From: Candidatus Woesearchaeota archaeon
GTDB taxonomy: Archaea > Nanobdellota > Nanobdellia > Woesearchaeales > JAWBMQ01
Direction: 5' to 3'
Assembly: GCA_038825875.1 (NCBI GenBank)
Contig: JAWBOS010000004.1
Location: 1 to 61,664, forward strand
Length of the DNA stretch: 61,664 nucleotides
The position numbers and the translations under genes were made by a program. Under the pieces are notes generated by a model. That model saw only the letters and a list, made by a program, of their open reading frames with translations, was not told the DNA's origin and ran no database searches. This document shows positions 1 to 61,664 of the stretch, piece by piece; the first letter of the stretch is position 1; each line of letters begins with the position of its first letter.

Positions 1-1440
1 TGACACAAGCTAGTTTCCTGACGCTTTGGGCTAGGTGAACACGTCTAGTCTGACGTGTCAAGCAGGATAAACCTGGGGAGTATCGTAATGATGAGAACCA
101 GGTTAAACTGTGATGAGCCTGAAAGGGTTTCACTGATGCCTAGAGCCCATGAAAAGGGAAACTAGAACGATTCCACAACTCCGTACCGAGTACCGGCACA
201 GGTGCTCCTAGCTGAGAAGGCTAAGGTGTTTGGGTGCAAACCTCTCGAGGGAACTCGGCAAATTGGCTCCGTACGTTCGCAAGAAGGAGTCCCTGAGATC
301 TTCAAAAGGGATCTTAGGGGGCACTGACAAGGGGGACCGGACTGTTTAACAAAAACACATCCTTCCGCTACATCGAAAGGTTGTGTATGGAAGGTGAGGT
401 CTGCCCACCGCAGGTGCTTGAACCCTCGGTTCAACGAGGATAAGACCCTGCAAAGGGCGGGAGTAACTCTGACTCTCTTAAGGTAGCGAAATACCTTGTC
501 GCTTGAATGGCGACGCGCATGAATGGCCCAACTAGGTCCCCACTGTCCCCGGGAGGAAACCCCTGAACATATCTTCCAGGTGCAAAGACCTGGGAGGCCC
601 AGTGGGAAGCGAAGACCCCGTGAAACTTTACTGTAGCCTGTTGTTGAATAAGACGTTTTGATGTAGAGCGTAGGTGGGACTCGCCGAAGCGTGGTCGTCA
701 GGCTGCGTGGAGAGGAAAGTGGAACACCACCCTTCAAGATGTCTTATTCTAACCTCTTCGGAGGGACAGCGGCAGGTGGACAGTTTGACTGGGGCGGTAC
801 TCTGCTGAAAAGATATCAGCAGAGTCCAAAGGTCAGCTCACCCGAGTCAGAAAGTCGGGGTAGAGTACAAAGGCAAAAGCTGGCTTGACTGGATTGTGCA
901 CAGCGAGCAATCCAGGTGCGAAAGCAGGGCTTAGCGAACCCCAGTATGCCCCTTAATGGGGCTCTGGGACGACAGAAAAGTTACTCTGGGGGTAACAGAG
1001 TCGTCTCGCCCGAGAGTTGATATCGACGGCGAGGTTTACTACATAGCCGTCGGCTCATCCTATCCTGGCTGTGCAGAAGCAGCCAAGGGTAGGGGGGTTC
1101 ACCCGTTAAAAGGGTTCGTTAGCTGGGTTCAAAACGCTGCGAGGCAGTTTGTATACTATCTACTGGGCCTGTTGGGTCGCTGAGGGGAACCTTCTTCTAG
1201 TACGAAAGGAACGAAGAGGGGGCGCCACTGGTATACCGGTTGTCCGACAGGGCATCGCCGGGCAGCCACGCGCCAAGGGATAAGGGCTGAAAGCATCTAA
1301 GCCCGAAACCCTCCTCGAAAAGAGCGACCTGTTTGAGGCTCCGCTAAAACAGCGGGTTGATAGGACAGCGGTGTAAGCAGGGAGCCGATAGGCGACCTGT
1401 TCAGCCGGCTGTTACTAATCGCCTCAGGTGCGATCTTCGA
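1..1440 (+). rRNA. rrl: 23S (LSU) rRNA, 3' ~1.44 kb; the 5' part lies outside the window and the 3' end is approximate
   Basis: Conserved LSU blocks read directly: GGGAACTCGGCAAATTGG (249-266), GACTGTTTAACAAAAACAC (340-358), CTTAAGGTAGCGAAATACCTTGTCG (477-501), GAAGACCCCGTGAAACTTTAC (611-631), GGGGTAACAG..ATATCGACGG (~990-1030), sarcin-ricin loop TAGTACGAAAGGAAC (1198-1212), GCTGAAAGCATCTAAGC (1286-1302). GC content is far above that of the flanking DNA. Confidence 0.93.
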
Positions 1441-1505
1441 GCCTGTGGTTGGTTCTTTTTCTTTTAGAAAACATTTTTAAAAAGGGATTCGTTTCTCAAG
1501 AAAAG

Positions 1506-2264
1506 ATGCAAGAATTTGAAGATAAAAGTGATTATAAGCATGTTAATATAAATAGATTCTATAATAGAGGTACAAAAACTATTTTTGTTGTCGGCGATAC
1601 ACATGGAAAAAAATTGCAGCACTCTTTTGAAATAGATGCTATTTTTCATATAGGTGATTTCACAGATCATGGCAAGAATTTAGAAGAAATGTTGGAGTAT
1701 TTTAATTCCTTGAGAATTCCTTTTGTTTTTTTGCATGGAAATCATGAGGAATTTGATGGAATCTCATTTACTAATTATGCAATTTCAGAGACTATTGAAA
1801 AGATTTTGAGAAAAAGAAATTTTTCAAATCTTATCTATCTAAATAACAAGATTATTGAGTTTTTTGGAGTAGTTGTTGGTGGATCTCCAGGTGGAGGATA
1901 TGATTTAAATTATCCTAATCTTGAGGATTTAGAAAAAAGGCTATCTTCCTATGCTTATAATATTGATATTTTGTTAACTCATGTTCCACCTTATCTTACT
2001 TTTTTAGATATCCTTAAAGTTCCTTTTGATCCTCAAAAAGAAAAGTTTGAAGGCATAATTGAAAGAGATGAAACAGGATATAAGAAATGGAAACATATAG
2101 GGAACGTTCATGTTCGAGATTTTGTAGAAAAGTATGAACCTCAGTATCTTTTTTGTGGGCATATTCATGAATTGAGTGGAGAAGCATTTTTTCTAAATAG
2201 TACCTTGTGCGTGAATGTAAGTAACGCTCCTCACTACTTAACTTTCGAGGTTTTCAGACTCTGA
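1506..2264 (+). CDS. calcineurin-like metallophosphoesterase
   Basis: Motifs VVGDTHG, IGDFTDHG, HGNHEEF, LTHVPP, CGHIHE. The track start 1428 lies inside the 23S rRNA, so I used the first in-frame ATG after it (1506). Confidence 0.8.
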   Translation: MQEFEDKSDYKHVNINRFYNRGTKTIFVVGDTHGKKLQHSFEIDAIFHIGDFTDHGKNLEEMLEYFNSLRIPFVFLHGNHEEFDGISFTNYAISETIEKILRKRNFSNLIYLNNKIIEFFGVVVGGSPGGGYDLNYPNLEDLEKRLSSYAYNIDILLTHVPPYLTFLDILKVPFDPQKEKFEGIIERDETGYKKWKHIGNVHVRDFVEKYEPQYLFCGHIHELSGEAFFLNSTLCVNVSNAPHYLTFEVFRL

Positions 2265-2777
2265 TTTATCTTCATCAATTACTTGTTCTCTAAGCTTTTC
2301 TACAATCATATTTAACTGATTAACATTTTCAACAAATTGTGGAATGATTTTTTGAAAAACCTTTTCTACTGCTTTTACATTACTTCCTATCTTTATAAGG
2401 TGATCATCGTATTCTCCAATTTTACCGATTACACTGTTCTGAAGATTTTTAAAAGATTCCTTGAGATCTTGAATTTTTGTATCCATTTCAATGTACTTTT
2501 GATTTATTTCATTTTTCCATTTGTTAAGTTCTTCAACCATTTTTTCAATGTCTGTCCACTTTTCTTCAATAAGCGTTTCTACTGTTTTTTCTATGTAATC
2601 TTTGATCTCTTCAGTGATTTGAGAAACATTTAATCCTGTTCTTGCCATAGAAATCATTTCTTGAATGTCTTTATCTGTGAATCCCTGTCCTTTAAGGGAT
2701 TGCGTTATTTGATACTCAGTATAACCTTGTTGAAACCAACTTTTTATTTGATCTACTAGTGCTTGATTGTATGTCAT
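2238..2777 (-). CDS. hypothetical coiled-coil protein
   Basis: 179-aa ORF with charged heptad-like sequence and no recognisable catalytic motif. It overlaps the preceding convergent gene by 27 nt. Confidence 0.5.
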   Translation of the reverse strand: MTYNQALVDQIKSWFQQGYTEYQITQSLKGQGFTDKDIQEMISMARTGLNVSQITEEIKDYIEKTVETLIEEKWTDIEKMVEELNKWKNEINQKYIEMDTKIQDLKESFKNLQNSVIGKIGEYDDHLIKIGSNVKAVEKVFQKIIPQFVENVNQLNMIVEKLREQVIDEDKSESENLES

Positions 2778-2914
2778 GATAAAAAATACAATAATTTTAT
2801 TCTTTTTATTTTTTATGTTTCACTAATAAAAGAGAAAAAACCAAACAAAAAGTTACATTTAAGATTTAAGGGGTTAGAATGAAAATACACAGAGAGAAAA
2901 GTACATTTTTTTAT

Positions 2915-3562
2915 CTAAATTTCAAATTCTAAAATTTCCCTTTTTTCCTTTTCAAGGAGAATTTCTCTTTCAATTTTACCTGTTCTCTTTGCCTTTTCTC
3001 TTATCAAAGGATCATTAAGATTTGTAGGTAATTCAATCGATTCAACAAATATTTTATACTTGATCATACCTTTTAATTTTTGGGGTTCTATCTGAAAGAT
3101 ATCACAAATAATTTCCTTGGTTTTTTCACTGTTTGAAACATCCAATCTTGCAAAATCATCTTTCAATTCAGATGGCTTAGGAAGTGATTTTTTTGTTTTT
3201 AGTTCAAATAAATCATTTTTCATCTTTCCCAAGAAATAGCCATGCATATCTAAGATTTCACTGATGTTGAATTGTCCTTTTATTTCATATTCATAAACCT
3301 TTTTTGTTTTATTATATTTTCCATTCAATGGCAATTCAGAAGAGGATATGTATTTTCCTTCACATTGTACAACGGGATTTAATTTGCAAGCAATTTCGAG
3401 CAGCTCGTGCCAGTCAAATGGCCCAGTTTTTATCGTTATCTTGTTCTTGCTTTCATTGAAAGTAATCGGCTCTTTTTCAAATTCTCCTTTGCTAAATCTC
3501 GCAAATCTCTTTTTTGTTAAAGAACTTATCGTTTTCAGATTTATTTCTTTCCAATAGCTCAT
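2915..3562 (-). CDS. hypothetical protein
   Basis: 215-aa ORF with coding-like composition; no motif recognised. Confidence 0.5.
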   Translation of the reverse strand: MSYWKEINLKTISSLTKKRFARFSKGEFEKEPITFNESKNKITIKTGPFDWHELLEIACKLNPVVQCEGKYISSSELPLNGKYNKTKKVYEYEIKGQFNISEILDMHGYFLGKMKNDLFELKTKKSLPKPSELKDDFARLDVSNSEKTKEIICDIFQIEPQKLKGMIKYKIFVESIELPTNLNDPLIREKAKRTGKIEREILLEKEKREILEFEI

Positions 3563-3580
3563 TCTTTCACCATTTTTGAT

Positions 3581-3910
3581 TTATTTTGTAGAATCAATTT
3601 CTGAATTTATAGAATAATTATTATTGATATTTGTTAGATTCTCTGTTTGATTCAAGATGTTCTTTTTTTCAATCAATTCTTTGGTGGTTTCAATAGTTTT
3701 ATTTATGCTGACATTTTCTGGTAACCAGGGTTTTTTTATTGCGTAAATGGTTACATCATAAACGTTTTTTCCAATTTGCAAAAACCAAGAGCCAATGTCT
3801 TTAATTAATTGTATTCTGCCCTTTTCCTCGCTTAAATCATAGTTTCTGTTGGTAATGATCAATATAATTCCCAATAGTACTAAGATTATAGCAATAGTTC
3901 TAAGTTTCAT
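3581..3910 (-). CDS. hypothetical membrane-anchored protein
   Basis: N-terminal hydrophobic segment IAIILVLLGIILII followed by an Asn-rich tail. Confidence 0.5.
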   Translation of the reverse strand: MKLRTIAIILVLLGIILIITNRNYDLSEEKGRIQLIKDIGSWFLQIGKNVYDVTIYAIKKPWLPENVSINKTIETTKELIEKKNILNQTENLTNINNNYSINSEIDSTK

Positions 3911-4041
3911 TTTTCACATAAGAGTGTTTTCTTCTTTATATGTTTTATGTTTAGAATTTTTTAATGATTTTGTGTTGGACCTTAATTTTTATCATTCCCT
4001 ATAAGAGAGGATGATTTCCAAAAGAATTTGCAAGGAAATAC

Positions 4042-4114
4042 TGGGCTGGGCAGGATTTGAACCTGCGACCTTCGCCACGTCAGGGCGACGTCATAGCCTC
4101 TAGACTACCAGCCC
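4042..4114 (-). tRNA. tRNA-Val (anticodon GAC)
   Basis: The reverse complement GGGCTGGTAGTCTAGAGGCTATGACGTCGCCCTGACGTGGCGAAGGTCGCAGGTTCAAATCCTGCCCAGCCCA folds as a cloverleaf. Acceptor is GGGCTGG/CCAGCCC, anticodon stem TCGCC/GGCGA, loop CTGACGT, T-arm GCAGG-TTCAAAT-CCTGC. Confidence 0.92.
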
Positions 4115-4208
4115 ATTTTGAGTGATTTGGAGTAAAAAACGTTAAAGAAAGTTTATTTATAAAAGTTATGTTTTTATTGCTTGTTATTGATTTTATCTTT
4201 CAAAGAAA

Positions 4209-4224
4209 CTTTTATAAATAAAAA
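4209..4224 (+). promoter_or_regulatory. TATA-box/BRE-like promoter of tRNA-Leu
   Basis: CTTTTATAAATAAAA is centred ~30 nt upstream of tRNA position 1. The same 16-mer occurs inverted at 4152-4167, facing tRNA-Val. Confidence 0.5.
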
Positions 4225-4245
4225 CCAAATCATATTATTGGTTTT

Positions 4246-4375
4246 GCGGGGGTGGCCGAGCTTGGTCAAAGGCGCTAGACTCAAGATATTTGAGTGCTGA
4301 TCAATGATGCAGCAATTCCACTATGAGGAATCTAGTCCCATAGTGGGTTCGTGGGTTCAAATCCCTCCCCCCGCA
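4246..4375 (+). tRNA. tRNA-Leu (anticodon CAA) with a ~44-nt intron after position 37
   Basis: Acceptor GCGGGGG/CCCCCGC, anticodon stem CTAGA (4275-4279)/TCTAG (4331-4335), loop CTCAAG..A interrupted by 4286-4329. Long variable arm CCCA-TAG-TGGG, T-loop TTCAAAT with one U-U mismatch in the T-stem. Confidence 0.88.
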
Positions 4376-4446
4376 AGGTTTTAAATTTTTCTTGTTGTTT
4401 CACTTAAAAAAATTTATAAATTGAAAAGCCTAAAATCTTAACAATT

Positions 4447-4992
4447 ATGGCAAAAAAAAGCGTAGAATCTTTGATAAAGGATCTGAAAGAAAGAGGATGG
4501 AGTGATGAAGATATAAGCAGAGTTGTAGAATATTATCAGAAAACTCAAGATTCCAAGCGTTTGACATTGATTATAATATATTGGCTTTCCCTTCTTGTTA
4601 TAATAATTACAAATTTTCTTTTGACTGCAGCAATTATTCTTTTTTTAATTACACTTCCAATTGCATTGATTTATTTCTTAGTAATTTTAATAGCATTGAG
4701 TTTTGGATTTTTGCTTTTGATAGTTCTCAAAGATATTAGGATGTTAGATCCAGAACATTATGTTTTAATTTCCATATTTTTTCCCACAATAGCATTTATC
4801 AATGTTTTTATAATTTCCACGATTTCTAATATTTTAAGAAATTCTTTAGGTTTAATACTTCCAGATCCTATCATAATTAGTCTCGTATATGTTTACTCTT
4901 TTTCTCTTCCATATCTCATAAACTTGTTGAAAGAAGGAATGAAAGAAGAAAAGGAATTGCATTATTGGGTTTCAAAGGGATTAGTCAAATGA
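4447..4992 (+). CDS. hypothetical polytopic membrane protein
   Basis: 181 aa with a soluble N-terminal ~35 aa followed by 4-5 hydrophobic segments. Confidence 0.55.
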   Translation: MAKKSVESLIKDLKERGWSDEDISRVVEYYQKTQDSKRLTLIIIYWLSLLVIIITNFLLTAAIILFLITLPIALIYFLVILIALSFGFLLLIVLKDIRMLDPEHYVLISIFFPTIAFINVFIISTISNILRNSLGLILPDPIIISLVYVYSFSLPYLINLLKEGMKEEKELHYWVSKGLVK

Positions 4993-5466
4993 TTCCTTTT
5001 GTGTCATTTTAGAATAGACTTCTATGAACATTTTGTGTGCTTCGTCAACAAAACTTTTTATCATTTTATAATTTTCAATAACAGAATCAATATCTACAAT
5101 ATAAAAGACAAGAGGTTCAATTTCCACAACCATCTTCATGTGTCTTCTGTATTGATTTACTATTATCTTTTTGCTTTTCTTAACAATTTTGAGAAGATTG
5201 TAATATCTAACAATTGTTTCAGCAAAGTTTTTTTCATAAAGTTGTAAGAATATTTCAATTCGCTTACTTTTAGGAAAAGGCTCTTCTCTTTTTAGCATTA
5301 TCAAAAAATCGATCAAATTGGATAATGTATTACATAGTCTTTCAATAATAGTTTCTAGGATGTCCTGAGTTCTTGTGTATTTTAAGCTAACGTAAATTGA
5401 ATGTTCCGCCCTCTTTAATTCAGAATTAGTATTTTCGAAAGAGTCTACTAAACTTTCAAAGTCCAT
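4981..5466 (-). CDS. hypothetical protein
   Basis: 161-aa ORF predicted to be helical; no motif recognised. Confidence 0.45.
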   Translation of the reverse strand: MDFESLVDSFENTNSELKRAEHSIYVSLKYTRTQDILETIIERLCNTLSNLIDFLIMLKREEPFPKSKRIEIFLQLYEKNFAETIVRYYNLLKIVKKSKKIIVNQYRRHMKMVVEIEPLVFYIVDIDSVIENYKMIKSFVDEAHKMFIEVYSKMTQKESFD

Positions 5467-5517
5467 TCAAGGTATGAAAATAAAAGCAATTTTATAAATG
5501 TTTTTTTAAGTATTAAA

Positions 5518-7059
5518 TTATGCTATCTTCTTCAACATTTCATAATATGAGATATCTACTCTCTTTCTTAAAATATCTATTACAAAATAGTTCCATGTTT
5601 TTTCATAAGGGCAATTCATCTTATCATTCAATTTTTCAAGATAGATGTAATGATCCTTCTTTAATATAAAAAATTCTTCAGGATTCAATTCTTTAAATCT
5701 TTCAGTTATATTCCAATACTCTTCTTTCCAGTCAGGCATTTGTTTAGGATAAACTAATAAAACATTATAACAATTTAGAGTTTCTGAAAAATTTAGGTGT
5801 CTTAGCATAGGAAAAATTCTCATATTTAATTCCAGATTTTGAGTAAGAAAAATCATAGAAATGTGATAATTTGTTTCAAGTGCTTGATTTGGATTAATGT
5901 TAGAGATTGCATCCTTAAGGATATTTTCTTCAAACTGTTGGTATGATGTGTAATTATTTAGCATTTTTACTCCAATTACAAAACTAACTAAAAATATAAC
6001 CAATAAAATTACATATTTCACATATATCAAGAATTTATTTTCTAAATTATAAAAAATCTTTTCAAGAGCATTAGTAAGGAAATATGAGCAAGGAAGTACA
6101 ATGAGAAAGAGATATCTTTCTATCTTTATTGGTGTGTAGGCAAATCTTAAGACAATAAAGATCAAAAGAGATCCGATTAGCATATTTTTTTGAAAATTTT
6201 TCCTGTCATAGAACAAAGAGTATGCAAAAATCAAAATGCTAGGAATCAAAAAAATTAAAACACTTTCAAAATGTTTTACTCTTAAAGGTTCAAAAAGATA
6301 ATCATGAAGATAGATATTGAAGAAATAGGAATCAATCAGGGGTTGGAAGGGTAACGCATAAAAAACTCCAGTAATAATTCCAAAAATAGTTAGTGGAATT
6401 AAAGCACCAATCAAATCCTTTACTATTCTTTTTATTTTTTTATTTAACTTATCTTTTGAGAATATAGGAAAAATAATGAATATCAAATACAGGATGGATT
6501 CAAATCTTATCATAGAAGACAATCCAAACCAAAAACCACTTTGCTTTGCTTTTATTAGATTTGAGAACGCTATCATTAAAACGCTTAAATGCAATAGTTC
6601 AGTTCCTTCTCTTAAAGCATATTGTATAAAGAACGGATTTGCCATAAAAACAAAAAAAATGATCTTGTTTATTTTGAACCCCTCACAAAACTTTCTCAGG
6701 GAATACACAAAAAAAAGAAGATTACTCAAAATAAAGATAAAAATTGCAATATTTCTCACAAGAAATATATTTTTTGAAAATAAAAATAAGAGACCTTCAA
6801 TAACTGAAAAGAAAAGAGGAACAACATAAGCTCGATTTGGCTCGAAATACCACGAATTGCCATAAGACGTGTTTAAGAATTTATTTAACAAATATTCGCC
6901 ATTCAAGATATACACTTTAAAGTCTTCTCCTACATAAGGAAATTGATATTGATAGATGAATAATAGAATTAGAAAAAATACCGCCTCTATTATCCAATTT
7001 GGAGTTTTTGAAACTCTCAAATCCTTTTTATGGGTTTTTTGTCTTTTTTTCTTTTTCAT
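5518..7059 (-). CDS. large polytopic membrane protein, possibly a GT-C type (PMT/ArnT-like) glycosyltransferase
   Basis: 513 aa with >10 hydrophobic segments and a C-terminal soluble domain. The function is guessed from architecture only. Confidence 0.55.
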   Translation of the reverse strand: MKKKKRQKTHKKDLRVSKTPNWIIEAVFFLILLFIYQYQFPYVGEDFKVYILNGEYLLNKFLNTSYGNSWYFEPNRAYVVPLFFSVIEGLLFLFSKNIFLVRNIAIFIFILSNLLFFVYSLRKFCEGFKINKIIFFVFMANPFFIQYALREGTELLHLSVLMIAFSNLIKAKQSGFWFGLSSMIRFESILYLIFIIFPIFSKDKLNKKIKRIVKDLIGALIPLTIFGIITGVFYALPFQPLIDSYFFNIYLHDYLFEPLRVKHFESVLIFLIPSILIFAYSLFYDRKNFQKNMLIGSLLIFIVLRFAYTPIKIERYLFLIVLPCSYFLTNALEKIFYNLENKFLIYVKYVILLVIFLVSFVIGVKMLNNYTSYQQFEENILKDAISNINPNQALETNYHISMIFLTQNLELNMRIFPMLRHLNFSETLNCYNVLLVYPKQMPDWKEEYWNITERFKELNPEEFFILKKDHYIYLEKLNDKMNCPYEKTWNYFVIDILRKRVDISYYEMLKKIA

Positions 7060-7145
7060 AATTTATTACATTTATTTTTGAAAAATTTTAAATAATTTTC
7101 TAAAAAATTTCAAAAAACTTTTAAATACTTAAAAAAACAAAAAGC

Positions 7146-9215
7146 ATGATGCCAACAGAACTAATAATTGCTGAAAAACCAGCTGCAGCTAAGAAGATAG
7201 CTTCAGCGCTAAGTCAGAATTACAAGGTTTTGAGGTATAAATCTGTTCCATATTATGAATTAGTTCTTAATAATCACAATATTTATGTTGCTTCTGCTGT
7301 AGGTCATTTATTTACTTTAGATGAGCAAATAAATTCTTCTCAATTTCCTGTTTTTGACATAGTTTGGAAAAAGATATATGAAGTTGAAAAGAGTGCAAAA
7401 TATACAAAGGATTATATTGATCTTTTAGAAATGTTGCTTAAGAAAGTTGATTATGTTACAATAGCAACAGATTATGATATAGAAGGAGAGGTTATAGGTT
7501 ATAATATTCTAAGATTTATTGGAAACAGAAAAAATGCATATAGAATGAAATTTTCAACTTTAACTCCACAAGAGTTGAGAGAGTCTTACTTTAATAAGTT
7601 ACCGACAATAGATCTTAAAAATGCTCTTGCAGGTGAAACTAGGCATATTGTTGATTGGTATTATGGTATTAATCTCTCTAGAGCTTTAATGAATTCTACT
7701 ACTCTAGCAGGAAAGAGGTTAATATTATCAACAGGAAGAGTTCAGGGTCCAGCATTGAATATTTTGGTTAATAGAGAAAAAGAGATTGAAAGTTTTGTTC
7801 CTAAAATATTTTATAAGCTTTCAGCCATATTAAAAACAGATCTAGACTTTGAAGTTATTTTTGAGAATGAGAGGATTGAGGATGAAAAAGAGGCAAAATT
7901 GATATATGAAAAAATAAAAAATGAGAAAACTGCAAGAATATTGAATGTTAAAAAAGATATTGAAAAACTAAATCCTCCTGTTCCTTTTGATCTAACAACT
8001 TTGCAAACAGAAGCATACAGAATTTATAGGATTAAACCTCAAGAAACATTAGAAATTGCTCAAAAACTATATTTATCTTCATACATTTCCTATCCAAGAA
8101 CATCATCTCAAGTACTTGATCCAAGAATCCAATTTTCCAGAATAATAGATTCTCTAACAAAGCATGAGCAATTTGCATCTGCAAGATTTCTGCTTCAAAA
8201 ACAATTAAGACCCCACAATGGGAAAAAAACAGATCCAGCACATCCTGCAATATATCCTACTGGTATTTTTCCTTCAAAGTTAGAACCAAGAGAGTGGAAT
8301 TTATATAGTTTGATTGTGAGGAGATTTTTATCTACTTTTTATGAACCAGCAGAAAAAGAAGTAGTTACTTTTGATGCATTAATTGGAGATTTCAAGTTTA
8401 AGGGAAGTTTTCAGAGAATCATTAAAAAATCTTGGTTAGAAATTTATCCATTTGTTGATATTGAAGAGGTATTTGCTAGGTTGGATGAGTTTGCAGATGT
8501 CGTAAAGATTAATTTAAGGAAATCTAAAACAAAACCACCTGCTCGATATACTCAAGCCTCTTTGATTAGAGAGCTTGAAAAAAGAAATCTCGGAACAAAG
8601 GCTACTAGAGCACAGATAATTCAAACACTATATCAGAGAAAGTACATTCACTCAGATCCAATAATTGTTACAGATTTAGGAAAATCCATAGTCAAGACAT
8701 TATCTAATTATGTACCAAAAATCTTAGATGAAAAGATGACGAGAGAGTTAGAAGAAAAAATGGATAATATTAATAATGAGACGGATGAAAAGGAAGTGCT
8801 AGAAAATGTCAAGGCAAATCTTGTAGAAATTATGGATGATTTTAAGAAAAAACAAATAGAGATAGGTAAAGAACTTTTAGATTCCTTGAATAGTTATGTT
8901 TCTTCTAATTTTTCAATAGGTACGTGTTGGCACTGTGGAAAAGAGTTAATAGTGAAACAAGGGAAGAATAGAAAATTTGTTTCTTGCACTAATTGCGGTT
9001 ATAGGATATTTATTGGTGGAGGTCTTCAGAGAATTCTTAAGAAAAATTGTGAGTGTGGATTTAAGTTAGTCAGTATTAAAGTTGGAAAGGAAAATTATCA
9101 CATATGTTTAAATGAGAAATGTGAAAAAAACAAAAATCCAAATGTAAAACTTTATTTTACTTTATTTGATCGTCAAGAAAAAAATGAAAACTCAAAACAA
9201 ATGCGTAGTAGTTAG
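7146..9215 (+). CDS. topA: DNA topoisomerase I (type IA)
   Basis: Toprim start LIIAEKPAAAKKIA, acidic motif ATDYDIEGE, active-site region ISYPRTSS, C-terminal Zn ribbons CWHCG..CTNCG. Confidence 0.93.
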   Translation: MMPTELIIAEKPAAAKKIASALSQNYKVLRYKSVPYYELVLNNHNIYVASAVGHLFTLDEQINSSQFPVFDIVWKKIYEVEKSAKYTKDYIDLLEMLLKKVDYVTIATDYDIEGEVIGYNILRFIGNRKNAYRMKFSTLTPQELRESYFNKLPTIDLKNALAGETRHIVDWYYGINLSRALMNSTTLAGKRLILSTGRVQGPALNILVNREKEIESFVPKIFYKLSAILKTDLDFEVIFENERIEDEKEAKLIYEKIKNEKTARILNVKKDIEKLNPPVPFDLTTLQTEAYRIYRIKPQETLEIAQKLYLSSYISYPRTSSQVLDPRIQFSRIIDSLTKHEQFASARFLLQKQLRPHNGKKTDPAHPAIYPTGIFPSKLEPREWNLYSLIVRRFLSTFYEPAEKEVVTFDALIGDFKFKGSFQRIIKKSWLEIYPFVDIEEVFARLDEFADVVKINLRKSKTKPPARYTQASLIRELEKRNLGTKATRAQIIQTLYQRKYIHSDPIIVTDLGKSIVKTLSNYVPKILDEKMTRELEEKMDNINNETDEKEVLENVKANLVEIMDDFKKKQIEIGKELLDSLNSYVSSNFSIGTCWHCGKELIVKQGKNRKFVSCTNCGYRIFIGGGLQRILKKNCECGFKLVSIKVGKENYHICLNEKCEKNKNPNVKLYFTLFDRQEKNENSKQMRSS

Positions 9216-10359
9216 ATTTGGAGAATTAACACTGAAAGGAAAAAACAGAGATTTTTTTGAAAAATCTTTATTAGATGACATAAGAAATCACTTGATATTT
9301 TCAAATTTGGATTTTAAAATTGAAAAGGATAGAAATAGAATATATATTTTTGGAGAAGATCTCAAGAAAATTCAGGAAGAGCTTTTTTTTGTTGCAGGCA
9401 TTAAATCTACAAGTTGTTGTTATGTTTGTGAAAAAAACATAGATTCAATTTTTGAATGTGTAAAGCAAGTGATTTTGGAAAAGGATATTAAGAATTGTGT
9501 TGTTATGATAGATGTAAAGAGATCAGATAAGTCATTTTCTATGCAAAGTCCAGAGTTAGGAAAGGAGATCTGTTCAAGAATAGAAAGAGAATTTCCTGAG
9601 AGGAATATTGTGTTTTCTTTTCATAATTATTCAAGAAAGATTTTCATAGAAATCCAACCAAAATATGCACTGGTTTTTGATGAGAAAATTCAGCATTTGG
9701 GTGGTTTGCCAATAAATACTGCAGGTAAAGGATTGTTATTACTTTCAGGAGGAATTGATAGTTCTGTGGCAGGAATTCTTGCAATGCGCAGAGGAATTGC
9801 AGTAGATTCTATTTTTTTTGATACCTTAGATGACGAGTTTTTTTATTCAAAACTAATAATACTTGCTAAAAGACTAAGAAAATTTTGTCTTAGCATGAAG
9901 CTATTCTATGTGCCTTATTTTAAGTTTTTTGAATATGTTTTTAACCAAATGAATAATAGAGAATTAAAATATGGATGTTTAATTTGTAAAAGAGGCATGT
10001 TTTATTTGTCTTCTAAATTGGCTAAAAGAATTGGTGCAGAGCTTTTGATTACTGGTGAAAATCTTTCTCAGGTTGCAAGTCAAACCCTTCAAAATATGAT
10101 CTGTATCTCAAAGATAACGGATTATTTGGTTTTACGTCCACTAATTTGTTATGATAAAGAAGAGATAATAAATTATTCAAAGTTTTTGAGAATTCATGAT
10201 GTTATAAATATTAAATCAGAAAAGAAATGTATACTTTTGCATGATCATCCTGTTACACGTGCAGCTTTAGATGAAGTTGTTAAACTTGAAAATAAGTTAA
10301 ATACATATAAATTCTTAGATTTAATTTTTGAGTCCATTAAGGAAGTAGATTTAAATTGA
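9184..10359 (+). CDS. thiI: tRNA 4-thiouridine synthase ThiI (THUMP + PP-loop)
   Basis: VVVRFGELTLKGKNR (THUMP N-terminus) and PP-loop LLLSGGIDSSVA. I preferred the ATG at 9184 over the TTG at 9166. It overlaps the topA 3' end. Confidence 0.88.
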   Translation: MKTQNKCVVVRFGELTLKGKNRDFFEKSLLDDIRNHLIFSNLDFKIEKDRNRIYIFGEDLKKIQEELFFVAGIKSTSCCYVCEKNIDSIFECVKQVILEKDIKNCVVMIDVKRSDKSFSMQSPELGKEICSRIEREFPERNIVFSFHNYSRKIFIEIQPKYALVFDEKIQHLGGLPINTAGKGLLLLSGGIDSSVAGILAMRRGIAVDSIFFDTLDDEFFYSKLIILAKRLRKFCLSMKLFYVPYFKFFEYVFNQMNNRELKYGCLICKRGMFYLSSKLAKRIGAELLITGENLSQVASQTLQNMICISKITDYLVLRPLICYDKEEIINYSKFLRIHDVINIKSEKKCILLHDHPVTRAALDEVVKLENKLNTYKFLDLIFESIKEVDLN

Positions 10360-10368
10360 GAAAAGGCA

Positions 10369-12123
10369 TTAGAACCAATTAAGAACTTCTTGTAATATTT
10401 TTTCTTTTCCCAATTTAAGAAATCTTATGCTCCCTGCTTTTGAGTGTCCTCCTCCTTCTATTAAAAATTCAGGATACTTATTTTGCAAATACTTAATTCT
10501 TTCTTGAAGTTTTAGATCTAAAATCTCACTTCTCAAAACAATTCCTTCATCATATACATATAGTATCACAACATTATCCTTTTTTAATTCTTTTTTTAGA
10601 AGATCTTTAGCGAACCCAGTGATCTTTCCCGGGCTTGGAAAATCATTAATGATATTGATATTCTCTAAAACTACTACTAAGGGGTTTTCTTTCACTATTT
10701 TTTTGTTTTTTTCAATGATTACTTCATATTCTCTCCACATCTCTTCTAAGTGTGGATAAATTACTTCTACCATCTTTTTCTGCAATTTTTGATCTGTGAA
10801 TAGACCATTTATGTATCCTCTACCTTCAATATTTCTTAAGTGATAACTTTCAAAATCAATTACTTCTGATAATTTCTTATAAAAATTCAGATCCTCTTCA
10901 GAGTAACTTTTGCAATATTGATGAAATTCATTTGAATCACTTCTGTCTCCAAATCCAGAAATGATAGGAAGATGTTTAAGATTGTGTTCTCTTATGAACA
11001 AACTTAATTCATAACTTAACATTCCAGCCGTGATTTTTTCATTTCCATTAAATAAGTGAGGGTTAATAAGAATATCAACGTTAGCTTTTATTTTTTCAAA
11101 TTCTTCAAAGCAAGAAAGATGATGATCTATTACAATTATTTTGCAATCGAATAGTTTTAGTTTTTTGTAGGATAACAAACTCTCTATTGAACTTCCAAAA
11201 TCAATACATATTACCAAAGGCTCTTTATTCCCAAATCTTAGGCTTTCATCTATAAAAAAAGCAATATCTTTTGTGCATTCGCTATAATCATAGAACGGAG
11301 TTTTCATAGGGATTCTTGAATAATGAGTCCAAATTTTTTTTTCATCCCTGTGAATCTCTTTCATCATTTGAATTATAGATACTTCTAAGGCTAATGCACC
11401 GCTATATCCATCACAATCTGCATGATGTCTCATAAGAATTGGTCTTTCCTCATATATTGCTTTTTTTATTTCAAATGCAGCATTGACAAAAAGAGGAAGC
11501 ATTCTTTTATAAACCTCTGATTCAATGCTGAACTGCTCTCTACTAGTCTTCGCATTTTCAATTATTTTTTGATTTACCTTTTCTAAGTCATAGTTTATCT
11601 TTTTTAATTCTAAAATTTCGCCTTCGATTTGATTATCATATAATGTTATTCGAATCTTTGCTCTGATTCCATCTCCTTCTTTTAGATTTGTGTATCTATT
11701 TCCATTTGAAAAAATCTTTAAGATTATGCTTCCAGTTTTGTCTTTTACTCTTAACAATAATGGACCACTTGTTTGAATTTTCTTTTCAATTATTCCTTCA
11801 ATCCACACAATTTTCTGAATATATGTTTCATCTATATTATTAATATCGCAGATTTCAGCTTCCGATGAGGAGATTTCTTCTATCACATAATCTTGAATAG
11901 AATCGCAATCAGCAATAATTTCGTTAGGCATTATTATTTTCTTTATCTTTACTACAACAAAATCATCTTTATAGTTTTCAAAATCAAAATTTAATCTCTT
12001 TTTTGGAATTTTTATTTTTTTGTTTAAAACGATGTATTCATTATCAATCTTTCCAAGATAACTTTCTCCAATTACAAGGTTTAGTATGTTTTCTTCTTCC
12101 TTCAGTTTTCTACATTTTTTCAT
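10369..12123 (-). CDS. RecJ-like DHH/DHHA1 phosphoesterase with an N-terminal OB fold (HAN/RecJ2-like nuclease)
   Basis: DHH motifs HHADCDGYSGALAL, CIDFGSS, VIDHH; DHHA1 motif GGGHSKAGS. The ATG at 12123 was chosen (the track GTG is at 12132). Confidence 0.85.
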   Translation of the reverse strand: MKKCRKLKEEENILNLVIGESYLGKIDNEYIVLNKKIKIPKKRLNFDFENYKDDFVVVKIKKIIMPNEIIADCDSIQDYVIEEISSSEAEICDINNIDETYIQKIVWIEGIIEKKIQTSGPLLLRVKDKTGSIILKIFSNGNRYTNLKEGDGIRAKIRITLYDNQIEGEILELKKINYDLEKVNQKIIENAKTSREQFSIESEVYKRMLPLFVNAAFEIKKAIYEERPILMRHHADCDGYSGALALEVSIIQMMKEIHRDEKKIWTHYSRIPMKTPFYDYSECTKDIAFFIDESLRFGNKEPLVICIDFGSSIESLLSYKKLKLFDCKIIVIDHHLSCFEEFEKIKANVDILINPHLFNGNEKITAGMLSYELSLFIREHNLKHLPIISGFGDRSDSNEFHQYCKSYSEEDLNFYKKLSEVIDFESYHLRNIEGRGYINGLFTDQKLQKKMVEVIYPHLEEMWREYEVIIEKNKKIVKENPLVVVLENINIINDFPSPGKITGFAKDLLKKELKKDNVVILYVYDEGIVLRSEILDLKLQERIKYLQNKYPEFLIEGGGHSKAGSIRFLKLGKEKILQEVLNWF

Positions 12124-12937
12124 TATTCTCACCGAGAAGCTTTTTAAGTAACTTTATTTTTTTACTCATTTCCATATATCCCTTAATATAAGAATCCTTT
12201 AATGTGTCAAAATCAAAAGGATGACCGGCAGATACTTTTGGAGTTATTATGAGCACATTGTTAAGCTTGTTTTCTTTTGCTAGGTTTTTAATTTTTTCTT
12301 CGATGATTGCTTTTTCCATTATAACTAGGGTTCTTTGAATAATTCTTATTTTGCTGTTAAATGATTCTTTAGGATTAATATAACTTAAGCAAATTCCAAG
12401 TTTGAAATCACTATCTAACAATTCAATTGGTAAAGGATCTAAGAGACCACCATCAACAAGAATAAGATTTTTGTAATTAGCAGGTTCAAAAATAAATGGA
12501 ATCGATATACTGGCTCGGATTGCTTCAATTACAGATCCTCTTTCGAATACTATCTTTTTTCCAGTTATGAAATTTGTTGAAACTATTTTTAATTTTATCT
12601 TTAAATCGCTAAATTTAAGATCTCCCAAATCTTTTCGTAGCATTTCTTTAATCTTTTCTCCAAGAATAAGTCCATGTGTTCCTCTTATTTTTGGATCAAG
12701 AAGTTTCATAAAACTTCTCGTATTGAAATTTTCAATATAATCTGTTAGTTTTTCAAATTTTCCCGCACAAAAATAAGCACCTACAATACTTCCAATACTA
12801 CATCCAACAATTTCATCTATTTGTATGTTTTCCTCAAGCAATCTTTTTAATGCTCCTACATGAGCTCCTCCCCTTGCTCCACCACTGGCTAACGCAATTC
12901 CCAAGCTTTTCCTATTCACATTTTTTTTATTTTTCAT
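12110..12937 (-). CDS. patatin-like phospholipase
   Basis: GIALASGGARGGAHVG oxyanion motif, nucleophile elbow GCSIGS, catalytic DGG. The ATG at 12937 was chosen (the track TTG is at 12985). Confidence 0.85.
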   Translation of the reverse strand: MKNKKNVNRKSLGIALASGGARGGAHVGALKRLLEENIQIDEIVGCSIGSIVGAYFCAGKFEKLTDYIENFNTRSFMKLLDPKIRGTHGLILGEKIKEMLRKDLGDLKFSDLKIKLKIVSTNFITGKKIVFERGSVIEAIRASISIPFIFEPANYKNLILVDGGLLDPLPIELLDSDFKLGICLSYINPKESFNSKIRIIQRTLVIMEKAIIEEKIKNLAKENKLNNVLIITPKVSAGHPFDFDTLKDSYIKGYMEMSKKIKLLKKLLGENNEKM

Positions 12938-13328
12938 TTTCTTCCTGTTTTTTTGTTTCAATCCATATTCTCTTTGCTTCTTCAAGATTTACGAATCTTT
13001 TTTCAAAAATGTACGGTTTTCTTTTTTTCATTTTTTCAATAATCTCTTTTAGTGGTGTGGAAGTAGAGACATTATTCTCCTTGCAATAGACATACATTAA
13101 GTTAAATACATCCCACAATATATCTCCCATTTCCTTGTTTTTATTTTGGATATTTGTTTCAATTTCAAATTCATATATTTCAGATCTTAGTTCTTCAATT
13201 AGGTCTTGACAAGTTTTGTTTCTTAACCAGGGATCAAAAATCCAATTATTTTTCATCATTTCTAGAAATTGATTCCATATTTTAGTTAGCTCTTCAAATT
13301 CCTCTTCTATGCTCTTTTTGTTTTCCAT
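12927..13328 (-). CDS. MazG-like nucleotide pyrophosphohydrolase
   Basis: EELRSEIYEFEIE and EMGDILWDVFNL, the typical EExxE/D helices of the MazG fold. Confidence 0.72.
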   Translation of the reverse strand: MENKKSIEEEFEELTKIWNQFLEMMKNNWIFDPWLRNKTCQDLIEELRSEIYEFEIETNIQNKNKEMGDILWDVFNLMYVYCKENNVSTSTPLKEIIEKMKKRKPYIFEKRFVNLEEAKRIWIETKKQEENEK

Positions 13329-13502
13329 TTTTAACTTAACGAAATCTTTTTAAACATTGACGGATTTTTAAAATTAGTTCCACTATATATTTGTTTTGGT
13401 TATGTCTTTGCATATATTTTGTTATAGCTGCTGTACAACTATATGTTGAAACATATATGAACTGTAACTGACTGTTTTGTGTAAAATTGTGGGCGTGAAA
13501 GA

Positions 13503-13847
13503 ATGAAGGAAGACGAACAAGAAAAAAGAGAAGATGATCAGGAGGCAATAGAGATTAGAAGAACTAGGATTCCGCAAGAAGGAGAGGTTTTTGGAATTGT
13601 AGAACAGAGACTTGGAGGCAGTAGATTAAGAGTTAGATGTTTTGATAATAAAACAAGAATCTGTAGAATTCCGGGCAGTTTGAAAAGATATCTTTGGGTT
13701 AGAGAAGGAGATCTTGTCCTGGTAAAACCATGGGAAAACATGAAGGATGAGCGAGGAGATGTTATTTTCAAATACACAGCTACCCAGATAAGTTATTTGC
13801 GTCGAAGGGGTATTCTGCAGAATTATGAAGAGTTTGGAGAGTTATAG
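13503..13847 (+). CDS. eif1a: translation initiation factor aIF-1A
   Basis: EGEVFGIVEQRLGGSRLRVRCFDNKTRICRIPGSLKRYLWVREGDLVLVKPWE is the canonical S1-like aIF1A core. Confidence 0.93.
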   Translation: MKEDEQEKREDDQEAIEIRRTRIPQEGEVFGIVEQRLGGSRLRVRCFDNKTRICRIPGSLKRYLWVREGDLVLVKPWENMKDERGDVIFKYTATQISYLRRRGILQNYEEFGEL

Positions 13848-13904
13848 GTAAAGATTGAAATTTTTAAATAAAAATTTTTAAACATAGTGTTATTCTTTTT
13901 GCAG

Positions 13905-15173
13905 ATGAATATTGTTTATTATTTAACTTTGGTAGTGATTTTTATTTCTCTATTCCTTGGTTTTGTTTGGTTATTTTACTTAATCTCTCTTGAATTGCAA
14001 GAAAGAAAGAGAGAAGTACCATTAAAGCCTATTACTATCGTTGTGCCTGCATACAATGAGGAAAATACAATTTATAGAACCCTTTCATCTATTTTTTCAT
14101 TGGACTATGATTTAGATAAATTAAGAGTTTTTGTTGTTAATGATGGCTCAAGAGATAGGACAAAACAAAAGATTTTAGAATTTATTAAAAAACACCCAAA
14201 ATTTAGAAAAAATCTGAAAGTTATTCACAAGGAGAGTAATGAAGGTAAAGCAAAGGCACTTAATGATGCTCTTAAAAATACAAATACTTTTTTCTTTGCC
14301 TGTGTCGATGCAGATTCTGTATTGGAGAGAAACTCATTAAAGAACAATATAAAATATTTTTTTGATGAATCTGGAAAATTAAAGAAACACATAGGGGCAG
14401 TTATTTCAGTGGTGAAAGTAAAAAATCCTTATGGACTTTTGGGATTTGCTCAGAATATTGAATATTTGATAATGGCACTTTATAGGAAATTGTTTGCATA
14501 TGCGAATTTTTTAAATGTTACACCAGGCGTTTTAAGTGTGTATAGAACTGAAGTTTTAAAAGAAGTAAATGGTTTTGATGAAACAAGTATTACTGAAGAT
14601 TTTGAAGTTGCAATGAAAATTGTAAAGAGACATTACAAAATAGAAATGTCAACAGAGAGTGTAGTTTATACTGATGTTCCTTTGAATTTTAAATCTTGGT
14701 GGAAGCAGAGATTGAGATGGTATAGAGGTTTTATAGAAACCATGATTAAGCATAGGGATCTTATTTTTTCAAGGGAACATGGAGCTTTTGGATTATTTTA
14801 TATTCCAGTTACTGTTGTTGCTCCTTTTGTTCTTTTTTTGGCAATATCTTTGATTCTTTACAAGATGTTTCAAGAAATGAGAAGGTTTATTTTTAAACTC
14901 ATATTTGCTCCTCAAACAATCAAATGGTTCTCTATTCAAACCCTTGAAGAGTTTATTTTTGACACTAATTATTTTATAACCATCCCATTAATAGTTCTTT
15001 TTCTAATCTTTTTGTATACAATAATTAAATCGCTGTTTTTTAGTGATGAGTCTTTCAATATCAAAACATTTATAGGTTGTCTTATATATCTATACCTTTA
15101 TCCATATTTTACATTTGCTCAGTGGATTCATGCAACTATCTTGTTATTGAAAAAGAAGCAAAAATCTTGGTGA
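13905..15173 (+). CDS. processive family-2 glycosyltransferase (chitin/PNAG/cellulose-synthase-like) with integral membrane domains
   Basis: VVPAYNEE, NDGSRD, CVDADS, ITEDFE and QRLRWYRG (D,D,D,QxxRW signature), with one N-terminal and several C-terminal TM segments. The ATG at 13905 was preferred (the track GTG is at 13887). Confidence 0.88.
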   Translation: MNIVYYLTLVVIFISLFLGFVWLFYLISLELQERKREVPLKPITIVVPAYNEENTIYRTLSSIFSLDYDLDKLRVFVVNDGSRDRTKQKILEFIKKHPKFRKNLKVIHKESNEGKAKALNDALKNTNTFFFACVDADSVLERNSLKNNIKYFFDESGKLKKHIGAVISVVKVKNPYGLLGFAQNIEYLIMALYRKLFAYANFLNVTPGVLSVYRTEVLKEVNGFDETSITEDFEVAMKIVKRHYKIEMSTESVVYTDVPLNFKSWWKQRLRWYRGFIETMIKHRDLIFSREHGAFGLFYIPVTVVAPFVLFLAISLILYKMFQEMRRFIFKLIFAPQTIKWFSIQTLEEFIFDTNYFITIPLIVLFLIFLYTIIKSLFFSDESFNIKTFIGCLIYLYLYPYFTFAQWIHATILLLKKKQKSW

Positions 15174-15180
15174 GAAAAAT

Positions 15181-15852
15181 ATGAAAAAAAATAACAAGAT
15201 GAAAAAAAGATTAAATGGAGAATTTTTTATTTACTTTAGATATTTATCAGTTGCATTTATCTTTTTTCTTTTTGGTTTTTATTTTGGTTACAATTCCAAT
15301 ATATTGAATAGTGAAAAAATTGCATTAATGCTCAAATCTGCATCCTTAAAAAATGATATCTTGAATTTACAACTTTCTTTTTATTATTCCTCACTTTTTA
15401 ACTGTTCTATTGCTTCATCATTGATAAATGAGTTTGAAAATGAAGTATCTGCGTTGGGTAGAACTTTACAGACAATGGATGAAAAAAACATGAAAGGTGA
15501 ATACTATTATCTTCTCAAGGAAAGATATCATCTTTATCAAATTAGACTTTACTTGATGTATAAAACATTCTTGGAGGTTTGTAATAGAAAGAAAAATATC
15601 ATCCTTTATTTCTGGAGTTTGAATAATGAATCCTTGATTCAAGGACAAATATTGGATTCACTAGTTAGCGAAGTCCCTGAAATCAAGATATTTGCAGTAC
15701 AGAAAGGTTTTTCAGAAGTCTATACATTTTTAGAAAAGTATTATAACGTAAACATTACTCCAACAATAATTGTTAATTATCAATTTAAATTTGAAAATAT
15801 TACATCTAAAGAGATTATAAAATCAGTTCTCGAGGAGGTTTCAAATGAGTAG
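15181..15852 (+). CDS. single-pass membrane protein, paralog A of a pair downstream of the GT2
   Basis: N-terminal TM followed by a ~180-aa domain. It aligns by eye with the next ORF: 2 conserved Cys, Y.LYQIRLY / Y.FYTVQINLF, and NNE..IQGQ.LD / NNENDVLQGYALED. Confidence 0.6.
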   Translation: MKKNNKMKKRLNGEFFIYFRYLSVAFIFFLFGFYFGYNSNILNSEKIALMLKSASLKNDILNLQLSFYYSSLFNCSIASSLINEFENEVSALGRTLQTMDEKNMKGEYYYLLKERYHLYQIRLYLMYKTFLEVCNRKKNIILYFWSLNNESLIQGQILDSLVSEVPEIKIFAVQKGFSEVYTFLEKYYNVNITPTIIVNYQFKFENITSKEIIKSVLEEVSNE

Positions 15853-16495
15853 GTTTAAGTTAATATGTATAGATGCGCTTCTTACTACGATCTTAGTATT
15901 TTCTTTAGGATATGCAATAAATTCCTTGATGGATTCTCAGAGAGTTTCAAAAATGCTCATTCAAGTGAATCTTGATGAAGTTAATCGAGAAAGTTTTGAG
16001 TTGATTTTTATGTTTAGAAATGTGTTTTATAACTCTACAGATTATTGCTATTCATTCTACAGAACATTACAAGAGTACAAAGAGGTTTTGACAAGATATG
16101 GAAAAACTTTGGAAGGTTATGGAACATTAGCAAAGTTTCACAAAGATGTTTTCAGGATTCTACAGTACGACTTTTATACAGTACAGATAAATTTATTCCA
16201 CCTTATAGAGACGTTAAATAAACACTGTTCGGATTATTTTTATATTTATCCCATTATATTTGTGTATGAATTTAACAATGAAAATGATGTTTTGCAAGGA
16301 TATGCTTTGGAAGATTTTGTTAAGAAGAATGATTATTTTTTTGTAATCTCCATACCCGTTACGTTTGCTTCAGTTTTCGGCTTAAGAAACGAATCTTCAA
16401 TTTATTTTTATGGAAAAGATTTTGTTAGGAATGAGACTCCTCTAATAGTAGGTCAAAGATTAGAAGAATTTTTAAATATTATTTCTAGTAAATAG
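15845..16495 (+). CDS. single-pass membrane protein, paralog B
   Basis: Overlaps paralog A by 8 nt and has the same architecture and conserved positions. Confidence 0.6.
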   Translation: MSRFKLICIDALLTTILVFSLGYAINSLMDSQRVSKMLIQVNLDEVNRESFELIFMFRNVFYNSTDYCYSFYRTLQEYKEVLTRYGKTLEGYGTLAKFHKDVFRILQYDFYTVQINLFHLIETLNKHCSDYFYIYPIIFVYEFNNENDVLQGYALEDFVKKNDYFFVISIPVTFASVFGLRNESSIYFYGKDFVRNETPLIVGQRLEEFLNIISSK

Positions 16496-16530
16496 CAAAA
16501 ATAAATAGAAAAAAGAAGAAATACAGAAAA

Positions 16531-17433
16531 TTATTTTTCTTCATAAATCATACTGTTCTCTTTTTGAATTTCTTTTTCCCAGATAAAATCAAATATTTTT
16601 CCGAAACTGTTTCCAACAAACTCTGTGTTTATCCAAATTCCTAATCTTTTATCTAGGAAAAAAAGGCATTCTCTGTCATCGATTATTATTCCATTGAATT
16701 TCATATTTTCGGTGTAGATTACATTTTTTTCTCCGAAAAATCTGTCAAGAACAGAATCTTGAGAACCGTTAACAATTACTTTTACATCTAAATCTCTTTT
16801 CAATGTAGTGTATAATGTTCCTCCTGTATAGTCCATTAAATCATATATCTGTTCTCGATTTAGTGCGATTTTTATGCTCTTGTTTGCGTTTTTTAGACTT
16901 TCTCTTATTTTTTCATAGATTGCTAAATCACTTAAGGTTTCATTTATTTTTGTGATTTCACTAATTTCTTGTTTTGAATTATAAAGTTCTTCTAACCTTT
17001 TTAGGAAATGGGAATCTTTTATAGAATCAAGAATCTCCAGCTTTTGTCTAAGTTCCTCGTACACATCCATTTTGAGTCTTTCTATAACTTGTTCAGGGTT
17101 AAGAGCTCTGTATTTTAATGGTCTTCCAGGGATTAGCATAATAAAGCCTTTCTTTTCTAAGCTTTCAAGTATATCATATGTTCTTGATCTTGGAACTCCA
17201 GAGAGAGTACAAATCTCTGCAGCAGTAAGTACCTTTTTTGATAAAAGAGTTAGCCAAACAGTAGTTTCATAGATATTTAGATCAAATTCCTTACTTATAC
17301 TCTTTAAGACTTCTTTGTCAATAGGAATTTTTGTTTCAATTTCCTCAACATCAGTTTCGTTTTGAGTATTATTTTCATCGAAGGGGTCCATATTTTTCAC
17401 CTTGTTTTTACTACGTTGTAGTAATTTGAACAT
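16531..17433 (-). CDS. TrmB-family transcriptional regulator
   Basis: Winged-helix segment YETTVWLTLLSKKVLTAAEICTLSGVPRSRTYDILESLEKKGFI plus a C-terminal TrmB-like domain. Confidence 0.8.
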   Translation of the reverse strand: MFKLLQRSKNKVKNMDPFDENNTQNETDVEEIETKIPIDKEVLKSISKEFDLNIYETTVWLTLLSKKVLTAAEICTLSGVPRSRTYDILESLEKKGFIMLIPGRPLKYRALNPEQVIERLKMDVYEELRQKLEILDSIKDSHFLKRLEELYNSKQEISEITKINETLSDLAIYEKIRESLKNANKSIKIALNREQIYDLMDYTGGTLYTTLKRDLDVKVIVNGSQDSVLDRFFGEKNVIYTENMKFNGIIIDDRECLFFLDKRLGIWINTEFVGNSFGKIFDFIWEKEIQKENSMIYEEK

Positions 17434-17563
17434 CTTTATAAATTTTTTGTATTTTTAATTATTACATAATGATTACACAAATAATTCACTATTAAGTAGA
17501 TTAATTTTTTTCAAAAATAAGAAAATTTAAAAACTTTAAGGACTATTTCTATTTGGTGAAACA

Positions 17564-18535
17564 ATGAGTATTCAAAATGCTCGTCAACAGATTGAGAATT
17601 TTCCCTCACAATGCACATTGATTGATACTCCTGTGCTTAAAATCTCTGGAAGAGATGTAGAGGGAATAGTAATTGCAGGAATGGGAGGTAGTGCTTTAAG
17701 TGGTGAAATTCTCAAAAATTATTTAGAATATAAGCACTTTAAACTTCCTGTGTTTATAGTAAGAGACTATAAATTGCCATCTTTTGTGAATAAGAAATAT
17801 CTTGTTTTTGTGCAGAGTTATTCAGGAAATACTGAAGAGACAGTTTCTGTTTTGAGAGATGCCTATATTAGACAGTTGAAACCAATAGTAATTTCAACTG
17901 GAGGAATATTGGTGGATTTAGCAAAAAAATATAATTTGCCAATCATCTTTTTGCCAAATAACTTTCAGCCAAGATTAGCAATTGGTTACTTCTTGTTTGC
18001 GGAATTATCAGTTTTAAATTCAATCTTCGATCTAGGAATTGATGAAGAGATTGAAAAAATAAGAGAAATAAAGTGGAGTACACATGAAAATTACGCTAAA
18101 AAGATAGTAGAGAAAATTGATGGTATTCCTATTATTTATGCTAGTAATATGCTTTCTTCAGTGCCGGTAATTTGGAAAGCCTTAATCAATGAGTGCAGTA
18201 AGAGCCATTGTTTTGCAAATGTTTTTTCAGAACAGAATCATAATGAAATGATGGGATTTATTTCAAGTAAGAATTTTTATGTAATACTTCTTCAGGATGA
18301 AGAGGATCATTACAGAATCAAGAAAAGGATGTATATCTTTCAAGAGGAGATGAAAAAATTGAATGTAAAAACACTTTTGTTAAACTTTAAAGGTTCATCA
18401 TTTTTTCAGAGAATATTAAGTTTGATTCACATTGGAATGTGGATTGCTTTTCATTTAGCCATAAAAAACGATCAAGATCCTGAAAAAGTAGAACTTATTG
18501 AAGATTTCAAGAAAAAATTGGGGAGATTCATATGA
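17564..18535 (+). CDS. bifunctional phosphoglucose/phosphomannose isomerase (SIS domain)
   Basis: IAGMGGSALSGEILKNY, SYSGNTEET, and ~320 aa length typical of archaeal PGI/PMI. Confidence 0.78.
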   Translation: MSIQNARQQIENFPSQCTLIDTPVLKISGRDVEGIVIAGMGGSALSGEILKNYLEYKHFKLPVFIVRDYKLPSFVNKKYLVFVQSYSGNTEETVSVLRDAYIRQLKPIVISTGGILVDLAKKYNLPIIFLPNNFQPRLAIGYFLFAELSVLNSIFDLGIDEEIEKIREIKWSTHENYAKKIVEKIDGIPIIYASNMLSSVPVIWKALINECSKSHCFANVFSEQNHNEMMGFISSKNFYVILLQDEEDHYRIKKRMYIFQEEMKKLNVKTLLLNFKGSSFFQRILSLIHIGMWIAFHLAIKNDQDPEKVELIEDFKKKLGRFI

Positions 18536-20007
18536 TTTTGGAAAAATATTTAAATATTTTTCTCCATTCTGTACAGAATATGAAAAATAGCAATTTACTT
18601 TTATTTGTGTTTTTGGTTTTTAGTGTACTTCCATTAGCTAGTTACGCTGAAACAAAGATAGCAAAAATTGAACCAATAAAGGATCGAATCTATGAGAATG
18701 AGACTGCCCAGTTTAAGATAACCGTGCTACAGAATGGAACTTATACAGTAGATGTTTCTGTTTATACCTTTGAATGGTTCTTTTATACAGATCCTGTTTC
18801 AGTGTATTTTTCGCCACATCCTTTTAAGGAAGGAGATGAATTCTTCATTTTCTTAAAGCCCATGAAGGTTGAGCCAAAAACATATGTTTTTAGTTTGACG
18901 TTAAAAAATGAAACCTATGAAGAAATTATTCCCTTAAGAATTTTTGTTTTAACAAAACCAGTAGTTCAAGAAGAATATCCTCTACTTGTTAAGGTTGATA
19001 CATCAATTTCTAAGACAAAATATTATCCTAATGAAACAGTATTTTTTGATATTTATTTGGAAAATAAAAATCCAAGAAATGTTGGAATTGTTGAGGTTAC
19101 TATAAAAAACGATTTTTATTCAGTTGTTAAAAATTATAACCTTAAACCCAGGACTAAAGAAGCTAGTCCTTCAGATTATAAAATTTTAGATGTATTATCT
19201 TTTAAGATTCCTGAAAAAATTACTCCAAGAAAGTCCACGATTTTTGTAGTAATAAAATATGAAAATGAAGTTTTTTCAAAATCTCTTGAATTTGAAATAT
19301 TACCAATAGAAAAAGGACAAGATATTTATGATTTCAAAGAGAAGAGGTTATGGAACTTTTTTATTTTAGAAAAAAACTATACAATTCATCTCATTAACCA
19401 GGGCAATGTTCCCTTAAGATTCTACAAGAAGATTCCAGTGGGAAGATTCTTGAGGTATGTTGATGGGAATGCAACCCTTATAAATTCTACAATCATAGTA
19501 GATGAAACTATCCCACCATATTCAGAAAGATTTTACGTATTAAATATTAACTATCGACCATATTATACTAAGATCCTTTTTACTATTGCAATTGTTCTTA
19601 TTGTAATTATTCTCTACTTCCTGCTTAGAGCACCTTTTGTAGTATCAAAAAATCTTGTAAAATCATATATTAAGGATGGTTTTCTATATCTTGCTTTTGA
19701 GATAAGCGTAAAGAACAGATCTCGAAGAAGATGGGATGAGGTAGTTGTTAAGGAAAAATTACCTTTAGCATGTGAATATGTAGATAAGGGAATTTTCAAG
19801 CCCGAAGTTTATAAGACTCACGAGGGCTTAGTGTTAAAATGGAAATTAACTGATGTTGATAAGTATGAAGAAAATATAATTTCATATACTGTCAGATTTA
19901 AGTTTCAACTCTTTGGTAGAACAATATTTTCTCCAGCTACAATTTTTTACAAAAAGGGAAACAAAGTTTTTAAATTGATAAGTAATGAGCTTGTAGTTGA
20001 TCTATGA
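18532..20007 (+). CDS. secreted/membrane-anchored surface protein (Ig-like/CARDB-like repeats)
   Basis: Signal-like LLLFVFLVFSVLPLASYA, beta-rich repeats, and a late TM segment ILFTIAIVLIVIILYFLL. The start could be 18580. Confidence 0.6.
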   Translation: MILEKYLNIFLHSVQNMKNSNLLLFVFLVFSVLPLASYAETKIAKIEPIKDRIYENETAQFKITVLQNGTYTVDVSVYTFEWFFYTDPVSVYFSPHPFKEGDEFFIFLKPMKVEPKTYVFSLTLKNETYEEIIPLRIFVLTKPVVQEEYPLLVKVDTSISKTKYYPNETVFFDIYLENKNPRNVGIVEVTIKNDFYSVVKNYNLKPRTKEASPSDYKILDVLSFKIPEKITPRKSTIFVVIKYENEVFSKSLEFEILPIEKGQDIYDFKEKRLWNFFILEKNYTIHLINQGNVPLRFYKKIPVGRFLRYVDGNATLINSTIIVDETIPPYSERFYVLNINYRPYYTKILFTIAIVLIVIILYFLLRAPFVVSKNLVKSYIKDGFLYLAFEISVKNRSRRRWDEVVVKEKLPLACEYVDKGIFKPEVYKTHEGLVLKWKLTDVDKYEENIISYTVRFKFQLFGRTIFSPATIFYKKGNKVFKLISNELVVDL

Positions 20008-20297
20008 CAAATTTACCTATATTAGATTCGGAGCTAAAGAGGATTTATGATGATTTTGTAGATTGTTTAGAAAAGCAGAAACAAAATCTTTTTGATTTAC
20101 AATTTGAGGAGCTAAGATATCTTTTTTTGAAGGCACTTCTTGTAAAAGATAATAACATAATATATATTCAAATATTAAGAGAATTGGTTGAAAAGATTTT
20201 AGAATATAGAGTTAGAATATCAAAAAATATTTTGAATTTTTTGGAAGCAGAAAGCAAAACTTTTATATTAATGGTTCAAAGATTGAAAGAATCTTAA
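20004..20297 (+). CDS. hypothetical protein
   Basis: 97-aa ORF coupled by 4 nt to the previous gene. Confidence 0.45.
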   Translation: MTNLPILDSELKRIYDDFVDCLEKQKQNLFDLQFEELRYLFLKALLVKDNNIIYIQILRELVEKILEYRVRISKNILNFLEAESKTFILMVQRLKES

Positions 20298-20611
20298 GAT
20301 TTTTTTATTGAAAGAATTGCTTTTGCAAGATCCCCATTTGCCTGCTTTAATGCATCAATTGCATCTTCTTCACTACAATTTGTTTGTTCCATTACAAGTT
20401 TTATGTCTTCTTCTGTGAAGTTTATAAACTCTTCAACTCCAGCAATTTGAAATATGGTTTGTCCAGAGATGCTGATCTTTGATACAGACGGATTTTTTAT
20501 TTTTATTTGAGTATTGTCTTTTTTTAGAATAATTACCTCTTTAGCTTCTATCTCCTGCAGATTCATTCCCATTCTTTGCATTGCTTTTTGTAAATCTCGA
20601 GGATTGATCAT
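20294..20611 (-). CDS. nac: nascent polypeptide-associated complex protein (NAC + UBA)
   Basis: QKAMQRMGMNLQEIEAKEVII.. NAC domain and C-terminal UBA-like EEDAIDALKQANGDLAKAIL. Confidence 0.88.
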   Translation of the reverse strand: MINPRDLQKAMQRMGMNLQEIEAKEVIILKKDNTQIKIKNPSVSKISISGQTIFQIAGVEEFINFTEEDIKLVMEQTNCSEEDAIDALKQANGDLAKAILSIKKS

Positions 20612-20614
20612 TTT

Positions 20615-20776
20615 TTAAAATTTTACCAGCAAATGAAGAATGACCTCTATTAATATTATAATTCCTATGATAATCATTATTTGTTTTGGTGTTAAAACGA
20701 TCTTACCCTCAGATTCTTCAGTATATCTTACTAATCCTCCACCACTAGGCAAATAAAGTTTTGGTTTTTTTGCCAT
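20615..20776 (-). CDS. secG: preprotein translocase subunit Sec61-beta (SecG, archaeal)
   Basis: Not in the ORF track (53 aa). Manual translation gives MAKKPKLYLPSGGGLVRYTEESEGKIVLTPKQIMIIIGIIILIEVILHLLVKF: a G-L-V-R-Y motif plus a single C-terminal TM, 3 nt upstream of nac. Confidence 0.75.
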   Translation of the reverse strand: MAKKPKLYLPSGGGLVRYTEESEGKIVLTPKQIMIIIGIIILIEVILHLLVKF

Positions 20777-20909
20777 ATGTTAAAAAGAAAGATAGAGTAT
20801 TTATAAATATTTTTGTATTTTGAATAAAATTAGTGCAAAAATCGAAACATTTAAATATTATTAAGACATAAGGTTATTTCAATAATTTGTGAATGGAAGG
20901 TGAAAAACA

Positions 20910-21773
20910 ATGAAACGCATTTTTTTCGGATTCTTTATGGCTCTATTATTATTTTTAGTTGCATGTGATGTTGGTTCTCAGAGTTTTGTAGGACAATCCT
21001 CTGGAAAGCCAGTTCAGTATTTTGTTACTGTGGCTCCACCTAAAGTAATGCCTAACGAGGAATTTACTATTCAAGGATTTGTTAGAAATAATGGGGATTG
21101 TGATATGAAAAATTGGAATTTGACACTGTTTGGTTTATCAACAGATGTTGTAAAGGTTGATGGGGACAATATTCTTAATAATGTGCAAGTTCAGAAAAAT
21201 ATAAATCCTGACATGATCTCGCAAGAATTTTCTAAGAGACTTAATGTTACTAAGACTGTTTATAATCCTATGAAGTATTCTTTCTATCTTCAATCATCCT
21301 TTGGGTATGAGACAAAAGCTACAACTTGGTTTTGCTATTCTTTGGCAGATCCTACTTGCTCAGGTAATGTAAAAGAGCATAGGGTTTCAGCAGGATATTT
21401 ACAAATTTCTCAGCCGACAGTGGAGTTACTTATTGATACTAATGAATATATGAAGTATAAGGTTTCTTATACAATAATAAATCCTTATTCAGATGTAAGA
21501 TTAAGTCCTTTAACAATTACCGTTAACTTAAATGGTTGGAATAATGTTGAAGCAACATTTATTGGAAAGACCGTGGTGAAAAAAGAGTCAGGATACTCAC
21601 ACACAATTAATAGTTTTGAGCTCTTAGATAATAAAATGACAGTAGACTTTATACTAACGATTCAAAAAAGTTCTATCGGTGTCACAGATAAGTTAAATAC
21701 AATAACTTTTAATATATCTTACACGGTTACAGAATATTTGCCTGTTTCAGTGGAGATAATTCCTAAACAATAA
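20910..21773 (+). CDS. predicted lipoprotein/surface protein, paralog 1
   Basis: Signal plus lipobox LFLVAC, with a beta-rich mature part. Confidence 0.6.
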   Translation: MKRIFFGFFMALLLFLVACDVGSQSFVGQSSGKPVQYFVTVAPPKVMPNEEFTIQGFVRNNGDCDMKNWNLTLFGLSTDVVKVDGDNILNNVQVQKNINPDMISQEFSKRLNVTKTVYNPMKYSFYLQSSFGYETKATTWFCYSLADPTCSGNVKEHRVSAGYLQISQPTVELLIDTNEYMKYKVSYTIINPYSDVRLSPLTITVNLNGWNNVEATFIGKTVVKKESGYSHTINSFELLDNKMTVDFILTIQKSSIGVTDKLNTITFNISYTVTEYLPVSVEIIPKQ

Positions 21774-21785
21774 AGGGTGAAAAAA

Positions 21786-22862
21786 ATGAAAGATTCAAAA
21801 ATATACTTTTTGTTAATTGCATTGAGTCTGTTAATTTTTGTTGGATGTGAAGGAGGAGATATTGGTGGATTTATGAGATCTTCTCAAAGAACTTCTTCAA
21901 AAACTCCTCTCAGAGTAACTTTGGGTGCAGTTCCAAATCCAGTTTATGCAGGAGAAGGCAAAATTTCTATTCCCTTTTTTGTGGAAAATTTAGGAGAATT
22001 AGATGTCAAAGATTTTAATATAAGTTTAATAAGTGATGGTGTATTTTCTTCATCGAGTAAAAGTGTATCTATTAATAATAAGAGTAGAACATCCGATTAC
22101 TTAGAGAATATTATAGTAACTAGTACTTTTTTATCTGATTATTCTACTATAAGAACACTACAAATGGAATACGCATATCTTTATAATGGAAATGCACAAG
22201 TTCAATTCTGTGTTGGAGATATTTCATTATCTTATGACCCAAATAAGAAAGGATTATGTGGAGTAAAGACCTCTGCACAGGTTACATCAACGTTTTCACA
22301 CATCGAAATAAAAAGTGCAACTTTTGAAACACAAGCTACAGATACTGTAAAGATGGAAATTATTTTAGGAAAGGTAGATAATTCAGAAAGGCTTTATCCA
22401 GTTGCTGGAACCCAAAACCTTATTAATCATTTGAAAGACAAAAACAAAAAGGCCAAGGAAGGAATACTTTTATCAATTTCTTTTGACAGCAACAAATTTA
22501 AAGAAGATAGTATCTGTTATTATCCAACATATTATGATGCAGATACATCTTCCAATTTGAAGGATTTAAAAAATAGTAAAGAGGTTTATTTTTCAGGAAA
22601 CACTGCAAGAATTCACTGTTATCTTAAACTTACAGATTCTGCAAAAAGTAATATTTCTTCAGAACCATATACTTTAATGGGAGTATTTGAGTTGGACTTT
22701 ACCTATGTTGCAAAAGGAGAACTTTCTACGCAAATTACAGTAATAAATCCAGATTATTATAAATCAGGATCAACTCCTTCAACTCCGACTCCTCCTTCAG
22801 GTGGGGGGGTATGCTTGCCTGAGCCGAGTGATTCAGGAGTGGAAGAAGATAAATCGAGATAA
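21786..22862 (+). CDS. predicted lipoprotein/surface protein, paralog 2
   Basis: Signal plus lipobox LIFVGC and a Pro/Thr-rich C-terminal tail STPSTPTPPSGGG. The ATG at 21786 follows AAGGGTGA (the track GTG is at 21777). Confidence 0.6.
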   Translation: MKDSKIYFLLIALSLLIFVGCEGGDIGGFMRSSQRTSSKTPLRVTLGAVPNPVYAGEGKISIPFFVENLGELDVKDFNISLISDGVFSSSSKSVSINNKSRTSDYLENIIVTSTFLSDYSTIRTLQMEYAYLYNGNAQVQFCVGDISLSYDPNKKGLCGVKTSAQVTSTFSHIEIKSATFETQATDTVKMEIILGKVDNSERLYPVAGTQNLINHLKDKNKKAKEGILLSISFDSNKFKEDSICYYPTYYDADTSSNLKDLKNSKEVYFSGNTARIHCYLKLTDSAKSNISSEPYTLMGVFELDFTYVAKGELSTQITVINPDYYKSGSTPSTPTPPSGGGVCLPEPSDSGVEEDKSR

Positions 22863-23062
22863 ATATATATGATAGATGGATTGAAATCTAGCAAGGACTT
22901 ATGACTATAATTCCATGAGAAGTTAATCTTAAAGGGTATAGTGTATAGGTACGTAAAAAAGATCACCTTAAAAACTTCTTTTTCTTTTTTTTTTCAAAAT
23001 CTTTTTAAATTAGTGGTTTTCTTAATGCATAGAAATTGTGATAAATTGAGGAGGTATAGAAA

Positions 23063-23758
23063 ATGGTGGATCCAGTTGAATATGATCGAGCACCAACTAT
23101 GTTTAGTCCAGATGGTAGATTGCTTCAGGTAGAATATGCAAAAAAGACAGTTAAACAAGGAAGTTCAACCATAGGTATTATATATAAAGATGGAGCTTTG
23201 ATTGTTGCAGATAAGAGAATTTTAGATCCATTAATAATAAAAGAGGCTGTAGAAAAGATATACGAGATTGATGATCATATAATTGCTTCTGCGGCAGGAA
23301 TAATAAGTGATGCTAGAATATTAATGGACTATGCAAGGATTAAAGCTATGCAGCATAGACTAGTTTATCAATCACATATTGATGTTTTGGAGCTTGTTAA
23401 AGAGGTTTCAGATATTCAACAAGTTTATACACAGGTAGGAGGTCATAGGCCATTTGGAGTATCTTTAATTATTGCAGGTTTTGATTCATCTCCAAGATTA
23501 TTTTGCACAGATCCTGTTGGAATATATTTTCCATATTATGCAGTAGCAATTGGTGCTGGAGAAGAAAAAATGATGGATTTTTTGCATAAAAATTACAAAG
23601 AAAATCTTTCATTTGAAGAAGCTTTGAAACTGGGTATAAATTGCTTAAAAGAGGGAGTAGAGAATCTATCCTATGAGAGAATTATCATAAAAGGTGTTAC
23701 CAAAGATAAAAAGATAATTACTTTGCAGCAAGATGAAATAAAAAAACTTCTGAAATAG
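23063..23758 (+). CDS. psmA: proteasome subunit alpha
   Basis: YDRAPTMFSPDGRLLQVEYAKK is the canonical alpha-subunit N-terminus. Confidence 0.94.
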   Translation: MVDPVEYDRAPTMFSPDGRLLQVEYAKKTVKQGSSTIGIIYKDGALIVADKRILDPLIIKEAVEKIYEIDDHIIASAAGIISDARILMDYARIKAMQHRLVYQSHIDVLELVKEVSDIQQVYTQVGGHRPFGVSLIIAGFDSSPRLFCTDPVGIYFPYYAVAIGAGEEKMMDFLHKNYKENLSFEEALKLGINCLKEGVENLSYERIIIKGVTKDKKIITLQQDEIKKLLK

Positions 23759-23822
23759 GACAATTCACAAATTTTTTATATTTTTTATTTTATTCTTTAC
23801 ATACATGATATGAGGTGAAAGA

Positions 23823-24533
23823 GTGACTATTCATTTTGCTAAGGAGGATAAGGCTAAATTTCATATTGCACGTCTTAAGAGAAATGGAAAAATCTTTGAA
23901 ATTCATGTGGATCCTGAAAAAGCTTTAGAGTTCAGAAATGGTAAGAATATTCCGATTAGAGATATCTTGTTATCATATGATATTTTCAAGGATGTTAAGA
24001 AAGGGGATAGAGCCTCTGGACTTCAAGAGACATTTGGAACAACAGATGTAGAAAAAGTAGCAGAGATTATTCTCAGGGAAGGTGAGCTTGAACTTACAGC
24101 AGAATTTCTGAGAAAGAGAGCAGAACAAATGAGAAAAGAAGTAATAACTATGATTCACGAAAATGCGATAGATGCAAAAACCAAATTACCAATTCCCATT
24201 GATGTAATTGAGAGAGCATTAGATGAAGCAAAAGTTAACATAAACCCTAATAGATCTGTAAAAGATAATTTTGATGAAGCAATCTCTAAGATTAGATTTG
24301 TTTTGCCTATTAAATTGGAAACAAAAAAATTGTTTATGAGAATTCCATCGGCTTATGCATCTAAATCAGTAGGTCTTGTAAAAAGATTTGCAAAAATATT
24401 GAAGGAAGATTGGTTACAGGATGGTTCTCTTTCCTTTGAGCTTGAAGTGACGGCAGGCAAATATCTTGAATTAATCTCACAGATTTCTAAATTAACTCAG
24501 GGATCAGCAGAGATAAAGGATTTAACTCAGTAG
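23823..24533 (+). CDS. sdo1: ribosome maturation protein SBDS/Sdo1
   Basis: ARLKRNGKIFEIHVDPEKALEFRNGK FYSH domain, ~235 aa, in the conserved position after psmA. GTG start after GAGGTGA. Confidence 0.88.
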   Translation: MTIHFAKEDKAKFHIARLKRNGKIFEIHVDPEKALEFRNGKNIPIRDILLSYDIFKDVKKGDRASGLQETFGTTDVEKVAEIILREGELELTAEFLRKRAEQMRKEVITMIHENAIDAKTKLPIPIDVIERALDEAKVNINPNRSVKDNFDEAISKIRFVLPIKLETKKLFMRIPSAYASKSVGLVKRFAKILKEDWLQDGSLSFELEVTAGKYLELISQISKLTQGSAEIKDLTQ

Positions 24534-24619
24534 TCCTATAGCAAAATACTTTTAAATCCTTCTTTTTTCCTTTTTAGAATATTTCATATTTTTCGTTTTA
24601 TTTTTGGAAGGTGATTGTT

Positions 24620-25342
24620 ATGGCTTTATATGTAGATCCAAAAAAATTAGTTGTTCCAGGGACATTAATTGCAGATGGTTTAGATTATGTTCCTTCTTCA
24701 GGAACTTACAGACAAGGTGATAAGATATATTCATCAAAATTAGGTTTACTTAGTATTTCTAAAAATGTTATAAAGATAGTACCTTTAGCTGGGAAATATT
24801 TTCCAAAAGAAGGAGATGTTGTTATAGGAAAAGTTATTGATATAGTCCCAAGGGGTTGGTTAGTAGATATAAATTCTCCATATGAAGCAATGTTGGCGTT
24901 AAAAGATATGACCAATGATTATGTTGCTAAAGATGAAGATCTTTCAAGATATCTGGCGATAGGAGATTACATTCTTGTGAAGATAATAAGAGTGAGTCCT
25001 ACTTTTCTAATAGATCTTTCAATGAAGGATGAGAATTATGAGTTAAAAAAATTGGTTGGCGGAAGAATAATCAAGTTTAATACACAAAAGATTCCGCGAT
25101 TGATTGGAAAACAAGGAAGCATGATTAAAACAATCAAGAAATACCTTGCATTGAATTTTTATATTGGATTGAATGGATTGGTTTGGATGCAGGGTTCTGT
25201 GAAGGAAGAGTTAATTTTTTTGAAAATAATTGAGATGGTTGACAAATATAGTCATACCTCGGGGTTGACTGAAAGAGTAGATAAATTTCTTAGTGAAGCA
25301 AAGAACTGGAATATTGATCAAATAAAAAAATACTCAATTTAA
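24620..25342 (+). CDS. rrp4: exosome complex RNA-binding protein Rrp4 (S1 + KH)
   Basis: GDVVIGKVIDIVPRGWLVDI (S1) and IPRLIGKQGSMIKTI (KH GxxG). ATG at 24620 after GGAAGGTGA. Confidence 0.9.
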   Translation: MALYVDPKKLVVPGTLIADGLDYVPSSGTYRQGDKIYSSKLGLLSISKNVIKIVPLAGKYFPKEGDVVIGKVIDIVPRGWLVDINSPYEAMLALKDMTNDYVAKDEDLSRYLAIGDYILVKIIRVSPTFLIDLSMKDENYELKKLVGGRIIKFNTQKIPRLIGKQGSMIKTIKKYLALNFYIGLNGLVWMQGSVKEELIFLKIIEMVDKYSHTSGLTERVDKFLSEAKNWNIDQIKKYSI

Positions 25343-25351
25343 GGTGATATC

Positions 25352-26059
25352 ATGTATGAAAAAAGGATAGATGGAAGAGATTGGGATGAATTAAGGCCAA
25401 TAGAAGCTAAAATTCATGTTATAAAAAATGCAGATGGTTCAGCTTATTTTAGAATGGGTAAAACAGCAGCGTTTGCAGCAGTTTATGGTCCTAGAAAACT
25501 TTTCCCAAAATTCTTGCAAGATTCTGAAAAAGGGTTGTTAAGAGTAACATATTGGATGATGCCTTTTTCGGGGATTGGGGGTAGAGTGAAGCCAGTACCA
25601 AATAGAAGAGCACAGGAATTATCTAAAGTTATAGAAAATGCTTTAAATCGTGTTGTTATTTTGGATGAATTTCCAAATTCAGTGGTAGATGTTTTTATTG
25701 CTCTTTTTGAGACAGATGCAGGAAGTAGATGTGTGGCTTTAAATGCTGCTAGTTTAGCGTTAGCTTCAGCAGGTCTTTCTATGAGGGATTTAGTTTGCGC
25801 TGTTGCTATGGGAAGAGTAGAGGACAAGTTAGTTGTGGATTTAAATTATGAGGAAGAAAGTTATGATGGTATTGTGGCAGATATTCCTTTTGCAGTTATT
25901 CCCTCAAACAAAGAAATTGTTTTACTTCAAGGAGATGGACATATAACAAAGGATATGCTTTTTACTCTTTTAGATAAAAAACTAGAAAGTGCAATCTCTA
26001 AGATTTATGAAGTTCAGAAAAAGGCACTTCTATCTTATTATGAGGGGGTGGAAGAATGA
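25352..26059 (+). CDS. rrp41: exosome complex exonuclease Rrp41 (RNase PH)
   Basis: RIDGRDWDELRPI, DGSAYF, and the RNase PH domain layout. Confidence 0.92.
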   Translation: MYEKRIDGRDWDELRPIEAKIHVIKNADGSAYFRMGKTAAFAAVYGPRKLFPKFLQDSEKGLLRVTYWMMPFSGIGGRVKPVPNRRAQELSKVIENALNRVVILDEFPNSVVDVFIALFETDAGSRCVALNAASLALASAGLSMRDLVCAVAMGRVEDKLVVDLNYEEESYDGIVADIPFAVIPSNKEIVLLQGDGHITKDMLFTLLDKKLESAISKIYEVQKKALLSYYEGVEE

Positions 26060-26850
26060 AATCAAGTAATGATCAATATCCTGATAAGTATTATGCTGCA
26101 GGTATTAAACTGGATGGTTTACCTTTATTGGATTATGGTGATATTGAAGTTCAAGAAAATTTTTCATCAACTTCAGAGGGTTCTGTTAGAGTAAGGTTTG
26201 GGAATACAGAGGTTTTAGTGGGTGTTAAATTAGAGATAGGTCAGCCTTTTGAAGATACGCCTGAAGAGGGAAATCTAATTGTTGACGCTAATTTAGTTCC
26301 ATTGGGCTCTGAAAAATATGAATTTGGACCACCCTCAATAGATGCAATAGAACTTGCCAGAGTAACTGATCGAGCAATAAGAGAATCAAAATGCATAGAT
26401 ACTTCTTCCTTAGTGATTTCTGCTGGTGAAAAGGTTTGGACAGTAATTGTTGACATCGTGCCTTTGAACACTGCAGGTTGTTTATTTGATATATCTTCAT
26501 TTGGTGCAGTTTTAGCTTTATTAAATACAAAATTTCCCATTATTGAAAATGATAAGATTGTTTATGGAAAATTTTCAGATAAAAGACTTAATCTTCTAAA
26601 TATCCCTATTACTGTAACAGTGTACAAGTATAAAAATTATCTGATGATAAATCCAAGTTTATATGATTTAGAGCATGCAGAATGTAGGTTGAGTATTACT
26701 ACAATTGATGATCAAACAATAGTGGCTTTGCAAAAGGGAGGAATTGGATCATTTACAATCGAAGAAGTTAAAGAATGTGTTAATATTGCATTTAAGAAGG
26801 GTAATGAATTGCGAAAAATGATTAAAGAAAAATATGCTTTATTGAGGTGA
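26056..26850 (+). CDS. rrp42: exosome complex protein Rrp42
   Basis: RNase-PH-like fold, ATGA-coupled to rrp41, in the conserved gene order. Confidence 0.88.
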   Translation: MKSSNDQYPDKYYAAGIKLDGLPLLDYGDIEVQENFSSTSEGSVRVRFGNTEVLVGVKLEIGQPFEDTPEEGNLIVDANLVPLGSEKYEFGPPSIDAIELARVTDRAIRESKCIDTSSLVISAGEKVWTVIVDIVPLNTAGCLFDISSFGAVLALLNTKFPIIENDKIVYGKFSDKRLNLLNIPITVTVYKYKNYLMINPSLYDLEHAECRLSITTIDDQTIVALQKGGIGSFTIEEVKECVNIAFKKGNELRKMIKEKYALLR

Positions 26851-26854
26851 AATT

Positions 26855-27112
26855 ATGAATAAGTTAGTTAGAGAGGACTTTTTTAAAAAGTTGACAAGAT
26901 TTGAGAGGGCAAGAATAATATCTGCTAGAGCGTTTCAATTAGAGTTAAATGCACCTTTTATGATAGAATTTGATGAAGAAACATTGAGAAGTGTGAATTA
27001 TGATCCAGTGCGATTAGCTAGAATTGAATTTGAAAAGGGAGTTGTGCCATTGAGAATAAAACGTTTTGATGAGTGGACAAAAGGAAAATTAAGAGATCAA
27101 AAGAAATCTTAA
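26855..27112 (+). CDS. rpoK: DNA-directed RNA polymerase subunit K (Rpo6)
   Basis: LTRFERARIISARAFQLELNAP and GVVPLRIKR. Confidence 0.85.
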   Translation: MNKLVREDFFKKLTRFERARIISARAFQLELNAPFMIEFDEETLRSVNYDPVRLARIEFEKGVVPLRIKRFDEWTKGKLRDQKKS

Positions 27113-27161
27113 GACAGTAAATATTTATAAAGTAAGCATTTTTCCAAAAAGAGGTGAATCT

Positions 27162-27419
27162 ATGGAAGGAGTTGTAGTGCATTACAGAAGAGGGAAGCAT
27201 GTTCAATATACTAATCAAATTATTATTCATCTAAAGGATATAACTACGAGAGAACTTGCAAGAAGTTTAGTAGGTAAGAAGGTAGTGTATGTTACAAAAA
27301 CAGGAAAGCAGATAGTAGGAGTTATTAAAGCTCCACATGGTAATTCTGGAAATGTTAGAGCAATTTTTGAAAAAGGATTACCAGGGCAATGTATAGGAAA
27401 AAAGGTCATGATTGAGTGA
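27162..27419 (+). CDS. rpl35ae: 50S ribosomal protein L35Ae (eL33)
   Basis: HYRRGKHVQ..GKKVVYVTKTGKQIVGVIKAPHGNSGNVRAIFEKGLPGQ. Confidence 0.88.
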   Translation: MEGVVVHYRRGKHVQYTNQIIIHLKDITTRELARSLVGKKVVYVTKTGKQIVGVIKAPHGNSGNVRAIFEKGLPGQCIGKKVMIE

Positions 27420-27441
27420 TCCAATGATATGAGGTGATGGT

Positions 27442-27789
27442 ATGGAAATTTCATCCGAATTGGGAAATGAGGTTTTATCTTTGATAGAAAGTGTAAAAAA
27501 GACTGGTAAGATTAAGAAGGGCATTAATGAGGTAACAAAGGCAATCGAGCGAGATCAGGCTAAACTTGTAGTTTATGCAAAAGATGTAAATCCACCTGAG
27601 ATAGTTATGCATTTAGAGCCATTATGTAAGGAAAAAGGAATTCCTTGTGTGAAGTATGGAACAAAGGCAGAACTAGGAGCAGTAGTTGGATTAAATGTTG
27701 GAACTAGTTCAATTGCTATAGTGGATGAAGGACAAGAAAAGCAGAGATTAAAAGTAATTTTGGATCAATTGAAAGCACTTTCAAAATAA
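27442..27789 (+). CDS. rpl7ae: 50S ribosomal protein L7Ae (eL8), kink-turn binding
   Basis: GKIKKGINEVTKAIERDQAKLVVYAKDVNPPEIVMHLEPLCKEKGIP. Confidence 0.94.
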   Translation: MEISSELGNEVLSLIESVKKTGKIKKGINEVTKAIERDQAKLVVYAKDVNPPEIVMHLEPLCKEKGIPCVKYGTKAELGAVVGLNVGTSSIAIVDEGQEKQRLKVILDQLKALSK

Positions 27790-27808
27790 CTTAGAGAAGG
27801 TGTGAAAA

Positions 27809-28081
27809 ATGGGAGCACCTAAAAAGAAAGTACGAGAAGTAAAAATGGAGGGAATTGTAGAGGAGAAAAAGGCAGAGTTTGAAGGCCCAGTTCCCGCAAG
27901 AGTAGAGGAAATTATTGGTAGAACAGGAATGAGGGGAGAGGTTACCCAAGTGAGAGTTAAGGTTTTAAGTGGAAAAGATGAAGGAAAGATCATGAGAAGA
28001 AATGTTAAAGGACCTGTGAGGATTGGAGATATCTTAATGCTTAGGAATACAGAAATAGAGGCTTTACCTTTGAAGAGATAA
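27809..28081 (+). CDS. rps28e: 30S ribosomal protein S28e
   Basis: [45 protein letters not shown]. It has a ~20-aa Lys/Glu-rich N-terminal extension if the 27809 start is correct. Confidence 0.9.
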
Positions 28082-28092
28082 GAGGTGTGAGA

Positions 28093-28263
28093 ATGAAATG
28101 TTCTTTTTGTGGAAGAGAATTTCAGAAAGGAACAGGATTGATGTATGTATTAAATGATGGAAAAATATTGTACTTTTGTTCTTCAAAGTGTAGAAAAAAT
28201 CATTTGAAACTCAGCAGAAATCCAGTAAAATTGAAGTGGACCAAGTTATATTCTCGAGATTAA
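28093..28263 (+). CDS. rpl24e: 50S ribosomal protein L24e
   Basis: Not in the ORF track (56 aa). Manual translation gives [56 protein letters not shown], preceded by GAGGTGTGA. Confidence 0.88.
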
Positions 28264-28483
28264 TTGTATTTTTCTTTTTCTGGTTTTTGGGAATTTTTAA
28301 GAATAATTAAATAAATTAAAGGTTTTATTTATAAATATATCATTGAAGCATACCAAATTTCATTACTTTTTTACAGATTAGTGGTTTCAAAAATAGAAAT
28401 ATTTATATACTTGGATAGTGTTTCAATGTTACTACTACATGAGAGGTTTTAACCAGAAAAAAATGATTAAGGGGTGGTAAAAA

Positions 28484-29722
28484 ATGAAAAAAATACTAAA
28501 TTTGATAGTTGGTTTGTTATTGGTATTGGTAATGGCAAATAATGTTTTTGGTATTGGTGTGGAATTGAGTAAGATAGAAGTGAACGGTTATAGCACATTG
28601 GATGCAACATTGCCACTATATATAGAAAGAAGTAATGAATTGGATATTGATATTTGGTTTTCTGCAAATACAGACTATTCAAATGTGCAAGTATATGCAT
28701 TCTTAAGTGGCTATGAATATGGAGAAATAAGAGATAATACTCCTGTCTTTGATATTAAAAGTGGGGTTATGTATCACAGAACATTAAATCTAAGATTGCC
28801 ACAAATCCTTGACACAGGAAGATATTTGTTGAGAATTATTTTTGCAGATAGATCTGGCACAATAAAAGATAGTGTTTATGAAATTCCATTATATGTAGGA
28901 ACTGCTCGAAATTTATTGGAAATAAGAAATGTAATGTTTATTCCTGGTAGAGTTGTGAAGCAAGGAGATTCCTTGTTGGTTGCAGCTAGAATCGAAAATC
29001 TAGGCGAAAAGGATGAAAGAGATGTTAAGGTTACTGTTGAAGTTCCAAGGTTAGGGATATATCAAGTAGATTATGTTGATCTAATAAAATCAGGAGAAAT
29101 ATTAAGCAGTGATTATTTAATGTTAACAATTCCTAACTGTGCAGCACCAGGAGAATATGATGTAAAAGTGTCTCTTTCATATAATAGAAACACAGTTTCC
29201 ACTTTTGTTGTTGGAAAGATTTCAGTAGTTGAATCTGGTGCATGCTTAACAACACAACCCCAGCTTACAGAGAAAAAGACTACCATAACACTAAGTTCCA
29301 AAACCTATCAAATAAAATCAGGAGAAACAGCTACATATGCAGTTACCTTCAAGAATGAAGGATCAAAAGATTCCCTTTACAAGATAGAAGCTGTTGTTCC
29401 AAATAATTGGGGAAGTGTTAAGATTAGTCCAGCTTCAAGTTTTGTTTTGAAGAGTGGAGAAGTTAAGACAGTATTTGTTTCAATTACACCAACAAAAAAT
29501 GTAGTTGGAGAGCAAATGTTCCAATTACTAGTAAAAGTAGACGAGGAAACAAGAGAGATACCATTGACCACAGTAGTTGAACCAAAGGAAGAGTCTCTTT
29601 TAGTGTTCCAGATTGCATTAATTGTTTTAATTGTTGTTTTAATAGTTTTGGGAATCTTGATAGGAACAATAAGAGCATCAAAGAAAAAAGAGAAGAAAGA
29701 GGAAGAGGAAACATATTATTAA
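28484..29722 (+). CDS. cell-surface protein with CARDB/NEW3-like beta domains and a C-terminal TM anchor
   Basis: Signal LLLVLVMANNVFG, repeated RIENLGEKDERDVKV-type segments, C-terminal TM IALIVLIVVLIVLGILIG plus a KKKEKKEEEE tail. Confidence 0.65.
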   Translation: MKKILNLIVGLLLVLVMANNVFGIGVELSKIEVNGYSTLDATLPLYIERSNELDIDIWFSANTDYSNVQVYAFLSGYEYGEIRDNTPVFDIKSGVMYHRTLNLRLPQILDTGRYLLRIIFADRSGTIKDSVYEIPLYVGTARNLLEIRNVMFIPGRVVKQGDSLLVAARIENLGEKDERDVKVTVEVPRLGIYQVDYVDLIKSGEILSSDYLMLTIPNCAAPGEYDVKVSLSYNRNTVSTFVVGKISVVESGACLTTQPQLTEKKTTITLSSKTYQIKSGETATYAVTFKNEGSKDSLYKIEAVVPNNWGSVKISPASSFVLKSGEVKTVFVSITPTKNVVGEQMFQLLVKVDEETREIPLTTVVEPKEESLLVFQIALIVLIVVLIVLGILIGTIRASKKKEKKEEEETYY

Positions 29723-29723
29723 A

Positions 29724-29810
29724 CTTTTTTTAGCTTTTTTTAACTTTTTGTTTTTGCTTTTTTGCTTCTCTTTTCTTATGCTTTTTTCATTTTTTCTAAA
29801 TTTTTCTAAA
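29724..29810 (+). terminator. array of oligo-T tracts (archaeal intrinsic terminator signals)
   Basis: At least 8 runs of T5-T7 follow the stop codon at 29720-29722 (ACTTTTTTT, GCTTTTTTT, ACTTTTTG, TTTTTGCTTTTTTGC ...). Confidence 0.4.
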
Positions 29811-29857
29811 ACTTTAGCAAAAAAAATAAAAAGACCAATTCTTTTGCAAACATAGCT

Positions 29858-31882
29858 ATGGATTTTGAAACCACATTAAAGATATTTTATGACTTTTTTC
29901 AGAATTATCCAGTTTATTATTCTCAGATATTAGAGAACCTAAGATTGAGAAAGAACTTTGTTGTAATTTCTTTTTCAGATATTGCTGAATTTAATCTAGA
30001 ACTTTCAGAGGAACTTCTAGAAAATCCATATGAGACAATAAAAGCAGCTCAGACAGCAATAAGGGAATTTGTTGGTCAGGACTTGAAAAGATTTAATGTT
30101 AGATTTACAAATTTACCAGAAAGTCAGAAATTGCTAATTAAGGATATTAGAAGTGTTCATTTGAATAAACTTTTTTACTTTGAGGGAATTGTGAGACAGA
30201 AATCCGATGTAAGGCCGATGGCAGAAAGTGCTATATTTGAATGTCCGTCGTGTGGTAATCTAATCAAGGTAATTCAGGTAGAGAATAAATTTAAGGAACC
30301 TGCGGTTTGCAATGCTTGTGGCAGAAAAGGAAGATTTAAGTTGGTTGAAAAAGAGCTCATTGATGCGCAAGGTTTAGTCATTGAAGAAGCACCAGAATCA
30401 TTAACAGGAGGAGAACAACCTAAACGTTTGCAGGTTTTGCTTGAGGACGATCTAACAAGTTCAGAAAGAGATAAGATCACAAATCCTGGAAACAAGGTTA
30501 AGATCATAGGTGTGTTAAGAGAAAAACCCATACCTTTAAAAGGTGGTGGAATTAGTGTTAAGTTTGATATTATTCTAGAAGCGAATAATATTGAGCCTTT
30601 AGAAGAAGTTTTGCTTGATGTTCAGCTAACTGAAGAGGATGAGGAAAAGATAATTAGATTAAGTAAGGATCCGGATTTTATGAAAAAGGCTATAGATTCT
30701 ATAGCTCCAGGCATATATGGTCATGAAGAGATTAAAGAAGCAATTCTGTTGCAATTTGTTGGTGGAGTTAGAAAGGTGAGGGAAGATGGAGTAATAACAA
30801 GAGGAGATATACATATATTGCTTGTTGGAGATCCAGGTTCTGGAAAGAGTCAACTTTTGAAAAGAGCATTAGTAGTAGCACCTAAGGCAAGATATGTTAG
30901 CGGAAAAGGTGCATCTGGAGCAGGATTGACTGCTGCAGTAGTTAAGGATGAGTTTTTAGGTGGTTGGAGTTTAGAAGCAGGTGCATTGGTTTTGGCAAAT
31001 GAAGGAGTATGTTTAATTGATGAGCTAGACAAGATGAGCAATGAAGATAGAAGTGCTATGCATGAGGCACTTGAGCAGCAGACTATAACAATAAGCAAGG
31101 CAAATATTCAAGCAACTTTAAGGGCTCAGACTACAGTTTTGGCAGCAGCAAATCCTAAGCTTGGTAGGTTTAATCCTTATGAACCTATTGCAACCCAGAT
31201 AGATTTGCCACCAGCATTGATAAGTAGATTTGATCTAATATTTCCAATAAAGGACGTTCCGGATCCTCAAAAGGATAAGGAGATGGCAGAATTTATTTTG
31301 AAATTGCACAAAGACAAAGATGTTACAAAGCCGCCAATCGATACGCAAATGCTAAGAAAGTATTTGGCATATGCAAAACAGAGAATTTCACCAACACTGA
31401 CTGAAGAAGCAATCATGGAATTAGAAAGTTATTACGTGAAGATGAGGTCTTCTGTAAGTCAGGAGGGAGAAGTTAGAACAATACCAATTACTGCAAGACA
31501 ATTAGAGGCATTGATAAGATTGAGTGAAGCAAATGCTAAGATTAGGCTGTCACCAGTTGTTACGCGGGAGCATGCCTTAAGTGCAATTAGATTATTGGAG
31601 AAGTGTTTAAAGGTAGTTGGTATTGATCCTTCTACTGGAAAATTAGATATTGATGTTATTTTTACTGGAATGTCTGCTTCAAAGAGAAGTGTGATTCTTC
31701 TTGTTAAGGAATTGATTAATAATTTATCTCAGGAGAATGAAAAAGTGAAGAAAGAATTGTTGATTGAGAAGGCAAAGGAAAAGGGACTTAAAGATGAGGA
31801 TATTGAAGAGGCAATAGAAAAGTTAAAGAGAAAAGGTGATATTTTTGAACCAATTCCTGGTTATTATCAGAAGTTAGAGTGA
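29858..31882 (+). CDS. mcm: MCM replicative helicase
   Basis: Zn finger CPSCG..CNACG, Walker A GDPGSGKSQLL, Walker B CLIDELDKM, arginine finger SRFDLIF, C-terminal winged helix. Confidence 0.96.
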   Translation: MDFETTLKIFYDFFQNYPVYYSQILENLRLRKNFVVISFSDIAEFNLELSEELLENPYETIKAAQTAIREFVGQDLKRFNVRFTNLPESQKLLIKDIRSVHLNKLFYFEGIVRQKSDVRPMAESAIFECPSCGNLIKVIQVENKFKEPAVCNACGRKGRFKLVEKELIDAQGLVIEEAPESLTGGEQPKRLQVLLEDDLTSSERDKITNPGNKVKIIGVLREKPIPLKGGGISVKFDIILEANNIEPLEEVLLDVQLTEEDEEKIIRLSKDPDFMKKAIDSIAPGIYGHEEIKEAILLQFVGGVRKVREDGVITRGDIHILLVGDPGSGKSQLLKRALVVAPKARYVSGKGASGAGLTAAVVKDEFLGGWSLEAGALVLANEGVCLIDELDKMSNEDRSAMHEALEQQTITISKANIQATLRAQTTVLAAANPKLGRFNPYEPIATQIDLPPALISRFDLIFPIKDVPDPQKDKEMAEFILKLHKDKDVTKPPIDTQMLRKYLAYAKQRISPTLTEEAIMELESYYVKMRSSVSQEGEVRTIPITARQLEALIRLSEANAKIRLSPVVTREHALSAIRLLEKCLKVVGIDPSTGKLDIDVIFTGMSASKRSVILLVKELINNLSQENEKVKKELLIEKAKEKGLKDEDIEEAIEKLKRKGDIFEPIPGYYQKLE

Positions 31883-31886
31883 GAAG

Positions 31887-32159
31887 ATGGATGACAATCT
31901 TATTATTTCCTATTTGGAACGAATTCTTTCAGAACTTGAGGAAATTAAAAGAAGATTAGATTCTTTAGAATTAAAAGAAAAAAGCTCAGAAAAATTGAAA
32001 TTTCCTTTGCTTCAACAATGGAAAGAAAATATAAGAAATAAATGCGTTTACTTAGAAAATATAAATATTGAAGGAGAGGCAGAATATTTTTGTTCATTAA
32101 TAAAAGACATATGCAATCTTTTTAACTGTCCACTTAATCAAGAAGAGAACACAAAATAA
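31887..32159 (+). CDS. hypothetical protein
   Basis: 90-aa ORF 4 nt after mcm, with a coiled N-terminus and 4 Cys in the C-terminal half. Confidence 0.45.
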   Translation: MDDNLIISYLERILSELEEIKRRLDSLELKEKSSEKLKFPLLQQWKENIRNKCVYLENINIEGEAEYFCSLIKDICNLFNCPLNQEENTK

Positions 32160-32160
32160 G

Positions 32161-32883
32161 CTATTTCTTTTCCAGCATTCTTTTTATTTTTTCAAAAAAT
32201 CCCATAAGTACATATCCTTCTGCTTTTGTGAGTTTAGCTTTTCCTAGAACTCTTATCCAGCATTTTTTCATGGTGTCTAATCTATCAGGGCGGTTTGTTT
32301 CAATTTTATCTATGATCTTGTCTATCTTTTCTATTAGAATTTCATATTCCTTTCTTGGCAATGGTTTAAATTTGGGAGCATTTGATCTTTTTTCTTTTTT
32401 ATATTTATAATATACATAAAGAATAACAGATAATGCATGACTAACATTCATGATACTATAGTTTTTGCTAGTTTCAATTGTTATTACACAGTCACAAAGT
32501 AAAAGTTCTTCATTAGTTAATCCTATACTTTCTCTGCCCAAAACAATTGCATTTTTTGCATTATAGTTAATATGTTCTCTGAAGAATGTTTCACATTCAA
32601 TAACGTCTCTTATCAAGTTTTTGTCATGCGAATATTTTCCAGTAGTTCCTATTAACAAATTAAATTCTCTTTTTAGGTCATTCAATGCTATTTTTGGATC
32701 AGAAAATATCACTCTTGCATTTTCTATAATTTCCTTTGCATGCATAGCAACATATTTTGCCTTTTCGTTAAGTTCTTTGGGATTTAGGATTATTAATTCG
32801 CTTACTTCGAAGTTTTTCATTGCTCTTGCAATAAAGCCTATATTTTCGCTTTTTTCAGGTTCTACCAAAATTATACTTAGCAT
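32161..32883 (-). CDS. SpoU/TrmH-family RNA 2'-O-methyltransferase (TrmJ-like)
   Basis: ILVEPEKSENIGFIARAMKNF start and SNHALSVILY-like knot motif (MNVSHALSVILY). ATG at 32883 (the track TTG is at 32898). Confidence 0.85.
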   Translation of the reverse strand: MLSIILVEPEKSENIGFIARAMKNFEVSELIILNPKELNEKAKYVAMHAKEIIENARVIFSDPKIALNDLKREFNLLIGTTGKYSHDKNLIRDVIECETFFREHINYNAKNAIVLGRESIGLTNEELLLCDCVITIETSKNYSIMNVSHALSVILYVYYKYKKEKRSNAPKFKPLPRKEYEILIEKIDKIIDKIETNRPDRLDTMKKCWIRVLGKAKLTKAEGYVLMGFFEKIKRMLEKK

Positions 32884-33002
32884 TTTCGATAAAAACAATA
32901 GCTCTATGGAAATCTATATTGGAATGAATGCAAATGAATGTAAGTGAAATATATACAATAAATTTATAAATTTTCTCGGATCTCTTAGTTAAGGTGATAT
33001 AT

Positions 33003-33245
33003 ATGGCAAAAGATGAATATGATGAAGACGAAAAACTAACATTTGAGGATTTGGCAGTAATGGCTAACGACAAGGTTGATGCCTTAATAGATTTATTGAT
33101 AGAGAAAAATATAATTAAGGAAGAAGAGTTAATGGATAAATTAAATGGCCTTTATACCGAAGAAGAGGTTGAAGAGGATTTTGAGGAAGACTACGAGGAA
33201 GAGTATGAAGAGGACAGTGATGAAGAAGATTTTGATGAGGAATAA
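33003..33245 (+). CDS. hypothetical highly acidic protein
   Basis: ATG follows AAGGTGA; the C-terminal half is almost pure Glu/Asp/Tyr. Confidence 0.45.
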   Translation: MAKDEYDEDEKLTFEDLAVMANDKVDALIDLLIEKNIIKEEELMDKLNGLYTEEEVEEDFEEDYEEEYEEDSDEEDFDEE

Positions 33246-33321
33246 TTATATTTAAAAACTCCAGATTTAAATAAGAATTTTAAGAAAAACTATTTATTCT
33301 CTTCTATTTTTCTTTTCTTTG

Positions 33322-34248
33322 ATGAAATTTGAGAAAAAACAGTTCATAGCAAATTTAGAAAAGGGTATGACTGTTAGCGATATTTTTGTAGTTAAAAATA
33401 AATCCGAGATCTATAGATATTCTGCGGGTTATAGATTTGAATTGTTGTTAGGTGATAAAACAGGTGAGATATATCTTAAGTACTGGGGAACAAATGATTA
33501 TGATGCTGTAAAAAAGATTTGGGAGGATATTCCTCTTAATTCTGTAATATATGTGGAAGCTAAGGTTGTAGTTTGGAATAATACTTTAGAATTGTCAGCT
33601 AATGAGCAATCTACCATTAGAGTTTTGGGTGAGGAGGATTATTTTAAGAAAGATTTTATAGAGATAAGTGAAACCATAGAAAAGGATATGGAAGAGTTAA
33701 AGAGTGTTATTATGAATATAGATAATGATATTTTAAGGAACTTTATTTTAAATGTTTTCAAGAATCCCAATTTTCTGGTTGAATTTAAAAGAAGTCCAGC
33801 TTCATATCTTACACACTATTTCTATGCAGGTGGGTTAGTAAAGCATACCTTGAATGTTGCAAAGATTTGCTTAAATATCTCGAAAATTCATGAATATTTT
33901 GATAAGAATCTCTTATTGGCAGGTGCAATATTGCATGATATTGGAAGAACAAAGCAATTTAAAATAGATACTATCATTAAACCTACAAATTCATATTTTT
34001 TAGAACCTCATGAAGGAATAGGTGTAAGAATGTTACAGCCTTATTATGAATCAATGGCAATTTCTTCTGATTTTCAGGTAAAACTGAATCATCTAATTCT
34101 TACCCATCACACACAACCAGCATTACCAGAGGGTTATCTTTTAAAGTATGCTAATGATTTAGATATTAAAATGGCAACAATTTACAAATTGAAACAGTTA
34201 AAGAAAGATAATATCGTTGAATTTGAGGAAGGATTTTTGTTTTTTTAA
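33322..34248 (+). CDS. OB-fold + HD-domain phosphohydrolase (YhaM-like 3'-5' exoribonuclease family)
   Basis: N-terminal OB fold (GEIYLKYWG..VVVWNNTLEL) and HD motif LLAGAILHDIGR. Confidence 0.78.
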   Translation: MKFEKKQFIANLEKGMTVSDIFVVKNKSEIYRYSAGYRFELLLGDKTGEIYLKYWGTNDYDAVKKIWEDIPLNSVIYVEAKVVVWNNTLELSANEQSTIRVLGEEDYFKKDFIEISETIEKDMEELKSVIMNIDNDILRNFILNVFKNPNFLVEFKRSPASYLTHYFYAGGLVKHTLNVAKICLNISKIHEYFDKNLLLAGAILHDIGRTKQFKIDTIIKPTNSYFLEPHEGIGVRMLQPYYESMAISSDFQVKLNHLILTHHTQPALPEGYLLKYANDLDIKMATIYKLKQLKKDNIVEFEEGFLFF

Positions 34249-34313
34249 ATAACAAAATTTTTAAATATAATGTTTTTTCACAATCTAATTTTTTATGATT
34301 AGAGGTGAATCTA

Positions 34314-35600
34314 ATGGCTAAGCAAAAACCGCATTTGAACGTTGTATTTATAGGACATGTAGACCATGGTAAATCTACAACAATTGGAAGGTTGTTGTAT
34401 GATTCAGGTGCTGTAGATGAGCAAACGATGAGAAAATTGAAAGAGGAAGCGGAGCAGAGAGGAAAAGTTGGATTTGAATTCGCTTATTTGATGGACCAGT
34501 TACGAGAAGAGAGAGAAAGAGGTATAACAATTGATATTTCCCACAAAAAATTCGATACTTCAAAGTATGAAATCACAATCATTGATGCACCTGGTCACAG
34601 AGACTTTGTTAAAAATATGATCACTGGTGCAAGTCAAGCAGATGCTGCAGTTTTAGTTGTTGCAGCCGACGATGGTGTAAATGAGCAAACAAGAGAACAT
34701 GTTCTGTTAGCAAAGACTTTGGGAATAAATCAGATTATTGTTGCAATCAATAAAATGGATGCCGTAAAGTATGATCAAAAGAGATTTGAGGAAGTCAAAG
34801 AAGAAGTTAAGAAACTTTTGACAGTAGTTGGTTATAGAGATGTGAATTCAATTCCTATGATACCATTAGCCTCTTTGCTGGGAGATAATGTGGTAAAAAA
34901 ATCTCAAAATATGCCTTGGTATACTGGAGAAACATTGCTAGAAGCATTTGATAAGTATCTTAAAGAACCTGAAAAGTTAATAAATTTACCATTGCGTTTG
35001 CCGATTGAAAATGTGTTCCAGATCTCTGGTATAGGTACAGTACCAACAGGAAAGGTAGAGACAGGTGTAATTAAGGTGGGTCAAAAAGTAGTTGCAATGC
35101 CGGCAAGAACAGGTACAGGAATTGAAGGTGAAGTAAAGTCAATTGAAATGCATCATGAACCATTACAACAGGCAGAACCAGGAGATAACATTGGAATTAA
35201 CGTCAGAGGTTGGAGTAAGAAAGATATTGCAAGAGGAGATGTTATAGGTCCTGTGGATAATCCACCAACAGTTGCAAAGGAATTTAGAGCACAGGTTTAT
35301 ATTTCAAGACATCCTTCAGTCATAGCACCAGGTTATACTCCAGTTTTCCATGCACATACCGCACAAGTCCCAGGAAGAATAGTTGCTATTGAGAAGATCA
35401 TTGATCCAAAAACAGGACAAGTAGTTAAAGAGAATCCAGATTTCATTAAGCCTTCAGAAATAGCAATAATTAGAGTTGAGCCATTGAAACCATTAGCAAT
35501 CGAGGAAAAGAAAGTTAATCCAAAGTTGTCAAGTTTTGCAATGAGAGACTCAGGGATGACAATTGGAGTAGGAATTGTGTTGGAGATTACAAAGAAGTAA
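34314..35600 (+). CDS. tuf: translation elongation factor EF-1 alpha
   Basis: [24 protein letters not shown] at 34314 after GAGGTGA. Confidence 0.97.
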
Positions 35601-35647
35601 AGATTTTTTAATTTCTTTATTCTTTGTTTCTTTTAGGGGATTAGAAA

Positions 35648-35956
35648 ATGGCATATGCAAGAATTAAGATAACCTCTACAGATGTAAAGAAAATTAATGA
35701 ATTAATAAGTCAGATCAAGGATATAGCAGAAAAGGCAGGAGTCGAGGTAAAAGGTCCAATTCCTCTCCCTACAAAGATTCTAAGAATAGCAACAATGAGA
35801 AATGCCTTTGGTAGAGGTTATGAAACAATTCAAAGATTTGAGATGAGGATTCACAAAAGGATTTTGGATATAACACTGAATGATTATGCCCTCAGAATGA
35901 TTATGAGAGTTCCCATTAGTCACGGAGTTAATGTTGAGATTGAGATAGTTAATTAA
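35648..35956 (+). CDS. rps10: 30S ribosomal protein S10 (uS10)
   Basis: ARIKITSTD...GPIPLPTK...RFEMRIHKRILDI, in the conserved tuf-rps10 order. Confidence 0.94.
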   Translation: MAYARIKITSTDVKKINELISQIKDIAEKAGVEVKGPIPLPTKILRIATMRNAFGRGYETIQRFEMRIHKRILDITLNDYALRMIMRVPISHGVNVEIEIVN

Positions 35957-36109
35957 TTCTAATCAAGCTTTAATGGTTCTCTTATTTATAAATCCTTATT
36001 GATTTTCTCATGAATTCAAAATTCATAATATTTTTAAAGTTATTTCCTTTAGAAGATATTTGTTTCTCTTAGTATAGGTTTTACTATACTAATTTTCTAC
36101 TCTTCAGTT

Positions 36110-36126
36110 AAAAAATATTTATATAC
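36110..36126 (+). promoter_or_regulatory. TATA box of tfe (likely leaderless transcript)
   Basis: AAAAATATTTATATAC is centred ~29 nt upstream of the ATG at 36148, with no SD in between. Confidence 0.45.
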
Positions 36127-36147
36127 TTTAAATGAGGGTATATTACT

Positions 36148-36903
36148 ATGTTAGCCAAATCCAAATCAATGGCAAACGTGAAGATTAAGAACTCTAAGAA
36201 AGTAGAGGATTATCTAATTCAGATAGAAACAAAAGTAGTTGAGAGTATTTCAAATGATCCTGATTTTTTGAGAGTTGTTTTTGAGCTAAGAAAAAAGTCT
36301 AACTATTCAGAGTTTGAACTGGCAGAAAAATTAAAGTTGGATATTATGAAAGTAAGGAGAATTTTATATAAACTTTTTGAACATGGATTGCTGTTTTGGA
36401 GAAGAAAGAAGGATAGGCAAAAAGGTTGGTATGTTTACTATTGGACTATAAGAGAGGATCAATTTATTTTTTACTATAAAACATATCTTGAGAAAAGGAT
36501 AAATTACTTCAAGAAAAAAATTGAGTTTGAAGAAAAAACAAACTTTTTCATGTGTCCAAATTTCTGTATGAGAGCAACTTATGAAGATGCAATAAATCTA
36601 AATTTTACCTGTCCTGAATGTGGAAGTGTTTTTGTTGAACAGGATAATTCAAAAACTATTTCTAATCTAAGAAAACAATTGGAGGATTTAGAGAACGAAT
36701 TGACTGAATTGGAGAGAAGTGAATTAATAAAGTATATTGCTAAAGAATATGATAAGTGGACAAGTAGTGAGAATCTTTTCGCCAAAACTAAAAAAAGAGG
36801 GGTTGAAAAGGAGAGAGATTTCTTGGACATATTGTTGAACGATATTGCGCCAGAGACTGTAATTACTGATGTGAGTGAAGAAGAAGAGCCCTCGGGGTAT
36901 TAG
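36148..36903 (+). CDS. tfe: transcription factor E, alpha subunit (TFE)
   Basis: Winged helix (ELAEKLKLDIMKVRRILYKLFEHGL) plus Zn ribbon CPNFC..CPECG. Confidence 0.85.
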   Translation: MLAKSKSMANVKIKNSKKVEDYLIQIETKVVESISNDPDFLRVVFELRKKSNYSEFELAEKLKLDIMKVRRILYKLFEHGLLFWRRKKDRQKGWYVYYWTIREDQFIFYYKTYLEKRINYFKKKIEFEEKTNFFMCPNFCMRATYEDAINLNFTCPECGSVFVEQDNSKTISNLRKQLEDLENELTELERSELIKYIAKEYDKWTSSENLFAKTKKRGVEKERDFLDILLNDIAPETVITDVSEEEEPSGY

Positions 36904-36962
36904 ACTTTTTCTTTTTTCTTTTTTCTCTTTTGAATTACTTATCCTAACATTTCCACAGTGGT

Positions 36963-36980
36963 AAAAAAATTTTAAATTTT
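36963..36980 (+). promoter_or_regulatory. shared promoter module (A7-TTTTAAAT), copy 1
   Basis: GTGGTAAAAAAATTTTAAAT lies 26-44 nt upstream of the ATG at 37006. The same string precedes the next two genes. Confidence 0.5.
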
Positions 36981-37005
36981 TTAACTCTTTAATTTAAGTA
37001 AACGA

Positions 37006-37449
37006 ATGACAACTAATAGAAAAAAAATTACTAGTGAAAAAGTTCTAAAGTTTTTAGTTTTATTGATTTTCTTAATGATATTAATAATTTATGGAGTTTT
37101 TTTGTTTAGTAAAGTAAGATCAAAAATAGATGATTCTAGAGCTGGTCGAGTGCACGAGATGTTTGCAAGTAGTGGAGAACAGCAACAGATAATTGAGGCA
37201 ATTGAAAAGATAGACCTTGATAATATGGAACTAGAAGAGATTATTAAATTAATTGAAACTGAGTTATCTTCTTTTTCTTTTTATAATAACGAAAAAATTG
37301 ATACTTGCTTCAGAAAGTTAATAGATCGTAATTTGGTTCAAGGGCCATATTGTCGATCAGAAAATTGGGATGTGATTACAAAGTATGACATTACTGGGGA
37401 TTGTATTAAGCCAACATCAAAAGAGATTTTTTTCTGTGATAAAAGGTAA
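37006..37449 (+). CDS. small N-terminally anchored secreted protein with a 4-Cys C-terminal domain (family member 1)
   Basis: N-terminal TM; C-terminal pattern DTCF..CRSENW..GDCIKP..IFFC shared with members 2 and 3. Confidence 0.65.
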   Translation: MTTNRKKITSEKVLKFLVLLIFLMILIIYGVFLFSKVRSKIDDSRAGRVHEMFASSGEQQQIIEAIEKIDLDNMELEEIIKLIETELSSFSFYNNEKIDTCFRKLIDRNLVQGPYCRSENWDVITKYDITGDCIKPTSKEIFFCDKR

Positions 37450-37494
37450 AAAAAATTGTAGGAATAAAACCAAATTAAACATCTTTCAAGTGGT

Positions 37495-37657
37495 AAAAAA
37501 ATTTTAAATATTATCTTTGTGTAAGAGTTTTGTAAGTTGAGGTGATCAAATGAAAAAAAGCCAAAGTTTGAATATAAACACAATCATAATTGCTGCTTTA
37601 GGTGTTTTAGTGCTAATTGTTTCAATAGTTTTATTTTCATCTCAAATGGGAAAGCAA
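37495..37657 (+). repeat. duplicated promoter/SD/signal-peptide module, copy A
   Basis: ~160 nt (A7TTTTAAATATTATC ... TTGAGGTGATCAAATGAAAAAAAGCCAAAGTTT ... GGGAAGCAAA) is ~85% identical by eye to 38094-38255. Confidence 0.8.
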
Positions 37658-38056
37658 AGTGAAAAAATAAATAGAGCAAGTACCCCTCAAGCGAGAATTC
37701 AGACACTTCTTGTCGCTCAAGGGGAACTTGACAGCATAATTAAAGAGCTAAATGATGAAAAATTTAGAGAAGAAGTATTAGAAAATGTATCGGTGACAAC
37801 TGCTGAGGCAGGATCGGCAATAGATGTTAGATTATCAAAATATTCATTTTATCAAAAAGATGATATAGATACCTGTTTTTCTAAAAAATATAAATCAACA
37901 GATACGGCCCCCGAGGAAATTCAGGAAACTTGTAAATCTAATTCCTGGAACTCTTATGTGAAAGAAGGCGATGGGTCTAAAAATCCTTACAATTTTCTGA
38001 CTGAATGTTTTAAAGTTGGAGCTGTGTCGGTATATTTTTGCGAAAAGAAAAGATAA
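37550..38056 (+). CDS. type IV pilin-like (class III signal-like) small Cys-patterned protein (family member 2)
   Basis: MKKSQSLNINTIIIAALGVLVLIVSIVLF N-terminus; DTCF..CKSNSW..TECFK..VYFC. Confidence 0.7.
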   Translation: MKKSQSLNINTIIIAALGVLVLIVSIVLFSSQMGKQSEKINRASTPQARIQTLLVAQGELDSIIKELNDEKFREEVLENVSVTTAEAGSAIDVRLSKYSFYQKDDIDTCFSKKYKSTDTAPEEIQETCKSNSWNSYVKEGDGSKNPYNFLTECFKVGAVSVYFCEKKR

Positions 38057-38093
38057 ATAATTTTTGAAGAACTTTTAATCACTTAAAAATAAT

Positions 38094-38255
38094 AAAAAAA
38101 TTTTAAATATTATCAGAGTGTAGAATTTTACAACTTGAGGTGATCAAATGAAAAAAAGCCAAAGTTTAAGTATAAACACAATAATTATTGCTGCTTTGGG
38201 TGTGGTAGTTTTGATAGTTTCCATAGTCTTATTTACATCTCAGATGGGGAAGCAA
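38094..38255 (+). repeat. duplicated promoter/SD/signal-peptide module, copy B
   Basis: See copy A. Confidence 0.8.
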
Positions 38256-38552
38256 ACAACTCAGATAGATACAACTACAGGCTCGACAATGGTTGAATCG
38301 ACTTTGAGTTCTAGTGGAGAAAAAAGTGCAATAATTGATGTTATCAGCAAAATGACGGAAGTTAATGCTGTTTCAATTGAGGGTAAGTTGAGTACTTTTC
38401 AAGCATATAATATTTTTGATGTTTGTTTTAAGGACACCAGTGGTTTTAATTGTAAATCTACAGGTTGGACTAATAATCCAAAATATAATCCCAGTAGAGA
38501 CTGTTATAAACCAGTTGGTGGTAAAGAAATTTACTTTTGTGCAACCAAATAA
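38148..38552 (+). CDS. type IV pilin-like small Cys-patterned protein (family member 3)
   Basis: MKKSQSLSINTIIIAALGVVVLIVSIVLF; DVCF..NCKSTGW..RDCYKP..IYFC. Confidence 0.7.
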   Translation: MKKSQSLSINTIIIAALGVVVLIVSIVLFTSQMGKQTTQIDTTTGSTMVESTLSSSGEKSAIIDVISKMTEVNAVSIEGKLSTFQAYNIFDVCFKDTSGFNCKSTGWTNNPKYNPSRDCYKPVGGKEIYFCATK

Positions 38553-38620
38553 GTACCTCTGAGAGTTTTATATTTGATCTTTTCTTTTTTATTATTTTTT
38601 CTTATTGAATGTGATAAACT

Positions 38621-39034
38621 ATGAGATTTGAAAAGACAAGGATTATAATTTTAGGGATTTCTATTATACTTCTTGTATTTTTTCTCTTTTATTATTATCC
38701 AAAATATCGCCTAATTCAAGGCAGATACAGGGTTATAGAAATTCTAGAAAGGAAAAATATGACAATTGGGCAAATAGAGACCTTGTACGAAAAGAAACAA
38801 TGTGCTTTAAAATGTTTAGAGGAAAATGAGCAAAATCTTCAAAAAATGCAAAATATACTGTATACAATTTTAGATATTTATTCCATAAAGGAAATCGAGC
38901 CTGTGTTTTATATTATCCCAAAAAATCAAATTCTTCCATCAACATATGAAAAGGATCTTAGATATTGTATTGAAATAACTTCAAGTGATAGTGCTGAAAT
39001 TCGGACTTTCTTGTGTAAGAAAAAATATAAATAG
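38621..39034 (+). CDS. small N-terminally anchored Cys-containing protein (divergent family member 4)
   Basis: N-terminal TM, 4 Cys, and a C-terminal ..RTFLCKKKYK that resembles the xxF/YxC ending of members 1-3. Confidence 0.55.
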   Translation: MRFEKTRIIILGISIILLVFFLFYYYPKYRLIQGRYRVIEILERKNMTIGQIETLYEKKQCALKCLEENEQNLQKMQNILYTILDIYSIKEIEPVFYIIPKNQILPSTYEKDLRYCIEITSSDSAEIRTFLCKKKYK

Positions 39035-39062
39035 TAGTTTTGATTTTTATATTAGTTAAAAA

Positions 39063-39497
39063 ATGAAGAGATCTCTAAAAAACGATAAAAAAAATGAATC
39101 TAGCAGAAGAAGAATTTCCTTGATTATTTTACTTATATTGGTTATGATATTATTGATTGTTGTGTTTTCTTATTCTACAAAAACTTCTAATAGAAGATCA
39201 AATCAGCCAATTAACGAAGAAATACCCTTAGAATTGATAAATTTCTTAGAATCCAAAAACATAGATCCTTATGAGTTTTTAGTAGATTTACAAGAAGATA
39301 CAGATTGTAATGGTTTGGATTGGGGTCCTTGTTTAGAAAAAATATCTAAGGTTCTAGAAAAGTATAAATTGAAAATAAATTATGGTATTTGTTTAGATAG
39401 ATTGAATGAGTGTAGACCTGAAAAATCTATAAAAGATTCCTGCTTAAGAACAGTTTTTGCAAAAAGTACAGAATATGTTATTTATCTCTGCATCTAG
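39063..39497 (+). CDS. small N-terminally anchored Cys-rich protein (divergent family member 5)
   Basis: Basic N-terminus plus TM, 6 Cys, and a C-terminal ..YVIYLCI. Confidence 0.55.
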   Translation: MKRSLKNDKKNESSRRRISLIILLILVMILLIVVFSYSTKTSNRRSNQPINEEIPLELINFLESKNIDPYEFLVDLQEDTDCNGLDWGPCLEKISKVLEKYKLKINYGICLDRLNECRPEKSIKDSCLRTVFAKSTEYVIYLCI

Positions 39498-39499
39498 TT

Positions 39500-40069
39500 C
39501 TATATTTCAATTATTGCACCTTCAAAGCCAGGATTAACGAGTTTTGAGGTTCCAATTTCATCCATTTTTCCAAAATTTTCGTGTAAATGTCCACACACGC
39601 ATATTTTTGGTTGATATTTTTCAATGAATCTTCTAAATTCAATATTTCCTACATGTTCATTTTCAAGAAGATCTAGGTTAGTTCCATAAGGAGGAGCATG
39701 TGTGATAAAAATATCTAATTTTTTTATTTTCAATCTTTTCATTTCTATTTCAATTGATTTCGTGTCTGGATTAGAGTAACTAAAGCCACCTCCACCGATT
39801 CCGGCAATGATTATATTCTTAAATATTATTATCTTATTGTGGATAAATTGAATATTCTTGAGTTTTTTGATATAGAATTCTATTGCTTCTTCACTTTCAT
39901 GGTTTCCATGAATGAGAAAAATAGGAATATTTAATGTGTCCCATTTTTTAAGGATTTTTCCTAAATCTTCTTCAAAGAATGAAATGTCTCCAGCATGTAA
40001 TATTAGTTCTACATTCTCAGTTTTTTGAGGAATGAGGCCGTGTGTATCTGTAATAAGAAGTATTTTCAT
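39500..40069 (-). CDS. metallophosphoesterase (MJ0936/YfcE-like)
   Basis: ILLITDTHG, HAGDI, HGNHE, THAPP, CGHLHE. ATG at 40069 (the track GTG is at 40087). Confidence 0.85.
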   Translation of the reverse strand: MKILLITDTHGLIPQKTENVELILHAGDISFFEEDLGKILKKWDTLNIPIFLIHGNHESEEAIEFYIKKLKNIQFIHNKIIIFKNIIIAGIGGGGFSYSNPDTKSIEIEMKRLKIKKLDIFITHAPPYGTNLDLLENEHVGNIEFRRFIEKYQPKICVCGHLHENFGKMDEIGTSKLVNPGFEGAIIEI

Positions 40070-40073
40070 TTTT

Positions 40074-40886
40074 CTATAGACCTCCACTTATAAATGTTTC
40101 AATGATTCCTGCAATTAAAAGTAAGATACATGAAATTAGTATGAGTTCAGATGCATCATACAGAACTTTTTTGAACACTTTAGTGTTAATGTGATGATTT
40201 ATAATTGCTGTAAAGATTAAGCCACCTGCAAATGCACTTATTACATATGCCATTATCTCAGGTACTCCATGAAGTAAGTACTTTAGAGTTCCTCTTAACA
40301 TAGCGACGTAAAAGGGTTCTTTTATTCTTAGTAGATCATATATTGCGGAGCCAATTGCAAATCCTAGTACACTTGCATTCCAATTTAGAATCCAAAGACT
40401 TCCTGCGCCTATTAGTATTGAAGCAATTAAAGATAAGAACATAACTCGAAAGTTATTTGAAAGTATTTCTTGAAGATAAAGCATAGAGTTGTAAAAATTT
40501 CCAGTTGGTATATTATTTATTTCATCAATCACCTTTTTTTGTTCTAAGAATAAAGTGTTATTTGGAAAAAAAATCTGAATGAGGACTACTGCTAAAGTTG
40601 TGGAAAAGAAGAATATAGAAAAAAGCCCTATTGCTCGATAATGTAGTTTCCAATTCTCATAACTTCTTAACTCTCTTAATTCTTCAAAAGATAATATTTT
40701 ATATGCAAATGGTACTTGAAGAAGAGTAATGATGAATATTATTAATAGTGAGAGATTATTCAGTTTTAATAAAAAGCTAATTATCAAAAAGACGAGAAGC
40801 AAGATGAATTCTGTTAGAAAAAAGAATATGAAAAATGTAAATTCATGAGATTCATCATATTTTGGATTCAAGATTTCTTTTATCAT
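40074..40886 (-). CDS. SpoIIM-like (DUF95) integral membrane protein
   Basis: Multiple TM segments and LLHGVPEIMAYVISAFAGG. The track N-terminus (to 40997) runs into the SRP RNA, so the ATG at 40886 was used. Confidence 0.68.
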   Translation of the reverse strand: MIKEILNPKYDESHEFTFFIFFFLTEFILLLVFLIISFLLKLNNLSLLIIFIITLLQVPFAYKILSFEELRELRSYENWKLHYRAIGLFSIFFFSTTLAVVLIQIFFPNNTLFLEQKKVIDEINNIPTGNFYNSMLYLQEILSNNFRVMFLSLIASILIGAGSLWILNWNASVLGFAIGSAIYDLLRIKEPFYVAMLRGTLKYLLHGVPEIMAYVISAFAGGLIFTAIINHHINTKVFKKVLYDASELILISCILLLIAGIIETFISGGL

Positions 40887-40911
40887 TTTTGAATAAAAAT
40901 TTGATAAAAAA

Positions 40912-41181
40912 GAGCCCCCACGCGGATTGCTGGAGGCAGAACCAGAACATGAATTTTGGTATTTACTCATATCCGCTCCCCTATCTGCACCAATCATATG
41001 GCTTATGGCTGCTTCCTTCCGGACCTGACCCGTTCACCACATGATTGGCCTGATAGGACAGATACTCACAGTAAATACCAAAACCCAGAGGTTCTAATTC
41101 TTACCCCTCGCAATCCGCTTCGGTTCCGCCATATAGCCTTGCGGTTACAACCCCTGGCTAGAGGGCCAACCTAGGGGGCTC
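40912..41181 (-). ncRNA. ffs: signal recognition particle RNA (7S/SRP RNA)
   Basis: The reverse complement contains the helix-8 signature GGUCAGGUCCGGAAGGAAGCAGCC. The 5' GAGCCCCC pairs with the 3' GGGGGCUC, an Alu-domain-like GGCCCUCUAGCCAGGGGUUGUAACCGC is present, and the region is a GC-rich island in AT-rich DNA. Confidence 0.87.
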
Positions 41182-41334
41182 GTTAATAAAAAATTGAGAA
41201 TTATTTTTAAAGATTTTCTTTCTAATCAAATCGAAACATTTATAAATTTTTTTATCTATCCTTTTATAAAATTATCTTTACAAAAGTGTGTATTTTTTGA
41301 TGATTATTTTTTAATTGTGTGATTGGTGAAAGAA

Positions 41335-42297
41335 ATGTCTGGTAAATCTATTAAAAAGTGCCCTGAATGTGGCTCTCATAATCTCTTTTTTGATATGAAA
41401 AAGGGAGAAGTTGTTTGCAGAGATTGTGGTTTTGTTATAGATGCACAGATGGTGGATTTTGACAAAGAGTGGAGATCATTTGAAGATGAGGAAAACGAAA
41501 AGAGACGAGCTGGCAGTCCGTTGACTTATACACAATATGACAAAGGTGTTGGAACTCAAATAGGAAATACTTCTGATTTCGCAAGATTGGATCCTAAGCT
41601 CAAAAAAACTTTTCAGAGGATCAGTGTTTGGCATCAGAGAGTTAGCACGGCAATAGAAAGAAATTTGAAAACTGCACTTGCAGAATTAAGACGAATTTCA
41701 TCGACATTGAATTTGCCTCCCTCTGTAGAAGAAGAGGCAGCAAGGATATATACCTTAGCAGTTCAAAAAGGGCTTGTGAGAGGAAGAAGTATGGAATCCG
41801 TAGTTTCTGGAGCAGTTTATGCAGCATGCAGAAGAAATGAGGTTCCAAGAACGCTTAATGAAATTTCTGAAAGCATAGGTATAGATAAAAAAGAGATTGG
41901 AAGAACCTATAGATTTATAACCCGTGAATTAGGAATAAATATTTTACCAAGTAATCCAGCAGATTATATTGACAGATTTGCATCAGCACTTAAATTATCT
42001 TCAAAAATTCGAGTTCAAGCAATTGAGATTTTAGAGAAGGCTAAGGATTTGGAACTTACTTCTGGTAGGGGACCTACAGGTATTGCAGCAGCAGCTTTGT
42101 ATGTTGCAGCATTGATGAATAATGAGAAAAGAACACAGAGAGAGGTAGCAGAAGTAGCAGGAGTAACTGAAGTTACAATCAGAAATCGTTACAAAGAATT
42201 GATAGAATTGTTGAAACTCAATAATAAGATAAAAAAATCAAAAAAACGTGGAAGAAAAGAGGAGCAGCAATCTGAGGACGAGGATCTGAACTTCTAG
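41335..42297 (+). CDS. tfb: transcription initiation factor IIB (TFB)
   Basis: Zn ribbon CPECGS..CRDCG, two cyclin repeats, C-terminal HTH VAEVAGVTEVTIRNRYKEL, plus a Lys/Glu-rich tail. Confidence 0.96.
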   Translation: MSGKSIKKCPECGSHNLFFDMKKGEVVCRDCGFVIDAQMVDFDKEWRSFEDEENEKRRAGSPLTYTQYDKGVGTQIGNTSDFARLDPKLKKTFQRISVWHQRVSTAIERNLKTALAELRRISSTLNLPPSVEEEAARIYTLAVQKGLVRGRSMESVVSGAVYAACRRNEVPRTLNEISESIGIDKKEIGRTYRFITRELGINILPSNPADYIDRFASALKLSSKIRVQAIEILEKAKDLELTSGRGPTGIAAAALYVAALMNNEKRTQREVAEVAGVTEVTIRNRYKELIELLKLNNKIKKSKKRGRKEEQQSEDEDLNF

Positions 42298-42313
42298 CCA
42301 TTCAAACAGATTT

Positions 42314-43696
42314 TTAATTCTTAGTTAACTCTTTTTCAAGTTCTTCGAGATTCAATTGATCGAAAGGGATTCCTAATCTTTTGTATTTTTTCAGTAAATC
42401 GTTCATTTTTCCTTTGTTACTTTTAAACATCCTTAACAATTTACTCATTTGTTTATATTGTTTTATTAGCAATTTTATTTCTTCTTTTTTAACTCCACTT
42501 CCTTTAGAAACTCTATTTATTCTAGATTCGTTAATTATTTCTGGATTTCTCAATTCTTCAAAAGTAAAAGATTGTAAAGCATATTTCCATTTCTCCAATG
42601 TTTCTTCTTGCTGGTTAATGAGTTCTTTTGGTAGAGATAAGCTACTTAATCCAGGAATCATGCTAAATAATTTTCCCAAAGATCCAAATTTTTTTACGGT
42701 TTCTAATTGAAAATAGAAGTCCATAAGATTAAATTCACCAGATTCTATCCTTTTTTCAAGTTCTTTTGCTACATCAACACTTACTTCTTCTTGAATCTTA
42801 GCTAATAATCCTCTAATATCCCCAAATCCAATTAATCTTCCTACAAATCCTTTTACATCAAACTCTTCTAAATCCTCTATTTTTTCTCCTACACCAATAA
42901 AGAAAACAGGAACATTTGCAATTTTACAAGCTGCTAAAACTCCACCACCTTTTGCGGTACCTTCCATCTTAGTTACAATTACTCCACTTATTCCTATACT
43001 TTCGTGAAAACCTCGTGCTTGTTTTTCAGATTGCTGTCCAGTTTCTGCAGTTATTACCAATAATTTATGATTTGGGTTTACAATTTCATTTATTTTTTTA
43101 ATTTCATCAATGTAATCTGGTTCTAGTGCATTTCTTCCAGCAGTATCAACAATGATTAATTCATATTTAATTAATTCTTTTTCATATTTTTTCCAAACTT
43201 TTACAGGATCCCTTTCTTTTTCATCACCAAAAAAATCTACATGAATCTTTTCACTTAACTGCTTAAGTTGTTCAAAAGCAGCAGGTCTAAATGTATCTAA
43301 TTGAACAAGTGCAATCTTGTAGCCCTTTTTCTTATAGTAGTAAGCTAATTTAGCAGCAGTAGTTGTCTTTCCATGCCCAAACAATCCCAATAAAAGAATT
43401 CTATCTCCTTTTTTAACAATTAACTTTTCATCTTTTCCCAGGATGTTTACTAATTCTTCATAGATTATGTTTATTATTTGCTCTTTTCTACTTATTTTTG
43501 AAGGTGGTTTCTCTTCAAAAGCTCTTTTTTTAATTTTATTAGATAATTCTAAAACTAACCGTACATTAACATCAGCACTTATTAATGCCCTTTGGATTTC
43601 TTTTACTGCAGATTCAATTACCTCTTTTTCACTAGATAAAGATGTTGCAATACTAGTTATAGTCTTCTTTAATGATTCACTTAGTTTTTCTAACAT
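42314..43696 (-). CDS. srp54: signal recognition particle protein SRP54
   Basis: GLFGHGKTTTAAKLA, DTAGR, TKMEGTAKGG, and a Met-rich M domain. Confidence 0.96.
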   Translation of the reverse strand: MLEKLSESLKKTITSIATSLSSEKEVIESAVKEIQRALISADVNVRLVLELSNKIKKRAFEEKPPSKISRKEQIINIIYEELVNILGKDEKLIVKKGDRILLLGLFGHGKTTTAAKLAYYYKKKGYKIALVQLDTFRPAAFEQLKQLSEKIHVDFFGDEKERDPVKVWKKYEKELIKYELIIVDTAGRNALEPDYIDEIKKINEIVNPNHKLLVITAETGQQSEKQARGFHESIGISGVIVTKMEGTAKGGGVLAACKIANVPVFFIGVGEKIEDLEEFDVKGFVGRLIGFGDIRGLLAKIQEEVSVDVAKELEKRIESGEFNLMDFYFQLETVKKFGSLGKLFSMIPGLSSLSLPKELINQQEETLEKWKYALQSFTFEELRNPEIINESRINRVSKGSGVKKEEIKLLIKQYKQMSKLLRMFKSNKGKMNDLLKKYKRLGIPFDQLNLEELEKELTKN

Positions 43697-43758
43697 ATGC
43701 TTAAAGATGGAAGTATTCTTTTAAAAAATTTTTTATATCTGTATTCTTATTTCAAATT

Positions 43759-44697
43759 ATGATAATTGCTTTATATGGAAAAAAGGGAAGTGGAAAGACA
43801 ACGGTTGCAAAATATCTTCTTTCGAAGAATTTTGAAAGTGAGTATTATCCAATAGAGAAGTTAAGTGAATCTAAAAACATAGTTTTAGACTCGATTACGC
43901 CCGATTATATTAACAATCTCTTTTCTAGGAATGATTTTTTTGTTATCGAAATTGAATGTGATAAGAAAATAAGAGAAAGAAGAATAAATGAGGAGATTAT
44001 CGAATTAGAATCTGAGAATCAAGAAATAGTTCCTGATTTTAAAATTTTTAATAATCACTCTGTTGAAGAATTGTATAAAAAGATAGATACTATTTTGCAA
44101 ATAATTCCTCAAATAAAATCGCCTGAAGATCGTTTTGAAAAAACTTACAATGAGATTTATATCTATAATGATAGGTTAATTCTCAGACCTATAAAGATAA
44201 AGTATTATCTTAATGTTGCAAAGGAAGTCGCTAAAAGAAGTACTTGCTTATATGTTAGATATGGTGCTATAATAGTGAAGGATGATCAGATTGTTTCTAC
44301 AGGATATGTAGGTGCTCCCAGAGGTGTAAAGTCATCTATTGATAAGAATTTCTGTTTGAGAAGACAATTAAATATTCCATCAGGCACACACTATGAAATT
44401 TGTAGATCTGTGCATGCTGAGCAAAATGCAATAATTAATGCGGCAAGGGCGGGGGTTAATATCTTGAATGGAACCATGTATTTCTATGGAGAAAAATACA
44501 CTTCAAATGGTACTAATATTATAAATGGCTTTCCATGTTTTATATGTAAGAAAATGATAATAAATGCAGGAATTAGTAAATTTATTTCACTTAATACCTC
44601 TGGTAAAATTGTAATTTATGATGTTGATGCTTGGAGAGAAGAATGGAAAGAGAATGATATGCTTGAAACCAAGGAAAGATATTTTGTAGATTATTAA
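43759..44697 (+). CDS. fusion protein: N-terminal P-loop (d)NMP-kinase-like domain + C-terminal dCMP deaminase
   Basis: Walker A YGKKGSGKTTVAKY at residues 6-19; deaminase VHAEQNAI and PCFICKKMIINAGI in the C-terminal half. Confidence 0.85.
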   Translation: MIIALYGKKGSGKTTVAKYLLSKNFESEYYPIEKLSESKNIVLDSITPDYINNLFSRNDFFVIEIECDKKIRERRINEEIIELESENQEIVPDFKIFNNHSVEELYKKIDTILQIIPQIKSPEDRFEKTYNEIYIYNDRLILRPIKIKYYLNVAKEVAKRSTCLYVRYGAIIVKDDQIVSTGYVGAPRGVKSSIDKNFCLRRQLNIPSGTHYEICRSVHAEQNAIINAARAGVNILNGTMYFYGEKYTSNGTNIINGFPCFICKKMIINAGISKFISLNTSGKIVIYDVDAWREEWKENDMLETKERYFVDY

Positions 44698-44705
44698 TCT
44701 TAAAA

Positions 44706-46652
44706 ATGAACTCTTATTTTTGGTTTCCATATGAGAAATTAAGAAAAGGTCAATATGAGATGATGAATTCTATAAGGGAAGCTCTGTTAAATTCTAAACC
44801 TATCCTAATTCATGCTCCTACAGGAATAGGAAAAACATCAGCAGTTTTGGCTTCAGTATTACCATTTGCAAAGGAAACTCAAAAAAAGGTATTCTTTCTT
44901 ACTTCCAGGCTTTTGCATCATCATTTAATAAAAGAAACAATAAGAGAAATTATTAAAAAACATTCTGTAAATATAAAATCTGCATATCTGATTGGTAAAA
45001 GATATCTTTGTAGTTATGATTTTGCAGTAAAAAAGAACGATTTTCATGAATTCTGTGCAAAATTAAGAGAACACGATCAGTGTCCATATTATTTGAAAAC
45101 ATACCAGAATAGCAAGATAAATCCTGAAATTATATCTCAAATTAAGGAATATGATATAGTAGATTCTTCTATGATTTTGGATCTGTTTAGAGAAAATTTT
45201 TGTTCTTATGAAATATCGATATATCTTGCAAAAAATGCAGACATAATTGTGCTAGATTATAACTATATATTAAATCCAACAATAAGGAACATATTTTTAA
45301 AAAGGTTTAATTTATCATTAGATGATTGTATTTTTATTTTTGATGAGTCTCACAATCTGCCAAAGAGAGCAACAGAGATTTTATCTTCTAAGATCACTAT
45401 CCAACAGATAAAGAACACATTGATGCAGTTGAGAGAATTTAATTATGAAATTGATGAACTAAACTTCCTTTACAGTTTTTTGGAAGAAAAATTTCGGGAT
45501 TTAATTATCAAAAATCTTTTATTGTATAATAAAAAATTTGTTCATGAGGATGTTGTAAGATTCAAGAAAGATCTTGAAAATAAATCAATAGGCACATTGA
45601 GATCAATGTTTGAAAGAATTCTAATTGAAGAAACAGAGATAGTGGATCAAATATCCTTTTCCAGAGAAGAACTTTCAGGAGTTTCAGATCTTTTGGATTT
45701 ACTTTATTCAAAACTTAGCAATATTGGTTATGAGATAATAGAGCATGTCAAAAAGAATTATGTGTTAAGTTTAGCAAAAAATTTAGAAACGTTTCTTTAT
45801 TTAGATCCATCTTACTTCACATATTTTTCATACAGTAGAGATTCTCAAAATTTTGGTATTTATGCCGAGTGCTTAGATCCTTCTAAACTTTTTTTGGATT
45901 TAGGGAACAATGTAATTGCTATGTCTGGAACATTGAAGCCAGTTGAAATGTATAACCAGATATTGTTCAATGGAAGAGGAATTGAAAAAACCTTTGATAG
46001 TCCTTTTCCAGAAAAAAATAAATTAGAGATTATTCTCACAGATGTATCTTCTCTGTACAAAAAAAGAAATGAAGAAGAATACAAACGTATTGCAGCAAAG
46101 CTAACAAGTATTCTAAATTATATTCCTGGAAATGTTTTAATATATTTTCCTAGTTATTATTTTCTTTATTCTATCAAAAGATATGTTAATACTCAAAAGG
46201 CAATCCTTGTTGAAAATCCGAATCTTTCTAAAAGAGAAAAAGATGATTTGTTAGATGAGTTTAAAGGATATGCTAAAAGATCACATCCTGGAGGTGTTTT
46301 GTTTGCAGTTTCAACTGGAAATTTTGCAGAAGGAATTGATTTACCAGATGAATATTTAAATGCAGTAATAATTGTGGGTTTTCCATTAGAAAAACCAGAT
46401 TTAAGAACAAGAGCAAGAATTGAGTTTTATGATAAAAAATTCGGAAATGGAGAGAATTATGCCTACATTTATCCTACGTTAGCAAAAGTTATGCAAAACG
46501 CGGGTAGATGTATAAGAACAGAAAAAGATCGTGGGATAATTATCTATATGGACGAAAGATTTAAGAGGTTTAAATCATTTTTTCCAAGTGCAATCATTGA
46601 TCCAAAAGATATAGATAAGATCATTCAAGATTTTTTTCGTTATGATTCATGA
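44706..46652 (+). CDS. xpd: XPD/Rad3-family Fe-S DNA helicase
   Basis: HAPTGIGKT, Fe-S Cys cluster (YLCSY..FCAKLREHDQCPYY..FCSYE), DESHNL, MQNAGRCIR. Confidence 0.9.
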   Translation: MNSYFWFPYEKLRKGQYEMMNSIREALLNSKPILIHAPTGIGKTSAVLASVLPFAKETQKKVFFLTSRLLHHHLIKETIREIIKKHSVNIKSAYLIGKRYLCSYDFAVKKNDFHEFCAKLREHDQCPYYLKTYQNSKINPEIISQIKEYDIVDSSMILDLFRENFCSYEISIYLAKNADIIVLDYNYILNPTIRNIFLKRFNLSLDDCIFIFDESHNLPKRATEILSSKITIQQIKNTLMQLREFNYEIDELNFLYSFLEEKFRDLIIKNLLLYNKKFVHEDVVRFKKDLENKSIGTLRSMFERILIEETEIVDQISFSREELSGVSDLLDLLYSKLSNIGYEIIEHVKKNYVLSLAKNLETFLYLDPSYFTYFSYSRDSQNFGIYAECLDPSKLFLDLGNNVIAMSGTLKPVEMYNQILFNGRGIEKTFDSPFPEKNKLEIILTDVSSLYKKRNEEEYKRIAAKLTSILNYIPGNVLIYFPSYYFLYSIKRYVNTQKAILVENPNLSKREKDDLLDEFKGYAKRSHPGGVLFAVSTGNFAEGIDLPDEYLNAVIIVGFPLEKPDLRTRARIEFYDKKFGNGENYAYIYPTLAKVMQNAGRCIRTEKDRGIIIYMDERFKRFKSFFPSAIIDPKDIDKIIQDFFRYDS

Positions 46653-46717
46653 GATTCATAAGAAAAAATTTAAATTAAGATAATTCAAATTATTAGTTCA
46701 AATTTGTAATTTAGAAA

Positions 46718-47203
46718 ATGAGAGATTCATTAAACAAAGGATTAAGCTTTGGATTGACATCAGGTATTATAACTACCTTAGGTTTAATGGTTGGTTTACA
46801 TTCTGGAACCCATTCAAAATTAGCTGTTATCGGGGGAATTTTAACTATAGCAATTGCAGATGCATTTTCAGATGCCTTTGGAATTCATGTTTCAGAAGAA
46901 TCCGAAAGCAAACATACCTCAAAAGAGATTTGGGAAGCAACATTATTTACTTTTTTCTTCAAATTTATTTTTTCTTCCTCTTTTATTGTTCCTTTTTTGT
47001 TGTGGGATTTGTTAATTGCAGTAATTGTGAGTGTTATCTGGGGCTTATTTTTATTGACAATCTTTAGTTATTATATTGCTAAAAAAGAAAAAGAAGAACC
47101 ATTAAAAGTGATTTCTGAGCATTTCTTTATTGCAGTAATAGTAATTTTTTTATCGCATCTTGTAGGAGATGTTATTGCAAATTTTTTTTATAACTTAAGA
47201 TGA
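46718..47203 (+). CDS. VIT1/CCC1-like small membrane protein
   Basis: GLTSGIITTLGLMVGL and IADAFSDAFG; 161 aa with 4-5 TM segments. Functional assignment is tentative. Confidence 0.55.
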   Translation: MRDSLNKGLSFGLTSGIITTLGLMVGLHSGTHSKLAVIGGILTIAIADAFSDAFGIHVSEESESKHTSKEIWEATLFTFFFKFIFSSSFIVPFLLWDLLIAVIVSVIWGLFLLTIFSYYIAKKEKEEPLKVISEHFFIAVIVIFLSHLVGDVIANFFYNLR

Positions 47204-47281
47204 ATTTTTTATTTGGCAAAATTTTCAAAAACTAAAATTTTTAAAATAAAAGAATATTCAAAATGCTTGTTTTTCAAGGTG

Positions 47282-47713
47282 ATGAAAATGGAGCAAAGAA
47301 ATTTTTCTGATACAATTGGTTATCATTATATCGTTGAAGCTAGTGGTTGCAATCCAGAAATTCTTTCTGATTCAAACAAGATAAGAGATATTTTTATTGA
47401 AGCTGCGAAGTTGGCAAAAATGGATGTTAGAAGTAGTTATTTTTTCAGATTCTATCCTTTTGGTGTTAGTGGTGTTGTTATAATCTCTGAAAGTCATATT
47501 TCAACGCACACATGGCCTGAAAAAGGATATGCTGCATTAGATGTTTATACCTGTGGGAACACAGATCCAGAAGTTGCTGTAAAATATATCCTTGAAAAAT
47601 TTGAAGCAAAACATGCTCATTTTACTGAAATTAAAAGAGGAATTTTTGAGGAAGAGGACAATACATACACACACATGTTTGTTACATGGGACGAAAAGAT
47701 TACTAAGGAGTAA
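47282..47713 (+). CDS. speH: S-adenosylmethionine decarboxylase proenzyme (pyruvoyl, SpeH type)
   Basis: GYHYIVEASGC and the self-cleavage site SESHISTHTWPE, followed by YAALDVYTCG. The start is moved past the TATA-like AAATTTTTAAAATAAAAG to the ATGs at 47282/47288, which follow AAGGTGA. Confidence 0.88.
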   Translation: MKMEQRNFSDTIGYHYIVEASGCNPEILSDSNKIRDIFIEAAKLAKMDVRSSYFFRFYPFGVSGVVIISESHISTHTWPEKGYAALDVYTCGNTDPEVAVKYILEKFEAKHAHFTEIKRGIFEEEDNTYTHMFVTWDEKITKE

Positions 47714-47752
47714 TTTAATGAAATCTTTATATATTTATTTGTATTTCCAAAA

Positions 47753-48025
47753 ATGATGGACGAGAAAGTAGCTCATCTTCTGTCTGAGTTGGATGCAATT
47801 TTCTCAAAAATTCGGGAGGAGAAATCTTATAAGGTTGCAGGAGTTCCTAATTCTAGTCTTAAGGTAGTTTGCTCAGTTTGTAAGCAAGAAATTGAGTTTG
47901 CTCATACAGTTTATAATCTGGCAGAGCATAAGATAATTTGCTTTAGATGTTATGAACGAGATCTTTCAGAAACAGAAGATGTGGCAGAATGGATGAAAGA
48001 TTTTTCATTTGAAGATTATTTCTAA
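47753..48025 (+). CDS. hypothetical Zn-ribbon protein
   Basis: CSVCKQ..(20 aa)..CFRC. Confidence 0.45.
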   Translation: MMDEKVAHLLSELDAIFSKIREEKSYKVAGVPNSSLKVVCSVCKQEIEFAHTVYNLAEHKIICFRCYERDLSETEDVAEWMKDFSFEDYF

Positions 48026-48585
48026 TCTCTCAATACTTCGCCAGTTATGAGATTTATTACTTTTGAAGGTTTTCCATTAAGTGGTCCAGCATATATTATA
48101 AATTCAATTTCTTTTTCTATTTCGTTATTTAAATCATCTAAATCTTTCATATATGTGTCATTTGAACTGTTTACGCATGTTGTTATTATTGGTTTATTTA
48201 GTTCACTTAAGAATCTCATGATTTCATGATCTGGAATCCTTATTCCAATAGTATCACTATAGCTTACGTTTGGTGCTATACAATAAGAATTCTTCAATTT
48301 TAGTATGAATGTATATGGACCAGGTAATTTTGCAAGTTCTTTCTCAATTTTTTCATTAACTTCACAATTTTCATATATCCAATCAATAGAAGGAGGAATG
48401 ATTGAAAAAGGTACTATACTCTTCTTTTTTATATTCCTTAACTTATCTACTGCAAAAGGATTAGTTGCGTCACATCCGAGACCATATATTGTGTCGGTCG
48501 GATAAATAAATAAGCATCCCTCCAAAATCTTTCCAATAAGTTCATATTTTCTTTGTTCTAATTCACTTAGGTAAATTATTTGCAT
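48022..48585 (-). CDS. tsaC: L-threonylcarbamoyladenylate synthase (Sua5/YrdC domain only)
   Basis: FIYPTDTIYGLGCDA, IRIPDH. Confidence 0.88.
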   Translation of the reverse strand: MQIIYLSELEQRKYELIGKILEGCLFIYPTDTIYGLGCDATNPFAVDKLRNIKKKSIVPFSIIPPSIDWIYENCEVNEKIEKELAKLPGPYTFILKLKNSYCIAPNVSYSDTIGIRIPDHEIMRFLSELNKPIITTCVNSSNDTYMKDLDDLNNEIEKEIEFIIYAGPLNGKPSKVINLITGEVLRD

Positions 48586-48656
48586 GCAAAATATGGGAAT
48601 TTAATATAGTTTTAAAATTTTTTCAATACAAATATTTTTAAATGAACTATTCTTAG

Positions 48657-50522
48657 ATGAAATATATGAATTTTTCAAGAATTTTAATTTTATGCATGTG
48701 TATTTTTTTATTTTTAGAAACAGGTCATTCTTTCATAGTTTATGATTTTCCGGACAGGCTGGTAATAAATTATACCATTTCATTGAAAATCTCGGGAGAA
48801 AAAGGAAAGATTACTCTTTCAACTAATAAGATCCCAGTTTCACAGTATCATCAAGTAGTTCAATCCAAATTGCCGTCAGAGTTTGAGTATACATTTAAAG
48901 AAAAGGGCGTGATTAGAGATGAATTTTCTACAATTATTACTCTTTACATGACGCCATCTCAGATCAAGGAAAAAATCCCTTATCAAAGAGAGAATACTAC
49001 TCTTTTACGAGAGATTATATGCTATGACGGTTACTGTGATGAGGCATATAAGCTCTTACGTGCATTGGTAAGTGAGTATCTTTCAGATGATCTCTTTAAA
49101 ACAGTTTGCTATATTAATCATTTTGTAAACAAGTTCATAACATATGACATCTCATTCGTAAATGATCAGCAACCAAGACTAAGCAATATTCTGACTTTTA
49201 AAAGAGGTGTTTGTGTTCATTATGCATATTTTCTTCATGAGATTCTGAATTCAATAGGTATTAAAAATCAAATTGTTTATGGTTTTGCAAAAAACAGTGC
49301 TAATTCTACAGCATGGGAACCACATGCCTGGATTAAGTTAAATTTATCCAATAAAGTACTTTTTTTTGATCCTACATTTGATATATGTGGTTATTTAACT
49401 CCATATCACTTATATCTCTCAAATAATTCCTTAATTACTTCCATGTCATATTTTGGTTTTAGTAAAGATGTAGAATTTAGTGATGAAATTAAGATTACAG
49501 AAATAGAAACAAGTCAAACATATATGCCTAGTATATTTTTTGATTTTGAATTTTTTGAGGATGAAATTTATCATAATGAATCCGCATATTTAACTGTAAC
49601 AGTAAAAAACAATGAACCTTTTTATATATTCTCAAATTTTAAATTAGTTTCAGCTGATGAAGTTACAATATTACCAGATGAATTCTTTTTTGTTTTAGAG
49701 CCATTTGAAGAGAAAAACATAACAGTGATTTTAAAACATTCTTTAAAGGATGTGCATTTTGATTATGTTGTTCCAGTTGTTTTGTACAGTTCTTGGTCTC
49801 AAAGTGTAACAAAAAACTTTAAAATAGTTAATAGAAAATCTCATCAAAGAGAAGAGAAAATAAATCCAAGGCCAGATTTACCATCTGTGCAAGAGGATTT
49901 TGAAATAGAATGTTTTCTGTATCCAATGTATTATTCAAATACTTCAAAAATCAAAATAATTTATAGAAATCAAACATTTTGCCTATTTAGGAGCAAGGGA
50001 AAGCCATTCATAGAAACGTTAAATGTGAGTGTTGCATCTTCAGACAATTTTGAGACACATTCTATTCCATTGATCCTTTCAAAAACATATCCTGAAGAAG
50101 TTTACTTTGATGAAATCACAAGATTAGGTATAAACAACATTATTCTTAACATTGCCAATAAGTCTGTTAATTTTACAGTAGTAAAGGAACTTCTAAATAT
50201 ATCCTATTATGAGACTGATGATAAATTTGTTTTTTATGATCCTTTGAAATATAGAAAAGAAATAAAAATAAAGGTCGGAAATAAATTAATCTACAAAAAC
50301 ACCACAGATGATGCTTTTAATATAACAATAGATAAGAAATATATTTCAGACATTCTCAAACTAACCTATTCTCAAAATGTATCAATAAACATAACAGTTG
50401 TTTACGATACTTTTGCATATATTTTTAATGAAAATATTTCAATAAATGTATCTTTTTGGCAAAGCATAAAAAATATATTTAAAATAATCTTAGAAAATAT
50501 AATCAATTGGTTTTATGAATAG
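48657..50522 (+). CDS. secreted transglutaminase-like cysteine protease-fold protein with long beta-rich C-terminal region
   Basis: Signal-like N-terminus; Cys-His-Asp triad context RGVCVHYAYF .. EPHAWIK .. FFDPT. Confidence 0.75.
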   Translation: MKYMNFSRILILCMCIFLFLETGHSFIVYDFPDRLVINYTISLKISGEKGKITLSTNKIPVSQYHQVVQSKLPSEFEYTFKEKGVIRDEFSTIITLYMTPSQIKEKIPYQRENTTLLREIICYDGYCDEAYKLLRALVSEYLSDDLFKTVCYINHFVNKFITYDISFVNDQQPRLSNILTFKRGVCVHYAYFLHEILNSIGIKNQIVYGFAKNSANSTAWEPHAWIKLNLSNKVLFFDPTFDICGYLTPYHLYLSNNSLITSMSYFGFSKDVEFSDEIKITEIETSQTYMPSIFFDFEFFEDEIYHNESAYLTVTVKNNEPFYIFSNFKLVSADEVTILPDEFFFVLEPFEEKNITVILKHSLKDVHFDYVVPVVLYSSWSQSVTKNFKIVNRKSHQREEKINPRPDLPSVQEDFEIECFLYPMYYSNTSKIKIIYRNQTFCLFRSKGKPFIETLNVSVASSDNFETHSIPLILSKTYPEEVYFDEITRLGINNIILNIANKSVNFTVVKELLNISYYETDDKFVFYDPLKYRKEIKIKVGNKLIYKNTTDDAFNITIDKKYISDILKLTYSQNVSINITVVYDTFAYIFNENISINVSFWQSIKNIFKIILENIINWFYE

Positions 50523-50528
50523 TACAAA

Positions 50529-50954
50529 ATGTCCCAACAATGCATATTTTGTGAAATTGTAAAAGGAAACGTAAGTTCTTTTAAGGTGTTAGAGGCTAAT
50601 GAATTTATGGTTATTTTAGATATAAATCCCGCAGAAAGAGGCCATATGATCATTATTCCAAAAAGACATGTTTCTATGCTAGAAGAATTGAATGAATTAG
50701 AGTTAAAGGAGTTATCATACCTATTGAATTATTTAATTTCTAAAACAGAAAAAACATTAGAATGCAAAGGATTTCAGTTTTACTCAGCAATTGGAAATAA
50801 GGCAGGTCAGAGAATAGATCATCTACTGTTTCATTTAATTCCTGTTTATGAAAACATACCCCTTGAGTTTAGATTTCAAAACTTTGATGAGAAAGAGGTA
50901 AATGATATTGCAAAGAGATTTAGAGAATTAATATCAAAGGATGAGAAAAAATGA
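50529..50954 (+). CDS. HIT-family protein with a degenerate histidine triad
   Basis: CIFCEIVKG N-terminus and INPAERGHMIIIPKRH. The triad reads DHLLFHLIP instead of HxHxHxx. Confidence 0.78.
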   Translation: MSQQCIFCEIVKGNVSSFKVLEANEFMVILDINPAERGHMIIIPKRHVSMLEELNELELKELSYLLNYLISKTEKTLECKGFQFYSAIGNKAGQRIDHLLFHLIPVYENIPLEFRFQNFDEKEVNDIAKRFRELISKDEKK

Positions 50955-51235
50955 AATATGAATCAGATTATATGAAAAAAGTAAAAGAAGAATCTAACCT
51001 AAAACTAGCAAGAATATTTCAATTTTTCTTATTCTTTTATGGAGTTTTATTAATTATCATATCTATTTATTACTTTTTACAAAAAGGATCCATTAATCAA
51101 AACATTTTGTTATTTTTTGTGATAGGTTTATTTTTTATTTTATCATCTTTGCTATGGAAAATGTTTTTAAATAACAAAAAGAGAAAATTAGAAGAGGGTA
51201 AGCAAGAGTTTTATACGCCAATAATTGAGGGTTGA
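50951..51235 (+). CDS. small two-TM membrane protein
   Basis: ATGA-coupled to the HIT gene, with two hydrophobic segments. Confidence 0.45.
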   Translation: MKYESDYMKKVKEESNLKLARIFQFFLFFYGVLLIIISIYYFLQKGSINQNILLFFVIGLFFILSSLLWKMFLNNKKRKLEEGKQEFYTPIIEG

Positions 51236-51265
51236 TTTTAAATGTGTATTTAATAACTTTTTTAA

Positions 51266-52333
51266 ATGCTAAATTTTTATACAATTTTGGTGAGAATTGT
51301 GGCAAAAAAAATCAAAAAAGAAAAGCAAAAAGATACATTAGATGAATCTTTGCAAGCATCTGAACAGTCGATGTCTCCTGAAACAAACTATCAGAAGATT
51401 CCAGTTCCGCCAGAGGTTCTTCAGATTCTTGTTCAAAAAAATAATCAAAAAGATCGATTAAAAAATGCAATAATTGTTATAATTATTCTCTCCTTTTTTT
51501 CTTCAATTTTGATTTCTCAACTAGATTTTAAAATGGGAAATGTAGCTATTGTTAAAATATATGATACTATTTCATATGATAATCAAAATTTTGAATTGGA
51601 AAGCGTACTTTCTTTTTTAGATTCTCTCAAGTATAATAAGCGAATTAAAGCAATAGTATTGGATATAAATTCTCCAGGAGGTAGTGCAGTAGCTACTCAT
51701 CATCTTGTTAAAAAAATACAACAGTTAAAGAACGAAAGAAACCTTACGGTATATGCCCTTATTCGAGAATATGGTACTTCTGGAGCATATTGGATTGCAT
51801 CTGTGGCAGATAGAATATATGCAGATGAGTTAAGTCTAGTTGGTAGCATTGGAGTGCTTTCGTCTTTTGTTACAATTCAAAAATTCTTGGAAAGGTATAA
51901 TATAACTTATGAGAGAATCGTTGGAGGAAAATATAAGGATTTAGGATCAATTTTCAAGGATTTGAATGAGGAAGAACGTCAATTATTGTTGTCAAAAATT
52001 ACAAAGGTTCATGATTTCTTTATTTTTTCCGTGGCACAAAAAAGAAATATTCCTGAAGAAAAAATGATAGAACTTGCAACAGGAGAATTTTTTATAGGTT
52101 TAGAGGGAAAAGAGTTAGGTTTGATCGATGAATTTGGAACTCTCGATGATCTAATAAAGAGAATTGAGATTGAGAAAAACATAACAGTGATTCCTTTGGA
52201 GTATAAAGCAAAAAAATCAATCTGGCAGAGAATGTTGGGTTTTTTTGAACAAGCAGGCTTTTCTTTTGGAAAGGGATTTATAAGAGGTATTACTTTTAAA
52301 ACAGATGAGAAGTCTACAGTTCAACTTATTTAG
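51266..52333 (+). CDS. sppA: signal peptide peptidase SppA (S49 family, 36K type)
   Basis: VLDINSPGGSAVA, GTSGAYWIA, GSIGV. Confidence 0.85.
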   Translation: MLNFYTILVRIVAKKIKKEKQKDTLDESLQASEQSMSPETNYQKIPVPPEVLQILVQKNNQKDRLKNAIIVIIILSFFSSILISQLDFKMGNVAIVKIYDTISYDNQNFELESVLSFLDSLKYNKRIKAIVLDINSPGGSAVATHHLVKKIQQLKNERNLTVYALIREYGTSGAYWIASVADRIYADELSLVGSIGVLSSFVTIQKFLERYNITYERIVGGKYKDLGSIFKDLNEEERQLLLSKITKVHDFFIFSVAQKRNIPEEKMIELATGEFFIGLEGKELGLIDEFGTLDDLIKRIEIEKNITVIPLEYKAKKSIWQRMLGFFEQAGFSFGKGFIRGITFKTDEKSTVQLI

Positions 52334-52400
52334 GTATTTTTTATTTTCTCAGTATTGATGATATTGTTTTCTAACATGATTTTTTTCATTATGGTTAGAT

Positions 52401-52474
<74 letters not shown>

Positions 52475-52518
52475 AATAATAAAAGTTTTGAAAAGACAAT
52501 TATTTATAAATATTTCCA

Positions 52519-54147
52519 CTATTCAGTCTCATCTTCTTTTTCAAAATCCTCTATCTCGTCTATGATTTCAACCTTTTGGGTATATTCAGGACTTTCAGGC
52601 AGGTCCTCTTCAACAGGTTTTATTTTCTCTAAAATTTCCTTTAGTTTTAATTTTATGCTCTCTTTTTCACTTTCATTTTTTAAATCCAAGATTTTGCAAA
52701 GAGCATCTGAAAATGAATCCAAATAATGTTCAATATATTCTTTTTTCTTTATCTGATCATAAATATATGACTTTTTCTTAACGTAAATTGCTAATTTTCT
52801 TGCAGCCTGTTGAAGTGCTTTTTTTATTTCACTTATTATTTCTGGATAATGAGCAATCGCTTCTTTTGCTTCAGAAGTATATGGAACCCATACAGATGCA
52901 ATGTGAACTACAATTACTAATGGAGCAATAGGCAAACTTCCTTTTGGTTGCGAAATGCCATAGTTGTTCCAATTTATTTCACTAATTGCTCTTGTTATTG
53001 CACAGGCTCCCTTTTGAAATAGCAATGGAACTCGATTAGCAAACCTTATTATTGTCACTTCTTCATTTGGTAATCCACCACCATAAGCAAGTCCAACTTC
53101 AATAATGAATGGATTTCCTCTATAAACAGCAGGATTTCTTGTAACAGTAACAAAAAATTCAGCAGGAATTTCCTTTCTTAAGCCCTTTTCTAAAATTTCT
53201 TCACCGATGGGACTTAAGCAATCCCCTGAAGGAGCCATTATTTGAGTTTCTTGAATTGTTTTGTACAATTTTTCTATTTCATATGGTTCTAATTCTTTTG
53301 GAACTTTGTTTAGGTCGATTTTTGCTTTTTCACAGATCTCCTTTGCTGTCTTTTCTCCAACTCTTGAAAATGAATTTGTTAGAAATTGGATTAAATTGCT
53401 GTGGTTGCTTTCTTTTATCATTTCTATGAACTTTCCAAGTTCTACACCATGTGGATGCGGCAGAATTTCTTTTGCTTCTCTAGGTAATTGTTCACTTCCC
53501 CTGGCAAATATTTTTTGTTCAAATTCAGGAGTGATGTATATAATTGTTGCATGAGGATTTGCTATTGCAGTGTATTTTAGATAACTTTCAATCGCTCTTG
53601 CACTTCTTCCATAGTCTCCTTCAAGTTCAAGTTCAATTCTTAATCCCGATTCCTTGTCCCAATCCTTTTCTTCTTCATAAATTATTTCAGGTTCGTTCTT
53701 TTTAGTATTTATTTTTAATTTACAGAAATATGCTTTTTTCATATCCTTTGTTTTTGAAGTTATGATGGATTCTTTTGCAGTAGTAAGTTGAGCATAAAGT
53801 ATACACGCAGAAATTCCAATGCCCTGCTGTCCCCTTGATTGCTTTAATCTGTGAAATTTACTTCCATACAACAATTTACCTAATGCTTTAGAAACCTTTT
53901 CTTTTTCAATCCCAGGGCCATTATCCTCTACTACAATTCTATATCTCTTTTTTGATTTATCAACTTCATAGATCTGTATAACAATTTCAGGCAGAATTTT
54001 TGCCTCTTCACAAGCGTCTAGACTATTGTCAACTGCCTCTTTTACAGTAGTTAGTAATGCCTTTGTTGGACTATCAAATCCCAGTAAATGCCTATTCTTT
54101 TCAAAAAATTCTGCAATGCTAATTTCTTTGTGTTGGCGTTCCATCAC
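52519..54147 (-). CDS. top6B: DNA topoisomerase VI subunit B
   Basis: Bergerat ATPase fold motifs EAVDNSLDA, DNGPGI, GQQGIGIS; ~540 aa. Confidence 0.95.
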   Translation of the reverse strand: MMERQHKEISIAEFFEKNRHLLGFDSPTKALLTTVKEAVDNSLDACEEAKILPEIVIQIYEVDKSKKRYRIVVEDNGPGIEKEKVSKALGKLLYGSKFHRLKQSRGQQGIGISACILYAQLTTAKESIITSKTKDMKKAYFCKLKINTKKNEPEIIYEEEKDWDKESGLRIELELEGDYGRSARAIESYLKYTAIANPHATIIYITPEFEQKIFARGSEQLPREAKEILPHPHGVELGKFIEMIKESNHSNLIQFLTNSFSRVGEKTAKEICEKAKIDLNKVPKELEPYEIEKLYKTIQETQIMAPSGDCLSPIGEEILEKGLRKEIPAEFFVTVTRNPAVYRGNPFIIEVGLAYGGGLPNEEVTIIRFANRVPLLFQKGACAITRAISEINWNNYGISQPKGSLPIAPLVIVVHIASVWVPYTSEAKEAIAHYPEIISEIKKALQQAARKLAIYVKKKSYIYDQIKKKEYIEHYLDSFSDALCKILDLKNESEKESIKLKLKEILEKIKPVEEDLPESPEYTQKVEIIDEIEDFEKEDETE

Positions 54148-54288
54148 TTTAATTAAATTTGAGAGATTTAAAAAAGTTTTGCAAGTTGGTAATATTTCAA
54201 AATTTTTGAATCTCGCGAGATAGAATTTGTCACTTAAAAATTTATTTTCCTATCAAGTTTTATTTAAAATATAAAATAAAATGAAAAA

Positions 54289-55737
54289 TCAGTAAAAGAT
54301 ATTGTCATATCCATATATGTGATAGTAGGTTACAAGATAATTTAGTGATAGGCCGTAGGTAATTCCTTTCATTAGGTAAGTTATTAATTCAATCCAATAT
54401 CGAATTGGTTTTCTCTTTATTGTTTTAGTTAGTCGAGGTAAAAATGTAAGAAGGTATGCATATATCTGAAAAAAGTCAATTTCCCAAGCCGAGAGATCAT
54501 TTGATTTTAGAATTGCTTTGAAAGTTATATTATCTGCTTTATTTAACCTATTCAGAACCATCTTAGATCCTGTTTTTTCAATAATCTTTACACTTTCATT
54601 AGTTAAAGGTTTAAATATAAAGAAAGCACTCCTTTCAGAATTTATTTTTTTAGCTAATTTTATTGTTTTCAGTATGCTTTTTTTGGTTTCGCCTGGTACT
54701 CCTAAAATATAATAGGATGTAGATTTCATTCTGTACTTTTTTAGAAGAGTTGATACTTCTTCAATTTTTTCATCACTTAATCCCTTTCTTAATATTTTGT
54801 TTCTAATTTCTTCATCACCATGTTCAAAACCAATTCTTAGCATATTGCATCCTGCTTCTTTAAGTAGTTTTATCTTTTTTTCATTTAGATTGTCAGCTCT
54901 TGAAAACATAGAATATTTGTGCTTATTTATGTTAGCAATTTTTTTGTAATGTTCACAGAACTCTATAATCCAATTTTCTTCTAAAGTTGGGATTTGATCA
55001 AATACTTGAATTAATCTTAAACCTCTATTTTCATATTTTTTCCATTGATATGCAAGTTCTTCAGCAAATCGCTTAGGAGACATCTTTCGATAATATCTTT
55101 TGGGATCAACTGCATTTGCAAATTCTCTTGCTTCACAAAAAGAACAGTTGTAGATGCAACCTCTACTTCCAATAAAGTATAACATACCCAAAAAATAAAA
55201 GTATTTGTCCAAATCTTCCCAAAGATCCCAGTCAAGATATGGCAAATCGTCTAGATTCTCATAAAAATAACCAGCGTTGTGAATTAAAGTTCCATCCTCC
55301 TCATAGTACCATAAACCTCTTATATTTCTAAGTTCTTTCTTTTTTTCTAATTTATTTAAAAATTCGACAATTGTTTCGTCGGCATCACCTACAAAAAGAT
55401 AATCAAAGAGGGAATTTCTGATAATCTGAGGATTTGTTGTAGCATAATATCCTCCGATTATTATTTTGATATTAGGATTAAGTTTCTTAATTTCTTCAGA
55501 TATTTTTATAATGTATTTAAAATAAAGAGAATTGGTAGAAAAACCAATAATATTTGGTTTGAATTCATGAATGTGTTTTTTTAATTTTTCTCTCCAAGTT
55601 CTTTTGTGAAAAGTAAAATCTAAGATTCTTGCAAGATGGTGACTCTTTTTATTTATTATTGTTGCTAAAGTGGTTATTGCAATATCTAGTGCACTATAAT
55701 CTCCTCCCAAAGTTGGATTTATAAATGTTATTCTCAT
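54289..55737 (-). CDS. cobalamin-binding-domain (class B) radical SAM enzyme
   Basis: N-terminal Rossmann-like domain (IIGFST..IIIGGYYAT) followed by GSRGCIYNCSFCEA (CX3CX2C). Confidence 0.82.
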   Translation of the reverse strand: MRITFINPTLGGDYSALDIAITTLATIINKKSHHLARILDFTFHKRTWREKLKKHIHEFKPNIIGFSTNSLYFKYIIKISEEIKKLNPNIKIIIGGYYATTNPQIIRNSLFDYLFVGDADETIVEFLNKLEKKKELRNIRGLWYYEEDGTLIHNAGYFYENLDDLPYLDWDLWEDLDKYFYFLGMLYFIGSRGCIYNCSFCEAREFANAVDPKRYYRKMSPKRFAEELAYQWKKYENRGLRLIQVFDQIPTLEENWIIEFCEHYKKIANINKHKYSMFSRADNLNEKKIKLLKEAGCNMLRIGFEHGDEEIRNKILRKGLSDEKIEEVSTLLKKYRMKSTSYYILGVPGETKKSILKTIKLAKKINSERSAFFIFKPLTNESVKIIEKTGSKMVLNRLNKADNITFKAILKSNDLSAWEIDFFQIYAYLLTFLPRLTKTIKRKPIRYWIELITYLMKGITYGLSLNYLVTYYHIYGYDNIFY

Positions 55738-55843
55738 TTTTGTATTTTTTTAATATTAATCATTATTTAATAAATTTTGCTAAATATAAGAAGGATTTGC
55801 GAGAATAAAAAAAAATTTAAACAGAGCTAATTTTTTTTTGATA

Positions 55844-56764
55844 ATGAAAATTTTTATGATTTTTACTGGTCAGCCATGTGAGATTGATTGTATTTATTGT
55901 AAAAGGAATTACTATCATTATCAAAATAATTTTAAAAGTAAATCACCAGAGGATGTTTTTAATGAAGTTTTGGAAATTATTAAAAATAACAAAGAAGACA
56001 ATGGTGATTTATTTTTTCACCTTACTGGAGTTGGTGAACCTCTTATGTTGTCAAATATTCGAGAAATATGTCAAATTATGCATGAAAATAAAATTAGTTT
56101 TCTTATAGAAACTAACGGAATTAAATTAAAAGATGAAAATTTTTTAGGTGAATTAGTTCGGCTAGGATTAAAAGGAATTATTTTAACAATTTGCTCCATA
56201 ATTGAAGAAGAATATCGTATAATTACACAGTCAAATTATTTTGAAGATGTTCTAATTGCGATAGAAAACATTGAAAAATTTCATATTCCATTAGAGCTTT
56301 CAATTCCTATCTTAAAGCAAAATCTTTTTACATTTCACTTGATTCCTATTTTTTTAAAGAAGTACTATAGAGATTTGAATCTTCAGAAAGTTAATCTTTC
56401 TTTGGTTCGAATAAATTCGCCAACACACATGTTTAAAGAGTGTAGTTTCAGAATTTCAGATTACTCCGAGTTTATAGAGGATAGAATATTATATTTGAAT
56501 GATTTAGGATTTGTGATTGATTTTTCAACCTCTGCAGGTGTTTTTCCATTTTGCTTTTTCAAAAGACTGACAAAAAAATTTAAGTTATATAACAAGTCGT
56601 ATATTTTTGATGGAATGAGACAAAAGACAGTTTACTGTTTAAATTGTTTTTTTAACTTCTCTTGTCCAGGACCATCAAGCACATATCTAGAGCTTTATGG
56701 TGATGAAGAATTTAAGGAATTATACTTCAGTGAAAACAGTGTGTATAATTCAAAAATTTTATAA
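55844..56764 (+). CDS. radical SAM enzyme with a C-terminal 4-Cys auxiliary-cluster domain (paralog 1)
   Basis: GQPCEIDCIYC (CX3CX2C) at the extreme N-terminus, GVGEPL, and C-terminal FPFC..x27..CLNCFFNFSCPG. Confidence 0.8.
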   Translation: MKIFMIFTGQPCEIDCIYCKRNYYHYQNNFKSKSPEDVFNEVLEIIKNNKEDNGDLFFHLTGVGEPLMLSNIREICQIMHENKISFLIETNGIKLKDENFLGELVRLGLKGIILTICSIIEEEYRIITQSNYFEDVLIAIENIEKFHIPLELSIPILKQNLFTFHLIPIFLKKYYRDLNLQKVNLSLVRINSPTHMFKECSFRISDYSEFIEDRILYLNDLGFVIDFSTSAGVFPFCFFKRLTKKFKLYNKSYIFDGMRQKTVYCLNCFFNFSCPGPSSTYLELYGDEEFKELYFSENSVYNSKIL

Positions 56765-56797
56765 ATAGATAAAAACTTCTTTAATGCGATTTTTAGT

Positions 56798-57376
56798 ATG
56801 AATAAATCTATTTTTAAAACAATTCCAAGAGAAGAATTTGAAAAAAGTGGCAGTTGGATAATTAAGGAGAATGAAGATTCAGTTTATATTCTTTTGAATG
56901 CGAAGTTATTTGATAAAAAGGTAATTTTTGCTACCTTATACAATATGCAGCAGTTTGCATATACTCTCTTAGATTTTGACGGAAAAGATTATATTATAAG
57001 ATTAATTCGCACTAATAATCAAAAAAATTTAGAAGAACTAGCATTAGATTTTACTCAGAGATTAATAAACTTTGAGCATTATTTTCTTCAATTGGAAGAT
57101 GTTAAAGATATAAAGGAAGAAATCTTTAAAGAAGTCTATAGTCAATTGCAGAAAGGATCCGTTCCTGAAGTAGATTATGACATAAATGAGCAAGGTGTTG
57201 AAGAGAATTCAGAGTTTTGTGGTTGTGAGGAAGAAACATTAGAAGTTCAAGACGAAGGAATTAAGCTTCAACCAGAGAATATTGATTTTCAAGAATTTGA
57301 AGACTTATTAAAGCCGTGGGAAGAAAGATTCAAAGAGGATTTGAAAGATAAAAGAGATCCTTATCTTGAAAAATAA
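56798..57376 (+). CDS. hypothetical acidic protein inside the radical-SAM operon (possibly HxsD-like; candidate substrate or chaperone)
   Basis: 192 aa with no enzyme motif. The N-terminal ~110 aa look globular. The C-terminal 70 aa are very acidic, with a CGC at ..NSEFCGCEEE... Confidence 0.55.
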   Translation: MNKSIFKTIPREEFEKSGSWIIKENEDSVYILLNAKLFDKKVIFATLYNMQQFAYTLLDFDGKDYIIRLIRTNNQKNLEELALDFTQRLINFEHYFLQLEDVKDIKEEIFKEVYSQLQKGSVPEVDYDINEQGVEENSEFCGCEEETLEVQDEGIKLQPENIDFQEFEDLLKPWEERFKEDLKDKRDPYLEK

Positions 57377-57389
57377 TATAATTCTGAAA

Positions 57390-57779
57390 ATGAAAATTTT
57401 GTTTGACAATGAAAAAGGAGAAATTAATTTTATTGACTTTCCTCTATTTCTTTACTCTAGAAAATCTTTTTTCAAACTTCTTAATTTGATAGTAAATGAT
57501 TTTGAGATTAAATTTGAGAGGTTTAATTATTTGGATGAACGTTGGTTTGAAGAAACTTTCAGAGATAATTTGTTATTGGAAAAATTTTGGAATCAAGATA
57601 CGTCTTACTTTGGTAGAAATGCAAATTTCTTAGGTACTATTGATTTTAAATTAAAAAGTACTACTCAAATTTCAGAGGAAGAGGTTAAAGAATTCGTAAA
57701 TTATTTCTTTGACCTATTGATTTCATATGAAGCGATTGATTTTCTAGAACAAGAAAAATATTTTAACAGTAGAGCATGA
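57390..57779 (+). CDS. hypothetical small protein inside the radical-SAM operon
   Basis: 129 aa from the ATG at 57390 (the track TTG is at 57366). ATGA-coupled to the following SPASM enzyme. Confidence 0.5.
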   Translation: MKILFDNEKGEINFIDFPLFLYSRKSFFKLLNLIVNDFEIKFERFNYLDERWFEETFRDNLLLEKFWNQDTSYFGRNANFLGTIDFKLKSTTQISEEEVKEFVNYFFDLLISYEAIDFLEQEKYFNSRA

Positions 57780-59185
57780 ATAACCTTTTTGAGATAAAAA
57801 AATATGAAATTCCTTTTTACAGGTTTAAAAAATTTGGTAATAAGTATTTAGTTACTACTGATTCAGGAGCTTGGATTTTTCTAACTGAAGATGAGTTCTA
57901 TTTATTCTATAATCATTCACTCTCATCTGAGTTATACAGAAAATTAGAAGAAAAAAATATAATAATTACACCAGAAAATAGGAAAAACATTGTAATGAAG
58001 TATCTTAATTTTTATTGGCCAAGGTATTTAGGAGCTTCTTTATTGATAGTAGTGCCTACATTAAGATGTAATTTTACATGCAAGTATTGTTATTCTTATA
58101 GGAAGAATGAAAACGAGATGGGATATGATATGACTTTGGAAGTAGCTTGCAAGATTTTAGATTTGATTTTTCAAACACCAGCTCCACACATAGTTTTAGA
58201 ATTTACAGGCGGGGAACCATTATTAAATTTTGAGATAATTAAGTACATGATTGAAGAATGTGAAAAAATAAAAAAGTATCATAATAAATCAGTTTCATAT
58301 GCAATTGTAACAAATGGTTATTATTTAGATGAAGAAAAATTTAATTTTCTAAGTAAATATGGTTGTGGAATTTGTATAAGTTTCGATGGACCCAAAGAAT
58401 TACATGATTTTCATAGAAAAATTACCAACAATCCTAAGCAAAGTAGTTATGATCTGGTTGTTGAGAAAATAAAGTGGTTGTTCAAAGAAAAGTATCCATT
58501 TGTATTTGCGATTCCTGTTATAACAAAAAAGAGTTTTGCTTATTGGAAAGAGATTATTGATGAATACGTTAAATTGGGAATATTAACATATAGATTTAAA
58601 TTTATGAGCTTTTTTGGATTTGCGTCAAATTACAAGATTTGGACTGAGTTAGGAGCTACACCTGAAGAGTTCGTTGAGTTTTGGAAAAAATCTGTTGATT
58701 ACTTGATAGAATTAAATAAGAAAGGAATTAAAGCAAAGGAGAATATTGCGGGATATATATTAGCAAAACTTTTTAGGACTAGACCAGCGGGATTTGCAGA
58801 ATTAGAGATTCCTTGCGGTGCTACAATAGGTCAATTACTCTTTAATTATGAGGGATCTATTTATCCTTGTGATGAAGCTAGAATTTTTCCTAATTTTAGG
58901 ATTGGGTCTGTATTTACTCATAAATATGAAGATTTGATTTTACATCCAACGACTACATCTTTAATAAATGCTTCTTCAATGGTGGAATCTTGCTATTCTT
59001 GTGTATATTATCCTTATTGTGGTAGTTGTCCCGTGGAGGATTATAATAGGTATAAAACCATGATAGTAAATATACCTTCTTCATATAGATGTAGAGTTTA
59101 TAAAGGAATGTTTGATTATATTTTCCAAAAATTAAGTGAAGATGAAGAAGTTATGAAGATTTTTCAAAATTGGGTGGGGGTGTAG
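57776..59185 (+). CDS. radical SAM/SPASM-domain maturase (anSME/HxsB-like architecture)
   Basis: LRCNFTCKYCYS (CX3CX2C), FTGGEPLL, and a SPASM tail: CGATIGQLLFNYEGSIYPC .. CYSCVYYPYCGSC .. C. Confidence 0.88.
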   Translation: MNNLFEIKKYEIPFYRFKKFGNKYLVTTDSGAWIFLTEDEFYLFYNHSLSSELYRKLEEKNIIITPENRKNIVMKYLNFYWPRYLGASLLIVVPTLRCNFTCKYCYSYRKNENEMGYDMTLEVACKILDLIFQTPAPHIVLEFTGGEPLLNFEIIKYMIEECEKIKKYHNKSVSYAIVTNGYYLDEEKFNFLSKYGCGICISFDGPKELHDFHRKITNNPKQSSYDLVVEKIKWLFKEKYPFVFAIPVITKKSFAYWKEIIDEYVKLGILTYRFKFMSFFGFASNYKIWTELGATPEEFVEFWKKSVDYLIELNKKGIKAKENIAGYILAKLFRTRPAGFAELEIPCGATIGQLLFNYEGSIYPCDEARIFPNFRIGSVFTHKYEDLILHPTTTSLINASSMVESCYSCVYYPYCGSCPVEDYNRYKTMIVNIPSSYRCRVYKGMFDYIFQKLSEDEEVMKIFQNWVGV

Positions 59186-59186
59186 G

Positions 59187-60137
59187 ATGATCTTAATGGA
59201 TTCATACTTTAAGATTGGTATTATTTCAAAGTGTAATCTTAATTGTAGGTTCTGTTCGACAGCAGGCAAATCAGATGAGCTTTCATTAGAAGAGATAAAG
59301 GAGTTAATTTTAAATGCTATAAAACAGAGAAAAGTTCCTATGATTACGGGTGGAGAACCATTATTACATCCTAACTTTTTTGATATTCTTTCCTTTATGA
59401 AAGAAAATCATATTCGTGGTGTGGTGGAGTCAAATGGTCTTTTACTGCTAGATTCCAATATTTATGATAGATTAAAACCTTTCTTAAAGGATTTTATTAC
59501 TTTTGATTTTTTGATCAATGGTTTTAATTCTAATTTACATGATTATCTTAGTGGGAAAGAAGGAAGTTTTTTTGGACTTTTAAAAATATTGGAGCGATTT
59601 CAGTCAGACTCTATTCCTTTCAATCTTCACGTAGTTATCAATAAAGTTAATTATAGATATCTTCCTAATATTGCAAGTTTAGCTTTAAGGTTTAATGCTC
59701 AACAGATAAGATTTATCTTTATACTTCCATTAGGTAATGCAGATAAGTATTTTGAGGAACTCATTCCATTTTTAAGTCTCGTTAGGCCATACTTATATTC
59801 GGTCTTAAAAAAATTATTGTTTGAGGATATTAGAGTATATTTTGAAAACATCCCTTATTGCGTTATTCCTTATTTTGAAAAATATATTCAATCCTTTGAT
59901 TTGACATTTAAGACAAAAAAAGATGAAAAATTTTGTTCTATTTGTGCTTTTGATTTGATTTGTGATGGTTTTTATGAGTGGTATCTTTTGAGGAAAGCAG
60001 ATGATGAATTTGTTTCGATTTCTCCATATAGAGAAAAACTCACTACAAAGCTAAGATTAACTCAAGATGCACATCCATTTTTGGATAATTATTTTCTAGT
60101 CCAATCATCTTTTGATCCAAATGTTAGGCCAATCTAA
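59187..60137 (+). CDS. radical SAM enzyme with a C-terminal 4-Cys domain (paralog 2)
   Basis: SKCNLNCRFCST (CX3CX2C), ITGGEPLL, and C-terminal IPYC..x24..CSICAFDLICDG. Confidence 0.85.
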   Translation: MILMDSYFKIGIISKCNLNCRFCSTAGKSDELSLEEIKELILNAIKQRKVPMITGGEPLLHPNFFDILSFMKENHIRGVVESNGLLLLDSNIYDRLKPFLKDFITFDFLINGFNSNLHDYLSGKEGSFFGLLKILERFQSDSIPFNLHVVINKVNYRYLPNIASLALRFNAQQIRFIFILPLGNADKYFEELIPFLSLVRPYLYSVLKKLLFEDIRVYFENIPYCVIPYFEKYIQSFDLTFKTKKDEKFCSICAFDLICDGFYEWYLLRKADDEFVSISPYREKLTTKLRLTQDAHPFLDNYFLVQSSFDPNVRPI

Positions 60138-60144
60138 TTAAATC

Positions 60145-61194
60145 TTAAATCTTTATTGTTTCAAACTCAATTTTTTCAGCAAATTCTTCAAAGTCAAAAA
60201 AATTCCTTAATTCTTTTATGTAATATGGAATTGCTAGAATACTTGTTGTAAGATACATTTCCTTACCTATTTCTAAGAGGATATACCTTATTTTGTAACA
60301 TAAATCAAGGAACATTCTAAATTTTTCATCATCCTTTAAGTTACTTATAAAAAATTCATTTAATTCGTCTAGCATATTATTACTTAGTTTGAAGATTGCA
60401 GTATCACAAAGTTCAAATTCTAAGGGGATTTTTATTATTTTTTCTATATCTTGGAATTTTAAAGTTTTGTGAGCAAATCTTGTTTTTGTAACTTTTTTAA
60501 TTCTCTCGTTTTCAATATTTGGTAATGAAGAAAGAAGGTAAATTATTTTCGGATTATAGAGGACTAATTGCTTTATAAGAAGTTCGTCAGCAAAATTAAT
60601 AAAAATTTTTGAATCTTCTATTTCCTTATTGAGTTCTAACAGTTTAATTAAATGATAAATTAATTCTTCTTTTTTTTCACTCTTAAAAATTTTTATTTTA
60701 ATGGTAATATCCTTTATGATTGTAAAGAAATCTTTAAAGACAGCGAATACTTGATCTTCATATTTTTGAATAGCACCAGGACATACATTTCTTACTTTAC
60801 AGAATTTACAATCTTCAAAATATAATAGGTCTAAAAGATCCTTTTCCCTAATAAATCCTTTTAGTGCAAAGTATTGCAAATCTAAACTGTATTTTGGAAA
60901 ATCTTGCATATAGCATAAAGGGATATTAAGCGTATAAAATTCTTTTTTATTTTCTATAAGATTTCTAATTAATAAAATAAGATATTTTTCAATTTTAAAG
61001 AGTTCTCTCTGTGAATGATATATGATAATCGTTTTGTCAGATTTCACGGTTTCATTAACAATATTTTTTATTAAATCAAAAGATAGATCATCAGATAAGT
61101 TTATGATTAGAAAATCATTGTAATTAATCACTCTTTGAGAGCCTTCATAAGTTTCCACAAATTCTTTAAGTTCTTTGTATTTTAAGGGATTCAT
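60145..61194 (-). CDS. radical-SAM-related protein lacking the CX3CX2C motif but keeping the C-terminal-type 4-Cys domain (paralog 3), plus a ~200-aa extension
   Basis: No CX3CX2C anywhere. IPLC..x34..CKFCKVRNVCPG sits mid-protein. ATG at 61194 (the track TTG is at 61203). Confidence 0.6.
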   Translation of the reverse strand: MNPLKYKELKEFVETYEGSQRVINYNDFLIINLSDDLSFDLIKNIVNETVKSDKTIIIYHSQRELFKIEKYLILLIRNLIENKKEFYTLNIPLCYMQDFPKYSLDLQYFALKGFIREKDLLDLLYFEDCKFCKVRNVCPGAIQKYEDQVFAVFKDFFTIIKDITIKIKIFKSEKKEELIYHLIKLLELNKEIEDSKIFINFADELLIKQLVLYNPKIIYLLSSLPNIENERIKKVTKTRFAHKTLKFQDIEKIIKIPLEFELCDTAIFKLSNNMLDELNEFFISNLKDDEKFRMFLDLCYKIRYILLEIGKEMYLTTSILAIPYYIKELRNFFDFEEFAEKIEFETIKI

Positions 61195-61199
61195 TTTTA

Positions 61200-61664
61200 T
61201 CAATCCTTTGGAATTAATGGAAATTCCTCATAATTATTCAGTATTTCCTCTTTAGATGTGATAGGTTTTCCAGGTACAGGGATAAATTCATCAGATCCGA
61301 ATTTTAGTGGATATTCTTTCCATGGGCCTTCGCAAATAAATCGGAATCTACAAAATCCACATTGTTCGAACAAAGTCTTTCCCTCAGTAGTTCTTACTTT
61401 TTTGAAATCCCAAATATATCGTTCTTTTTCTTTTACTATTGTTTTTTCAGGGATATATAGTTCAGAAACAAATCTTTCATAACCTTTCATTAAGCAATAT
61501 GGAACCGCCTCGTTCATTACATTAATGTTATGAATTGCAGCATATTTAGTTCCTTTTTTCATATAAACTATTGCTTCACTCATAGTTGGCATCATAGATT
61601 CGATATTGACCCATGCATTTCCAGCAGCATGAACAAAAGCATATTGGAACTGATCTACTTTTAG
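61200..61664 (-). CDS. C-terminal part of a further radical-SAM-type protein (paralog 4), truncated by the window edge
   Basis: The frame stays open upstream of the track Met to base 61664 (LKVDQFQYAFVHAAGNAWVNIES-MMPT..). The C-terminus has VPYC..x44..CGFCRFRFICEG. Confidence 0.65.
   Translation of the reverse strand, partial: LKVDQFQYAFVHAAGNAWVNIESMMPTMSEAIVYMKKGTKYAAIHNINVMNEAVPYCLMKGYERFVSELYIPEKTIVKEKERYIWDFKKVRTTEGKTLFEQCGFCRFRFICEGPWKEYPLKFGSDEFIPVPGKPITSKEEILNNYEEFPLIPKD

What the first reader, a model, noticed from the sequence alone, without database searches (positions are those of the whole stretch)
54289..61664. Dense island of six radical-SAM-type genes with no recognisable pathway context; best candidate for an undescribed system
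Six of eight genes within 7.4 kb are radical-SAM type.

Cluster motifs readable in the translations:
- GSRGCIYNCSFCEA behind a cobalamin-type Rossmann domain (54289..55737, minus strand, divergent from the operon).
- GQPCEIDCIYC (55844..56764).
- LRCNFTCKYCYS plus a full SPASM tail (57776..59185).
- SKCNLNCRFCST (59187..60137).
- Two convergent minus-strand genes (60145..61194 and 61200..>61664) carrying the same C-terminal CxxCx5C domain.

The plus-strand genes look translationally coupled: stop 57376 with the next ATG at 57390, an ATGA overlap at 57776-57779, and a 1-nt gap at 59185/59187.

I see no transporter, peptidase, short precursor gene or partner of a known cofactor pathway. The flanks are housekeeping (tRNA-Glu, top6B) and base composition matches the rest of the window. 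In a genome that otherwise looks minimal, this many Fe-S/SAM enzymes at one locus suggests a multi-step radical modification of an unknown substrate (protein/peptide, lipid or cofactor). The island continues beyond the window.
Basis: partly seen in the sequence, partly recalled or inferred. Interest (0 to 1): 0.85.

Follow-up and report, generated by a model that had tools for sequence, protein, structure and literature searches.

The report
Archaeal His-Xaa-Ser radical-SAM maturation island
The gene cluster is real, but it is a divergent archaeal version of the already named His-Xaa-Ser (Hxs) protein-maturation system with extra radical-SAM paralogs, and the gene for the repeat protein it should modify is not on this contig.

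Summary
The radical-SAM count is five, not six. Four genes carry CxxxCxxC. One is cut by the contig end but is orthologous to a full radical-SAM gene. One (60145-61203) has no radical-SAM core.

The plus-strand operon is an Hxs cassette:
- 57776-59185 is HxsB (TIGR03978, 389.9 bits; cut-off 370).
- 56798-57376 is HxsD.
- 57390-57779 is a divergent HxsD-like protein.
- 59187-60137 and 55844-56764 are HxsC-family radical-SAM enzymes.
- The truncated 61200->61664 gene is HxsC4-like.

I fetched 83 HxsB loci from DPANN archaea and CPR bacteria. Of these, 73 have HxsD plus HxsD-like upstream of HxsB. 59 encode a precursor with a conserved leader and (His-x-Ser)n repeats (NCBIfam HxsA3/HxsA4-like). 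Dense radical-SAM islands around HxsB are common.

No such precursor is in the window, and the window is the whole contig. In the closest long relative the precursor lies 9 kb beyond HxsB.

So this is not an undescribed system. It is an uncharacterised archaeal variant of a known kind. HXS was shown to be an anti-phage system in E. coli in 2026. Interest is moderate.

The parts
54289..55737 (-). P1: cobalamin-type (class B) radical-SAM enzyme, transcribed divergently from the Hxs operon. Link to the Hxs genes is by synteny only.
   Evidence: Pfam B12-binding 45.3 bits and Radical_SAM 78.5 bits. The best NCBIfam hits (HpnJ, BchE, ApyD) are all far below their cut-offs. Orthologues at 59-76% identity hold the same divergent position next to HxsD in L002, L003 and L084. 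Relatives at 44-50% identity sit in other radical-SAM islands without HxsB or HxsD nearby.
55738..55843 (.). 106-nt AT-rich divergent intergenic region between P1 and the plus-strand operon. Presumed promoter region; not tested.
   Evidence: Sequence read. No ORF fits in this space.
55844..56764 (+). P2: HxsC-family radical-SAM enzyme and first gene of the plus-strand operon. CxxxCxxC lies at residues 12-19; the C-terminal motif is CLNCFFNFSCPG.
   Evidence: Pfam Radical_SAM 50.7 bits. Weak full-length NCBIfam matches to HxsC (35.5 bits) and HxsC4 (35.4 bits). The top hit, W_rSAM_matur, scores 60 bits against a cut-off of 380. An orthologue (263 bits) lies just after HxsC in L002, and that orthologue's best NCBIfam hit is HxsC4.
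56798..57376 (+). P3: HxsD. It has an N-terminal HxsD domain, an acidic linker and a conserved C-terminal PWEE[KR][FY] motif.
   Evidence: TIGR03976 28.7 bits, below the cut-off of 50. Precomputed Pfam PF27806 (HxsD) is assigned to this very protein. All 41 members of the family alignment A3 hit TIGR03976, best E-value 5.6e-17. An HxsD-type ORF lies upstream of HxsB in 81 of 83 loci.
57390..57779 (+). P4: divergent, longer member of the HxsD-like (HxsD_rel) small-protein family. Its stop overlaps the HxsB start (ATGA).
   Evidence: No direct library hit. It aligns in position and sequence with the small ORF found between HxsD and HxsB in other loci. 32 of 36 members of that alignment hit NF038315 HxsD_rel. 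A profile of the family scores P4 at 35.5 bits, though P4 is itself in that profile. hhalign of the HxsD family against the HxsD_rel family gives probability 97.5%.
57776..59185 (+). P5: HxsB, a radical-SAM/SPASM maturase with a CxxxCxxC cluster plus seven SPASM cysteines.
   Evidence: TIGR03978 389.9 bits, above the curated cut-off of 370, and full length. 811 homologues were found; the top ones are DPANN and many are already named HxsB. Identity to proteobacterial plasmid HxsB is 29-33% over 96-99% of the length. The family profile hits CteB (5wgg, 5e-44) and anSME (4k36, 3e-39).
59187..60137 (+). P6: HxsC-like radical-SAM enzyme, 1 nt downstream of HxsB. Its C-terminal 4-Cys motif includes CSICAFDLICDG.
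   Evidence: The best NCBIfam hit is HxsC (TIGR03977, 94.1 bits, residues 14-265 against model positions 33-291 of 292), below the cut-off of 267.9. It is 20% identical over 268 aa to Aeromonas HxsC, including the CxxCx5C motif. Orthologues follow HxsB directly in L001-L003.
60145..61203 (-). P7: not a radical-SAM enzyme. It carries an HxsC-type 4-Cys domain (C94, C129, C132, C138) followed by a shortened DUF362-like region. The likely start is the TTG at 61203, which overlaps the P8 stop.
   Evidence: No CxxxCxxC and no Pfam or NCBIfam hit. Residues 67-151 align to residues 203-296 of an HxsC4-like radical-SAM protein. Longer family members (L006, L055, P0122) carry DUF362 plus 2x[4Fe-4S] ferredoxin domains. 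Orthologues follow the P8 orthologue in L002 and L003. The AlphaFold2 model was unusable, mean pLDDT 41.
61200..61664 (-). P8: C-terminal 154 aa of an HxsC4-like radical-SAM enzyme. About 173 N-terminal residues, including the cluster motif, lie beyond the contig end.
   Evidence: 63% identity to residues 174-325 of the 329-aa L002 protein, which carries CNNWCRFC. That orthologue's best NCBIfam hit is HxsC4 (NF038332, 159.7 bits; cut-off 500), followed by HxsC at 99 bits. P8-type genes follow HxsB directly in 14 of 83 loci.

Best explanation
**What it is.** The island is a DPANN-archaeal (Woesearchaeota-like) variant of the His-Xaa-Ser (Hxs) protein-maturation system.

**Gene roles (shown by sequence comparison)**
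- One coupled operon encodes an HxsC-family radical-SAM enzyme (P2), HxsD (P3), an HxsD-like paralogue (P4), the SPASM radical-SAM maturase HxsB (P5) and a second HxsC-like enzyme (P6).
- A convergent pair encodes a third, HxsC4-like enzyme (P8) and a protein made of the HxsC 4-Cys domain plus a DUF362 remnant (P7).
- A cobalamin-type radical-SAM enzyme (P1) is transcribed divergently.
- In related loci the substrate is a small secreted or membrane-anchored protein. It has a conserved basic leader (lPKIKKKIssFLxxEEGKISK), a hydrophobic signal-like segment and a run of His-x-Ser repeats.

**How it probably works (inferred by analogy with E. coli HXS, PMC13128918)**
- The small HxsD-type proteins act as adaptors. 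They present the precursor to the radical-SAM enzymes in the cytoplasm.
- Those enzymes install covalent modifications in the His-x-Ser repeats.
- The several HxsC paralogues and the B12 enzyme (probably a methylase) add further modifications or act at further sites.
- The product is then processed at its N-terminus and exported.
- I infer that the precursor gene of this genome lies off this contig.

**Biological role.** The role in an archaeon is not shown. Blocking of viral DNA entry, as in E. coli, is the leading guess.
For: **Identity of the core genes**
- HxsB scores above the curated cut-off.
- HxsD: Pfam PF27806 is assigned to this very protein, and 41 of 41 family members hit TIGR03976.
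- HxsD_rel: 32 of 36 family members hit NF038315, and hhalign links that family to HxsD at 97.5% probability.
- P6's best hit is HxsC, and the orthologues of P2 and P8 hit HxsC4 best. P2 itself hits HxsC and HxsC4 only weakly, and P8's 154-aa fragment only through its last ~30 residues. All share the HxsC-type CxxCx5C motif with a canonical Aeromonas HxsC.

**Operon structure**
- The gene overlaps and short gaps were verified on the sequence.

**Recurrence of the same architecture**
- Of 83 HxsB loci, 81 have an HxsD-type ORF upstream and 73 have two. 59 carry an HxsA-type leader ORF, 40 of them directly after HxsB.
- Those precursors hit NCBIfam HxsA4 and HxsA3; one scores above the cut-off.
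- Radical-SAM-dense islands are the rule. In loci of at least 15 kb the median is 4 radical-SAM ORFs, and 13 of 43 have 6 or more.

**Closest relatives**
- L002, the closest long relative, has the same gene families plus an HxS/HxT-repeat precursor 9 kb beyond HxsB.
- P8-type genes directly follow HxsB in 14 loci, which ties P8 and its coupled partner P7 to Hxs.

**Enzyme class and published function**
- HxsB is related to the peptide- and protein-modifying enzymes CteB and anSME.
- In E. coli, HxsB, HxsC and HxsD are all needed to mature HxsA, and HxsC binds HxsD.
Against: - No HxsA-type gene is in the 61.6-kb contig. A leader profile found nothing at E<10. No translated 30-residue window in any frame contains three H-x-[STG] motifs.
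- L001, a close relative with 10-kb flanks, also lacks a precursor, and its HxsC-like gene has lost CxxxCxxC.
- HxsC and HxsD score below NCBI's equivalog cut-offs.
- P4 has no direct library hit.
- Relatives of P1 and P8, and DUF362 proteins carrying the same 4-Cys domain as P7, also occur together in islands without HxsB or HxsD within 10 kb. Their link to Hxs may therefore be only neighbourhood.
- No chemistry or phenotype is known for any archaeal or CPR version.
- Archaea have neither the peptidoglycan nor the periplasm on which the E. coli mechanism depends.
Confidence: 0.65

Rival explanations
1. The island is a composite. A minimal Hxs cassette (P3-P6, perhaps with P2) sits beside an independent radical-SAM module (P1, P8, P7). 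That second module acts on a different substrate, for example a cell-surface glycan, a lipid or another protein. The two are neighbours only because such accessory genes pile up in variable islands.
For: - P1 relatives at 44-50% identity lie in islands with other B12 radical-SAM genes but with no HxsB or HxsD within the fetched flanks (L085-L090, L093); two of them (L085, L093) also carry P8-like genes.
- L093 additionally carries a DUF362/ferredoxin protein and a PMT_2 glycosyltransferase.
- P1, P7 and P8 are on the other strand from the Hxs operon.
- Gene order differs between the window and L002.
- L001 has only the four-gene cassette.
Against: - All four P1 orthologues at 59% identity or more are divergent neighbours of HxsD.
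- P8-type HxsC4-like genes are the gene immediately after HxsB in 14 loci.
- In L002 the P8-P7 pair lies between HxsB and the HxS-repeat precursor.
- Several of the HxsB-free loci are short contigs, so absence there is weak evidence.
Confidence: 0.2
2. The cassette is an orphan or a decaying remnant. The genome has lost its HxS-repeat precursor and the enzymes are on their way to pseudogenisation, or have been recruited to nothing in particular.
For: - No precursor is on the contig.
- The relative L001 has no precursor within 10 kb either side, and its HxsC-like gene lacks the cluster motif.
- P7 is a shortened derivative of longer DUF362/ferredoxin fusions.
- P4 is too diverged to hit the HxsD_rel model.
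Against: - Every complete ORF of the island (seven of the eight) is intact and tightly coupled.
- All four complete radical-SAM genes keep CxxxCxxC, and HxsB keeps all seven SPASM cysteines.
- The precursor can lie 9 kb away, as in L002.
- The contig ends inside the island.
- Small DPANN genomes seldom keep 7 kb of useless intact genes; this point is general knowledge, not tested here.
Confidence: 0.08
3. In this sub-clade the enzymes act on a substrate without HxS repeats. One candidate is the conserved acidic tail and PWEE[KR][FY] motif of HxsD itself. Others are the enlarged HxsD-like protein P4 or an unlinked protein.
For: - In the window clade (window, L001-L003), HxsC rather than HxsA follows HxsB.
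- P4 is 30-60 residues longer than typical HxsD_rel proteins.
- The HxsD family has a strikingly conserved C-terminal PWEEK motif after a disordered acidic linker.
Against: - L002, a member of the same sub-clade, does carry an HxS/HxT-repeat precursor at the end of its island.
- The PWEEK motif is also conserved in the many loci that do have HxsA. It is therefore more likely a docking motif.
- There is no direct evidence for any alternative substrate.
Confidence: 0.05
4. This is the first reader's reading: an entirely undescribed multi-step radical-SAM system with no relation to any known pathway.
For: - Three of the eight proteins (P1, P4, P7) have no informative library assignment.
- No experiment exists for any archaeal version.
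Against: - HxsB scores above the curated cut-off, and the neighbours are HxsD and HxsC-family proteins.
- Curated models exist for the variant components.
- Relatives are already annotated HxsB in public records.
Confidence: 0.02

Closest known systems
Canonical HXS / HxsABCD system of Pseudomonadota (Haft and Basu, as cited in PMC9062424; anti-phage function shown in E. coli by Li et al. 2026, PMC13128918). Example read here: Aeromonas salmonicida plasmid 4, hxsD-hxsB-hxsC-hxsA (L094).
   Same: - HxsD, then HxsB, then an HxsC-type enzyme, in that order and coupled.
- HxsB is a full-length SPASM radical-SAM enzyme that passes the same curated model.
- The HxsC-type enzymes share the C-terminal CxxCx5C motif.
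- In relatives, the substrate is a secreted protein with His-x-Ser repeats behind an N-terminal signal-like segment.
   Different: - HxsB is only 29-33% identical.
- HxsC-like proteins are about 20% identical. They are about 85 residues shorter, and the aligned region starts only near residue 113 of the 401-aa canonical HxsC.
- A second HxsD paralogue is present.
- HxsD carries an acidic tail with a PWEEK motif.
- There are three HxsC paralogues plus a 4-Cys/DUF362 protein and a B12 radical-SAM enzyme.
- No hxsA follows hxsC here.
- The ten relatives' precursors scanned hit no peptidoglycan-binding model, and most are 80-130 aa.
- The host is an archaeon without murein or a periplasm.
- The published survey put 99.7% of HXS systems in Pseudomonadota.
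NCBIfam variant Hxs components: HxsA3 (NF038309), HxsA4 (NF038313), HxsC4 (NF038332) and HxsD_rel (NF038315).
   Same: - Precursors in related DPANN and CPR loci hit HxsA4 and HxsA3 best; one (L067) scores 66 bits against a cut-off of 55.
- The small ORF family to which P4 belongs hits HxsD_rel in 32 of 36 members.
- P8 orthologues hit HxsC4 best, at about 160 bits.
   Different: - The HxsC4 hits are far below that model's cut-off of 500.
- Most HxsA hits are below their cut-offs.
- P4 itself does not hit HxsD_rel.
- I found no publication describing these variant families, so what their curators know about them is not visible to me.
SPASM-domain peptide and protein maturases with solved structures: CteB (5wgg, SCIFF thioether synthase) and anSME (4k36, anaerobic sulfatase-maturating enzyme).
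   Same: The HxsB family profile aligns to CteB over nearly its full length (query 40-426, chain 54-427, E = 5e-44). It also aligns to anSME (E = 3e-39). This fits an enzyme that abstracts hydrogen from a peptide or protein substrate and holds two auxiliary clusters.
   Different: They are different equivalog families. PapB, anSME and SCIFF models score 100-150 bits, against 390 bits for HxsB. The chemistry of HxsB is unknown.
Multi-radical-SAM RiPP clusters with class B (cobalamin) C-methyltransferases. Named from general knowledge, plus NCBIfam models ApyD (NF050148) and TIGR03975.
   Same: P1 has the B12-binding plus radical-SAM architecture. It shows moderate similarity to the RiPP enzymes ApyD (109.7 bits) and TIGR03975 (81 bits).
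   Different: All scores are far below the cut-offs. Hopanoid (HpnJ) and BchE models score as well or better. No substrate link has been shown.

Membership tests
His-Xaa-Ser (Hxs) system | HxsB: a radical-SAM/SPASM maturase that passes TIGR03978 (cut-off 370 bits) | tested here: met
   389.9 bits, residues 14-467 against model positions 3-466 of 466. CxxxCxxC and seven SPASM cysteines are present and conserved.
His-Xaa-Ser (Hxs) system | HxsC: a second radical-SAM enzyme next to HxsB (TIGR03977, cut-off 267.9 bits) | tested here: inconclusive
   P6 lies 1 nt after HxsB, and its best hit is HxsC over the near-full model, but at 94.1 bits, below the cut-off. It is 20% identical to Aeromonas HxsC, with the shared CxxCx5C motif. 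P8 orthologues hit HxsC4 best at about 160 bits against a cut-off of 500.
His-Xaa-Ser (Hxs) system | HxsD: a small protein upstream of HxsB (TIGR03976, cut-off 50 bits; Pfam PF27806) | tested here: inconclusive
   P3 scores 28.7 bits, below the cut-off. However, precomputed Pfam PF27806 is assigned to it. All 41 aligned family members hit TIGR03976, best E-value 5.6e-17. The position directly upstream of HxsB is conserved in 81 of 83 loci.
His-Xaa-Ser (Hxs) system | HxsA: a precursor or effector protein with His-Xaa-Ser repeats encoded in the cassette | tested here: not met
   None is found anywhere in the window. One is present in 59 of 83 related loci and in the closest long relative L002. 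The window is a whole contig that ends inside the island, so absence from the genome is not shown.
E. coli-type HXS anti-phage defence (PMC13128918) | Effector with a peptidoglycan-binding domain acting in the periplasm; protection against phage | not testable with these tools
   There is no effector gene here. The ten relatives' precursors scanned hit no peptidoglycan-binding model (NCBIfam only; no Pfam scan was run) and most are short. Phenotype cannot be computed. PADLOC-DB 2023 gave no system-level hit, only weak cross-hits between radical-SAM families.
Class B cobalamin-dependent radical-SAM enzymes | N-terminal B12-binding Rossmann domain plus a radical-SAM core with CxxxCxxC | tested here: met
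   For P1, PF02310 scores 45.3 bits (cut-off 32.1) and PF04055 scores 78.5 bits (cut-off 29.5). The motif CIYNCSFC is present.
   Tes does not appear among the listed hits of P1-P6 (for P1, P2, P5 and P6 only the best 25 families are shown). P8 and P2 orthologues score 43-58 bits.
Radical-SAM superfamily (for P7, 60145-61203) | CxxxCxxC cluster motif and a radical-SAM TIM-barrel core | tested here: not met
   No motif and no PF04055 hit. Only the C-terminal 4-Cys domain of HxsC-type enzymes is recognisable.

The most novel reading that the evidence does not exclude
Small-celled DPANN archaea and CPR bacteria widely carry an expanded Hxs lineage. Two HxsD-type adaptors, HxsB, up to seven HxsC paralogues and B12 radical-SAM enzymes would together turn a secreted His-x-Ser-repeat protein into a heavily and diversely modified surface product. 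Its chemistry and role would differ from the E. coli periplasmic DNA-entry block. Possible roles are an antiviral coat, a metal-binding factor or a host-attachment factor. The window would be one member of a sub-clade in which the precursor has moved away from HxsB.
Probability: 0.3. Interest if true: 0.7.

Novelty: new variant of a known kind. Interest (0 to 1): 0.45.

Why it matters
HXS has only just been given a function: a radical-SAM-matured effector that blocks phage DNA entry in E. coli. The paper that showed this reported the system as almost confined to Pseudomonadota.

The relatives gathered here show otherwise for the enzymatic core. HxsD, HxsB and HxS-repeat precursors are common in DPANN archaea and CPR bacteria. 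A pattern scan of species-representative genomes found at least 589 HxsB-encoding stretches. These are usually embedded in much larger sets of radical-SAM paralogues.

If these systems are functional, three things follow:
- They extend a new class of protein-modifying immunity, or some other surface function, to organisms with no peptidoglycan or periplasm.
- They offer a natural series of enzyme paralogues for working out the still unknown Hxs chemistry (+8 Da on SHRSS in E. coli).
- They would explain why radical-SAM genes take up so much of these small genomes.

The window itself is a weak test object, because its substrate gene is missing.

Tried and rejected
**Attempts that led nowhere**
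- Extending the contig. The window is the whole 61,664-base contig. An exact look-up of P7 found no record. An exact search of JGI metagenome contigs with the last 49 bases found nothing.
- Looking for a precursor in the window. Stop-to-stop segments with three or more H.S motifs: none. A leader profile built from 43 related precursors: no hit at E<10. No translated 30-residue window in any frame had three H.[STG] motifs; only 14 stretches with five His turned up, in antisense or out-of-frame translations or inside ordinary coding sequence, with no repeat.
- Structure of P7. AlphaFold2 with a two-sequence alignment gave pLDDT 41, which is unusable.
- Structure of HxsD (P3). The core had pLDDT of about 72 and beta-beta-alpha-beta-beta-alpha order. 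Foldseek against the PDB gave no match at E of 0.001 or better and TM-scores of about 0.3. Profile searches of the PDB with the HxsD family found nothing, and with the P7 family only chance-level matches (E about 0.45).
- Word-index protein searches for P7 and P3 returned only one relative each. The relatives in L002, L003, L006 and L055 had to be found through loci instead.
- A single-sequence locus search for P1 found nothing. A three-sequence alignment was needed.

**Ideas considered and rejected**
- PADLOC gave only generic radical-SAM cross-hits (pVip, PDC-M51A). I reject any viperin reading.
- P2, P6 and P8 as MoaA, tungsten-cofactor maturase or NirJ-type enzymes. All are far below their cut-offs, and the HxsC or HxsC4 alignments cover the full length.
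- The HxsA-type leader as a class III (pilin-like) signal, prompted by the Arc_PepC peptidase in L002. The leaders do not show the usual Lys/Arg-Gly/Ala cleavage motif. I leave this open rather than claim it.

Full report
**Setting**

The window is archaeal. It begins inside a large-subunit rRNA gene (1-1438) and carries an archaeal SRP RNA. G+C is about 29% throughout, and the island does not differ. The protein database records a longest contig of 61,664 bases for the window's own HxsB, so the window is a complete contig. The best HxsB relatives are from Woesearchaeota, Nanoarchaeota and Pacearchaeota MAGs.

**Checking the observation**

All eight ORFs are present, and the four quoted CxxxCxxC motifs are there. 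They are the only such motifs in any open (stop-to-stop) translated segment of 80 aa or more in the whole window, so the clustering is real. Pfam confirms B12-binding plus Radical_SAM for 54289-55737. It confirms Radical_SAM for 55844-56764, 57776-59185 and 59187-60137.

The coupling claims are exact:
- Stop at 57374-57376, next ATG at 57390.
- ATGA at 57776-57779.
- TAG at 59183-59185, next ATG at 59187.

Two corrections are needed.
- The gene at 60145-61203 has no cluster motif and no radical-SAM core. Only residues 67-151 resemble the C-terminal 4-Cys domain of an HxsC-type enzyme.
- The truncated gene at 61200->61664 can be called radical SAM only by orthology. It is 63% identical to residues 174-325 of a 329-aa protein in locus L002 that carries CNNWCRFC.

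The count is therefore five radical-SAM genes and one derivative, not six.

**What the genes are**

NCBIfam identifies 57776-59185 as HxsB, with 389.9 bits against a curated cut-off of 370. The genes around it belong to the same system.
- *P3 (56798-57376)* hits HxsD weakly at 28.7 bits. The precomputed Pfam family HxsD (PF27806) is assigned to it. All 41 members of an alignment of its positional homologues hit TIGR03976.
- *P4 (57390-57779)* has no direct hit. A conserved small ORF lies between HxsD and HxsB in nearly every related locus. P4 aligns with it, and 32 of 36 members of that family hit NCBIfam's 'HxsD-like protein' model. The two small-protein families are homologous to each other (hhalign probability 97.5%).
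- *P6 (59187-60137)* has HxsC as its best hit over nearly the whole model (94 bits, below the cut-off of 268). It shares the C-terminal CxxCx5C motif with a canonical Aeromonas HxsC.
- *P2 (55844-56764)* shows weaker full-length similarity to HxsC and HxsC4, and its L002 orthologue hits HxsC4 best.
- *P8 orthologues* hit HxsC4 best, at about 160 bits.
- *P7* belongs to a family whose longer members join the same 4-Cys domain to DUF362 and two ferredoxin-type clusters. The window's copy has lost most of that.
- *P1* is a class B cobalamin radical-SAM enzyme with no equivalog assignment.

**Related loci**

The best 80 are almost all DPANN or CPR MAGs. With three closer contigs this gives 83 loci. 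Their content is as follows.

| Feature | Loci |
|---|---|
| HxsD-type ORF just upstream of HxsB | 81 of 83 |
| Two HxsD-type ORFs upstream (HxsD plus HxsD-like) | 73 of 83 |
| ORF with HxsA-type leader | 59 of 83 |
| That ORF directly after HxsB | 40 of 83 |
| Six or more radical-SAM ORFs (loci of 15 kb or more; median 4) | 13 of 43 |

The leader ORFs share a conserved basic leader (lPKIKKKIssFLxxEEGKISK). A hydrophobic signal-like segment follows, and then runs of His-x-Ser. These precursors hit NCBIfam HxsA4 and HxsA3 best.

The usual order in these lineages is therefore HxsD, HxsD-like, HxsB, HxsA, with HxsC-type genes nearby.

**The window's own sub-clade**

The window belongs to a sub-clade (with L001-L003 and L084) in which an HxsC-like gene, not HxsA, follows HxsB.
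- In L003 the order B12 radical SAM | ... HxsD, P4, HxsB, HxsC | P7, P8 is the same as in the window.
- L002 carries the same families plus an Arc_PepC/A24 peptidase, two more radical-SAM genes and an HxS/HxT-repeat precursor. The precursor lies 9 kb beyond HxsB, and the contig breaks off inside its repeats.
- L001 has only the four-gene cassette. It has no precursor within 10 kb, and its HxsC-like gene has lost CxxxCxxC.

**The missing substrate**

The window contains no HxS-repeat ORF and nothing resembling the leader. The intergenic spaces within the island are 106, 33, 13, 1 and 7 nt, so no small gene is hidden there. Because the contig ends inside P8, the precursor may lie beyond it or elsewhere in the genome. 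This cannot be settled with the data I can reach.

**How it probably works**

In E. coli, HxsB, HxsC and HxsD are each required to mature HxsA. Maturation includes N-terminal processing and a +8 Da change within an SHRSS repeat. HxsC binds HxsD, and the product is exported and blocks phage DNA entry.

HxsB is related to CteB and anSME, enzymes that act on peptide or protein substrates. By analogy, I propose the following for the archaeal island:
- The two HxsD-type proteins present a leader-bearing HxS-repeat precursor to HxsB and to several HxsC paralogues.
- The B12 enzyme adds methyl groups.
- The P7 family supplies or once supplied Fe-S electron-transfer capacity.

Only the gene identities and the synteny are shown. 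The chemistry, the adaptor role, the involvement of P1, P2, P7 and P8, and the biological role are inferred.

**Rivals**

The strongest rival is that the island is a composite. P1 relatives at 44-50% identity lie in islands without HxsB or HxsD. Two of these islands (L085, L093) also carry P8-like genes, and L093 adds a DUF362 protein and a PMT_2 glycosyltransferase. Against this:
- All four P1 orthologues at 59% identity or more sit next to HxsD.
- P8-type genes directly follow HxsB in 14 loci.
- In L002 the P8-P7 pair lies between HxsB and the precursor.

An orphan or decaying cassette, and a non-HxS substrate, remain possible but are less likely.

**Novelty and verdict**

The kind is known. 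Haft and Basu named the system bioinformatically (cited in PMC9062424). It was characterised in 2026 (PMC13128918). NCBIfam holds models for variant components, and public records already call DPANN proteins HxsB.

Several things are not described in anything I could find:
- The archaeal and CPR architecture with two HxsD paralogues.
- The multiple HxsC paralogues, the B12 enzymes and the DUF362 fusions.
- The short leader-plus-repeat precursors.
- The breadth of this architecture, which contrasts with the reported 99.7% restriction of HXS to Pseudomonadota.

I rate the finding as a new variant of a known kind and of moderate interest. It is limited by the absence of the substrate gene from this contig.

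Noticed in passing
window 56798-57376 (residues ~165-180) and alignment A3 of related loci: HxsD proteins of DPANN and CPR loci carry a conserved C-terminal motif (dPeGIaiPWEEKyG; LLKPWEERF in the window). It follows a disordered acidic linker. The 96-aa Aeromonas HxsD lacks this tail. It could be a docking motif or a modification site.
   Followed up: partly
L001 11428-12357: The HxsC-like gene of this close relative (HxsB 59% identical) has no CxxxCxxC motif, and no precursor lies within 10 kb. This may be a decaying cassette.
   Followed up: partly
L002 20725-21084; L003 9859-9930; window 61200-61664: Three related contigs end inside the island. L002 ends within the HxS/HxT repeat-coding DNA. 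L003 and the window both end within the P8-type gene. Repeats and paralogous radical-SAM genes probably break short-read assemblies here, which would hide precursors systematically.
   Followed up: no
L002 14934-16079: An archaeal A24 / Arc_PepC (prepilin-type) peptidase homologue sits inside the radical-SAM island, between the Hxs cassette and the P8-P7 pair. It is a candidate for N-terminal processing of the precursor. No counterpart is in the window's island.
   Followed up: partly
L093 3077-4708 and 9082-10614; L006 8503-10188: DUF362 plus ferredoxin proteins carry the same 4-Cys domain as P7, placed at either end of the protein. PMT_2 glycosyltransferase-like membrane proteins accompany P1-like B12 radical-SAM genes in islands without HxsB.
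   Followed up: partly
L014, L045, L046, L060: Some loci encode two HxsA-type precursors with near-identical leaders and different repeat regions.
   Followed up: no
window 4246-4375: Rfam finds a tRNA match spanning 130 nt (42.6 bits) that ARAGORN did not call. This is probably an intron-containing archaeal tRNA.
   Followed up: no
window 51266-52333: An S49-family (SppA-like signal-peptide peptidase) gene lies 2 kb upstream of the island, beyond tRNA-Glu and top6B.
   Followed up: partly
window 48657-50522: A 621-aa secreted or membrane protein with a transglutaminase-like core domain.
   Followed up: no
record titles of L007-L010, L016, L048, L050, L060, L075, L081: Many MAGs whose loci look like DPANN or CPR Hxs islands are labelled 'uncultured Methanosarcinales', 'Saccharibacteria', 'Desulfobacteraceae', 'Cytophagia' or 'Pseudomonadales' in their TPA records. 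These labels may be unreliable and should not be used for distribution claims.
   Followed up: no
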